Shown here: in pieces, positions 1 to 64,000 of the stretch
Layout of the letters: each line of letters starts with the position of its first letter
Position numbering within the stretch: position 1 is the stretch's first letter
DNA from: Trichoplax adhaerens
Taxonomy: Eukaryota > Animalia > Placozoa
Direction: 5' to 3'
NCBI RefSeq assembly: GCF_000150275.1
Contig: NW_002060958.1
Location: forward strand, 1,000,272 to 1,064,271
DNA: 64,000 nt
Made by a program: the position numbers and the translations under genes
Notes under the pieces: generated by a model
The model's input: only the letters and a program-made list of their open reading frames with translations
Told to the model about the DNA's origin: nothing
Database searches by the model: none

Positions 1-2702
1 ATGAAATGTTTGTCAAATCAATTGAAGAGGTCTTTTAAGGCAAGAAAGTCATGGATCCAGTAGAGTAAAAGAGAGTAGAAGGTTAGGAGGAGAAAAATAA
101 AACGTTTGTCAAATCAATTGAAGAGATCAAGACAAGAAAGTCAACGGTTAACATGGAGGAAAAATCATCTTGTGGATGCGTCGAGTAGATAAAAGGAAAA
201 GCAAGACAATCCTATCCACATGGACGATAGCGTATCGCACTGTCTGTGCCACTATTGGAAATGATTTTTTCCTCCTGCATCGTTGGGAACTTGAAATGGA
301 GAGACGATATGGAAAAGGGTAAAGTAGAAACACTCAAAATAACAACCACTACAACAATAATTGCATAACGAGAAAATGGTCTAGTTCATGGTGGCAAAAC
401 TCATCCAGTCGGTCCTATGGCAGTAATTGCATTTTCAAAATAGACTCCTACACCACAATATACGAGATCCTTTTGTAGACGACCGCAGGTACACAGTTGT
501 CAGAACAAGTAGAAATGGGGAAAGAGGGAAATGGGATAAGCATCATCACTTTATCAATAAGGAATCGGTTGTCTATGACGATAGAAGAGGATGATTTCTT
601 CTTGTAAAGGATTGGCTACAGCGTCGTAAAATAGGAATGGGGGGAGAAAAACAAAAAAACAAATATTTCTACAAAATGGGAAAAGGGTCAAGAAAGAACA
701 TTCCATTTCTTCCCTTTCTACACAACTGGCTAGCATATCCTAAGAGATGGAAAACTACCCTTCCACATAATTTTGAATAGCAAGCGATGCATGATTGATG
801 ATGATTTATTTTCAACAATAAGGTGGAAGAATCATCATCGGCCTGGCCAAAAATGCCTTGCGGTTGTTCCTCTCGTAAAGGATACAATGATGGATCATGG
901 CGCAGGGAGAATAATCATCGTCGTTGTCAGAAAGGGAATGGATAATATACTGTGATGATGATGGGTAGACTGCTGTTATCCATGCAAGACAACGACGGCT
1001 ATGAGAATGTTCAATTTCTTGCCATGTTGTGTTTTGGTTATCCTACAGGGGCTTGGTGATTGTAGACTACTGTATTGAATCCTTAAGATTGGATGCAAAA
1101 TGCCATGATGGATCAAATGATTTCATTGCAGTTGGCGTGGAAAATCAATCATTTCTTTGCCATTCAAGTCAACGCTAGCTACTATGGCGTATCCATTGCC
1201 ATGGCTAGCTTATGACGAAATGAATAGATGATGGGCAAAATAGAATAAGGAATCATGGAGACAAGAAAGAGAAAGGGAGAAAATGAAAATGTTTTGTTTT
1301 TGGGTCTTCTTTCAATCTTTTGATGCAATGTTGGCATGATTGTCCACTACCACTTTGAGTTATTGAGATAGCGAGTCCAAGTTCATGTTTTCCCCTGCAA
1401 AACAACTCTGTCTTATAATGCTGTCCAACTATTGGTATGGACAATATTTTCCATCCAATCGATCAACATAATGCATTTTTAGGGAAAGGACTGACGATGA
1501 CGATTGGAGGCAAGCGCTCCAAGTCCAACTTTCAATATAGGCAAAAACATGGCGATAGGACATAAAAGGCAATGGATGGCCGTTTCCTTTTCAAGGCATT
1601 GGAATGATGATATCCATCATGGATTGATCAAAGTTGGTTTTTTCGACTAGTAGGCAGTTGAAATTGTAGTTGGTTTAATGGATTGGCCCAGTTGAAAAGT
1701 GATTAAGCAAGCGGTAGCGATCGATACCACAAGATGGATCGCTAGTTTGTCTTGTCATGATAAAGGCATCCGTGGATTTTCCAAGGTATCTCCATGGCAT
1801 TGCAAGGATCGTTTCAAAGTACTGTCTTGCCTTGGAATGGATAGAAATGGTTTGTCAATATTGCTCTTTGAAGCAAGCAGTAGCTACGTAGCAATAGTTT
1901 GTCGATGGCCCGGTTGAAATAACAACAAGGAAGTTATCCTCCATCGACCCTGGTTGATCGTCTCCGTTATGATGATGATGATGATGGCACAAGTGGATTT
2001 TGCTAGTTATTGGAAGGTATCAACATGACATTGAATCCATCTTGTTCAAGTAAAGTCTTTCTCTTGTAATGGATGATCGGTATGGATTTTAAGGGGTTCA
2101 ACAGTCTAGCAAGAGGAAGAGCAAGTCCATCGGTGATTGGAAGCATGAAGATCAATGCATAATGGCTAGTTAGCCAATATGGAACACGATGGATAATCGT
2201 TGTTGTTGTTGTTGTGGTCATGATGATTCAAGTGGATTTTGAAATGTCAAGAAAAAAAGGATTGCAATCATCTTTCAAAGTACTGAGGAATAGAGGAAAT
2301 TGATGGCATTCTTTTTTTGGGGGGGGGGGCAAAGTCTGCCCTTGTGGACTAGGCAGTAGAAATGATTGATTCATGGCCGTTTGAAAAGAGAAGAAAGAAG
2401 AGCATGATGAATGGACGACGGAGAGTCTTGCTATGGACAATGGTTGTGATGGATAGCACAAATCATGTTGTTGCTTTTTCAAATAGAACCTATCGACTTG
2501 GCAAGGATAAAGACAGTGAACCTTGCCATTGGAGAAAGAAAAGTGGCATGCTCGCCTTTGGCTTGGCCGGTCGCAAAAAGGGGAAAAAAAGAAGAAAAAA
2601 AAAAAACCAACACAACAAAAAAAAAAACCCAGATCGCATGGAAAAAGAAAAAGACCCTTTGGCAAGGATAGTCAGAATGGAGGAAAAAAATAACCGACTT
2701 AC

Positions 2703-3412
2703 CGTTGGGCTACTATAGCTGTATCGGCTGCATCTAATTCATCACAACTTTCACCACCAGAACTACTCTCGGTGACATCAGACCATTGCTCTTTCTCCAT
2801 CATCGTCAATTGATCATCCAGTTGGCCAAGCCAATGGTGGACATGATTGTGTTGTAAATTAAGTTGAGCTTGATGCGATGGTGGTTTTACATCCAGTTGA
2901 TTGAATTGTGGAGGCCATGTTGGTATGCGTTGACGCTTAAATTGACCAATAAACTGTTGTAGCGTGGTATGATGACGATGGAGGAATTGATTCCATGTTT
3001 CTTTCTCATGATGATGATTCATCATGGCTGTTAAAATAAGACGCGCTTGATAGCCATGTTGTTGCATGACTTGAGCCAATTCATCTTGGGCATGTTGCAT
3101 CATTTGAGTGGATTGAATTTGTCGACAACGTTGGACTAATTGCACTCTTCGATCGTCTAATTTCTCTTGACGTTGGCGTAATGCCTGTTGATGATGTTGA
3201 ATCCATTGTAAATGGGCATGGGAATCCATCCACTTGGCATCATCCTTGTCGACTACTGCAGCTGCTGCTGCTGCTGTGGTAGCCATGTTGTTCTTCTCGC
3301 CATCACACAGAAATCCTTGGTCATGGCGACCGCCATCGTGACTGTCACTTGCATCGCCGTCATGCCCGTCCATGGGCATTTTCTCGCCAACAGAAGTGGC
3401 TGGCATCACCAT
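2703..3412 (-). CDS. KANSL1: KAT8 regulatory NSL complex subunit 1 (KANSL1/NSL1) homolog, first coding exon; gene continues towards or beyond the left window edge
   Basis: The 237-aa ORF has a coiled coil (LRQRQEKLDDRRVQLVQRCRQIQSTQMMQH) followed by SDVTESSSGGESCDE, matching the KANSL1 motif DSDVTDSSSGGES. The ORF runs into a perfect donor CAACG|GTAAGT at 2702. The next conserved exon (RWxWLQ) was not found in 1-2700. Confidence 0.8.
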
Positions 3413-3774
3413 CTATGCCAAGCCACGATGATGAAAGAAAGGAGAGAACAAGTATGGGAAAAGAATCAATCCAAGACCTTAATTGCTGACTGAAAATCCA
3501 ATTTCTTCTCGACCTTCTTGTCCAGTTTGTGCGCGCCTTCTTCTCCCTCTATCGCCTATCATGCAACACCCGAGTCAGTCAGTCAGTCAACTGGGCCAGG
3601 CGAACCCAACCGGACCCAAACGGGCCCAACAAAACAACGCTAGAAAGCACGTGATCGCCTTGAACGGGTGACGTTCAAGGCGGCCGTGACTGGAAAAAAA
3701 TGGCGGCCGTCGTCCATTGGTCCGCCAACCGTACGGTACCATACCGTACCGTACCGTACTGGATCATCGGCTTC

Positions 3775-4480
3775 ATCGTACAGCATGGACTGGCAAGCGC
3801 AAACTTGCTATCACAGTATTCTGCACTGTAGTGATTGTACTGTACACTGTAGCCACTGTCCACAGTACTGTATGGAAAAATGCGCTTGGACAAGTGTACA
3901 GTACAGTACGTACACTGTAGTGATTGTCCACAGTATGGAAAAATGCTCTTGAAAAAGTGTACTGTACACTGTAGTCACTGTCCACAGTGTACTGTACTGT
4001 ACTGTATGGAAAAAACCGCTTGGACAAATGTACTATACACTGTAGTCAATGTCCACAGTACAGTACTGTATGGAAAAATGCTCTTGGAAAACTGTACTGT
4101 ACACTGTAGTCACTGTCCACAGTATGGAAAAAACCGCTTGGACAAGTGTACACTGTAGTCACTGTCCACAGCATGGAAAAATGCTTAGTAGTGATTGTAC
4201 TGTACACTGTAGTAACTGTGACCATCACTCCATCGTACTGTACACTGTACACTGTAGTCACTATCCACAGTATGGAAAAATGCTTTTTCCGCTTTTCATC
4301 CTACAGCATGGAAGCGCAAGCGCAAACTTCCCATCACTCTATTCCACATTGTAGTGACTGTCAACAGTATGGAAAATGCTTTTGCACAAGTGCCATAACT
4401 ATTGCAAACTTGCCATCACTCTATTCTACACTGTAGTGACTGGCAACACGGTGGAAAAATGCTTTTGCACAAGTGTTTGG
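3775..4480. repeat. Minisatellite of irregular 50-70 bp units built on TACTGTACACTGTAGT(C/G)ACTGTCCACAGTATGGAAAAA
   Basis: TATGGAAAA recurs at about 3871, 3935, 4005, 4069, 4123, 4271 and 4368. It generates the repetitive junk ORFs in the ORF track. Confidence 0.9.
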
Positions 4481-6200
4481 CGCTCGCATGTGGCCCAAAT
4501 ACAGCGTGATGCTCGGCTCCCAAAATCCAGTATCCACTGCTACAGTGGACAGCAAGTTCCACATAGTAAGTAACATACAGTAAGTACAGTACTGTGCACA
4601 CAGTTCATCCTCTACAGTGTACAGTGCACAGTACTGCAAGGGACAGGACCCGCATGGTACTGTACTCTCCATTGTTGACATTGTCATTTCATCATCCGGT
4701 AAAATCATCGAGGTCAGAAAAAAAAGAAAAAAAAAAACGCTTCCTTTTTTTTTCTCGATCTCTGCCTAAAACCATCAAGGAATCTTCTACTATACAGTAT
4801 AGAGTACAACAAAAGAAAACCCAAACGATGCATCATTCTACTGTACTCAGTAGTAGTAGTGCAGCAATCATGTTGATTGCATTCAGGGTTGTACAATGGA
4901 GTCAAAAGGCAACCCGAACCCGCTCAAACCCGATCCAACGGTTCCTTTTTGCAAACCCAAATGACGACAATCCCCTATACAAACACTGTATTACTACACC
5001 GATACTCCAGCCGAATCCCGCAAGTCGGGTTTCGGGTGGACTTTGCATTTTCCTGATTGCAATGCCACTACTGAGTAGTCCACATTTTGACAATGATCGA
5101 GAAAGAAATCAATCATTACCGCCCGCCGTACAAGTTCTCTTCTACCCTTCCTGCAGTACTGTGCTCATTTTCAACACTTTCTCTCGCCATCATCATTCAC
5201 AGAACGGCTAGAGAACAACTTCAGTATGGTAAAGCTACAGTACAAGTGCCTATCACTCGACGTCCATGTTGACTACAGGATTGACTTGGTCTCTTTCCAT
5301 TCGCCCAGTCCAACTTACGGTACACTGTACAGTACTTCGACATGGCTATGCTAGTCGGAGTCCTCCATGCTGTACTCATCTGGAAATAGATTCAGAAATG
5401 AACAGTCCCCCCCCCCCCCCAAAACCAAAAGAATCAAACCACATGATGAGTCTGAGGATCGCAGCACAGTGATGGAGAAGAAAGCGGAGCCATGTTGACG
5501 TTGCCGTACGTGTCCATAGTCACTGAGTCATCATACGGCAACGCAAACCAACCCTCCAACAAGTCGAGTTTGTATTGCTGTAACGGTTACATCATACTAA
5601 GAGCACACACGTGGAGCGTCACGACATCCTGACGTCCTGTTGTGGCTGCGCAAGAGGTCAAAAGGAAAGAAAGAAAAAATGGTGGCAAGCAGCAATGCCA
5701 ACAAACAACAAATCTTTTCAAATTCAAGGGCTAATTGCTCAAGCAATGACTTCAACTTGTAGTCTACTTTGTTGAAATAGCTTTACAAAGGGGTTATTCC
5801 AAATGGATGATGAGAAGGTAATCTTAATGTACTATACTTCTGACACAGCTGGTATCCAACGTGTGCGACCACTTGCATCATGCTTTGCATTTGGACTGCG
5901 CCGCCAAAATGGCCACAAGGAAAACGATCGTATACAGTGTTTGTCGTCGTTTCCTCTGCAGTAAACGGTGTATCTCCTCCATTGCTGCATCACCATATCG
6001 ACTCCGCTATTGGACTACCGGCCAAAATAAAATCATGTCTCTAACCAGTGACAATCAACACTGAATAGATTGTTCCACGCAGTGCATTACCAACGCATGG
6101 AAAATGAGCTCGGCAATACTACCCTGGACTATTTCATCCACAAATGCAAAATTACCGTACTGTCGTGACAGTATAAACTATATGCTTAACCATATATCAA

Positions 6201-6298
6201 CAGAGACTACTCCACTCAAAATTCTCCCTCAAAAGCCGTAACGAAAAAGTTTATTAGCTACGGCTTTTGAGGGACAATCTGTAGTGGAGTAATCCCTG
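6201..6298. other. Long imperfect inverted repeat (hairpin), about 40-bp arms with an 18-nt loop
   Basis: Left arm TACTCCACTCAAAATTCTCCCTCAAAAGCCGTA versus reverse complement of the right arm TACTCCACTACAGATTGTCCCTCAAAAGCCGTA. Confidence 0.85.
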
Positions 6299-6429
6299 CC
6301 AGCATCAATAACTTTTTGCTGCAATACTACGGTAATGGCGCCACCATGGAATAGACTGGATCATGCGTGTATAGATAGCACTATACGCGCAGGCAATAGC
6401 TCAACGTTGCTTTGAATAGGACATGATAA

Positions 6430-7830
6430 TCACAATCAGTCAACAATGTCACCAACTCAGGCTATCTCTCTAATAACTAATTATATACGTTAACATACAT
6501 GAAATAGCCTCATAATCAACAACCCTCTCTAAAATCATGATAATCATAATCAATCACCAACTCAAACTATCTCTCTAATAGCTAATTCTATGCACTGACA
6601 TTCATGAAATTGCCTCATAGTCAACAACATCACCAACTCAAGCTATCTATCTAATAACTAATTATATATGCTACATTAACATACGTGAAATTGCCTCATA
6701 ATCAACAACCCTCTCTAAAATCATGATAATCATAATCAATCAACAACATCACCAACTAGCTATCTAATAACTAATTATAGACATTAACTTACATCAAATT
6801 GCCTCATAATCAACAACATCACCAACTCAAGCTATCTATCTAATAACTAATTATATATGCTACATTAACATACGTGAAATTGCCTCATAATCAACAACCC
6901 TCTCTAAAATATTCGATAATCATAATCAATCAACAACATCTCAAACTAGCTATCTAATAACTAATTATAGACATTAACTTACATCAAATTGCCTCATAAT
7001 CAACAACATCACCAACTCAAGCTATCTATCTAATAACTAATTATATATGCTACATTAACATACGTGAAATTGCCTCATAATCAACAACCCTCTCTAAAAT
7101 CATGATAATCATAATCAATCAACAACATCACCAACTAGCTATCTAATAACTAATTATAGACATTAACTTACATCAAATTGCCTCATAATCAACAACATCA
7201 CCAACTCAAGCTATCTATCTAATAACTAATTATATATGCTACATTAACATACGTGAAATTGCCTCATAATCAGCAACCCTCTCTAAAATCATGATAATCA
7301 TAATCAATCAACAACATCTCAAACTAGCTATCTAATAACCAATTATAGACATTAACTTACATCAAATTGCCTCATAATCAACAACATCACCAACTCAAGC
7401 TATCTATCTAATAACTAATTATATATGCTACATTAACATACGTGAAATTGCCTCATAATCAACAACCCTCTCTAAAATCATGATAATCATAATCAATCAA
7501 CAACATCACCAACTCAAACTATCTTCTAATAACTAATTATAGACATTAACTTACATCAAATTGCCTCATAATCAACAACATCACCAACTCAAGCTATCTA
7601 TCTAATAACTAATTATATGTGCTACATTAACATACGTGAAATTGCCTCATAATCAACAACCCTCTCTAAAATCATGATAATCATAATCAATCAACAACAT
7701 CTCAAACTAGCTATCTAATAACTAATTATAGACATTAACTTACATCAAATTGCCTCATAATCAACAACCCTCTCCAAAATAATGATAATCATAAATAATC
7801 ACCAACTCAAACTATCCGTCTAATAATGAA
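6430..7830. repeat. Tandem satellite, about 190-bp period (about 7 copies), each made of three CAACAAC-initiated subunits of about 81, 38 and 70 bp; very G-poor on the + strand
   Basis: CAACAACATCACCAACTCAAGCTATC recurs at about 6622, 6811, 7001, 7190 and onward. Confidence 0.95.
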
Positions 7831-10415
7831 TTATATTATATAGATGAAGATACATCAACTACACATACCGTACAAAATAGAAATCTTACCGCCTTGCCAT
7901 CATATTCATATCCCTTCATCGGTCATCCTGATCTAATAAACACATGAAACGCATTGTCAATTTCAATTGAAAAAAACATCTAATCAATATTACCATATAC
8001 AATTCATCTCCGTAGGTCATAGTTCTGAAGGATCACTTAGCTGACCATAATTAGCGCAGTAGGAGATATTTTCAACATAAAATTCAATCAGTAGTGGAAG
8101 ATAAAATCCAACACAGCAAAAGCCATTTACTAAAATCATGAGTACACAGTCTATCTATATTTTCAAAGTCAGTTGCACCTAACCTCGACAGTATACGAGT
8201 AGATCAATCGGAGAAGTCATTACAAGCGCAATATTAGACGTCGAAAGACATTGACTAACTATATCTAATACGGTATATTTGATTTAAAAATTAGTTATGG
8301 CTAACTTTTATAGTACTGTCTAGATTAGTCTGACAGAAGTTATTACAAGCGAAATATTATGCATTACTTACTCAACTTCAATACAAATGCAACACATCAA
8401 ATCATATCGACTAAATAATAGACGCGTACACATATGGATTCAAAAATCAAAAATAATAATATACAGTATATTGGGGTATACGCGTCGATATACTGGACTA
8501 CTAAAACGAGAACGATGGGCTGATTTTTTCCCCCAAAAATGATAAGCGTCCATCTATTATTTTGTAGTGACCCTCTTTTACTTTTAGTAGTTCCTGATAC
8601 AGCAGTCTATCAACGATATGTTTTGTTATAGCGCATTGCGTGCAAAACTATCACCGGATCTCTATAAAATTAACCACATTAAACGCGTATATCAATCTAC
8701 TTAGCACATCTCCCATTTGAACCTGTAATTTCCTCAACAATAAGTATCACAGCAAATTATATATACTTCAATCACTAGATAGCGTAGTAAAATTGAGCCT
8801 TAATCTTTTAAAATGGGACATAATAGCCTTGTAATCATAGTGAGGTATACTTTTACTTTAATAACGTACGAAAAAAATACCATTGCCAAACTTCATTCCA
8901 CATAGTCTCCCAACGCTTAAAAATATACTACTACTGTACATGATTCAATTGGTAGTGGACACATTAACCCATGACATTGATGACGAGAATACAATATGGA
9001 GACACTACTCTACATATAGGAAAGGCAAGAAAAAACCAATAAACTTACCTCCTTTTCTAATCAATATTTACAACAGTATCGAATCAATGCAAGAATAGTA
9101 CTTCAAAACAGCTGAAAAAATTTTAGGCTATGCACACAGCATATTGTAATGATGTCAAAAGGGCTTCCAAAAATACAAAATGATATCCGTAGTCTTGGTC
9201 ATCATACCTTAATTTCGTGAAACCCTTTGGCGATGGTTCTGGTAGGGAATGATTCGTTGCTTTCAATAAATGGCGCAATTTACGACCGTTCAAACAGTCT
9301 TGATATTTATTCATTTCCGTTATGGAGCGATTACGCAGTATTCTGCAAGCATCCAGTCCCCTATACCCTATACAAGTACATGCGTTCGTATGCCCATTGG
9401 ACCTATTTGCAATGAGTCATAGTAACGCTAGCGATAAATTCTTGCCAGATATGAGCAAAATAGTTCAAATAAAGAAGCGTAATAAGGCAGTGATTGCTAT
9501 GCTAAGTATTACACTGGTTAATAGATCTAATAATGGTATTATTCTCAAGCTACCATACCAACTTCCAATAGCTACAATTGCTGGAAGGCTGCGCAAAATA
9601 ATATACCATTTTCCTGTAGTAGAGTAATATCAAAATAATGCTAGGCAGAAAGAGAGTTATCGAACCTTATTTCTAGCATTCATAAGCACGATAATCATGG
9701 GCTATAAAACATATTGCACCGTTTTAACTCTATCTTAAAAATTCCTACCTACAATCCAGTACTCTCCAATAACGTTAAAAGTAAATTGCTCGTCTGTCCT
9801 ACATTACATATTTAGCCATTCGACAAACGTAAGATAAAAGTAACATGCCAATTAACATCTTACAGTGAGTACCTAGAAGACAGCAGGTTAATTAAGGTTA
9901 AATAAATTTTCACGGTATATATGCCTTGTCAATCACTAGAGCGAATGCCACAAAAGACTGGAATATCAATCCACTACCCATAATACGAATCAATAAACAG
10001 TACAGTAAAATTAGAAACAAGTCAAAGTGGACAATAACGAAAGTACTGTACGAGAATGCACGTAGCCGGCGAAAGTGGGCCATATACTGTAGTTTGTGTC
10101 CCAAAAATAGTCATGGAAGGGGATATTCCAAGCGATTTTTCCTGAATTAAGAACTACAACAGTGCATACCCGTATATCGTAACTTTTTGTACTATTTACT
10201 GCACATCATCTGATGTTTAACGGTAAAACGAAATTTTCATAGAGGCCATCAGAACTTTACGGAAAAACGACCAAGGTATAACCTATAAAAATAATTTACA
10301 GAATATCAAACCCTAACATCTGGAAGGGATTTCAATCGAGCTTATTACCCTCTTTACTATACACCATCCCATGTTGAGCGGAGTTTGTTGTATGATATAT
10401 CCATACGTATCAAAG

Positions 10416-11700
10416 GAGAGTTACAAAGGCAAACACTTTACGCGAAATTTGCCGTTGAAACATGGGATCTACGTGTAGATGCATACATAAGTTATTACAC
10501 TCTTGAGTACACATCCAAAATTATTTTATGAACGGTAAGACAACATTTGAGGGAATCATTCAATACACATTGGTATCATTATACCATCCGACTTTTACGC
10601 TAAAATAGCATTAAGCAATAAATTTCCTTAATGGGACCTAGATAGAAGTACTACATTTTTATTCATTTTCGAGAATGACTAAACACACGTTGGCGTAAAT
10701 AAACCATCCGACTTTTGCGTTAAAATAGTATTTTAAGCAATAAATTTCCTTAATGGGACCTAGATAGTAGCATAACTTTTTTATTCATTTTTGTGAATGA
10801 CTCAGCACACGTTGGCGTAAATAAACCATCCAACTTTCGCCTTAAAATAGCATTAAGCAATAAATTGTCCTTAATTTAATGGAACATTTGAGGGAATGAT
10901 TCAATACACATTGGTATCATTATACCATCCAAATTTTACGATAAAATAGCATTAAGCAATAACTTTTCTTAATGGGACCTAGATAGGAGTTTAATGAACG
11001 GTAAAATAACATTTGAGGGAATCATTCAATATACATTGGTATCAATATACCATCCGACTTTTACGCTAAAATAGCATTAAGCAATAAATTTCCTTAATGG
11101 GACCTAGATAGAAGTACTACATTTTTATTCATTTTCGAGAATGATTCAACACACGTTGGCGTAAATAAACCATCCGACTTTCGCGTTAAAATAGCATTAA
11201 GCAATAAATTTCCTTAATAGGACCTAGAGAGGAGCACAACTTTTTTATTCATTTTGTGAATAATTCAACACCCATTGACGTACATAAACCATCCAACTTT
11301 CGCCTTAAAATAGCATTAAGCAATAAATTTTCCTTAATTTAATGAAACCTAGAAATGAATACAACTTCTATACATTTTTTGGTATCGTATATATCAAAAG
11401 ATGTTCATTTTCGTGAACGACTCAACACACATTGGTGTAAAGAAACCATCCGATTTGTATCATAGAATGATGTGCATGCAAATAATCAAAGTATATGAAT
11501 AATAGCGCTCAGCGAAATATCAAAATTGAACAGCGGATGATTTATTGATACCAATGTGTATTGAATTATTTACGAGAATATGGTTTTACCGCTAAACATC
11601 TGTTAACGTGTACCGAAAAGAGTATAAAAAATTGTGCTTGTATCTATGCGTAGATCCAATGAAGGAAATTTACGCAAAATATTTGCCTCAATAACTCTCT
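10416..11700. mobile_element. Foldback-like non-autonomous element: about 170-bp diverged terminal inverted repeats enclosing a tandem array of about 120-125-bp units related to those repeats
   Basis: 10416-10590 aligns with the reverse complement of 11534-11700 (GAGAGTTA..AGGCAAA..GGATCTACG..TAGAT..TTCAATACACATTGGTATCA..CATCCG). Internal direct units carry GG(G)ACCTAGA at about 10633, 10755, 10974, 11099 and 11219. No transposase, and no target-site duplication identified. Confidence 0.6.
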
Positions 11701-12039
11701 GTCATCCACATACATATTCCTTACAATAGATTTCACGGTTTATCTACTTTACGTTATGGCAATATTACATTACGTGCATGTAGGCTTAGAAATAGTATTA
11801 CACCCCATCTGGTAAAAACATTCCAGCTCATAATCCTTTTCTTAAATTTACACTTCATTAATATTTCATTAATGCTAGTAAGCTGCCTCCAAAGATAAGT
11901 TAATATTCATATTTACTTGGCAGAGATTGGCAATCTTAATTTTTTACACGTTATAGGACTGATCCTAATTGCGATATTTCAATCAATGCCACATATGTCA
12001 TTTCTCCTTTTCTCCCCACTCTTCCCAAAAACACAGTCG

Positions 12040-13000
12040 TCAATGAAATTCCAACTTGCTATGCCCTGTCTTCAACGGGTACGCACTTGTCAATGTATTG
12101 AGTATTTACTACACAACGTGCAAACAATCATTTAGACTTTACGGACTCTGTCATCTTTAGACAAGTGTTTTAACCATTAATTTCATGATAAGAACATATG
12201 GATATCAACGAATTATCGCCATATTTATTTTAAGGTTAAATAAAGTCTAAATTATCGAACTCAGGCGACATTTGATCGTGGATCGTTAATATACCAATAG
12301 ACCATAATAACAGTAATTTAATTAGCACATCGTTGTAAATGGATTACTTTATTACTTTCCTTTGCATATTATTTAATACAACTGTCTTTACGCCGCTATC
12401 ATTCGATACACATTGGTGCTAATGAAATTCCAACTTGCTATGCCTTGTCTTCTTCAACGGGTACGCACTTGTCAATGTATTGAGTATTTACTACACAACC
12501 TGCAAACAATTATTTTGTCTTAGAGAAGTATTTTAATGATTATAAAGTAGTTTTATACATTAAATCATCCAACTCAGGCGATATTTGATCGTGGTTCGTT
12601 AATATACCAATAGACCATAATAACAGTAATTTAATTAGCACATCGTTGTAAATGGATTACTTTATTACTTTCCTTTGCATATTATTTAATAAAACTGTCT
12701 TTACGCCGCTATCATTCGATACACATTGGTGCTAATGAAATTCCAACTTGCTATGCCTTGTCTTCTTCAACGGGTACGCACTTGTCAATGTATTGAGTAT
12801 TTACTACACAACCTGCAAACAATTATTTTGTCTTAGAGAAGTATTTTAATGATTATAAAGTAGTTTTATACATTAAATCATCCAACTCAGGCGATATTTG
12901 ATCGTGGTTCGTTAATATACCAATAGACCATGATAACAACAATTTAATTAGCACATCGTTGTAAATGGATTACTTTTATTACTTTACTTTGCAGATTATT
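12040..13000. repeat. Tandem repeat, about 313-bp unit, about 3 copies
   Basis: AATGAAATTCCAACTTGCTATGCC at about 12042, 12421 and 12734; copies 2 and 3 are nearly identical. Confidence 0.95.
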
Positions 13001-13452
13001 TAAATAATTAAATACAATAGTCTTCATGCCGCTACACGTACAAACTGACGGTAAATGGATTACATTTCTATAATAAAATAAAAATTGTACTGATTGTAGA
13101 TCAATAGTTCAATATTAAAAAAAAAAATGAACAAACATGAAGAGAAACAAGAGCTGTAGACATATTTCAAGTGATACAATCAGTTGACATAATAAAGAGC
13201 AGGATCATTAAAAATGATTCATTGGCTATACATGGATGTACACGATTGATAATAGGGTGCTTGGTAAGATGGAGAGTATCATTATTTTACAGCAACGATT
13301 GCTGTACATTCTAATCCAGCAAAATTAAAATACTTTTACTTTATCTTTAACTCATCGCCAGTATCTATTTTATTAGTTACTTTTGAAAATAAAATTGTTA
13401 CACCTGTATCAAATTGGATGAAGGTAGTAAGCAAGCAAGCGCCCATCTCCAA

Positions 13453-15603
13453 TCATACTCGTAAGCGCTCTTCACTATTTTGATCTTCATCCTTGGCCGA
13501 TTGGCAAGTAGTAAATAATTTCTTGTTCAGAAAATATCCAAAACCGACAGACGTCAGAAACAGTAAAGCGAAAAAGAAAGGCTCATTATATAGCATGTAG
13601 TAAATAAGGAGGGTAGTAGCAAGGAATGCTAACATGGCTGCCAAAAGAGCTCTACCTAAATACCGCAATAGCTTACGTAAAATGACACTAATAAAACTAG
13701 CTCCAATTCGAACTGGAGGTATACAATGTCCGTCCCAATTGCAAATTCCACTACCATTTCCACAGTTGCTTCCTTCTGGCTTGTACATTCCAGGCAACTT
13801 ATCATATTCTGGATAGTCGGAAATACTTTGACAAGTCTTTGTGTTTTCATTCCAACAGCATAGATGGCAAGATTTCTCCTTCACTTGGCACTCGCATGCT
13901 TGACGACCATATTGTAAGCATAAAGATCCTGAACATTCTCCATTTTGGCACGTCTTTCTATTACCTTCACATAACGTTGAATCAGGCTTCGTTTTTGGTG
14001 GAGGGCAAACCGAACCGTGTGTCTTGCCATCACATAAACTGCTATGATAGCATTCTTCTTCATGGAGACAAGCAATTTCTTCCGATACATTATAAAACAT
14101 GCATGAATCTGGATTACAACAAGGACCTTGGCTTGGACTACATTGACTCGACGTTATCAGTTTGCAAGTTTCTGCATCACAACAACTGTCTGAACAATCT
14201 TCTTTTGCGCCGCAATCGCATTCTTCACCAGGTTGAATTCTACCATTGCCACATTGATTGGAGGCAACATTTACATCAAGTAACTGTTTCCTGGAACATG
14301 TATTCAATCGATCACGTAGAGTAGTGAGAATAGATTGCTTATCGCATGGATTAGTTTGAGCTAAAATAGCTTTAGTCGTGCTTTTATCTAAGCATTCTCT
14401 ATCTTCGTGCCATAGACCAGTGGCAATAGCTAATTCTTGAATAAATTCATTCTCTATCATGGCTTGAGGCAGAGTAGAATTGAGACTTTTTCGACTGATA
14501 ATCATTACATTTCCCGATATCATTTCTTGAACAGTAGGATGCTGCTGGTAAGGTGAACATAGACCAAAGTTTTTTGTTCCATGAGTCCAACTGATACTGT
14601 TTTCGTGGTTAGTGAATTCACGATTAGTAAGTACAATAACTAAGCAGTAATCGTTGTAATTTAGCCGAGAACGTTGCAGTAAATATTCCATAGGATCTGA
14701 GCTATCTTCCTGCCCCGCCTCATTGACGTACCAATCTGGCTCTTCAATTTGAACGCTATCCAGTTGAAATTCTATTTCGTCCCTAATGTAATGGTCATCA
14801 TCCACAGACAAGGATTGGATCAATTTATTCCCTGCTAGAACAATATTCCATAAAGCTGCTTCAATGACTGGTTTGTTATTATGGTAGCTAACAGTAAAGC
14901 TAGCATCAGAAATGGCTAGCAGCTTGCAAATTTTTTTCTTAACTTGGAGAGGACCTGATTTCCAGTTGAGAGGAGAATCGTCTAGTCTATTAGGCGACAC
15001 CTTTGATTGTATAAACATCTCATCACTGTCTTCTTCCAAAAGCGAAAGATCCTGATCTGTAGCAAGATATTTGTCAAGATTTTCAATACTTTCAGTCAGA
15101 ATACCATACCTGGCAGTTCCACTACGATATTGATATGGAATCAAGTCTGCAAAACTATATATTAATGCATATCTTTCATCATCATGGTCACTAAACCAAG
15201 AATCAACATAATAAATCTTTGTAAATTTTCCACGTCCTATTGCGATTTTTCCGTAAAATTCTCCATGGCTTGTCACTATTCCATCGACGTATGATTGTGA
15301 ATTATTAGTTACTTTTCCAACAACACTAATAGGCAAGATGGTACAATTTTGGCTGTTATTTCGATTCCATGAGACATTCTGTGAAGGTCTGATGGATAGG
15401 AGTATCGTTTTATTGGCCACAGAGAAGTTAAATTGGCCACGACATGAGGATCGATTATAGTCGAAATAAGCCTTGATAGGCGAGTGGAGTTGATAATTGG
15501 TAAGATGTCGCTTGATTTGGTCTTCACTTTTTGCTAGACTAATGGAAGCTAGCAATAGCAAAGTAGCAATCGTGGTTAGTAATTTAGAAACATTTGAATT
15601 CAT
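13453..15603 (-). CDS. Intronless ADAM10/ADAM17-like (M12B reprolysin) membrane protein, 716 aa, predicted catalytically inactive
   Basis: Signal peptide, prodomain, ADAM10-like protease fold (DYCLVIVLTNREF, GLCSPY), disintegrin domain (CGNGRIQPGEECDCG..CSPSQGPCC), Cys-rich region and a C-terminal hydrophobic region. The zinc motif HExxHxxGxxH reads QELAIATGLWH. Confidence 0.92.
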   Translation of the reverse strand: MNSNVSKLLTTIATLLLLASISLAKSEDQIKRHLTNYQLHSPIKAYFDYNRSSCRGQFNFSVANKTILLSIRPSQNVSWNRNNSQNCTILPISVVGKVTNNSQSYVDGIVTSHGEFYGKIAIGRGKFTKIYYVDSWFSDHDDERYALIYSFADLIPYQYRSGTARYGILTESIENLDKYLATDQDLSLLEEDSDEMFIQSKVSPNRLDDSPLNWKSGPLQVKKKICKLLAISDASFTVSYHNNKPVIEAALWNIVLAGNKLIQSLSVDDDHYIRDEIEFQLDSVQIEEPDWYVNEAGQEDSSDPMEYLLQRSRLNYNDYCLVIVLTNREFTNHENSISWTHGTKNFGLCSPYQQHPTVQEMISGNVMIISRKSLNSTLPQAMIENEFIQELAIATGLWHEDRECLDKSTTKAILAQTNPCDKQSILTTLRDRLNTCSRKQLLDVNVASNQCGNGRIQPGEECDCGAKEDCSDSCCDAETCKLITSSQCSPSQGPCCNPDSCMFYNVSEEIACLHEEECYHSSLCDGKTHGSVCPPPKTKPDSTLCEGNRKTCQNGECSGSLCLQYGRQACECQVKEKSCHLCCWNENTKTCQSISDYPEYDKLPGMYKPEGSNCGNGSGICNWDGHCIPPVRIGASFISVILRKLLRYLGRALLAAMLAFLATTLLIYYMLYNEPFFFALLFLTSVGFGYFLNKKLFTTCQSAKDEDQNSEERLRV

Positions 15604-15829
15604 TGTAAATTGTGGTTGTCTACTCTTTACTTTGGATAATTCTACTCGTTTCTATCTTCACTTACGAAATCATAAAAATTGTTCAATTTACTATGTGGAT
15701 GTATATATAAACTTTTCAATTCTTTGCTCTGTTGAAGTAATTCCGTCAATATTGGGTTGTTGCTATTGCTATTTTAGTTGCGATGACGTCCAGAAATTTC
15801 GTTTCTACTGTAAAAAATAGAATCAGATG

Positions 15830-16600
15830 TTCTATATTTAATTCTAGACTGCTAGAAATGTACTTTACTAGTAGCCTACGGTTACGCAATAACACTTAAT
15901 CATGGTAGGAAATGCCGTTTTTATTTAAACGCACTATATATAACTTTAGATTGTTGGAAATATCCTTTCCAGTAGCCTGTAGCTTTGAAATCATGTTTAA
16001 ATCAAGATAGGAAATGCTAGTATTGACGAGAATGTTCTATATATGCATCTATGTATGCTAGATTACTAGAAATATGCTTCTAGTAGTCTGGATCTACCAT
16101 ATAGCAAATCATGATTATCGGAAATGGCAGTGTTTACCGGATATACTATATACGTACAACTTTAGATTACTTGTAGTCTACAGCGACGACGCAACATATG
16201 GCCATTATAAGAAACGACAATGCATGTTGGATGTTCTCGATATAACTCTAGATTGCTAGAAATGTCATTTCCTAGAGATCAGTGCATGCGATATAACATA
16301 AAAGAGAAATGATTAATGTTTGTTGAATGTACTTTATGTAACGGTGGATTGTTAGACATGCACTCTTCTCTTAGCCCGTATATGGGATACAACATACTGT
16401 ATAATAATCTTGATAGGAAATGGCAGTATTGATTGAATATATCCTAGGTAGCACAGAATGTCATTTTAGTGTTCATTGAATGCACTCTAGAGAACTCTAG
16501 ATTGTTGGAGATGCACTTTTCTAATAGTCTATACTCTCTCGACGACATACAGTGTAGCATCTAATCATTAGAAGAAATGGCAGCGTAAGTTTTACGTGTA
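15830..16600. repeat. Degenerate tandem repeat upstream of the ADAM-like gene
   Basis: Recurrent CTCTAGATTG(C/T)TAGAAATG and GGAAATGGCAGT motifs roughly every 100 bp. Confidence 0.6.
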
Positions 16601-18280
16601 ATTTGAACATTTTTTTGTTTATTTGAGCGATAATTATTTCTTATTAGGCTATACTATTAATAGACTGAAGCGTACTAATTCTTTAGGATCATGCCATAGC
16701 AATTCTATAAATACTAGCATCGCCAAAAATAAGCACAAATATGGTATCGTTATTGACGAGCTCCATGAAGGGTGGACATAAATTCAGTCTCTCTATAAAG
16801 TTCGAAGGATGCGTTCAACAATATTAGCATAAATAAATTAAGCATAACCAGTGTCAATAATTGGAATGATGTGAGCAAACATTTCGTACGGCATAGAATG
16901 CGGGTTTAGTTAGTGATGTAAACTACCCACCGTTGTTGGAGGTATCCTATCTGAATGAAGGACACTAAACAGAGTCTATATTCAATTTCATGAACATTTT
17001 ATCCTGCCTTGTTTATTGATATCTGTAAGACGTAGTAGCCCTATGAAAGTACGGATTAGGGAAAGTTGAGAGTTTCGACATATATTACATATGTCATACA
17101 ACAAACTGAACGCTATATCTCATGGTAGATTACATATTCATAGACATGTTTAGACTTTATATTCTAACGAAAGTCGAAGGTGGTCGCATATGACATATGA
17201 TCGCAAGTGCTAGGAATATCCAAGGTCTCGATAGTCTTCCAGTGCACTCTCACTCAATTTCTAGCACTGCTATCATGTTTTAGCCATTAATAGGCAATGC
17301 AATTTGTTGTAGGATATCAATTTAAAGTAGATGATGTATTATTAGTGTACTAAAGAAAGTTCTTTGACGATTCATGAGTCTACTACAGCCAATAAATTCA
17401 TAGAAATTACTTTATAGGCTCGCTATAAGTAATTTAGAGTTTTATATTGGCTTTACGACTTGATTGTTGTTTATGCTGACTTTATGAGATGTGCAATTTT
17501 GTATCGGTTTTATAACATCATGAATTATCACTTTATATTGGAATGTTGTAGTTCTATGCAATTTTATAAGATAACATTTGTGGTTTAGAATGCAATTTTT
17601 TAAAATCTATTCATTACTTTGTGCTGATTATATTGCAGTTTATTTGAACGTGTAATGTACTAGTTCGATAAAATACATTATAATAAACGGATAGAACGAA
17701 AAGAACTAGACTCCACACACCTGCAGACTATAGACTAAAGGTATTTTACCAAGAATGAACTTTTTATGAGTGAAGATATTTGCTTAGTCTTACATAAATG
17801 CGAACTTTCAAAAGGACGATATTTTATCACAGGATGTGATAAAATAATAAATTACTAAATACCAAGTTTTCATTTTGATTTCAATGTGATCTATGTAAAC
17901 CGACGCTTTATTTTATTTGAAATAGCTTGAACAGAAAGAGTAGATTACGAAATGTTCCAAGTGTAAATTAATTAGCTTATCAACGACATTTAGAGCTGTA
18001 GTGATACTAGGATAAAATCTTACTTTAATAACACAAAGACGACAATTCAACATCTAAAATTGCTAATACATGCCTCAATATGCAATATTACGCACGATGC
18101 ATATGCCCTAAGTTGTAGACGATTTGACGTTCGATTTACATCAAATATTACAGTTGATGAAATCGACGCTTTAATTAGTTCATTAATAAAAATACGATTA
18201 CTGATTGATGAACCTTGAAGATAGAAATGTCAGAAAGTATTGAAATAGCTGAAAACTAGTCTGTCATACAAATTTTTGTT

Positions 18281-18814
18281 TTATAGTCGTTCACAGTAGC
18301 TAGGGTATTTTTCTGGCTGGAAATTATAACTTCTATCCGTCTCTATTGGTTTTGAAGATTGGCTATTGTAAACTCGAATATAGCAGACTACATGTGTTGC
18401 TGTAGTCTCGGAAGAGGATTTCTCGTTCAAGCAATATTTGTTTTTACGATGTTCTTCGATTGATTTCAATTCCAATTGGCATCCACGTTCTTTGGTTAGT
18501 TTGCCAGTGCCATAAATAACTCTCGGTTTCTTACCCATTTTTTCATCGCAATGATGCCCGTCTCCTATACCGCGAGTTTTCAATGATGTTTTAAGATCAT
18601 CATGAAATTCTGCGATACCGATGTAATAGTATTGGTAACCATTTCCTATTTCTCTTAATGTGTCTTCAAATTCCTGAACAGTTAATTGTACAATTGCTGG
18701 TTCATCGTTTGCAGTTAATGTTAATGGTACAATTTTTGATTCATAGTTTGCCATAGTGCTGCCAGTAACAAAATCCGATTCTACACGTTGTGTCGATTTC
18801 AGTGATTGCAACAT
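18281..18814 (-). CDS. 177-aa protein, candidate GIY-YIG superfamily nuclease (circularly permuted type)
   Basis: A 534-nt ORF in AT-rich DNA. Motif order: YYIGI, LKTR, VIYGT, LELKSIE, CLN, VCYIRVY. A plausible 5'UTR intron lies at about 18854-18919 and a TACTGTAC palindrome at 18953-18970. Confidence 0.6.
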   Translation of the reverse strand: MLQSLKSTQRVESDFVTGSTMANYESKIVPLTLTANDEPAIVQLTVQEFEDTLREIGNGYQYYYIGIAEFHDDLKTSLKTRGIGDGHHCDEKMGKKPRVIYGTGKLTKERGCQLELKSIEEHRKNKYCLNEKSSSETTATHVVCYIRVYNSQSSKPIETDRSYNFQPEKYPSYCERL

Positions 18815-20019
18815 CTTTTATACCATCTGATGAGCTTAAGTTAATTATTTTACTATAAATAAATAGCTGACTCATTACTTTTAACAATAGTAAATTCCGA
18901 TTAAAAATAAATTACTGACTTGTTGATTTGGTAATTCACTGGTGCTATACTATACTGTACACGTACAGTAATTTTACTACTGTAACTCAAGTGTATGAAT
19001 TGGCTTTGGATGTTCTTGTGAATAAGAATGGTAGTACTGCAAGTACACTCCTACAATCGGATTAGTTCATTAATTTATTAATACAAATTGAGAATGTTGG
19101 AGAATCTCAAATGGCATGATTGTAATATTTGTATAGTAGACTGCTCATTATAATATAATAAAATGAAATAACGGTTCCTTTCTATCATTTCAGTTAGTAC
19201 GCTATCGATTTGCAGTTAGGCTAGCATTTGCTATGACTGTTGATAAGAATGAAGGGGAGACATTTCAGAGTTACGATATAATATTATCTGAATGCGTTTT
19301 CATCCATAGGTCATAGCCAACTCTAGTTGCAGCCAGTCTCGATAATGAATGAAAGGAAAATATCTACAATCCCATTTGACAATATTAAGAAGAAAGTAGA
19401 GAATAGATTAAAAGATGGCGCAATAATTCAAATGTAGTCATGTTCATGGCATTCAAATACAGTACTTCTGTTATGGCAATAGAGTAGTATCGTATTTCAA
19501 CTAGTGTTGTATAATATCACAACCTACACTATCCTAGATGAGAGTGGTTGATGCTATTATACAATCAATGTCAATAGTTCATTATAATAAGCTCAACGAA
19601 TAATACTCACGCAGGATAGCGCTACCAATATTTGATCAAGATGTTGAGACTTTATTAATTAATGCTAAAATATTTTAGTAGGAATGCTGTAGATCGATTG
19701 GCGCATAAAAGAAAGAATTTAAAATATTTTCTTGATGCAATTACAATATACTGTACTGTATGACGGGACTGTGTCTGTTTTGGAACATGGCATCTACTGT
19801 ACAAATATTAGAATGAATAGAATTATAGAAATCAATATAAAGAATGCGAAAGTACAGCAAGTTCGCAGTATGCACATCCGTACAATTTTTTGCATGCATA
19901 CTGCGAACCTGCTGGACTTCCGCATTCTGTACTATAAATAATATAATTAAAATGAAGGAAAATTAATATAACGCCACCCAAATTACCATTAAAATGATAA
20001 CCACTAGTTACTATAATTA

Positions 20020-20700
20020 GACCATTCAATTCCATGGTGCATCTAGAGTAGTCGATGGGTTAATGTCAGTACAAGCGCCAGCCAGGTGGTGCGAAATGAG
20101 CTAGTACGATTCATAAAACTAGCAGCGATTTAGCATGGACCATTCAATGCCATGGTGCATCTACAGTAGTCCATGGGTTTGGACGGGTAAAATTTGACGA
20201 TTACAAATAGCATGCTATGAATTAATATTAAAATGAAGAGTAACGTTTCAATAAATAATGGTCAACGCGTTAATGTCAGTACAAGCGCCAGCCAGGTGGC
20301 GCGAAATGAGCTAGTACGATTCATAAAACTAGCAGCAATTTAGCATGGACCACTCCATTCCACGATGCATCTACACTAATTTTAGAGCAGTCCATGGGAT
20401 TGGATTGGACAGGACTATAAGTAGCGCAAATATATCCTATACACTATTCATATACGATGAAAAAAAAAATAGCATCGATCGGCATTGGGCCACTCAATTC
20501 CATGGTGCATCTAGAGTAATATAGCCGGTCATTACGCGTATTGACCAAACTTCGGCTTTTGGCCGTAACATATATATATATAGTATTCCTATACGATGAA
20601 TAAAAATGGCTGCGATTGGAATACAGTATTCATATACGATTTATGAATAAAAATAGCAGCGATTTGGCGAGGATCACTAAATTCCATGGTGAATGTACTC
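20020..20700. repeat. Local direct repeats (about 120-bp duplicated unit plus degenerate copies)
   Basis: TTAATGTCAGTACAAGCGCCAGCCAGGTGG..TAGCATGGACCA at about 20060 and 20270. ATTCCATGGTG(C/A) recurs at about 20029, 20498 and 20681, with a variant at about 20149. Confidence 0.8.
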
Positions 20701-21497
20701 AGTCTACACTATTGATATACGTTCAGTAGACCTACTAGCAAAATCTGTCGAAATTTCACGGAATATAGTGCGATTTTTTTAAGTACGCAAAAAGAAACCC
20801 AAAATTAACGTTTCAACTCTGCTATTTTTTTTGGAACACATCATACATGCTTAATTGTCGCAAACGTGGCGACAATTAACCCTTTAACATCCTTCATTAT
20901 CGTTCTAAGCCTTTCTTGAAAGGCATCAAAACGCTTTTAAACCGGGTGATGACTGTGCCCTGTACAGTACTGTGTATATGAGTGAGAGTCCTTTCTTTTC
21001 AGATCAATCAGTGATTCAAAAATCTCTCTGGGCCGACCTGATTCTTTCAAATTTTATACGTGTGGATAGATGAAGATCTCATTGACTCAGATGCTATATA
21101 CCGATAAAAAATGTTAGTCAAATGGATTGAAATGTCATCCTTTTATTTCATTTTATCCACTCTAGGAAAAAACGACTCACGCTGATCAATAATATTACTC
21201 GACTGTACATTTAGTGTACAATAGTGTAGGAGCATGGCCGAAAAAAGGATAGGCCTCAACCATCGCTGTCCATTTAGTCCTATTTCTATTTTTTGGATGA
21301 TATCCGTCACGAAATCCTGCTCCTACTTGGTACTATAGTTTCATTTCTAAGCAGAATAGGGTAGTGAAAATAGTGTACTGTATATGTATAGTACGCTAGA
21401 CAGAACTTGGTCACTGGTTCAGTTCCTCGAAGACAGATAGACTTTTCTGACCAAATGAGGCCGTCAATATCGAAAAATGATTTACTTAGGATCGATC

Positions 21498-21810
21498 TTC
21501 CGTGTCTGTTTTCTCAATCACTGGTACTCATTTCAATAACATCGACGATCTTATATAGAACTATTTCCAAGCAGAACTTAGTAACCGATAATAAGATTCA
21601 ACGTAATCTTCATTTAGAAAAAATTAGTCCATTGAATATCGATCGTCTCCATACTAAAGTATAGGATAGTACTGTCATAACGAGGCGTTTGACATAATAT
21701 TGGAATAGTTGAAAAATAATTACTTTGGATGGATTTTCCGTGTCTGTTTTCTCAATCACTGGTACTCATTTCAATAACATCGACGATCTTATATAGAACT
21801 GTTTCCAATA
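21498..21810. repeat. Short direct duplication (about 70 bp, near-identical)
   Basis: TTCCGTGTCTGTTTTCTCAATCACTGGTACTCATTTCAATAACATCGACGATCTTATATAGAACT at about 21498 and 21736. Confidence 0.85.
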
Positions 21811-22539
21811 TAAAGTTACTGAACCTCTGTTAAATGAGCACATTATCGTAAACCATTAGTAAAGCGACGGGAGTTTGCACTAGTATGAATAAATCGTCTC
21901 CAAGCTAAAGTACTGTCATAACGAACTGTTTGGCATAATATTTGAACGAGATGAGAGCAAAAGTGTCTGTGCGTCTAGAGTGATCAGTCCAGGTCTTCTT
22001 CTAGTTGTCCATGACTGTAAATAGTGTATCTTGACAATGGCTTCTATCCGTTGTGTTTCCATTTTTAGTCGTTAACGTTGGCACCAGGGACTTGATACAC
22101 TCCGCCTAGTATGCTTGCTAAAAATTCTCTTTTTATTTAGGATTGGCTGCATTTTAATCGTATAGCCGTAATAACGTAGAATACCCTTATTTTAGTAATT
22201 CATTACCTTGTCTTATGATAACACATTAAAAGACTACTAAAAAGAAAGAAATACTGGACAGCCTTCCATGCAAAATAATGTTCAAACTTATCCTTTTATC
22301 GATCATTCCACTATACGATACCGATGAAACCGTTTATCATATTGCACAAAACTAACTCAGCAGGCTAATGGCAGCTAATTTGGATACTAATTGCAAACAG
22401 TCCAGCATAATATACCGTTACAGACATGCGACACTGTTAAAATAACCAGTAAAATAATTGATTCATTAAGGAAATATCCAAAACAGAGAGACATGATAAA
22501 CAGTAAGACGGAAAAGAAAGATACATTTTATAACAGGTA

Positions 22540-22920
22540 GTCAATGAAGAGGCTAGCAACAAAGAATACCAACATAGCTGCCAAAAGAGCTTTACCTAAA
22601 TACCGCAATAACTTAGGCAAAAGTATAGCGATAAAACTACAGTAACTCTAATTCCAACTGCAGGTATACAATGTCCATCCCAATTGCAAATTTTACTACC
22701 ATTTCTAAAGTCGCTTCCTTCTGGCTTGTACATGTTAGGCAACTTTCCATATTTTGAATAGTCGGAAATACTTTGACAAGTCTTTGTATTTTCATTCCAA
22801 CAGCATCGAGGTCAACATTTCTCCTTCACTTGACACTCGCATACCTGACGACCCTATCGTAAGCATAAAGACCCTAAACATTCGCCATTTTAGCACGTCT
22901 TTCTGTTATCCTCACATAGC
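22540..22920 (-). pseudogene. Truncated, frameshifted duplicate of the 3' part (Cys-rich and transmembrane region) of the ADAM-like gene
   Basis: Colinear with about 13600-13975 (shared GCTGCCAAAAGAGC..TACCTAAATACCGCAATA and TAGTCGGAAATACTTTGACAAGTCTTTGT). There is a 5-nt insertion near 22640 and no ORF. Confidence 0.9.
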
Positions 22921-23419
22921 TGTTGCGTATTAGGATATGATCGAAAACAGGCAGAACAATATCTTTATCTTTATAGCAAATGGCAGTATTGATTGAATAT
23001 GCGGATGTCGCTTGAGATGGCTAGAAATGTACATTTTGAACCGGTCATCTCTCTCTCTCTCTCTATGATATGCAATATCATCGATAATAAGAAATGCAAG
23101 TGTTCATTGAATGCACTCTAGATTGTTAGAGATGGACTTTTCTGATCGTCTATACTCTCTACGACGTACAGTATGTATAACATCATATTATTAGAAGAAA
23201 TGGCAGCGTCAATTGTATATGTAATTTGGATACTGGACCTTGTGAGTGATTTACTCGATATTCGTATGAAGAAAGAGGATTGATTATGCAATGAAATACG
23301 CCTAGATAAATATTAATAAATGTATCAATGAAGTCATGTTATAAAGTTGGAATGATACATTCAAGGATATTTTATAGCCTAGTTTAAAGCTGGTTTCAGA
23401 AGATGTTATCCATTTCAGC

Positions 23420-24855
23420 AATCTGTCTACGACATTATGCTGTAATTTTATGCTAGTTTTATTTATGATTTACAGCCCTTTTAAACTGCAAGTTCTCCAT
23501 TTATGCAGTCTTTCTACGACATTATATTGTAATTTTATGCTAGCTTTATCCATGATTTGCAGCCCTTTGAAACTGCAAGTTCTCGATTTATGCCAGTTTT
23601 ATCCATGATTTACAGCCCTTGTAAACTGCAAGATCTCGATTTATGCAAGCTTTCTACGACATTATACTGTAATTTTATGCTAGTTTTATCCATGATTTAC
23701 AGCCCTTTGAAACTGCAAGATCTCGATTTATGCCAGTTTTATCCATAATTTACATCCCTTTGAAACTGCAAGTTCTCCATTTCAGCGGTCTTTCTACGAC
23801 ATTATACTGTAATTTTATGCTAGTTTTATCCATGATTTACAGCCCTTTTAAACTGCAAGATCTCGATTTATGCCAGTTTTATTTATGATTTACAGCCCTT
23901 TTAAACTGCAAGTTCTCGATTTATGCAGTCTTTCTACGACATTACACTGTAATTTTATGCTAGTTTTATCCATGATTTACAACCCTTTGAAACTGCTACA
24001 TCTCGATTTATGCCAGTTTTATTTATGATTTACAGCCCTTTTAAACTGCAAGTTCTCGATTTATGCAGTCTTTCTACGACATTATACTGTAATTTTATGC
24101 TAGTTTTATCCATGATTTACAACCCTTTGAAACTGCTACATCTCCATTTATGCCAGTTTTATCCATGATTTACAGCCCTTTGAAACTGCTACATCTCGAT
24201 TTATGCCAGTTTTATTTATGATTTACAGCCCTTTTAAACTGCAAGTTCTCGATTTATGCAGTCTTTCTACGACATTATACTGTAATTTTATGCTAGTTTT
24301 ATCCATGATTTACAACCCTTTGAAACTGCTACATCTCGATTTATGCCAGTTTTATTTATGATTTACAGCCCTTTTAAACTGCAAGTTCTCGATTTATGCA
24401 GTCTTTCTACGACATTATACTGTAATTTTATGCTAGTTTTATCCATGATTTACAACCCTTTGAAACTGCTACATCTCGATTTATGCCAGTTTTATTTATG
24501 ATTTACAGCCCTTTTAAACTGCAAGTTCTCGATTTATGCAGTCTTTCTACAACATTATACTGTAATTTTATGCTAGTTTTATCCATGATTTACAACCCTT
24601 TGAAACTGCTACATCTCCATTTATGCCAGTTTTATCCATGATTTACAGCCCTTTGAAACTGCTACATCTCGATTTATGCCAGTTTTATCCATGATTTACA
24701 GCCCTTTGAAACTGCTACATCTCCATTTATGCCAGTTTTATGCCATGCATTTCACAGCCCTTTGAAACTGCTACATCTCGATTTATGCCAGTTTTATCCA
24801 TGATTTATAGCCCTTTGAAACTGCAAGTTCTCCATTTATGCAATCTTTCTACGAT
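23420..24855. repeat. Tandem satellite: 49-bp monomer plus a 42-bp spacer forming a 140-bp higher-order unit
   Basis: Monomer TTTTATCCATGATTTACAGCCCTTTGAAACTGC..TCTCGATTTATGCCAG. Spacer TCTTTCTACGACATTATACTGTAATTTTATGCTAG repeats at a 140-bp spacing (for example 23941 and 24081). Confidence 0.95.
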
Positions 24856-24904
24856 GAACGCCATTTCACGCCAAGTATACCGAACGACAGAAGTATGGAC
24901 TAGA

Positions 24905-25017
24905 GCTTGGCAAAGGAGGTTTGATGCGCATCCTCCAACACGCCATCGCCCCTTGCAAGTTACTTACAGGGGGCGATGGCGTGTTGGAGGATGCGCATTA
25001 AACCTCGTTGGCCAAGC
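24905..25017. other. 113-bp GC-rich palindrome (56-bp arms, 51/56 matching, 1-nt centre) about 150 bp upstream of the aminotransferase ATG
   Basis: 24905-24960 versus the reverse complement of 24962-25017 differ at only 5 positions. Confidence 0.95.
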
Positions 25018-25170
25018 CATCAGCTGTGGCCATCGCCTATAAGAATCGTATCCGTCGGCAGCTTGATCATCAAATAACTTTGAATGTTGGCCAGCGCCAT
25101 TTGGGAAGTGTTGGATTAATTCATTGATTGATTTGCATCGTTTACAAGATCGCCCAATCTTAATGGAAAG

Positions 25171-28100
25171 ATGGACAAGTCGCCACCACTGACTCGAGCT
25201 GATTTAAGAAATTACGCACCAGCATCCAATTTGCAGCTGAATGAAGAGATTAAACGCATGATTAGTGAAGGCAAGAATATTTATCACTTCGGATTTGGTC
25301 AATCGCCCTTTCCTGTGATGAAAGAATTTTGCCAAAAGTTAAGCCAATATGCTGGTGCCAACCAGTATTTGGCCGTTACTGGTAAGGAATATCTTGCTTG
25401 AGTACAGTAGTGGAGAGAGAGAGAGTAGAGTTGAGTGAACAAATAGTGTGAAAAAACCGTCCATGACAGCAATGATAGGGTTGTAGGCCAAGTATCGAGC
25501 TCCAACGATGACAGACAAGTGGAGTAGACGACGTACTCGTATTTGCTTTCGAGATATTCTCATTCTAGTGTAGAACGAGAATGCAGTAGACTCTCTCACC
25601 GGAACAGAAATAATGCAAATCAAATTGTATTGGGAGAGTAGTCAAAGTTACTGCAATCGATTTTCCATGGATAAATAGATGACCAATCGAGAATGCAGTG
25701 GACTCTCTCACCGGAACGGAAATAATGCAAATCAAATTGTATTGAGAGAGTAGTCAAAGTTACTGCAATGGATTTTCCATGGATAAATGGATGACCATTA
25801 TTGACCAATCGATCACAGATAGCCGATACAACATAGTGTAGTTCGCTCCTCATCCATAGATGTGCCCCTCTATGCTGTAAGACAGTTCGACTGCATCATT
25901 GCATCTACAACAGATACCTGCAGTGGTCGTAGGATCAATCGAGAAGATCGAGGATGCAATCTGATGTAGTACTGCCTACTCTTTCTCACGTCTTACCATA
26001 ATCAACAATGTAAGTAATACAAGTTCAATTGTATCGAGAGAGTAGTCCAAGTTACTGCAGTGGATGAATGGGTGACCAATCGATCCTCATCAATAGTGAG
26101 ATAATTCGACTATCGAAAGGACGGATAGCTAGGGTACTCCTATGATCATTAATGAATCAAGAAGAATGGCGATGCAATCTGATGTAGTCAATTCTTTCTC
26201 GCTAAACAGAAATAATGCAAGCCAAATGGATGAACAATCGACCACAGATAGCCATAGAAGCAGCAATGCAATACAGTATACCTACATCGATTTTCATCAA
26301 TAGTAAGACTGTGTACATTCGTGGACGGATGGTCATGGATAATATTCAATTAATAATATATACATCGAATTAGAGACACTCATAGTAGGCATAATTGCGT
26401 CAATAGCCCATTTTATAAGGCTAGCTATCGACATGATATGATCAAATCGATGATGATAGAATAGGTGCTACAATGTTGAAAGAGACTTAAACACCACTTT
26501 AAATATTACTGTAATACTACTTTAATTCTCCTTAAATACTACTTCAACTTGAATTTGTTGAGCATTCATATTTGATTTCTTGATATTGGCAAGGTTGTCT
26601 CATGCTAGCGGACTTGTCCTTAAAAATCACTTAAACTTATTACACCTACTGTATGTTTTTATTTCTTACAAGTCATGATATTGGTAGTACACGTCGATTT
26701 CAATTTTACACGACTAGTTATCGTCATAACTGCTACGACTTTTCATTGTTAATCGATTGTGATTTGATGAATGCCTAGACTTTTAGTTGGCTCAGAATTC
26801 CATCATCCCCATCATCTACAATATCTTTGAACTTATAATACTGCAATCGATGTAAAATCATGAAACATCTCCGTGCAAGGTTGCACTCTTGCTATCCAAG
26901 TTGATCTAAATCATACACTGTACGAATGTAATCATCATGTCGATTCTTTTCTGCTGCAAACGCTATTTCAACCATGTGTAAACTTTGATCTACGTATGTA
27001 GCTTATTCAACATGGGTGGATACCAATAATATTATAAATTATATTATAATAAACCGATCATGATATGTGATAAATGACTTAACCTATAATTCGCTCAGAA
27101 TTCAATTGAATATCCATGATATTATTCAACTAAAAAAACAAGATGCAAATCATGAAGCATTTCCCTGCAAGTTTACTCTTTCGCTGTGAAGCTGATCCTA
27201 AATCATGTGTGCAAATGATGATTTTTTCCACTGTAACGCTATCGAAATTTTCAATCTGCAAGCTTATTTAAATCATGCGCGTAAGGGACGATTTTTTCAC
27301 GGCAATGCTATCGAAATATCAAACTATTTAGCTTATTTAGTACGCGTGGATACCGACTCTATACAGCTAACTACTGAAATCGTAAAATAGATGGGGATAG
27401 AAAGAGTTATACGAATTTGAACAGCTCAAAATTCAGTCCACCAACTTTAATCACGTCATTGCTTGATTGAATTGTAAAAACGGGATGGAAATTATAAAGT
27501 GTACCAATAAGAGGAGATGCAATGTGTGCTTTCGCTAATATTGCGTTGTAACTATTGAGAAATGGAGATCTACCTTGACTAAGCAATTGAATCTATTTAA
27601 GCTGATAGACTTGGAATAATTTCTTGTCATTTTTTTGGGGGGGGGGGATTGTACAGAAAAGGAATAAAATCGATTGATTTAATTTCACAAGTTAGAATAA
27701 TGGCTTTCGCACACTACTACAGTACATACTGTACAGTAAAACATATTGTCGATTTTACGTATGCATAAAGGTCAATAAAAAATTAAAATGTGATGCAATA
27801 TACCGCCAATTTACACGAAATATTTATTATTAAAAGCATTCAAGTTCATTTGATGACTAAAACTCATAGGCTGAGCTCAAGTGGTACTATATTATTGACA
27901 TAAGGGTGTTTTGATTGCTTCGTATACAATAGTTTATGGCTAGGCAAAATGGTAATGATATTCGTTATTGAATACTTGTCAATGGCATTGACCAACTTTA
28001 TTTGATCAAATGCTACCAGAATAGATAGTAGTAATAAAATCTTCATTGGACTGCTTTACTATTGATTGTCCTGACCTGTTTATTGCTGCTGAAACAAGCA

Positions 28101-31100
28101 CCTGCTGTTCTACTACGAATAAGTCAATATTGTTCTTAACGACTCCCATCATTTTTATAGATTTACTGCTACTGTAACTAGTTACCTTTTAGTCTGTGAT
28201 TTAATCATGTCTATAAGTGTTTTTATTACATCTGGTTGAAAATAACACTTGCACAACAATGAGTACTTCAAAGTGATCATTTCAGATGGCATATGATTTT
28301 TTGCAGATACTTGTAATGCATGGTATTGCTCGTATTATAATTCAAGCCTGTAGACCTGTATCCAAGTTTTTCAAGGATATATAGTGTCAATAAATACTCG
28401 TATTATTAGAAATAGACTCGCATGCTAGGTCATCTTAGCTTAGCAAGCATTATGACTTTGTTATATAACTCAGAATCCTCAGCTATATTATCCTAAGTAC
28501 GTATAAATGCTCACAAAGCAATCTCTTGAGTCTTGGCAAGGGATAACCATCATCATTAGCAGTAGTGTTGGAAGCTACTTCATAAATCATCTTCGTGTAC
28601 ACGTATGCAAAGTAATTGTAAACTTGGCACAAATAATGTCATTATATAATTATCAGCGTCGTCAGCAACTGTAGTAATCTCAGCTACTTCTTAGGTTATC
28701 ATACTATATACGCACATGCCATTAAACTTAGCAAACATGGTTAGCATCGTCGATTACTATCGTATCCATAATTGCTTTTTCGATTCTCCTAATACATGCA
28801 CATTCAAGGTAATTACAAGTTGGCAAGGATTATATTATTGTCAGAGTCGTCGGTTACTATAGTATTCTCAGCTACTTTATCCATTCTTCTATTGGGCGCG
28901 TATGTAAAGTAATTATAACTTAGCCAGGATCTTATAATTATTCAATCAATGTCGTTATTAGCTGTGTGATACCTTAACTTCGATAGGATTTTTGTATTCA
29001 GTCTGATCAAATTTGTATCATGAAATCGCTCATGTCTAATAATTATAGAATCAATTTCAAATAAATTACAACTGGCTATCTCTTTCAATAGGTATTGAGC
29101 AATTACGTAATGCTATCGCTAGCTTCCATAAACGCTATGATGGACTCGATTTTTCTGCTGACCAAATTATTGTAGCTCCTGGTAGTAAGGAACTACTCTT
29201 TTTAACAATGCTTGTTATGGATGCAGGTTTGTCGTTACCTTTTAAAATCCAAATTGTCGATATCGTTTAATTGTTTTAGAGAGAAGGCGACGATGATGTC
29301 GTTCTATACTCGTTAACTTGAATACATCCATTTCCTTTGCTAATATCATAATTCATTTTCCATAGATATCATAGTTCCATCTCCAACTTGGACAACCTAT
29401 TTACCACAAAGTAAACTAGCGGGAAGGAAATCGATTATCTTAAGCTCTCGCTTTGAAGATGAATGGCGCTTAACCCCAGAAATTTTAGACAAGGTAATCA
29501 ATATTACCATGATAATAAGTAAAATATTTTAATGACGTACAATTATAAACTATCCCTTGAGCAAGAACAAGGATAACTATAGGTTAATTTAGTAACATCT
29601 TAATCCGCGATAAACTATTGAAAAGGAATAAAATCAGAACAATTGTTTCATAATGTTTATAAATATATCTTGATCGTCTAGGCCATTAACGAACAATGCA
29701 CCAACGCCAATAAAGTACTAATTTTCTGCAATCCAGATAATCCCAGTATGCAACATAGCAAATTAAAACAGTAATTAAGAAATTTATTGTACTTCTAATA
29801 ATTACAGTACTGTAGTCATTATGTAAATATTGAAATGAATATACTGCAGCATGCTAAATTTGCTGTATTGACTAAACGTATTCTTACATACACACAGCCG
29901 GAACGTCTTATACAGAGCAGCAACTAACAGAGCTCAGGTCAGAAAATATTTTATAATCAGTATTAGAGACGATTAACTGCTGCACAGTAGTATTCTTGCA
30001 AATACGGCACTACTGCTATATTGTTGCTCATTTATCGATCGTAGCTATAATATTTGAATACTTGTGAATATCGTGTAGCACATATCAACATCATTATAAT
30101 TGCTACTCGTAAAATCGTTGATTTAATCGTTAAATCTTAACAGTAAAGTCCTGCGAAAGCATTCGGTTATCGTCCTTTCAGATGAAATTTACGGAAGGAC
30201 AAATTATAAAAATGCTCACCTTTCCATTGCTAAGGTAACTTGGAGTAGGAGATATGTTTCTTGACCTATGGAGATAGATAGTATTATGGTATTTAATATA
30301 ATATCAATTGTCTGGGATAGTACTTTGATTCCTAGCTCAGTTAGCGTTTTGATATTGATCTTATTTTCTAGTTTTACAAAGAAGGCACGATCTTAATGTC
30401 AGGCTTATCAAAATGGGCTTCCCTTGGAGGTTGGCGGGTAAGTCGTAGTTAGATTTTCTTGTCATATTATTACAGTAACAAATTACGGTAACTGGACTAA
30501 CATGTATCTAGGTTGGTTACGCAATATATCCGAAAGAATTAGCTGAAGTGCAAAGTGCTGTCAGAAGCGCTGGCAGTCACACATACTCATGCACCTCTGC
30601 CCCTATTCAATATGCCGTAGCAGATGTAATTAAAATGATTAACGAAATTAGCGTTCTTTTCTATGCGCTACTATAGAACTTTCTCTATAGTAAATTATTT
30701 GTAATAACCTGATAATAATAATTGTGGCAAAAAGTTAATAATTATATCTTTAATGTCTACAGGTTTTACAAAATTTTGAAGCTTGTGATACATATATATA
30801 TCATATTAAGCGTATTTTGGAAGCGGTTTCTAAGTACTGCTATGAGTAAGTAACTCTTGGTTATAAATGATATCTTTAAGTGATCTATCGTCGACCTAAA
30901 AAAAACAGTATTTACGCAGGACGACTGACGATTATCGAGTAATGATATTGGCTGACAAGTTATATCTTTGGATGATACGTTAATAATTATTATAGACTAA
31001 TACGACGAATTTGTTTAAACGTTATATTTGTTATACATGCATTGTACTACCTATCGGGAGTTGCAGTAACGCTTGCGGCTAGATAAATTCAGTCATGCTT

Positions 31101-32277
31101 GATGTATAACATAGCATAAGTAGTCTCATTGTTTGTGCTTACCCATAATTAAGCATGCTATATTTTTAAATATCTGTTTTGCTATATGGTTATTCAGTAA
31201 CGTGATATTCCAAATTGTTCATTTAGGCAGCTAACAAGTGTTGGCGTAAAGTGTATACAATCAACTGGTGGATTTTATATGCTACCTGATTTTGAGGTGA
31301 GTGGTGGTGTTCTTTGACTTGAAGCCTAAGGATCGCAGAGTAGTTGAATCAACTATATAATGAAGCATACATAGCAAGATTTATGCGTTCTCGTTACGTT
31401 TATCTATTTAAATAACATCTACACAAGCATTTTATAGATGTAAGGTGTGTATAACATTTAGTGCTGTATAATATACGCATTTAGGTAATCAGACCAGGCT
31501 TGGAGAAAAATAATATCACGACTTGCCAAGAAATGTGTGAGGACTTGTTTCAAAAGCGTTCCGTTGTGGTAAGTGATATCGACAATTCTAAATTATTGTT
31601 ATTGACGATATATAAAGTACATAAAGTACGCACTGTAGGCTATTTATTGTAATATCCAGTTGACAAAATTTAGCGTTATGTCAGCAGATTATTGCGCAAT
31701 ATTACTTCTCTTGTGATTTGATGTAAAAATATTATGTCATACGTAGCAAATTATAATTTAGTGCTACGTTTTACAGTAGCAGAAGGCGAACAACTAAGAT
31801 TTCATTGTCATATCTTTTCGATCGATTCCTATGCAATGCATGGTAATGATAGAGACCTCACCTTTCTCTTATTAGGTTATGGCTGGCGGACCAGCGTTTC
31901 TTCGCCCCTTGAAAGAGCTCACTGTCCGTTTGTGTTACATAGACTTTGACGGTAGGTATCCATTTTGCTATCTACTTAAATTGATAGCGTTTAAAATGCT
32001 CAGTAATTACCAACAATAAAATAAAACAATATCTGGCTGATAATCTATTGATAGGTACATTAGCTCTAAATGAAAGTATCAATATTGGACCTGATAAGCC
32101 ACTCACTCGTGAATTTGTAGAACAGTTTTGCAGCCATCAAGCAGAAGGAATAAAGGTTCCATAATTTCATTAATGTGACAAAGATATTATTCAAACTGAA
32201 AATTGATATTCAATTTACATACATATTTTTTTGTGGAAAAATAGGCCATTGTGGATTGGGTCAAGAGCTATTTGTAA
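25171..32277 (+). CDS. PLP-dependent class I/II aminotransferase (aspartate-aminotransferase-like), 14 coding exons
   Basis: Spliced translation gives FGFGQSPFP (exon 1, 25171-25381), GIEQLRNAIA..PGSKE (29092-29226), PSPTWTTY, CNPDNPTG, SDEIY, the PLP-lysine motif SGLSKWASLGGWR (about 30372-30437), GGFY and TVRLCY, with stop TAA at 32275-32277. All introns read GT-AG. Confidence 0.95.
25576..25800. repeat. Tandem duplication (about 112 bp x2, degenerate copies to about 26230) in aminotransferase intron 1
   Basis: CGAGAATGCAGT(A/G)GACTCTCTCACCGGAAC..TTCCATGGATAAAT occurs twice. Confidence 0.85.
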
Positions 32278-33399
32278 TGGATGTTATCAGTGGAAATCCC
32301 TAATATAGCAATATGTTATTTATGTGAGCGTAAAATAATTTTCCTCTTATGCTGTCATGCTGAAATATGCCTATAGATTGTAATGGGATTAGTCCATGTC
32401 CATCAATCATTCATCTTATTGGATGATGCTATTTTATTTCTTCTTCGTAAGGCAAAATATCATTTTAATAATGATTATTACGACCGTCAATCCAACTTGT
32501 GTAGTATTTTTGTTAAATAACTTTTTGATACTCATGTATCAATTTATGACGTATCATTAAGTTTTAAATATTGTGATTTTATCAATTAAATACCAAAGCA
32601 ATCTTGCATGTGTATAATTTGTTGGATTTAATTTATATTGAGTTATGATATAATATATAATAAAATGCCAAATAGCTTTATTGTCTTGGTCTATCTCGTA
32701 GACTATAGAATGGCTTCCTTTGTGTAGATTTGGTCATGACGTAGAATGATGAGATGGGAGCAGAAGACTATCATAGCTAGCGTCAGTATCCTTATACCAT
32801 CAAGCTATACTGTAGCTGTTTATTTTATCAAACACTGTGAATAGTTGGGAAATAGTCTATTTCAGTTTTTTATTCAGACTATATACTAAGAAAGGGGTAT
32901 TCCTCTCTCTACTGTACATACTCTATGCTACATTTTATTGCTAGTGCTTCTAATACAGCAGTACTATATCCATCCTTTCTGTATCAGGTAAGTAGAGATG
33001 GTGATATCGTCTTTATGAACGATTTGCAATATGGGGGTAGACTTTAATTATTGTAAACTCTCTCATTATACTAGACTATAAATACTGTACAGTATGGAAA
33101 CAGAAATCAACTGGACGACTATTGTACAATATGCAGTATGCTGTAAATGAATCCTATTCCTTGATGCACGATAGTGGTACGTTTATAGTGTGCTGTACAG
33201 CACGTAATGCGGGTCATTGAATCGACGACTATGGAATGGTAATTCGTGAAAATGGAAATTTTCATCATTTATCCTTGTTACTGGTGTCCATTGCCTATCA
33301 ATGGTGCTACCAGTCCGGATAAAATGAGGCAAGAAAATGTCCATATTACTGAATTGACGGTATTTAGTATGGTATTACACCGCTTAATGGATGTTGTAT

Positions 33400-35575
33400 A
33401 AGATTGTGTCGATGGATTCATAATGAGTGTCGCCGTTTCTGTAGAAATTTGTCCCACTTTGGTGTCAAGACTTTTGAGCAGCTTGAATCGCTATCAAGCC
33501 TAATGGTGAAAAAATTGTATCCAGGATTCCAGGGTATAAGATTGTGTAGATGAATTCATAATAAGTGTCGTTTTTTCCCTAGAAATTTATCGCACTTTGG
33601 TGCCAAAACTTTTGAGCAGCTTAAATCGCTATCAAGCCTGATACCGAAAAATTGTATCCAAGGTATAAGATTATTTATGTCATATAGATGGATTCATAAT
33701 AAGTGTCGTTATTTCTGTCGAAATTTGTGGCACTTTGGTGCCAAGACTTTTGAGCAGCTAGAATCGCTATCAAGCCTGATGGCGAAAAATTGTATCCAGG
33801 ATTTCAGGGTATAAGATTGTGTAGATGAATTTATAATAAGTGTCGTTGTTTCTGTAGAAATTTGTGGCAGTTTGGTGCCAAGACTTTTGAGCAGCTTGAA
33901 TCGCTATCAAGCCTGGATGGCGAAAAATTGTATCCAAGGTTTATATAAGGTTATTCATGTCATATCGATGGATTCATAATAAGTGTCGTTGTTTCTGTAG
34001 AAATTTGTCGTACTTTGGTGCCAAGACTTTTGAGCAGCTTGAATCGCTATCAAGCCTGGATGGCGAAAAATTGTATCTAGGGTATAAGATTGTGTAGATG
34101 AATTCATAATCAGTGTCGTTGTTTCTGTAGAAATTTGTCGTATTTTGGTGCCAAGACTTTTGAGCAACTAGAATCGCTATCAAGCCTGATGGCGAAAAAT
34201 TGTATCCAGGATTTCAGGGTATAAGATTGTGTAGATGAATTTATAATAAGTGTCGTTGTTTCTGTAGAAATTTGTCGCACTTTGGTGCCAAGACTTTTGA
34301 GCAGCTTGAATCGCTATCAAGCCTGGATGGCGAAAAATTGTATCTAGGGTGTAAGATTGTGTAGATGAATTCATAATCAGTGTCGTTGTTTCTGTAGAAA
34401 TTTGTCGTATTTTGGTGCCAAGACTTTTGAGCAGCTAGCATCGCTATCAAGCCTGATGGCGAAAAATTGTATCCAGGATTTCAGGGTATAAGATTGTGTA
34501 GATGAATTTATAATAAGTGTCGTTGTTTCTGTAGAAATTTGTAGCACTTTGGTGCCAAGATTTTTGAGCAGCTTGAATCGCTGTCAAGCCTGGATGGCGA
34601 AAAATTGTATCCAAGGTTTATTTATATAAGATTATTCATGTCATATCGATGGATTCATAATAAGTGTCGTTGTTTCTGTAGAAATTTGTCGTACTTTGGT
34701 GCCAAGACTTTTGAGCAGCTTGAATCGCTATCAAGCCTGGATGGCGAAAAATTGTATCTAGGGTATAAGATTGTGTAGATGAATTCATAATCAGTGTCGT
34801 TGTTTCTGTAGAAATTTGTCGTATTTTGGTGCCAAGACTTTTGAGCAACTAGCATCGCTATCAAGCCTGATGGCGAAAAATTGTATCCAGGATTTCAGGG
34901 TATAAGATTGTGTAGATGAATTTATAATAAGTGTCGTTGTTTCTGTAGAAATTTGTCGCACTTTGGTGCCAAGACTTTTGAGCAGCTTGAATCGCTATCA
35001 AGCCTGGATGGCGAAAAATTGTATCTAGGGTGTAAGATTGTGTAGATGAATTCATAATCAGTGTCGTTGTTTCTGTAGAAATTTGTCGTATTTTGGTGCC
35101 AAGACTTTTGAGCAGCTAGCATCGCTATCAAGCCTGATGGCGAAAAATTGTATCCAGGATTTCAGGGTATAAGATTGTGTAGATGAATTTATAATAAGTG
35201 TCGTTGTTTCTGTAGAAATTTGTAGCACTTTGGTGCCAAGATTTTTGAGCAGCTTGAATCGCTGTCAAGCCTGGATGGCGAAAAATTGTATCCAAGGTTT
35301 ATTTATATAAGATTATTCATGTCATATCGATGGATTCATAATAAGTGTCGTTGTTTCTGTAGAAATTTGTCGTACTTTGGTGCCAAGACTTTTGAGCAGC
35401 TTGAATCGCTGTCAAGCCTGGATGGCGAAAAATTGTATCTAGGGTATAAGATTGTGTAGATGAATTCATAATCAGTGTCGTTGTTTCTATAGAAATTTGT
35501 CGTATTTTGGTGCCAAGACTTTTGAGCAGCTTGAATCGCTATCAAGCCTGATGGCGAAAAATTGTATCCAGGGTT
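33400..35575. repeat. Tandem satellite, about 130-140-bp monomer (about 16 copies) with a 681-bp five-monomer higher-order repeat
   Basis: Monomer core TTTGGTGCCAAGACTTTTGAGCAGCTTGAATCGCTATCAAGCCTG. Identical or near-identical junk ORFs recur at 681-bp offsets (33955/34636; 33974/34655/35336). Confidence 0.97.
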
Positions 35576-35792
35576 TCAATTTGAGTAGCCGCTGCTGATA
35601 CGGTCAGTCCGGTCCGGTCCGGCCCGTTTCTTTTTTTAGAGTATATACTGTAGTAGAGCAAGGTAGTCAATACTGCATATTGGGCTCTATCGTTATCACC
35701 AAACAAGAAAAAGAATAACAGAGTTTGGTATGGAATGCATTTGAGAAGCGCAGACACAAAGAGAGCGTGAGGACACAGTGCAAAGCACTGGG

Positions 35793-35895
35793 CTACAGTG
35801 TACAGTACAGTAGTGTACTGTACTCAGTGTACAGTGTACAGTGTACAGTACTGAACAACGTTACAGTGGCTAGTAGCGTACCGTACTGTACTGTG
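35793..35895. promoter_or_regulatory. TACAGT/TACTGT-rich tract about 190-290 bp upstream of the SMARCC start codon
   Basis: Dense TACAGTGTACAGTACAGTAG..TACTGTACTGT. Similar tracts precede KANSL1 and ALIX. The regulatory role is inferred from position only. Confidence 0.45.
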
Positions 35896-36083
35896 CTATC
35901 GTTACGTACATTACCCAAACACGATCTCACGGATAAGGATACACTATACGATTCTCCTAGCAAGATTGACGGTATCTTATCCACGCCAAACAGCCATTCT
36001 GGTGTCTTTATACGCCTGCGCAGTCAGCACAGTAATACCCAATTCCGTTGCCGTTGTCCACTAGGGATAAAATCGCTACAAAA

Positions 36084-39000
36084 ATGGCGGCAAGAAAGAA
36101 AGACGGTGGACCTGATCCAAAATATTTCGAATGGGGCGATACTCTGGCTAAATATGAAGTATTACGAGAATGGCTAGCTAAAAATTACAAAAAGGTAAAG
36201 AGATGGATAGTTAAATTGATTTTCTACCTTGTCTATTGGCAGTCAACCATTCCTATACATTACACGTGGTTGAATTTTACTGTCCACTACTCTGTGTACC
36301 TACTGTCTTGAGGAGACAAAAGGCTTGATACAATATTCATGGAGAAGGATGAGGACAGTCTTTTCCTTCTGCTATGATAAAGCTTATTTATGCAGTTGTA
36401 GAATGATGTAGAACAAGTGCTGTTTAATAAGAGCGAGGATAGAAGAGGAAAGATTAACTTACAAGAAAGTACAATGTAGTCGATAGGTCAAGAGAGAGAG
36501 AGAGAGAGAGAGTCATCTTCAAGACAACAGGATGACTGTCGCTACTTTTCTACTGGATGTTGTGCTGGCCAATTTGCATCTCTTTGCATGCTCTATTCAC
36601 ATGGATATCTAATCATCATTCATTCACATTTTAGTACTTGCAGAATGAATCAGTCACCAATAAAACCTTGGCTACGTTAACCATGAACTTACTACAGTTC
36701 CAAGAGGTAAGAAAAATTGCAGTCATGGATTAGCCAAAGTAGAAAATGCAAAATCATTCTCGATATCACCTATTGTCATGAATTTCACTCATGTTGTCAT
36801 ACTATTAGTATCCACTAGTGATGGTGATGCCATGCTAGGTTTCAACTCGATCATCTATTACTGATGGTCATCAATGATTCTAAAGGAAGCAAGCAAGCTT
36901 GCTTAACGGTTTATTTTTCTACCCTTCAATGGATAGGATACTTTTGGTAAAGGATCCAATAATCCTCCGTTGCCTAAATTACCTGTAAGGGAGTATCATG
37001 CTAAATTCCACATCAAAGATTGATTGAACTCTATTAGCTTATGAGATTACCGTCGTTCAATATCGGAAGGATAACTCTTCACTTATACTATTGATCCAGT
37101 ACTGTACAAAGTTGTTGCCACTACTCTGCTTTACTGACAATAATGAAGAAATACTATTTTCTGAATGCGATATCATTTCCCTTCTAGATTAAGTTATTCT
37201 ATAATTATACACCTGGCGGATCGTTATGCCACATCCTAGCGACAGCCTACAAATGGAAAGTTGAACAAGGATGGTATGTTCATTGGATATCATAGTACTG
37301 TTGGATTAATTTACAGGATGCAATTTCTAAAAGAAAGAAGAGTATTGTGTACACTGATCCAGTCTCATGCTATCATCATCTTTACCCAGTTGAAACAATC
37401 CACTCTACTGTATTGAATAGTAAATCGAAACCAGCATGAGCAATGGCTACATTTTTATAATTTATCTTCAATAAATAGGTTAGCAGTACTCGATACCATG
37501 GATCCTTTAATTATAATTGGCAAGCAGCATCAGTGATAAACTTGATTTATGAACAATCCTAATCGCTCGTATAGATACGCGTATACACAATTTCATTGCA
37601 GTATAGATGTAGTAGTGTTTTAAATAGTATCTGCCGGGTAAACGGTAGAAGACAAAATACAACTGTTGTCGCTTGCAATTTACTTTTCTCTATGTTGATC
37701 ATCATTGCTGATGATGTGAAGTAAGATGAACATAAGACTGTAAAGAGGATTGTCGCTTCTTAATTAATTAAATCTTCAATAGCTTGATCATAATTCTGGT
37801 AATGGAGTAAGATTAACATAGATGTGGAAAGGTGATTGTCGCTTTAATAGAGTACTCTGTATTTTTAAACCATTTCTGTGAATGAGGCAAGATTAAGATA
37901 GATCTGCAATGCCTATGATCGCTTTCATGATTTTCAAACTAGCATCCATTATTATGATGCAGTATTCAGTTATGCCCTGATTTCTATAGACGTTACATGT
38001 TATATATAGCTGTGTAAATAAACTCTTGCTATTACCAAAGGGTCATCATGTTTTCGTTCATATTGAATTTCAATATTGTTTTCTTGTGCGTGATGCAACC
38101 GAATCGACATAAGCAACAACGATAACATAGTATCCATGTTAATGTTATTGTATGTACTCTCTCCTATCTCATGTAGGCGCCGATTTGATTTCCAATCACC
38201 CTCACGGGTTGACCGCAATGTCGAAATGTTTATCAATATACAGAAAATATTGTTACAGAACAAGTTGCTAACCTTTCCTTTGGTTTACATTGTTGATTCT
38301 GTCGATCAAAAATTAAGGGAAAAATTGATAGCCATTGTCAAAAAGTACCAGGTTATTAATAGAGTAGTAATCCAGAATGTATGATCAAATTTAATTGTGC
38401 AATAAATAATAGCAATGATGTAGTAGTCTTGTAGGTAAGTATTGAAAGATTGAAATAAATATTTTGAAACGAAACAGGCGCTGTTGCTTATATTGCTAAT
38501 ATCGCAATGTCTTCATGTTTTACATCATAACTTTATTATGCTTTTAACATAGGGATCTATTGTTGATCAAATAAACGTAGCCACACATGTGGTCTATCCA
38601 CCTCCGCCTCCAATTCCTGATGGTAAGGGACTAAAATTAGATTTGCTTTATTTACAAGTAGATCAAACGTTGAGTGACTTGGTTCTAACGACAGGTAGCA
38701 TAGATTCTGCATTTTTATTGCGTCATATATTAGTCATAATTTGTAATCATTATTAAAACGTAAGTCAGGAGAGATTCGAATGTACATTATATATTGGATA
38801 ATTTTAATGAAAGTATAAAAAGTAAAAATGTTATGTCCTTTTTATTGAACTATAAACGTTTCCTTACTCAAGACGAATAAAAGCTTGCGTAATTCTTACA
38901 GCGGTTGAGTAAATGAACAGTAAGCTAATACATTAGTTCTAAGTGAATTAGTGCAGTGGACATAGCAAATATATCAACAAGCATCATTTAATTTCTATAG

Positions 39001-42000
39001 ATTAATCAATAGTTTTTGTATTAATCAGGATACGTACTGCCATAAGCTGTTACTAATATTAGAAATAAAATATTTTACTACTATCACTGCTGTATATTTC
39101 TTGAGATAGAGTTAGGTGTAAATGTAACGAAGTTGAATCTATCTTGATTTGTTTGAATGAACATTTTTGTCTCATCATGTAGAGGATTGGTTGAGACCTT
39201 TGCATAAAAGGAACAATTTAGTGTTAGTCCATTGGTGGTACTTTCCTGATAGGTAAGTTGGATAGAAATGAGGAAATTTAGCGATGCCTGACATAATTGG
39301 AAACTTGAGAAATCTCAGCGGCAAAAATTTGTTGTATTGTAGCTATGATACTTGGGTCCCTGAAAACGATATTGAAGAAGAACCGGAACCGCAGCCGCTT
39401 CATGTTGGGCAGTGGGAGGTAATAAAAGAAAATTTAGGAATATGATTTTGCGTAGTTTCTGGGTATACTCATTGATTTCTCTGCTTAAATATTAAGCTTT
39501 TGCAGTACCTTATTGATAATGTTGATTACTATGTAATTAATTTAGGTAAATAGTAGATGGTTGACTGATTTGGATATCTTCCACGAATGGATGAATGAAG
39601 AAGATTATGAGATACAGGATGGAGAATCGGAAATTCAGCATTCTCCTGTAATATATTGTATTACTCTGTTACGAGCTTCAGTTACATGTATGGAAAGTAA
39701 TCATTGTGTCGTTACTAATTTACTGATTTCGCTATAATTTCATAACAGGAATTAGAAGCAAATACTAAACGTAAAAGTGAAATGCGACGTGGTACGATAC
39801 TTTATGTTTGTATCATTATATTTTTATCAATATTTAATATTTTTCGTTAATAATGGTAGGACGAGGACGTCGGCGAGGTGCTAGAAATGTCCCTATGGAG
39901 GTTATATGCATGCGAAATCATTCCTGTTACGTAATGAAACATATTCATGACTGCTGACTCAATAATTATATTTATATGTAATTTATGACTAAATCTAAAG
40001 GTTACCGAAACGCCAAGTCTAACTATGACAGTACGAAAAAGAAAGAAGTCGCCTTCACCTGAAAATGCCAAGAAAAAAAAGAAAATCAGGTCGGTTGTGA
40101 CCCTGGCAGGGTATTAAAGCGTGTTTGCACGACATAGAAAGTAGATGCTAAAGGATAACATACATATTAGTGGATTTATCGTTATGATTAACGGTAATCA
40201 GATTAAGAAATAACAGCAGAAGAGCAATCTGTTACAAAGTACTTCAGATTTAGAAAATTAAAGATAAATTTATATTGCCTGTAATATTCGGTAGAAAGTA
40301 ATTCTCAATTAATCTTATTTCTTTATAGTGTTATTACAGAAGATTTAACGAAAGACATGGAAAATCCCCCTCCTGTTCCTAATGTAAGTCTTTAATTTAG
40401 TCTTTAAAATTTGTCTTTTTCTGTTAACGTTGCAATTTTTTATCGCAATTCTAGGTTAAGGAAGTTGCAATTCCGCCAGAAGGTTAGATAACAATTTAAT
40501 TCCGTTATTGACACGAATAATATTATTAAACGGGTTGATTTATTGTACACTAACTATATGATAATTTACTTCTGAATGCTAACACGTAGCGTCGCGTGAA
40601 AGTGATTTTACCCCCAGTCGCAGCGGACAATTAACGGACATTGGCAGCGGTAATTACTAGTTATAATTAACGAAACTACTAATTTTTACTGATAAATTTA
40701 ATATTTACTACGTTACTTTCTAATATTTTAGTTGGTTCTGATAATGCATTGAATACGTCTAATATTGAAAGTACAGGTATGATTTTAGTAACGGATTCAT
40801 TAGCGTCAAAATTTTTTGATTATTCATGATTTTTTTTGTGGTTTATATATATGTATCTAGATATAAAAGCCAAGCCTGCAACCAACGTTACTACAAGCAC
40901 CACAGTAGTACGATCTTCATCTAAGGTTCTACCGAATTAATAACAATATACCTTTATTAGCAGTAATATTTGCTTAAAAAAATTTTTCATTTTTAAAACA
41001 GCAGGGAGAAATTTGGCTTGATGGAGCTTTAGAACCGGTACAGCCTGGAGAGGACCTTCGTATAGAAGCTGTTGAACAAGCACACGTTATCGTAATACCG
41101 AGCTATTCGGCATGGTTTGATTATAATAGGTAAGTCTGTACGGACACTCTAGACCTAAAATAATTTGCAACTTGTTACGTTTTTTGTGAGCGATTAAGTT
41201 AAAATCATGATTTTTGAATTTTAGCGTTCATGCTATTGAGAAACGAGCCTTACCAGAATTTTTTACTGGCCGAAATAAATCTAAGTCGCCTGAAATGTAA
41301 TTAAGATGGATGATAGACCCTACCTATTCTTACAATCCTACTGTTAAATAAAATTGCGATAACAACCTTTTTAATATAACTTATCTAACTTTGTAGCTAT
41401 TCAGCTTACCGAAATTTTATGGTTGATACATATCGTCTTAATCCTGGAGAATATTTAACATGCACTGCATGCAGAAGGAATTTAGCCGGGGATGTTTGCG
41501 CTATTTTACGGTAATAGCTGATTGTAGTAGCGGTTAATAGTGGTAATGACAGTTTTAGTAATTGTTTCATGTGTTAATTCTGTTATTTGTATCTATTTCA
41601 TAGTGTTCACGGTTTTCTGGAACAATGGGGACTAATTAATTACCAAGTCGACAGAGAACTAAAGCCTAGCCCTATGGGACCACCATCTACCTCCCATTTT
41701 CATGTTCTAGCTGATACACCATCTGGCTTACAGCCTGTATTGCCTCCAAAGCCTGCAACCGTATGCATAAAATTATATACTAACTAGCTTTTTACTCTTT
41801 ACTAAATTTTCTCATTGCTTAATAAACCAATATTTGTAGAAAGCTGTTGATCAAATGATAACCTTTAACAATAATACTACCAAAAGCGAAGGACAGGATA
41901 AAAGTGATAGTCTAACCAATTATGGGTAAGCATAATACAACCAATGCAGATATCACATCCTTTTTTATAGTTAGATTAATTTGTTCGTATTCATATATAT

Positions 42001-44108
42001 TTACTAATTAGCCTCAAGACTGATATATATGCAGCCAGTGCACAAAAAGTAAGTTAGACTCTTATGGCATTGTACAATCTTAAGTGTAGCAATATATAGA
42101 CATCTCCCAAAGTAATATGATCGCTTTCTCTTATTCATAGTCGAAAGCACTATCTCATTTATCGCGAGACTGGACAGATCAGGAAACATTGCTTTTATTA
42201 GAGGTGATTATTACTCTACGTGTATTTTTATAGCATTAAATACTGATCTGTGCATTGTTTTCGCCTTCTACACTAGGGCCTAGAAATGTATAAAGATGAC
42301 TGGAATAAGGTAGCCAACCATGTCGGAAGTCGAACTCATGATGAATGTATCTTACATTTCTTGAGATTACCAATTGAAGATCCTTACTTGGATGAATCAG
42401 ATTTGCAATTAGGTAGAGGATATACTGCATTTAAAAAATTCTATAGATAAATATAAAGGTTGTATTGTTTACGTTATTCTACTATATTGTGCATTCATGA
42501 ACATTTAACCCAATGATTTGCAAATTATTTAGGTCCATTAATTAACCAACCTATACCTTTCAGCCGATCTGGTAATCCAATTATGTCAACAGTGGCTTTT
42601 CTTGCGGCTATTGTTGATCCTCGTGTTGCCAGTGCTGCTGCTAAAGCTGCAATAGGTAATCGTAAGGTTCTTAATTAAATATGTTTTATGACTACCTGTT
42701 AAATATGCATTTATTTTTAGAGGAATTTTCGAAAATGAAAGAAGATGGCGATAATGTTACTACAGTTGGTAATGGCGCTATGGACATAAGTAATGAACCT
42801 TCCGGTAATGACACGAGTGCGTTTTATGTCATGGCGAAATACTATGAAAATGGCAGTGTCGGAGTTTTGATATGATATTAATGATTTTTCTATTTATTGC
42901 GCAGGCTGCCACCGCCAAATAACAGTGAATACGACCTTGCGCAAGATCAAGCTAGAACTGCTTCTTTGCGGCAGACTATTGTATCATCGGATAAATATTC
43001 CTTGTTGAATACTGTAAATACTGCTCAGTTATCCGCATTACCTGCCTCTATATCACCTCAAGTGCCAATTACTCGTCAGGGCGTTGTCGCAGCACAGATG
43101 CAGCAACAGGCAATGAACATGAGAAGTTTACCACAAACGAAGACTACTCTGTCAGCTTCCCATATTACACAACAGAAGATAGCTCCTTCTACACTAGCGT
43201 TTACTGCAGCATCACATAGCATCACTGAACCTAATGTAGCTTCGATTAGCTCTCACAATAAGCAAAACACTGGCACTACCTTAGCTAGACCGTTAAATAC
43301 CACTGTTGGTCAGAATCCGGTTAGAGCGGCTATTAGCCAGCAATCGTATAAAAACCCTCTGCCTTCAAGTCCTTTAAATCCAAATATTAGCTCTATCATT
43401 CAACCAGTTATTGCAGAAACAAACTCTATAATTTTATCTTACGGTATGTCAGGAAAGTCTTCTGATTCATTGTCGAAAGAAACAGCAGCAGCTTCCATTA
43501 CCAGCAGCACAAATCAAATTTTACCAAGTATATTACGTGGTGAAAAGATTGTCAAACCATCTACAACGAAGGCTAGTAATACTGTCACATCAGATACGTT
43601 TACGAGTAAGAGTGCTCCCGTGGCTGTAAAGCCGTTTGAAACGATTAGAAAGGAAAATAATGAAGAAAATCAAGCGAACTTACAAGATAGTGATGCGAAA
43701 GATCTCCCCCAAATATCGACAGATGAAGACACTCAACCAACCATATGTTCACTAAGTGAGAAAGGCTTTGATCATGAGGAAAAGCAACCTGCATCATTGG
43801 AAACTGAAGCTATATTAGGCGTAGATAGTGAAGCGGATAATTCGAAGGAAATAGAGAATGAAGAACCATTAAAATCGGATGAAGTAAAAGACGTTGATAT
43901 GACAGAGGAAGCAATAGAAGCTATGGATGTCGATTCTGATACCGCTAAGAAAGACACTCTGGCTGACAATGAAAATGTAGATGAAGTAATCAAGTCTTGT
44001 GATAATGACGATAGTGAATCGGCATTAGTTCCTCAGGATAGTGATCTTGCGAGTAAGATAGAAACTGAACTTGGTGAAGTTATTGGCAATAGCGACGAAG
44101 AAATGTAA
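36084..44108 (+). CDS. SMARCC2: SWI/SNF complex subunit SMARCC (BAF155/BAF170, Moira, Swi3 family), more than 25 exons
   Basis: N-terminus [16 protein letters not shown]; [18 protein letters not shown]; chromo-like [13 protein letters not shown]; SWIRM ([40 protein letters not shown]); SANT ([28 protein letters not shown]); [19 protein letters not shown]. It is a single invertebrate-type SMARCC1/2 co-ortholog. The splice into the last long exon (about 42905-44108) is ambiguous. Confidence 0.93.
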
Positions 44109-45672
44109 TTGTAGTGATAAGACTAACTTCAGTCCTCGTAAGGTTTGGATTGTAATTATAAATGTACAGGAATTCAATAGCGCTTGCTGTCATTATATAC
44201 ATCAACAGATATTAACTGATATATAAAAAGCCACTATGGTAGTCTTCAAGGGTTTGGCAATTTGATGTATCTAACTCCAGTGGAAGTTCTTATGCATTTT
44301 ACTTTTGTGCAAGTTCTACTGGAAAAGAAGTTAAAAGCCCCTGGCCTGAAAATATTTATTTGTTTTTGTTAAGTATAAATTTGTAAAAGTCTCAATTCTA
44401 ATATTGCAATATGCTGTACATGACATTGTATGGTAGTAGTACATCATCGAAATACTGTACAGTATTAAACCCAGTCTACTCTAACAGAATGGTTTCGTTG
44501 AAGTTTTTTAAAAGTGATGATGGTTTAGTGTTGATTTTTTTTTGTATTACCTTTTCAGTTGTACTTGCTATGATCTACTATAGGTCCTAAATCCTTTGAA
44601 ACATTGATTGTTTTAATAAAATTATACGACAGTGCAAGTAATAATTGGGATTTTTTTGATCGTGGAAAACACTTGTATGGAACAATAACTGTTGGCTCCT
44701 CGGTGAAAATTGGCATGATGATTGATAAACTGACTAATAGGAACGATTGTCTATAGTATTCATTACCGTAGGTAGGATCACACTCAATACAGAGAATAAA
44801 TTCCATAGTGACTACCGTTTTGAATAAGTGTGCCGTATTAAAGGAATGTTACCAGTACATCTCAAAATCGCCTTTATGAAACATTTACTATGTTCTTCTC
44901 TTTAATTCGTCGATGCAGCACTCTGGTGTGTTCGACACTGAGTGTTAACTTACAATGGTACGTGTTTGCTTGATATGCAGTAAGTAGTCCTTCAAAAGAA
45001 GAGCAATTTCATTAAATTTAGCTTTTTTATTGAAATTAATATAATTCTCACTTTCAATGAGTTAATTAATATATTCGGTATTATAAAAAGTAGTTGTACC
45101 GTAAAAATTTTTACAGTATTGTACTTCTTGTCATTCAACATCACAATTTCATTTGCATATTTTATGTATGAGGATATACTCATGTGTAAATGAGAAAGCA
45201 AATATTCTAGCCATATTGACTATTGCAATACCCTTAGCTAATGCTTTGTTTTGTAGTTTATAGTGTAGATATATATCTTACGTCGTATCTTAAAGTTGAA
45301 AGCTACAAGAAATTGTTGACAAATGTAATAATATTTTACGCTAGCTAAGATAGCGAAAATCAACTATATAAGCTGCTATATATTACATGGACTTTTATTG
45401 CAGAAATGCATCGTACAAGATATGATTCACGATTGTATCGATGTATTTTGATTACATCACGATAATCTAAGCTAATTAACAAGTTTATACGAAAACAAGC
45501 CAAGCGATAGGTGCTGGAATTACTAGTGCCTATTATAGGATAAATAACGTAACAGGCGCCAGCAGTTCTGAAATACAAGTTCTTGCGTAGCAATGAAAAC
45601 TTTAAGTCAGAAAATGTCATGGTTTTTCGAGCTTCCCAGATACCGTTTCACTTTATTTAATCTATACTGCTT

Positions 45673-48600
45673 TTACTGTGGTGGAGGATATTGAGGATAT
45701 TGAGGATAACCCTGTGGTGGTGGAGGGTAGGTTCCAGGCATTGGAACATACTGTTGAGACGGATGAGGAGGATAAACCGGCTGTTGGCCCTGGTAAGGAT
45801 ATTGATAAGGCATTGGCTGACCAGGTTGTGGTTGTTGTGTTGGGTAAGGATATGGCTGCCCTTGCGGAGCATACATAGGTTGAGGAGCACCAGGATATTG
45901 TGGTTGTTGTGCAGGGGGTGCAACTGCATAATTTGGCTGAGGTGCAGCAGCAGGAGGCTGAGCTGAAGCTGGAATGGAACTAGTCGATGTGGGCGGCGCA
46001 CTGCTACTCGGTGGTGGAGGTCCTAGCGAGAATAGTTAATGTTGTTTATCAATACAGAAAGGTTGATAATCCATGCATGATTCAATAAATTACAGTTAAT
46101 GGTTGATAAATCATATTCTTATGATAAAGTAGTAGTATTGTAAAGTTTAAGACCTAGAAGGGCAATATCAACTGATTAAATAGAGATTATAATAAACTAT
46201 AGCACCTAATACTACTGTACTTAGCCGGTAAACCGAAATTATTACTTACTTTGGGGTGCTGCTGCCTTCTGATGATGACTAGGGATTGATGGAGTCTGGT
46301 TGTCAGCTTTCGATAGATCTTGTTGTAAATCCCTATGATAAAAGGACACTAGTAATTTAGTAATTGAAGGGTACATGTCATAAAAATAATAAGCAAGAAA
46401 ATATTATCACAAATAACATACCCGAGTAATCCTTGCAATTCAGTTTTACGAGCAAAGATAAGGTCACTAACTTTTGTTTGTGTTTTGACCAAAAGATTAG
46501 TTAGGTCATTATAAAACTGCATCAAAGAGAAACCGAAAGAGCAAATGAGTAATTTATAAATTCAATTTTCAATTATATCTTTTCGTAATATAAGTTTATA
46601 AGAAGAAAGTCGAAGATACTAACTTTGGTGCCTTCCATCAGATGTTTGGTCAATTCAGTAAAAGCATCGTAGGCGGCGGCCAAATCAGATAACGTTTCTT
46701 CTCGTTTATTAGCTCCGGAGCGAGATTGCCTTTCGGCAAGAAATTCCTGGTTTGCAGCCTATTTTTAGATCAACAAATAGTAATAAATAATTTTCGTAGG
46801 TGCAACGTTAGTTATTACTATAATTCATTACTAGAAGAGAATTAAACTTTCACTGAATTATCGTAACATGTTCAGGATGGCATAAGAAACTCACTCTGAG
46901 TTGCGTTTCAATGTCTCGTTGTCTGGAGATGGTATCGGCAATTTGGTTTACATAAACATTGTAAGTACTATCTAAATTTTGCTTGGAGATATCCTCATCT
47001 TGCAGGACACCATCAGCAGCTAAAGCTGCTAGAAATTTAGGTGCTGAATAAAACGTGGATATCAGACGTATCAATAAACAATAACCATGAGTTGTACATA
47101 AATTCTCCTATAAATAGTCACTATTAGTTAAAATGTACTTATATCGCAGGTAGCCGATTTCAATTCAGATTCAATTACTTGTCGTTCAGCAATAATACCA
47201 TCAATTTGGTCTATTAGGCGTTTAATGTTGACGACAGCCTATAAATTTAAATTTAAATACCAACATTTATTGATAGTTCAATGACAGTGTATAAAAATGA
47301 TGTTAGTATGTACACACTTTGCTATTAGCTACAGCATTTCCGCTTCCGGTCTTTGGGATGTAATTTTTTAATTCAACCTAAATGATGGGTTAGAATTATA
47401 GTCAGTCAAAGAATAGCGAACCTACAGCAAAACCAGCTTGATCATACCTCTCCCTTACTAAGTACAATCATAGCATTACGGCTTTTGTTATATTTATCTC
47501 GCACGATTGCATCAGCTTTCAATGCATTTTCAATGATGCCTTTATATTTGTTCATTTCAATACGTAATGATGCTGTGAGTTTATCAGATGGCATTCTGGT
47601 CCATTTTTCTTTAAATCTTTGGCGCATTTGTTTATCGTCTTTCTCTTCATCATCCATCATACGAGTGGTCTTAAAAAATGTTTAAGTACGGGAAGTATTG
47701 AATTATTTTCAATAATGAAAGTAAATAGGAATTCTAATGAAGGTATCGTTGTAACTGCAAACCTCTGTAACAATTTCTTGATTTCTTTGTAATAATGTTG
47801 GCAGTTCATTAAACATGCTATCTATTTTCTGGACGCCACCATCTTGTATTAATGCAGCAGACTTGTCTAAAAGCGATTGTGGTACAGAATTTCCACCAGT
47901 ATCTTCAATTGCTGCAGGTAAATTTAATTCAGCTAAAAGACTATAAAATGCCAATTATGGATAAAGATTAATAACGTCCCTACAGTAAACTGTATACAAT
48001 TCATACAACATGTATTCTAGCACAATTTAAAAGACCTTTTTAATTGTTGCGTATTATCTGTAAGCTTTTTAAGCTCGGAAGTAACCAAATCCTGTTGACG
48101 TTCATTGTACCTCGATACAGCATTGTGAATGTTTAGAGGAACAACATCAGCGAAAATATCTTTAAAATTTGCAGATGCTGGATTATTTAAGCGGATGGGT
48201 TTGCCAATAGCTGCACCTTGGACGGCGGGAATTCTGTCTTTGTCAGGAACTAATTCATGATAAATGAAGTCATTATCCTTTTGTGCAGCTTGATAAGCTT
48301 TAGTAATCTTGTTGCGCAAATTCTATGAAAACAATTGATTGAGATATCGTCATTAAAGTATCCTGCGTACAGAATATTCAATTTAGAGTTGCATAAAGTA
48401 CAATCAAAGCAAAAGCTATGTCGGACAAACCTTTGCATCGGTGAGTGTGCTACTGTAGCTTTCAGCTTGTTGCATTAAAGAGCTAGCGTGCTAAAAGAAT
48501 TAATAATAAATTTACAATCCATAGCTTAGGGACAGGCTGTAGTGAGTTTATTCACACAAAAGGCTAGTTGCATATATACGCTGTATGATGTTACCGTTAA

Positions 48601-51428
48601 TGTACGATGGTGTTTTGTACACTAGCATAATAATAATAATGTGGTACTAACTTTTAATCGAGCCAATTCTTCACCAATCGCCCCGCTAGCTTTGGCAACT
48701 AGAGCCTGATGATATTCAGCCACGGCGTGATACATTGCCTGTTTACCTGATACCATAGGTAGCCAATCCTTTTCCCATAAAGCACGTACACCAGGTGTTT
48801 GCATGTTTTTGAATGCATCAGCATAGTTATTTCCAGTTTGCATGGCAATTTTTGCGACAATTCCATCTTTCATTTTATCTAAAGCAAGTTGATAGAGATC
48901 GGCGCATTATTTTCGTAATAAATTTATAGTACTGTATGAGAAGATTTCTAATTCATCCATTATGAGCCAGATGCGATAGCTTTAAAGTTGTGTATACGGA
49001 TTGTACGGATTGTAACTAAGATAAGCAACCGGGAAAGCAAAGGGTACCTTGACTGGCTTTAAGATAAAATGTCTCTTGAGATTGGGCAAGCATCAGTGCA
49101 CTTAGAGCCGTTAAGCATTCAATAGATAAATCTGGAGTTGTTCCTTGCGGAATATTGCTTGGAATATATTCTCGTAAATATTCAAAGATGCCAGCTGCAG
49201 TCTAGATATTCAATTTGATAAGAATTTGTTATAGTCAATTCAAATAACTTGCTATTCAAATGCAAGACAAGCAATTTTACTACCTGAAAGTATTTAGCAG
49301 TTAACTTCAAGCCATCATCAGTGTCAAGATTTTGAGTAACTGCAATTTGACTAGAAAGTGCGGCTGCATTAAATAGAACGCAAGATTTCTCAAAAGGCAA
49401 ACTCTTTGCACCTTTGAGAGAAAGTATAATTGGGCAACGTTAGAATATTGTCATAGTTGGCCTGTCAATACAAATCTAGTAGATGGATTGATCGTTTCGT
49501 GCACAAACGAGCATCGATAGCGCATAGTAACTCAACATGCAGGTTGATAAGTTGCAATTAAATAGTGATGTACTGTCTATATAGAATAAAAGAAATACTA
49601 ACTATGTTTTCTAGTACCAAACAGGCTGCCCTTGTCGAAAGCGTCTTGCCAAGTAAACGTTACACGTACCTGTCCACGTATAGAATAAATTAGTTCATTC
49701 AATTTCGATATTCCATCGATTTTAAATATTATTATTTATCAGTATTTTTAGATCAGAGCAAAAAGTATATTTATCTTATCAATGCAACTGACTAGGCGAT
49801 CAATAAGAGAAAGTGGGTAGAACTGATCGCGGTGGAAATCTACTACTGTACTTGCACTGCGGTACGACAGTTTGTAGAGAAGATTGAATTTTATGACTGA
49901 AGGTTGCGGTTGAAGTTTTCTTACCTCGCTCTCAGACACTGGCATCTTGGCTTCCATGACATTCAATTGATCGTAGTATCTACAATGTTCGAAGTATAAG
50001 GATACCATTCAGTGACACTCTATGTACAACAGAACATTACGCCAAATTCTTTTGGGTAGAATTGTTGTTCTGCTTTAGTTTACTCTTTCAGCATTTACAA
50101 CGAGTGTAAGATAATCTAGTCTAATTAGAGTACAAGTTTCAATTTATTTGCTCTTTCTAACAATAGTCATGCATCATCGTTAATAAAACGTGCAAGCAAT
50201 ATTTATAAATAGACTTGATACAGGGTTGATCGATGTCAAAACTGAAGACTTATTTAAGTTGCTACTCTCGTCATTAGGCTTCAATTTGAAAGTGCTAGTT
50301 ATTTGCTTCAGTATCCATAGACACGTACTGTACATATCGGATTTTTCAGTCTAAAAGTTGCTGTGTTTATTTCAATGGGCTCGTCAATAATAATATTAAC
50401 ACTATTTGATTGGTAGTTCATACGCCGTTATTTTGCTGTTATGTTTTGCAATCGTTGCATTCTATTTGAATGACAATCAGTTTATTGCGTATAGCCTAGA
50501 GGTGATTTTTAATGGATGGATATGCTTGATGGAATGAACTATCCACGAGAGGATGATGATTGTTCATTATCTCTTATTTTATCTTCCTATTGAACTTGGA
50601 AACTACCGTAATCGCTTTCATCACTATACGCGTCGAATGGATTGTAAAGACGATTGATTGCTTTGCCAGGCAGAAATTGATGTACAATATTACCCAGTTG
50701 GTTGAACTAGAGTACGATGTTGTGACTGTGTACCAGGGTATATCAACACACTGTATCTATGTTGGCAAAGCCAAAGTGTTTGCATCGCAGTAAAGAAAAC
50801 TCCCAGTTGAGCGATTATCATCTACGATTCCTCATGGCTACCATTGAGTAACATCGATTAAAAAGAAAGATATTCCACTATTGAAGTGAACCTTTTTCTC
50901 TACCACCATTGCTACTATACGATCATTCCATTTTCCTACATGGTTTGGATGTAAAGTAAAGTCGATCGAATTGGTGCAAGCAGCCAATATCCATCCAGTG
51001 CAATGTGTAGGTCTAGCACCCAGATTTGCATCAGAAAAATGGGTGAACCTGTTTCCACTTTCAGCTACAATACTGTACTCGACGCCGTCGTCCTGTACGC
51101 TACTGCGCATTACTATTAGGGCCAAGGGACTGGAAATCAACATGACCTATTTTACGACCATTGAATGTAGCATGCAAGAACCTGGAAAAGATCGTTATGC
51201 TGTTATTGCTATTGGAGTCTTTCCTCACCTGAGTAACATTTGTACGGCACTTTCATGCTTATCCAATCGCTTAGTGGCATTATTACGCAAAGTTTGCAAT
51301 TCGTCAATTTGCCCCTTGAATTGACCTCGTTCTTTATCGTAAGTATTGGCAATGAATTTATCTAACGGCTTGGAAAAATCGGTGGAATCGGCTTTCTTTA
51401 AAGCTAAAACAATAAATCGATCAGCCAT
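45673..51428 (-). CDS. PDCD6IP: ALIX / programmed cell death 6-interacting protein (Bro1, V and Pro-rich domains), multi-exon
   Basis: Start exon [16 protein letters not shown]; YYDQL; [16 protein letters not shown]; [13 protein letters not shown]; [11 protein letters not shown]; LNLPAAIED; [13 protein letters not shown]; P/Q/Y-rich tail ending YPQYPPPQ* at 45673. Confidence 0.96.
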
Positions 51429-51617
51429 TTTCCCCTCAATTTGGATGCACTCTTGAATTTTTTCGCCCTTTTCTCCTCCACTCCAACTATTACTGTCAAA
51501 TTAGGCCAAAGGATATCCAAATTCACTGGGGGAACTTTTCGCCTTTGGATTCTTCTTTGCACTAAAGTGTCACTAGTACAGGACTACTGGTCCGGTCGCA
51601 AGGCAGTCGTCCACCTT

Positions 51618-51805
51618 TATACTGTACAGCCTTTGGTCATACTGTACACTGTACAGGATTGCCAGTCCAGTCGAAGGTCGTCCAATACCGTACAGTCCAT
51701 GTCTGACTGGACGAGAGACTGTACTGTACACTGTGGAATGGAATACTGTACTGTACTGTACTGTACAGTACAAAGCCTCTCCGTACACAATACAATGTAC
51801 TGTAA
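51618..51805. promoter_or_regulatory. TACTGTA/TACAGTA-rich tract about 190-380 bp upstream of the ALIX start codon
   Basis: (TACTG)n run at about 51744-51765 plus many TACTGTAC and GTACAGT copies. The role is inferred from position. Confidence 0.45.
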
Positions 51806-53713
51806 AGCGACCGACTGCCTATGACGTCGCACGACCCAGAGCCACACCCATCGCCATCGTCTATACCCCCTCCCATAGCAGGAATACTAAATTATGATGA
51901 TCAACTCCATTTTTCTTCTGATTACAACCACCATGTTAGGCCTGTGACGATGTTAATTGCCAACAATCCCCTTCATGAGACGATCATGGCAAGGTTGAAT
52001 CGCTACAGGGAAATTGGGGGTTGTATGGCATTTGTTTCTGCCTGGTAAAAGCTAAACATGGCCAAGTATTGATTTTCTCTTTTAATAATGGCGTGAGTGA
52101 TCTCTTGGACAAACTGGAAATACCGTGTATGATACCATACTAGCGGATCGATACAAATCCACTACGTAGCATGGCACTGCAGCCTTCAAAGGACTAGACA
52201 AGTCTTCCAATGACTTGACTGAGAGTCAACACGATTCAAGTGACGTCATTCGCGCGTGACAGTATTGTACCACGGCCGAGTGAAACCCCAACGGTCGAGT
52301 ACGGTAATGTTCTAATTTTAGTACAGTGACGTAAACCAAGAACCTCGATCACACTCGATGACGTCACTAGTCTGGTGGTCGCTTATACGCAACTACAGGG
52401 CTGGAGATTGACCACCATGGCACGTGACTTGTACAAGGCTGCCACCGACTGCACATGCGCCACTGTCGGATGGCATGGATTGGAAAGTGGACCGAAATCC
52501 AATTTCTCAATATGGCAAATCAAAACATCAAGAGCGAATTGCTCTAGGTTGGACTGATCTATCTGCTTGGATTATGAGCTCATTTGAAAGTATATTTCTT
52601 CCAAGTTGAATGATATAATTTAAGGCGACACTATAGCTGAACAGTGAACATCTTTCAGCTATTTTAGAGGCCTTGCTATGCTGTTGTCCTACTGGTCTTC
52701 TAGACAGTGCATGACTGCGAAAGCGCAACAAAACCTCCACTTGATCAGCGCCTCCTACAAAAGCAATGCAAGAGACAATTTCTCTCTATTTTGAGGTAGC
52801 TTCCGACATGGGACTCGACTGCAACGATACAACATGCTCATGGCATAGATTATCACAGTACAGTCAATGCATCGTTTAGTTTACTTTTATGGCACTGGTA
52901 TGGTGCTCGGAAGTTATTCCCTGCCCAAGAGTGATCATGCTGCAAAAGTACCACTCAGCTTCGACTTGATCAGGGACTTGCAGAGAAATCGAAGCAATTC
53001 CTCTCTATTTGAATTAAAGATACTTTTAATATGAGGAGTAAGACTGTACTAATAATAGCAGGGTCATGGTATGCATTACCACAATGTAGAGTAAATGCAT
53101 CCTTTAGTCTGGTAATCCTTCTACTCTACAAGATAGATTAGTCAGTATGACTACGGTAAATATTTTGTTGCAGTGTATGTCAATGGCACTGAGATGGAGG
53201 AAAACCCGTGGCCGTGAATCTATCGTTCCACATGAAATTGTGCCAGTCTTCATCAATGCTTCCTATCCAAGGTTAATAGGCTGTACTGGCCACAAAGTAA
53301 TGAAATCAACAATGACTCTCATTTTAGCCTCGTCTGCAGTTGATCCTTAACCGGTTCATTCGTGCAGTGGGGATAGAATGGAGATAGCGTAAGCTTCACA
53401 AGACAGCCAGGACAAGATTTTAAACTGAAAAGAAGGATAGTCTATGGAGTACTTGCTGATTGTATACTGTAAACCTTGCCTTCAACGAGGTAGAAGTAGA
53501 AAATGGATTGGAAAGCGTATGATAGCCGCCCAATACAATCGATTTCAGTCGGCAATATTGTCATTCACTCATAAATTACCTTGATCGTCCTAGCCATGAT
53601 ACCCTACCTGCATTAACCCCTGAAGGAACAGGCATGAGAATTGCAAAATTGCCCATAGTTTACAGCTAGCCTTGCATAGATGACATCAACATCCATCATA
53701 TTAATCAATACAA

Positions 53714-54689
53714 TCTAGAATGAAGTTAATAATTCACTCATCACAAACTACAGGTGACATCGAAAGTATCATTTTAGCTGTTAGTGAGTGATCGTCACTG
53801 TAATACGTCTTATGTGAGTATAAGGATGAGATCTAAAGTTGATGTTTGCAGAGTGCATCAACAAACTATCCACCTCCATTAATGACGACTTACAATTTCG
53901 AGACAGGATCTAGAATGAAGTTAATAATTCACTCATCACAAACTACAGGTGACATCGAAAGTATCATTTTAGCTGTTAGTGAGTGATCGTCACTGTAATA
54001 CGTTTTATGTGAGTATAAGGATGAGATCTAAAGTTGATGTTTGCAGAGTGCATCAACAAACTATCCACCTCCATTAATGACGACTTACAATTTCGAGACA
54101 GGATCTAGAATGAAGTTAATAATTCACTCATCACAAACTACAGGTGACATCGAAAGTATCATTTTAGCTGTTAGTGAGTGATCGACACTGTAATACGTCT
54201 TATACGAGTATAGGGATGAGATCTAAAGTTAATATTTACATGGTGCATCTAGAAACTGTCTACCTCCATTAATGACGACTTACAATTTCGAGACAGGATC
54301 TAGAATGAAGTTAATAATTCACTCATCACAAAGCACAGAAGACATCGAAAGTATCATTTTCGCTGTTAGTGAGTGATCGTCACTGTAATACGTCTTATGT
54401 GAGTATAAGGATGAGATCTAAAGTTGATGTTTGCAGAGTGCATCAACAAACTGTCCACCTCCATTAATGACGACTTACAATTTCGAGACAGGATCTAGAA
54501 TGAAGTTAATAATTCACTCATCACAAAGTACAGAAGACATCGAAAGTATCATTTTAGCTGTTAGTGAGTGATCGTCACTGTAATACGTTTTATGTGAGTA
54601 TAGGGATGAGATTTAAAGTTAATATTTACATGGTGCATCTAGAAACTGTCCACCTCCATTAATGACGACTCACAATTTGGAGACAGGAT
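53714..54689. repeat. Tandem satellite, 195-bp unit x5
   Basis: TCTAGAATGAAGTTAATAATTCACTCATCAC at 53714, 53909, 54104, 54299 and 54494. Confidence 0.97.
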
Positions 54690-55641
54690 AATGATGAAAT
54701 TATACCACTGGCAATAGCCAAACTTTTTCAAGTTAAAGCCAGGGGAATAGGATAGACTAGCTATCAGTCCATCATGTACAAATCGATCAGGTCTTTTTGA
54801 GTACTACAAGTTGTTCATCTTGTATTTCTTGCTTTTTCACTAAAGCGTGCTACATCCTGCTAGGCACTGGCTCTTGATCATATTACTAGTAACACACCAT
54901 GCTGCTGACGAGTCCTGACAGCTATTCAACTCTGCCAATGGTTGATTACTTGATAGATATAGGCATTTATTGCCATTCAATACGAGTTAAAACATTATTT
55001 AGTATATTGTAATAAGGGTATTTATTCTTTTATTGATGTAGTAGACGGATTAGAATTTATATAATTAGATTGTGGTTAGAATAGCTATCCTTGACTCTGT
55101 AGATCGAAACGGCAATTCTTTCAGAATATAGTCATTGTATTGCAAGGAAATTTATGGATAATTTAAAACTATTTGTATGAATCACACGACACTAGTTGAT
55201 GCTAGGATACTCTACTATAGTTTATATCTTACAAATTAAGAAAGAATTCGAAGTAATAGTATAACATCAAAGTAGAATCACGGAACACAAGAGCTGATTA
55301 TGCAAATTCCCATATGGCAAGAGAATCGATAGGAGACCAAATCGATTCGTCAACAGGTTATAATTTAAATGGTAAAAACTCTGAACGAATATCAAGTTAG
55401 AGAAAACAACTTTTGTAATATAGCCTAGAAACCATCTGCAGCTATAGTTGTCTCTTACCCAGAAATAAAAATATAGAATATGGCTGTCTTTACTATTACT
55501 GTCATGGATACGCATTCGCATATATTAATAATATTAATATGATAAATTGAGCTACGATGATGCAAACAAAATAAAGTAGCACCATCAGACATCGTTGTAG
55601 GTATAACTATAATACAAATCAATTTACTTATACTGTAGGAT

Positions 55642-58600
55642 CTATTCCATATTGTCCACCACGATAGCTCTTTTACGGCGATCAATTGGTATCTCTAAGG
55701 TATATTTCATGGCAGCCCATTTGCTATGATACTGTAATAAGAAGAAATAACGGTTATTTAACATGCCAGAAAAGGCTTGATGCCATCCAATACGATAACA
55801 ACGACAATTTAGTTGAGTAGTTGTTATTCACCTGTTCATAAACTTTACATCTTCTTTCTGAATATTCCAGCAATATTTGTTGCATTTCCAATTCTTTTTG
55901 ATAGTCAAATTGCTCAATCTCATTCGACATATCTAAGCACATGACTTCTAGATGAGCTTTAGATGCATTCTGCTTCGATAGAACCTGCAATATTGGCGCA
56001 CAAGGGCAAGAAAATGGTATAAAAATTGCATTAATAAAATAAGTTAGCTTACTCGGGCGTGCTTCCTCTGCAGTACTTAAATCCTCAACTTTGATTACCT
56101 AACGAGTAGAACAGAAACAACTATAATCCTACATTGCTTTTACCTCATTGCGGCTTTCGCTAAAAGGATTGTCTAAATCTTCATTGCTACATAGAACGAC
56201 CTTTCCATCCGGTTGTTGGCTCTAAGTTTGACAGACAAAAATAATAAGTACAGTTCGATCAATCAATCACGTCCAGCAATGGTTAGACTATATATTATAC
56301 TATCAAGCTACACAGGACGTACATTGGCATTCTCATACTGCCTAGCTTCTTCTTCCCAGAATAGGAAATTGTCGATAGCGCGTTCAATTCGATCAAGGTA
56401 CGTCTAAAGTGGATAAATGAAACTAATGTTTTACCAAACTGCTATCAACGTAAAGAGGCCATTACGTAAATATTCATAAGCAAAGTGCTAATGTTTTTAA
56501 TTATGTTTTCTTTCAAGCAAAAGTTTCTACACTACTGTTTCTACACTACAGGTCTACAGCAGGCATCAAACTGCGGTCTTAAAAATGTCTTGCAAACGGA
56601 ATTTACTATCTCTACTGTCGTGCAATTACAGTTTTTCCCCCAGAGATAGCCAGTCTCACTTTGAGTATATTGCTACCGGTTTTAATTAAAGTATTTCTAT
56701 TCAACACAATTTTCTATCACTACCATCTAGTCTGCAGTATTTTGAAAGATAGCCAGCATCATCTTGACAATATTATCACAAAAAATAACAAAAAATCTTT
56801 CATTTAGTAGCTAAGTGCCATCACAAACGGTCTGCATGACAGTTTCTAAGAAGAACTAGTATGACAGTATCGCCTTGACAGTATTGAAACAACAGTTGAA
56901 ATAAATCTTTCAAATAGCAATATGACGACAAAACATCTTTCATGAACAGCTATGGTGCCATCACTAATATTCTACACTGCAATTTTCCAAGGATAACTAG
57001 TATGACCCTGACAGTATTGAAGCAAAAGTTGGAATGAAATTCTTCAAATATGATTTACAAGTGTTGACAATATTGAAGCAAAAATAGATGAACATTGCTT
57101 GCTTAAATCACCATAAAATTCCCCTTTTGTGCAGTAAGCTATTGATTCTGATAGAGTAGAAACATTTCAACTTACCTTTGCACTTTGAACATAGGCAATC
57201 AAACTCAATATATCCAAAATTAAGGATTGATCATTGATTAAATTCTATATCGTATTAGTAGCAAAAGAAAATGAAATAAGATCATCAATAAAAACGATCG
57301 TCTATACTTAACAAATCAGCGATACAACTGCAGCTAATAGACTTGAAAGCCTATAGTATAAAACTTGGCTATATCGAGCCCCTTTGACTCACTTTATTCT
57401 TATCGGCTTCATCTTGCATTCGACAAAGCTGAGAGCAAATTTCCTAAATAAAGGCACATTTCATTTTCATATTTTAGCCATTCTCTCCTCAAAAAGAATA
57501 GAGGCTTAAATTTTTATGGTATACGCTATCGTTGAGTTAAATTTAGCGTTACTATCATCAAAATACCAAATGAATCACCTGGAGAAATGTATCACTTGGT
57601 TCAGAATGACCAATACCTTCTATTGCATGGAAAACGGTATCTACATTATCAGAATGATATCCATAACGGTCGTAAGAAGTGTAAAATTGAGTAAATCACG
57701 CCGCAAACGTAGTATACAGTAGTAAATATGCTATTCAATGATCTAGGTGGAATAAACGACACTAATCATCTTTTGCGAAATAGTAGACCTGATATTTTGC
57801 TCTTATCCATTTCTTCTATGTTGTTCTGCAACATAGTTAAATTGGCAATTAAAGTATTCATGTAATCCTGATAAATGAATAAGATTAAAAGAAATGGATA
57901 AATATTCATATTAAAAGCAGAGAACTGCAAAATATCAGCATTGAATGGAAAGGGTTGTAATAAATCATTATTTCAAATGCAGTATACATATATATTTATG
58001 AGTCCATGTTTCTACTCTCAATAAGTGTTTTGAAGCTCGTTGACCTAATATAAAATGACTATTTCCTACAACTACTTTATATCATGTCTAATATCGACAT
58101 ACCTGTGCCTTACGAAGCGTTGAATTTTCGTCTTTCTCCATCCGAATAGGTTTATGATGGATCGTTTCATATGGATTTTCTAACTGACTGTAATCGTTTT
58201 GAATCGATTTTAGCTCCTAAAATAAAGTTATAGTGGAAGATTTAGGCATGCATAATACGACCAGTAATCAACGCAAGATAAATCTATGATGGGTGGTAGT
58301 AAAACCTGGTTTAATATTCGTATTGGAGTAGTTATTTACCTCGTTGGAGCCAGTAATAAATACTTTAAAATATGGGTGTTTTCGAAGAATCTAAATAGTT
58401 CATTTCATAAATGAAAATAGAATAGAAAAATTAAATCCGTGATTCGAAAGTATGGAATGTTGTAGCCAACATTGAGTTAATATATTATACACTCGTAGGA
58501 TAACTATAATGTCATAGCAATAGACATACTAAGCTCTATATAAATTGATTAAACAAATAGTCTAGAAAAATAACGTCAGTGTTTCCTTAAAATAAAAGCG

Positions 58601-61455
58601 AATTTTTTCATCATATTAACATTGATCTCATCAGACAATGTATTTTCGTAAAAGTGTCACGATTTCCTTACAAGACTGCCTTAGAAAGTCTTTAATAGGC
58701 AACTAAGCTGGCAAGTAAAGCCTTACTAAAGTACCACAACATTTCAGCACTTTATTCCTAATTATTAATATGGCAAAGTAATTGATCTAGATCCGATATG
58801 ATGCCCGTTGAGGCATCATTTTAAGCTCATCTGAGCATCTTCTCATTTTCCACGTGCAATGGAGTAAAACTTAGGTAAATCATAAACGAAATAAAATTGA
58901 AAATTGACTAGCTACCGTAGTCATGAATGATCCTTCTGTCCATGTTGCGAGATAAATTGTTATGTAATTAATTGAATCAGTTTTGATTTTGAATTTCCAT
59001 TATGTATTTTAACGAAAGGTACTTATAACAAATATTTATGTTGATAATGAATGTAAATAATTCATTAATTCCGCTTATTCTTTCATAGATTTTCAAATGA
59101 TATTAGCCATTTTAATTTAATTACGTTACTATTGTTGAAGCTCATTAAATTCTATTACTTTTTGTTCTTATTGATAGTAAATTTGTACAGTAGGACTATT
59201 CTAGCCTGGTATCGTATATTGTTGATGTTAACAAGAAAGAATTATCCCCTCCATGTCTATTTATACGTTCAAGGTAGAAGTAATTTTATTTGATACCGTA
59301 TTCTAATTTGTCATAGTAGAGGGTATGGCAATTATTGCAGACATGTCTAGATTAGTATTGAAGAATTTTATAATAACCTTGTGCCTACTAATCCGTGATA
59401 GAAATCGCTGCATTTCTTGTACAGTTTCTAATGGGATAAGGCAACTCTTTAGTGATTTTTAGAATGGATTAATATTTGCTCTATGCATTATATTATACAA
59501 TTAAATACTTTACTGACCTATTTTTGATTTGCCTGAAGCATCTCGTAATGGTGGAACAATCCTTTCCGGATTGACCATCTGCCGAAATTAATAACATAAT
59601 GATCATTATATTTATACTATAAACTAATTAACAGATATCATCAATCAAAATTCAATTATCTTTCTTCTTATAATCACTACATTACCTGTAAGGCTTCTCT
59701 TAGCCAAATTAAATCTTGTTTACTACGATTGACCTCAATCAAACTTTTATCAAAGATTGTCAGATTGGTCTGTAGTAAGGGAAAGTAAAATAAATAATCA
59801 ACCCAATGAATTAGAGTACATATCACAACCTTCTTGTAATAGTCTGTTTCAATACAGAAATACATTCTTCTTAATTTAGTAGCTCAGTTAAGGACAGACA
59901 CCGCAATATTCATGCTAGTGTACATGAAGGAGAATAGTCCGGTAAATCGATAAGATCATGAACTGATACTGGAATAGAATGCTGTTTATAAACTGAAAAA
60001 CTAACGATTCCTACTCAGAACATCATCTATAAAATAAATATTTCACTATGTACTGTATAGGGGTCAGCATTAAAGGTGAAAATGATGCAATTGCCAAACA
60101 AAATTTAAACTAGAAGTGTTAGGGTCTAGAGTATCTAAAGCTTTGTAATAACGGTGGAGGGCAATTTAAAATCATTGTTGATTCTGTCAATTACCATTTC
60201 TATATAATCTTGGCAAAGATACTATTCTACGATTGCAATAAATCGTGCTATTCGTACTGAATAACATTATGAAATAAGGAAATCAATTTGAATGGTCCTG
60301 CTGTATAAGGAAACCGCCATAAATCGCATTACTTAGATTGAGGTAGCTTTTAAATACCTTAGTTATTATTTTAAATGGTGATTCTTGATCTTCATCGATG
60401 CAGGTTACATTAATGATGAGAGTATGTATTGCTTCTTTGTGGCTACCATATTGAAAGAGATAGATTGAATAGATGGTGATTCATCATTGGAAAAGATTTT
60501 TCTTGCTGTTTTCTTGATAGTTGGAATATTAAAGAACATTCTATGAATACTTACACAGATTTAGGTGATGTTGGAACAGACACCGATGCAGAGGCGATAT
60601 GCGAATTACATGTTTTCGAATGGCTTTCTAAGTCTGTTATCCTAAAAAATGAATCAAACAAAGATTTATATATATATGTTATATACTACGTAAGCTTATT
60701 GTTAGCTATAATTCCTATACGATAATAATTAAAATAGCCGTCCTATGACGAAGTATATAATGCTATAACAGTCAAAATGAGTTGGAAAAATAACGCAAAT
60801 GCTCATGATCCAATGCCTTGCAATCCTTAAAAGTGTATTAGACATCAAAATACTGTAGATAGCTAATAGTGCAAACTTAAGTCCCTATATTACTCATATT
60901 TTAAAAATCTAGCATTTTGAAAAGATTTTATAAATTTGTAGCCAGCCTGCACTTAACATAAGCAGTGAAACTAATGATTTTATTGATATATGCTCCCAAA
61001 ATCAACTAGATGTTAATGAATACGCAACAATAAAATAACTGCTGATGCAGATAGCCGATAGAAAGACTAAAGGATTTGGTACTGTAGAAAAGGCCTTACA
61101 TGCTTATACTAAAGAATTATGAACATGTATTGTTGCCTACATTTTAATCTCTTATAGACTTGAAATATCATTATATTAATGGCACTAATAATTTCTTATT
61201 TCTGCGTAATATTCTACAGACTAGATCAACCGAATTCGATCTAATACGGGTTTGCAAGATAGGTCCCATACGTGTTATAATAATTCGATTTAGGTTATGT
61301 TTTAATTTACCTTATCTTTTCTGAACAAAGCGTACAGGATAAAACTAAATCGGAATCATCGGCGATAGTTTTACTCTATAAATATCAAGAAGTGAAATTG
61401 AACTTAATTAGTAAGACAGAAAGTTCGTTGATATATTATTATGGGTTTTTACCAT
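55642..61455 (-). CDS. Divergent PX-BAR sorting nexin (SNX5/6-like PX N-half) with an N-terminal C2HC zinc finger, about 18 exons
   Basis: Phase-consistent splicing of the 5' exons gives M|SKTIADDSDLVLSCTLCSEKIR|ITDLESHSKTC..; PX: FKIITK|TNLTIFDKSLIEVNRSKQDLIWLREAL..IVPP..EMQRFLSRISRHK|ILRKHPYFKVFI. The helical BAR-like C-terminus (MSNEIEQFDYQKELEMQQILLEYSE..YHSKW) stops at TAG 55644-55642. Possible 5'UTR exons lie further right. Confidence 0.8.
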
Positions 61456-64000
61456 TTTTGTAAGATGATCGTAATGTTGATACTGAATAATTATAGATAT
61501 ACTCGTATATAATCAAACACAGAAAATTATTCATCCTAGTAAATCGATCCTGTTTTCATTATCATGATTGCTACATCATAAGCTTGAGCTATATATTTTA
61601 TCTATTACTGGGTTAATATTTAAAGTTAAAAAGAAGTAAGTACAGTGTAAAGTGATACACGATATTCAGTGGGCTGACATAGGTTTGCGCGATTTCAAAT
61701 TTCTTCTTTTTGATTTAATGTTAATGACACATACTCTGCTACTGTATAGGTATGTATTATTAATGCTGCATAGATTCCATATGAAATCCTGTGAAATTAG
61801 TTTTCTAATATACTGAAAGTATAATTCGGTAAAGGATCCATAGAAGGCTATATGCGAGTCCGACAGATTTATACAAGACTGATTTAGTGACTGCACCTAG
61901 GAATTTTGTAATAAATTTCAAATTGTTTGCTCATACAACAGATGTTACCTTTTGAAGAATAGGGCGCCCATTTCTGGACCTGTTAGTGCTAGTCCTAGAT
62001 ACGAATTCTCATCATTAGCATGGAATTATGCATTATTTAAAAAATTAATTCATAAAACTGAGATGAAATGAATATTTTTCTAAAAGATAAATTGTGTATG
62101 AACAACTCTTATAGCAATAAGATTATTGGTTTATGTAGATCTATTTAGTAAATTATCAGGTTTCGATTTCAGTCTTGAAATACTACTGTATTTTTCGAGT
62201 ATAAGAATTTTTGTTAACTTAATATTATGGTATTGATTTATTTGACATAATGCATGGTTTAGATAACACTATCGAAGTAAAATAAACAGTCTAGTATAAT
62301 TTGAAATCTTCTGTAGTATAAGATTCTATTTTAAGTAAATCGTATTAGTTAATTATTCCTACTACATCGTCTTTTAAGTATAAGAGAATTGATACCGTTG
62401 AAAGTATGGCTATAATTTAAATGATTAGTAAAAAACATCAAGAAATTCGAGACTAAGCACTGACCTAAGATTGCATACTCTAAAATTTCTAGCTAATCAA
62501 TGTTAAACTGCTATCGCCCATAATTAAATAAGCATCGTATCTTCAAGAGAGGAGCTATTTATGAAGAGTTAAGTATTCCTGGTATTTTAACACTGATTAC
62601 AATTTCAAAGCAGTATTTACTGTTTATATATCATACACCATCAACGGTATATTCTGGTCTTGAGTAAATGAGGTTTACTCCACTAGTCATGATGACAAGT
62701 TCGTTATATAACTTTGTTGATACGCATAAACTAAACACCATATTCACAATCAATTTGTTTCTGTTTCTAGTGTTACTGTTAACTATTTCTAGATAGTATA
62801 GAGTTTATTGCGATTATACACTATATTCTGGATGCAAATAATGTATTTTAGTATTGACAGAAAATAAATTATTGCTTCAGGGACTAATTATAGACTGTGT
62901 AGTGGTTAGAAAAAAGAAAGATTGTTTCGCTTGTCAAGATATTGACAGCAATTTTTACTTTTTATCTAAATGCATGATAAAATATTTCCCCTTTGTCTAA
63001 TCTTCAAGTCTAATAACTTCAAAAATGTTTTATACTATATTTTATGGTCAAATTTGTCATCAACTTTAGTTAGAGATGCGGAAGATAGATCGTCAAAAAC
63101 TATTTAAAACTACTATTTTAGCTATAAAAGGAAGTATAACTTTGTGATTACTGATCACTTAGTAAATACTTTGTAAGATTAGTCAATTCTAATGTTAGCA
63201 ATTTATACAAACTCAAAGCCATTGAAAGCCTTACATGATTATTCTTGATAGTTCAAGCCTGGAAATTTAGCCACAAGTTGAAATTGACGAAAATCAATGC
63301 TGTCCTGTAATGTGCTCTAAAGGTAGATCTATATCCTAGTAGCGCAAAAATGTTATCGTTAGTTGTTAACTAATTGGAATGCTGACTAATCACTTGGTTA
63401 AGTAATGTTCTGCTATCTGTTGTAATTACTAATAGATTGAAAATAACCTTTTAGAATAAGTTTAATTTGTATTTAATCATAGTTAATCGCATTATTTATA
63501 ATCAATCCATTAAGAACCGAATGCTCGACAGCCAACATGGGATAAAATGTAGAATTAGAGTACAAGGCAACTGTGTCAACTTATCGATTGATGAGGAAGG
63601 CAACGTTGATGGTTAGTCCGTGTCCTTACTATTGTACTATAATTTATAATTTGAATAATAAATTGAAGCTTGTATAATAAATGTTCTGTTTATTAACATG
63701 CTTGACTAGATCGTATTATTATAACTGTTATTCCATCAACAATATATGTAAGTTCAATTTTATTGTTTATTGCAATCCGTTATTATGTGATCCTATACGG
63801 AAAAATTTACATCAAAAGATGGTGTAGAAACCTTGATTAAGCCAGCCTTACCTCTTGTTTATTCCTAGTTATTATCATTCAGTAATATTATTAGCAATGG
63901 GCTTGGTTTAAGTTTACTGTTGTCCAGGAAACTTCTGTTAAACCATAGAAACATGATCAAAAGAAAATTCAAATTTAATTATATTGTTTTGTAGTGGACA

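Follow-up and report, generated by a model that had tools for sequence, protein, structure and literature searches.

A small single-copy gene of Trichoplax adhaerens probably encodes a remote, and possibly circularly permuted, relative of the GIY-YIG nucleases

INTRODUCTION

Nucleases of the GIY-YIG superfamily are the closest described counterparts of the gene reported here. Their canonical domain (PF01541 clan; I-TevI, 1LN0; UvrC, 1YCZ/1YD3) combines a YIG strand, an Arg in a helix, a His, a Glu in a long helix and an Asn that comes 12 to 15 residues after the Glu. A family described below from the placozoan Trichoplax adhaerens shares the YIG strand, the Arg and the Glu and has an invariant His and, 15 residues past the Glu, an invariant Asn as probable counterparts of the other two. 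That family differs from the canonical domain in having no GIY strand or Tyr ahead of YIG, where a strand and a helix are found instead, and in adding an invariant H-H-x-D motif, conserved cysteines and a Y-x-R-x-Y strand past the Asn. Animal genomes hold several members of the superfamily, namely, SLX1, which ends in a zinc finger and has SLX4 as its partner; ANKLE1, which has ankyrin and LEM domains; and the endonucleases of Penelope elements, which are fused to a reverse transcriptase and are multi-copy. The extra modules of these proteins are absent from the Trichoplax protein. Stand-alone bacterial proteins of the YhbQ/UPF0213-like type (~100 aa) resemble it in being small and single-domain and in having no DNA-binding module, but they possess the canonical hairpin and match PF01541 at E values of 1e-12 to 1e-19, whereas the Trichoplax family is eukaryote-associated and silent toward PF01541, with scores under the Pfam threshold.

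For UvrC and I-TevI, catalysis has been described in which the Tyr of YIG acts as proton acceptor, the Arg stabilizes the phosphate and the Glu holds the metal (PMC2630997). Standard searches have overlooked a GIY-YIG family before: that of R.Hpy188I was found via metagenomic relatives and has noncanonical or relocated active-site residues; it differs from the family studied here in that the hairpin order I/V-Y-x9-K-I-G is kept and in that it is a bacterial restriction enzyme (PMC2630997). Neither the 2006 survey of the superfamily nor full-text literature searches yielded any description of a permuted GIY-YIG fold.

RESULTS

The open reading frame lies at 18281 to 18814 on the minus strand of the window, by which we mean the whole 64,000-nucleotide stretch of DNA that was analyzed, and comprises 177 codons plus the stop codon in a single-exon coding part, as an earlier sequence-only reading had placed it. 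This full-length form is the one annotated in Trichoplax sp. H2 (TrispH2_009436, hypothetical protein), whose product is identical to the Trichoplax protein at 174 of 177 positions (98%). Searches of the 105.6-Mb placozoan assembly (1,414 contigs) with both the protein and the family profile recovered neither a second copy nor any other fragment of the gene. It is thus single-copy, which agrees with the small stand-alone gene that had been proposed and puts its paralog count at zero.

Two Met codons could serve as the start. The second yields a 157-aa protein (P0001; 18281 to 18754, minus strand), which is the form held in the public database and agrees with the point at which homologs begin to align (about Met21), while the H2 annotation starts at Met1. 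A possible TATA box, TATAAAAG, immediately precedes the first ATG (18815 to 18822, minus strand); if it were used as such, transcription would start past the first ATG, and translation would proceed from Met21. The context of Met21 has an A at −3 and a G at +4. Judged from these features, Met21 is likely to be the start codon in preference to Met1, with the 157-aa form as the coding sequence (CDS). Residue numbers below refer to the 157-aa form; adding 20 gives the numbering of the 177-aa ORF. Inspection by eye found no signal-peptide-like hydrophobic stretch at either candidate N terminus.

Three copies of TACTGTA/TACAGTA lie 140 to 170 nt upstream of the gene (18953 to 18984). A palindrome at this place had been taken as a host-type signal of the gene; the cluster is real, but the motif is enriched throughout the window and is not specific to this locus. 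The heptamer TACTGTA was counted 101 times, whereas shuffled sequence would give 12.4 ± 3.4, an approximately eight-fold enrichment, and it often clusters as direct and inverted copies, for example, at 3838 to 4242, 18953 to 18984 and 51620 to 51804. From its sequence distribution, it looks like a genome-wide host motif, possibly associated with promoters.

Searches of Pfam, NCBIfam, PHROGs, PADLOC and PDB sequences with the Trichoplax protein gave no usable family name, and a word-indexed protein search returned only the protein itself. Seven small relatives (114 to 163 aa; E values of 2e-8 to 1e-4) were recovered when 1.84 billion representatives were scanned exhaustively with phmmer and no length restriction, and a profile search added three more, giving a family alignment of 11 sequences (A2). 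These ten relatives are 25 to 32% identical to the Trichoplax protein. Fifteen columns are invariant in all 11 sequences: M1, Y44, I45, G46, A48, R61, H67, H68, D70, E95, C108, N110, Y125, R127 and Y129. Every motif residue named in the sequence-only reading, in YYIG, the Arg of LKTR, the Glu of LELKSIE, the Asn of YCLN and the strand VVCYIRVY, falls on one of these invariant columns, which indicates that the motifs were not read by chance.

Several candidate matches were rejected. A 2,039-aa Calx-beta repeat protein (P0004) matched only residues 7 to 58 of the ORF, and its near-identical repeats inflate the score; against one repeat unit, this segment (18641 to 18796) showed 31% identity with a pairwise E value of 0.001, which was judged a chance resemblance. 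A second long, repeat-rich protein from the phmmer scan (P0010) was also set aside, as was a match to DUF3369 (E value of 0.015) seen in 1 of the 11 members. The N-terminal 50 residues of the Trichoplax protein are specific to the placozoan protein.

The homologs are found alone on contigs of 1 to 2.5 kb with AT-rich flanks, where the GC content of the CDS exceeds that of its surroundings, and one of them (P0003) belongs to a 3.2-Mb contig whose ORFs are short and sparse (ENA ERZ25878582). As far as composition and gene density go, this pattern fits eukaryotic rather than prokaryotic DNA. On the P0003 contig, another ORF of exactly 122 aa lies ~8 kb away on the opposite strand and may be an inverted paralog. 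No relatives were detected by single-protein queries in phage records (tblastn), IMG/VR contigs, JGI metagenome contigs or one-per-species prokaryote genomes.

The DNA of three homolog contigs gave no match to the Trichoplax genome. The contig that carries P0002 (L002) contains a stretch of ~500 nt (950 to 1445) with 72 to 77% nucleotide identity to at least four sites in the Trichoplax genome (C1359:5538-6051, C1366:40614-41127, C852 and C1036). In Trichoplax, the shared stretch constitutes the 3' part of a 438-aa ORF, of which two copies are 97% identical and which shows a weak AAA_19 helicase-like match; on L002 itself, it is riddled with stop codons, as a decayed helicase-like repeat held in common with placozoans. 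Because of this shared repeat, the L002 homolog may stem from a relative of the placozoans.

The alignment also displays a Cys pattern (in the window, 18368 to 18556), with C92, C108 and a third Cys just ahead of the last strand kept in most members. P0002 has neither C92 nor the third Cys, and the Trichoplax protein, which has no third Cys, carries C69 and C124. Together with H67 and H68, the pattern hints at a disulfide or a metal site.

Six lines of evidence, each weak alone, converge on the GIY-YIG superfamily, as had been proposed from the motifs. The first is a profile-profile comparison of the family with 37 canonical GIY-YIG domains drawn from stand-alone proteins and UvrC of 40 Pseudomonadota genomes, Escherichia coli UvrC, T4 Seg, I-TevII and one locus of the Trichoplax genome. 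Using hhalign, a score of 30.4 was obtained (P of 7.3e-5, probability of 62%, 61 columns), in an alignment that pairs R61 and E95 with the canonical Arg and Glu, respectively, and Y44-I45-G46 with Y-V-G. The reversed alignment scored 10.2, column-shuffled alignments scored 9.6 ± 1.9 (n = 99; maximum, 15.6), and alignments shuffled in blocks of eight columns scored 15.3 ± 2.1 (n = 100; maximum, 26.2). None of the shuffles reached 30.4, which exceeds the mean of the block-shuffled controls by 7 standard deviations (SD) and that of the column-shuffled ones by 11 SD.

Sequence profiles provided two further lines. The sole PDB sequence match of the family profile was the GIY-YIG domain of UvrC (1yd3), with a nonsignificant E value of 1.4 but with YIG and the catalytic Glu in register. 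PF01541 matched one member, P0006, from the Arg region to the Glu helix at 15.1 bits and an E value of 0.028 (gathering threshold, 22.6 bits); it did not match the Trichoplax protein.

Predicted structure and language-model neighbors supplied the remaining three. In structural superposition, I-TevI and UvrC ranked 6 and 7 among 48,161 chains; the I-TevI superposition pairs residues 38 to 112 of the model with 11 to 92 of the chain, and that of UvrC begins at model residue 14. A Foldseek search of the PDB with the AlphaFold2 (AF2) model, including a second look at Foldseek's own matches, gave no GIY-YIG or other clear match. Against BFVD, the top Foldseek match was a GIY-YIG protein of Yasminevirus (A0A5K0U8Q9; E value of 1.1e-3, probability of 0.99, TM of 0.43), and the next row had an E value of 0.33. 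This protein and one of Klosneuvirus (A0A1V0SLJ9; probability of 0.47, TM of 0.42) are the best BFVD matches but differ from the Trichoplax protein in length (198 to 215 aa) and share 14 to 15% identity with it, and the Yasminevirus protein superposes poorly (rmsd of 15). Finally, the named language-model (Atlas) neighbors of the Trichoplax protein and of P0003 all belong to GIY-YIG, T5orf172 or MUG113 (GIY-YIG clan). Together, these data make it very probable that the Trichoplax family is a remote relative of the GIY-YIG superfamily; it is a rare, unnamed and very divergent family, new to that superfamily.

The AF2 model of the 157-aa form had a mean pLDDT of 77 and a pTM of 0.73, with 75 of 157 residues at a pLDDT of at least 90; a model built from the single sequence was discarded (pLDDT of 30). 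The predicted chain starts with a strand without conserved residues (20 to 24) and a helix (26 to 38) immediately ahead of the YIG strand. The latter, YYIGIAE (residues 43 to 49; 18608 to 18628, minus strand), holds the invariant Y44, I45, G46 and A48 as the YIG half-motif and aligns with the YIG/YVG of UvrC and the canonical domains. A helix (54 to 60) ends just ahead of the invariant R61 (18572 to 18574, minus strand), which aligns with the canonical catalytic Arg, although it lies 17 residues past the YIG Tyr, compared to ~10 in canonical domains. The invariant, family-specific H-H-x-D motif follows (H67, H68 and D70; 18545 to 18556, minus strand) and, by its position in the alignments, probably corresponds to the His after the Arg in canonical domains.

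Beyond this motif, where a helix is predicted (HHCDEK, 68 to 73), the model shows a strand (79 to 83) and a long helix (88 to 102) containing the invariant E95 (18470 to 18472, minus strand), which aligns with the metal-binding Glu (E76 of Thermotoga maritima UvrC). A loop around residue 110 carries C108 and the invariant N110 of a C-L-N motif (18425 to 18427, minus strand). N110 follows the Glu by 15 residues, a spacing equal to that of E75 and N90 in I-TevI; it lies beyond the confident part of the profile alignments (UvrC 1yd3 and hhalign), which stop earlier. The C-terminal strand VVCYIRVY (121 to 128), with the invariant Y125, R127 and Y129 (18368 to 18394, minus strand), was predicted with confidence (mean pLDDT of 93 for the 10 residues 121 to 130), and the tail (133 to 157) is predicted to be disordered and is unconserved. 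By alignment and model, residues 43 to 110 most likely map onto the canonical β2-α-α-β3-α-Asn core, which is the YIG-to-Asn segment spanned by the profile-profile, profile-PDB and structural matches to canonical domains.

The absence of a first GIY strand, pointed out in the sequence-only reading, was confirmed in that helix 26 to 38 precedes YIG in the model and no Tyr-bearing strand is present at hairpin distance, which is ~10 residues in canonical domains. No residue ahead of F43 is conserved among the 11 sequences, M1 excepted. The same reading had drawn attention to a Tyr-bearing strand after the Asn, and this is indeed a confident strand with an invariant Y-x-R-x-Y; its three invariant residues stand where canonical domains conserve nothing. 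Since this strand is the sole conserved element able to supply the missing GIY strand and Tyr, a circular permutation that places the C-terminal strand in the β1 slot is the most economical reading, and a plausible one, which we put at even chances.

Several observations favor the permutation. The conserved residues belong to the C-terminal strand, with none in the N-terminal one, and the I-TevI superposition leaves β1 of I-TevI without a partner. Even the top sequential match among solved structures scored unusually low, a finding that an altered chain order would account for. Furthermore, a strand-helix-strand unit normally puts its N-terminal strand parallel to YIG, whereas the canonical GIY hairpin is antiparallel; on these general structural grounds, the N-terminal strand could not mimic the GIY hairpin, but an antiparallel C-terminal strand could. 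When columns 117 to 131 were moved ahead of the core in hhalign, the score rose from 29.7 to 32.2, with G-I-v-Y on G-V-Y, and the corresponding control with the N-terminal strand scored 29.8; the gain is not significant, as column-shuffled strands scored 31.1 ± 2.1 and 29 of 100 reached 32.2. In its fullest form, this reading makes the family, restricted to eukaryotes, the first natural case of a circularly permuted GIY-YIG fold, in which the GIY strand has moved from the N to the C terminus (G-I-V-Y-x-R-x-Y) and the added Arg and H-H-x-D reshape the active site; we regard it as possible, at slightly below even chances.

The main alternative is that the protein is derived from GIY-YIG but not permuted. 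Strand 20 to 24 would then be a degenerate β1 that has lost its Tyr, with a helix inserted ahead of YIG, and the Y-x-R-x-Y strand would be a family-specific addition that serves as an extra sheet edge, a substrate contact or a dimer interface. The confident N-terminal strand and helix of the model speak for such an arrangement, as do the start of the UvrC superposition at residue 14 and the ease with which shuffled strands equal the hhalign gain, and the case of R.Hpy188I demonstrates that residues of a GIY-YIG active site can be replaced or moved elsewhere (PMC2630997). It would leave the N-terminal strand without any conserved residue in 11 members, against three invariant ones in the C-terminal strand; moreover, it offers no match for β1 of I-TevI and must contend with the parallel course usual for a strand-helix-strand unit. 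We therefore rate it as the less probable account, though one with a real share of the probability.

Each catalytic residue of UvrC and I-TevI (the YIG Tyr, the Arg and the Glu) has an invariant counterpart in the Trichoplax family. The catalytic core would run from the YIG strand through the Asn loop, with the YIG Tyr, a phosphate-binding Arg, a His, a metal-binding Glu and a structural Asn, and the strand past the Asn would contribute the missing GIY strand and Tyr. Given that the core residues are all invariant, cleavage of phosphodiester bonds by the one-metal GIY-YIG mechanism is the most likely activity of the protein. On the strength of the intact catalytic set, an active metal-dependent nuclease seems somewhat more probable than an inactive protein.

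DISCUSSION

The best overall explanation of these results, which we hold to be probable, is that of a real, lineage-restricted, single-exon placozoan gene for a small (157 to 177 aa), GIY-YIG-derived intracellular protein. If confirmed, an unnamed family that is invisible to current domain libraries joins the GIY-YIG clan, and placozoans, together with some uncultured eukaryotes, have a stand-alone nuclease for which no counterpart is known from other animals. If the permutation were real, it would mean that the GIY-YIG active site can form from strands in an altered chain order, which would inform both the evolution and the engineering of a minimal nuclease fold. Were the C-terminal strand only accessory, the family would still present a GIY-YIG core that works without the first Tyr. 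Until the activity of the protein and its biological role are established, the practical impact stays modest in either case.

The kinship with GIY-YIG calls for some caution, as the alignment holds only 11 sequences and no single line is strong. The protein could instead represent a new small alpha/beta fold with convergent motifs, possibly a Cys/His metal-binding protein of another function. This is improbable, because six different methods agree on one superfamily and because the hhalign score exceeds the shuffled controls by such a distance with the catalytic residues in register.

Regarding the role of a GIY-YIG-derived nuclease, no nucleic-acid-binding, RING, LEM, ankyrin or reverse transcriptase (RT) domain (Pfam) and no defense-system signature (PADLOC) was detected in the Trichoplax protein. 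With no DNA-binding, RING, LEM or RT module of its own, it would act nonspecifically or need a partner. It could carry out repair-type, structure-specific cutting with a partner, or it could have been acquired from a virus-like source and kept.

The gene is located between an ADAM-like ORF (13453 to 15603) and a partial copy of residues 544 to 696 of that ORF (22456 to 22919), which bears out the position given in the sequence-only reading, and the arrangement of the locus is identical in Trichoplax sp. H2. The ADAM-like ORF is on the minus strand, encodes 716 aa without introns and carries PF00200 (Disintegrin) in the H2 annotation; the partial copy, also on the minus strand, is 50 to 60% identical to it at the amino acid level and ~7 kb away. 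Three suggestions attached to this setting found no support: a link to the ADAM rearrangement comes down to adjacency, a role as defense or toxin effector met with a blank PADLOC result, and for a bacterial, viral or mobile origin, single-protein queries returned no relatives in phages, viral contigs and prokaryote genomes.

Put together, these suggestions describe the gene as an effector of defense or a toxin, or else as what is left of a mobile element (a homing endonuclease, a Penelope endonuclease or a gene from a giant virus), with a tie to the ADAM duplication. Such an origin draws on the intronless coding part, the patchy distribution, the position beside the partial ADAM copy and the giant-virus proteins that are the best BFVD neighbors; the latter, being neighbors of a predicted structure, may be a lead to origin but are not evidence of it. 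The Penelope features of RT fusion or adjacency and multiple copies were not found: the gene is single-copy, and the length-unrestricted search returned no credible longer relative. Features of homing endonucleases (I-TevI/Seg) were likewise absent, as the tail at 133 to 157 is predicted to be disordered, no DNA-binding domain was found in Pfam and no relatives were found in phages. There are also no further fragments in the genome, no intein or intron context, no relatives in IMG/VR contigs or prokaryote genomes by single-protein query, no hits in PADLOC and PHROGs and, by eye, no signal-peptide-like stretch at either N terminus, and the same locus occurs in Trichoplax sp. H2. The effector or mobile-element account is thus improbable as well.

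The least probable account, and a distinctly unlikely one, is that of a relic ORF that is decaying or not transcribed, since all 15 family-invariant residues and the full frame remain intact after divergence to ~30% identity, even though the H1 and H2 CDSs (99.25% identical) are not more conserved than the flanks (99.56% identity over 8.4 kb) and differ by three nonsynonymous changes and one synonymous change, four sites in all, none at an invariant column and too few to gauge selection.

The Trichoplax genome also contains three canonical PF01541 matches (L009 to L011), at C1414:11786529-11786660, C1414:4022900-4023100 and C898:2239-2415. The open frame GSNPPP..QGVY..YVGET.NL.RR..EH is common to two of the three and reads as a canonical GIY-YIG hairpin, which sets it apart from the gene studied here.
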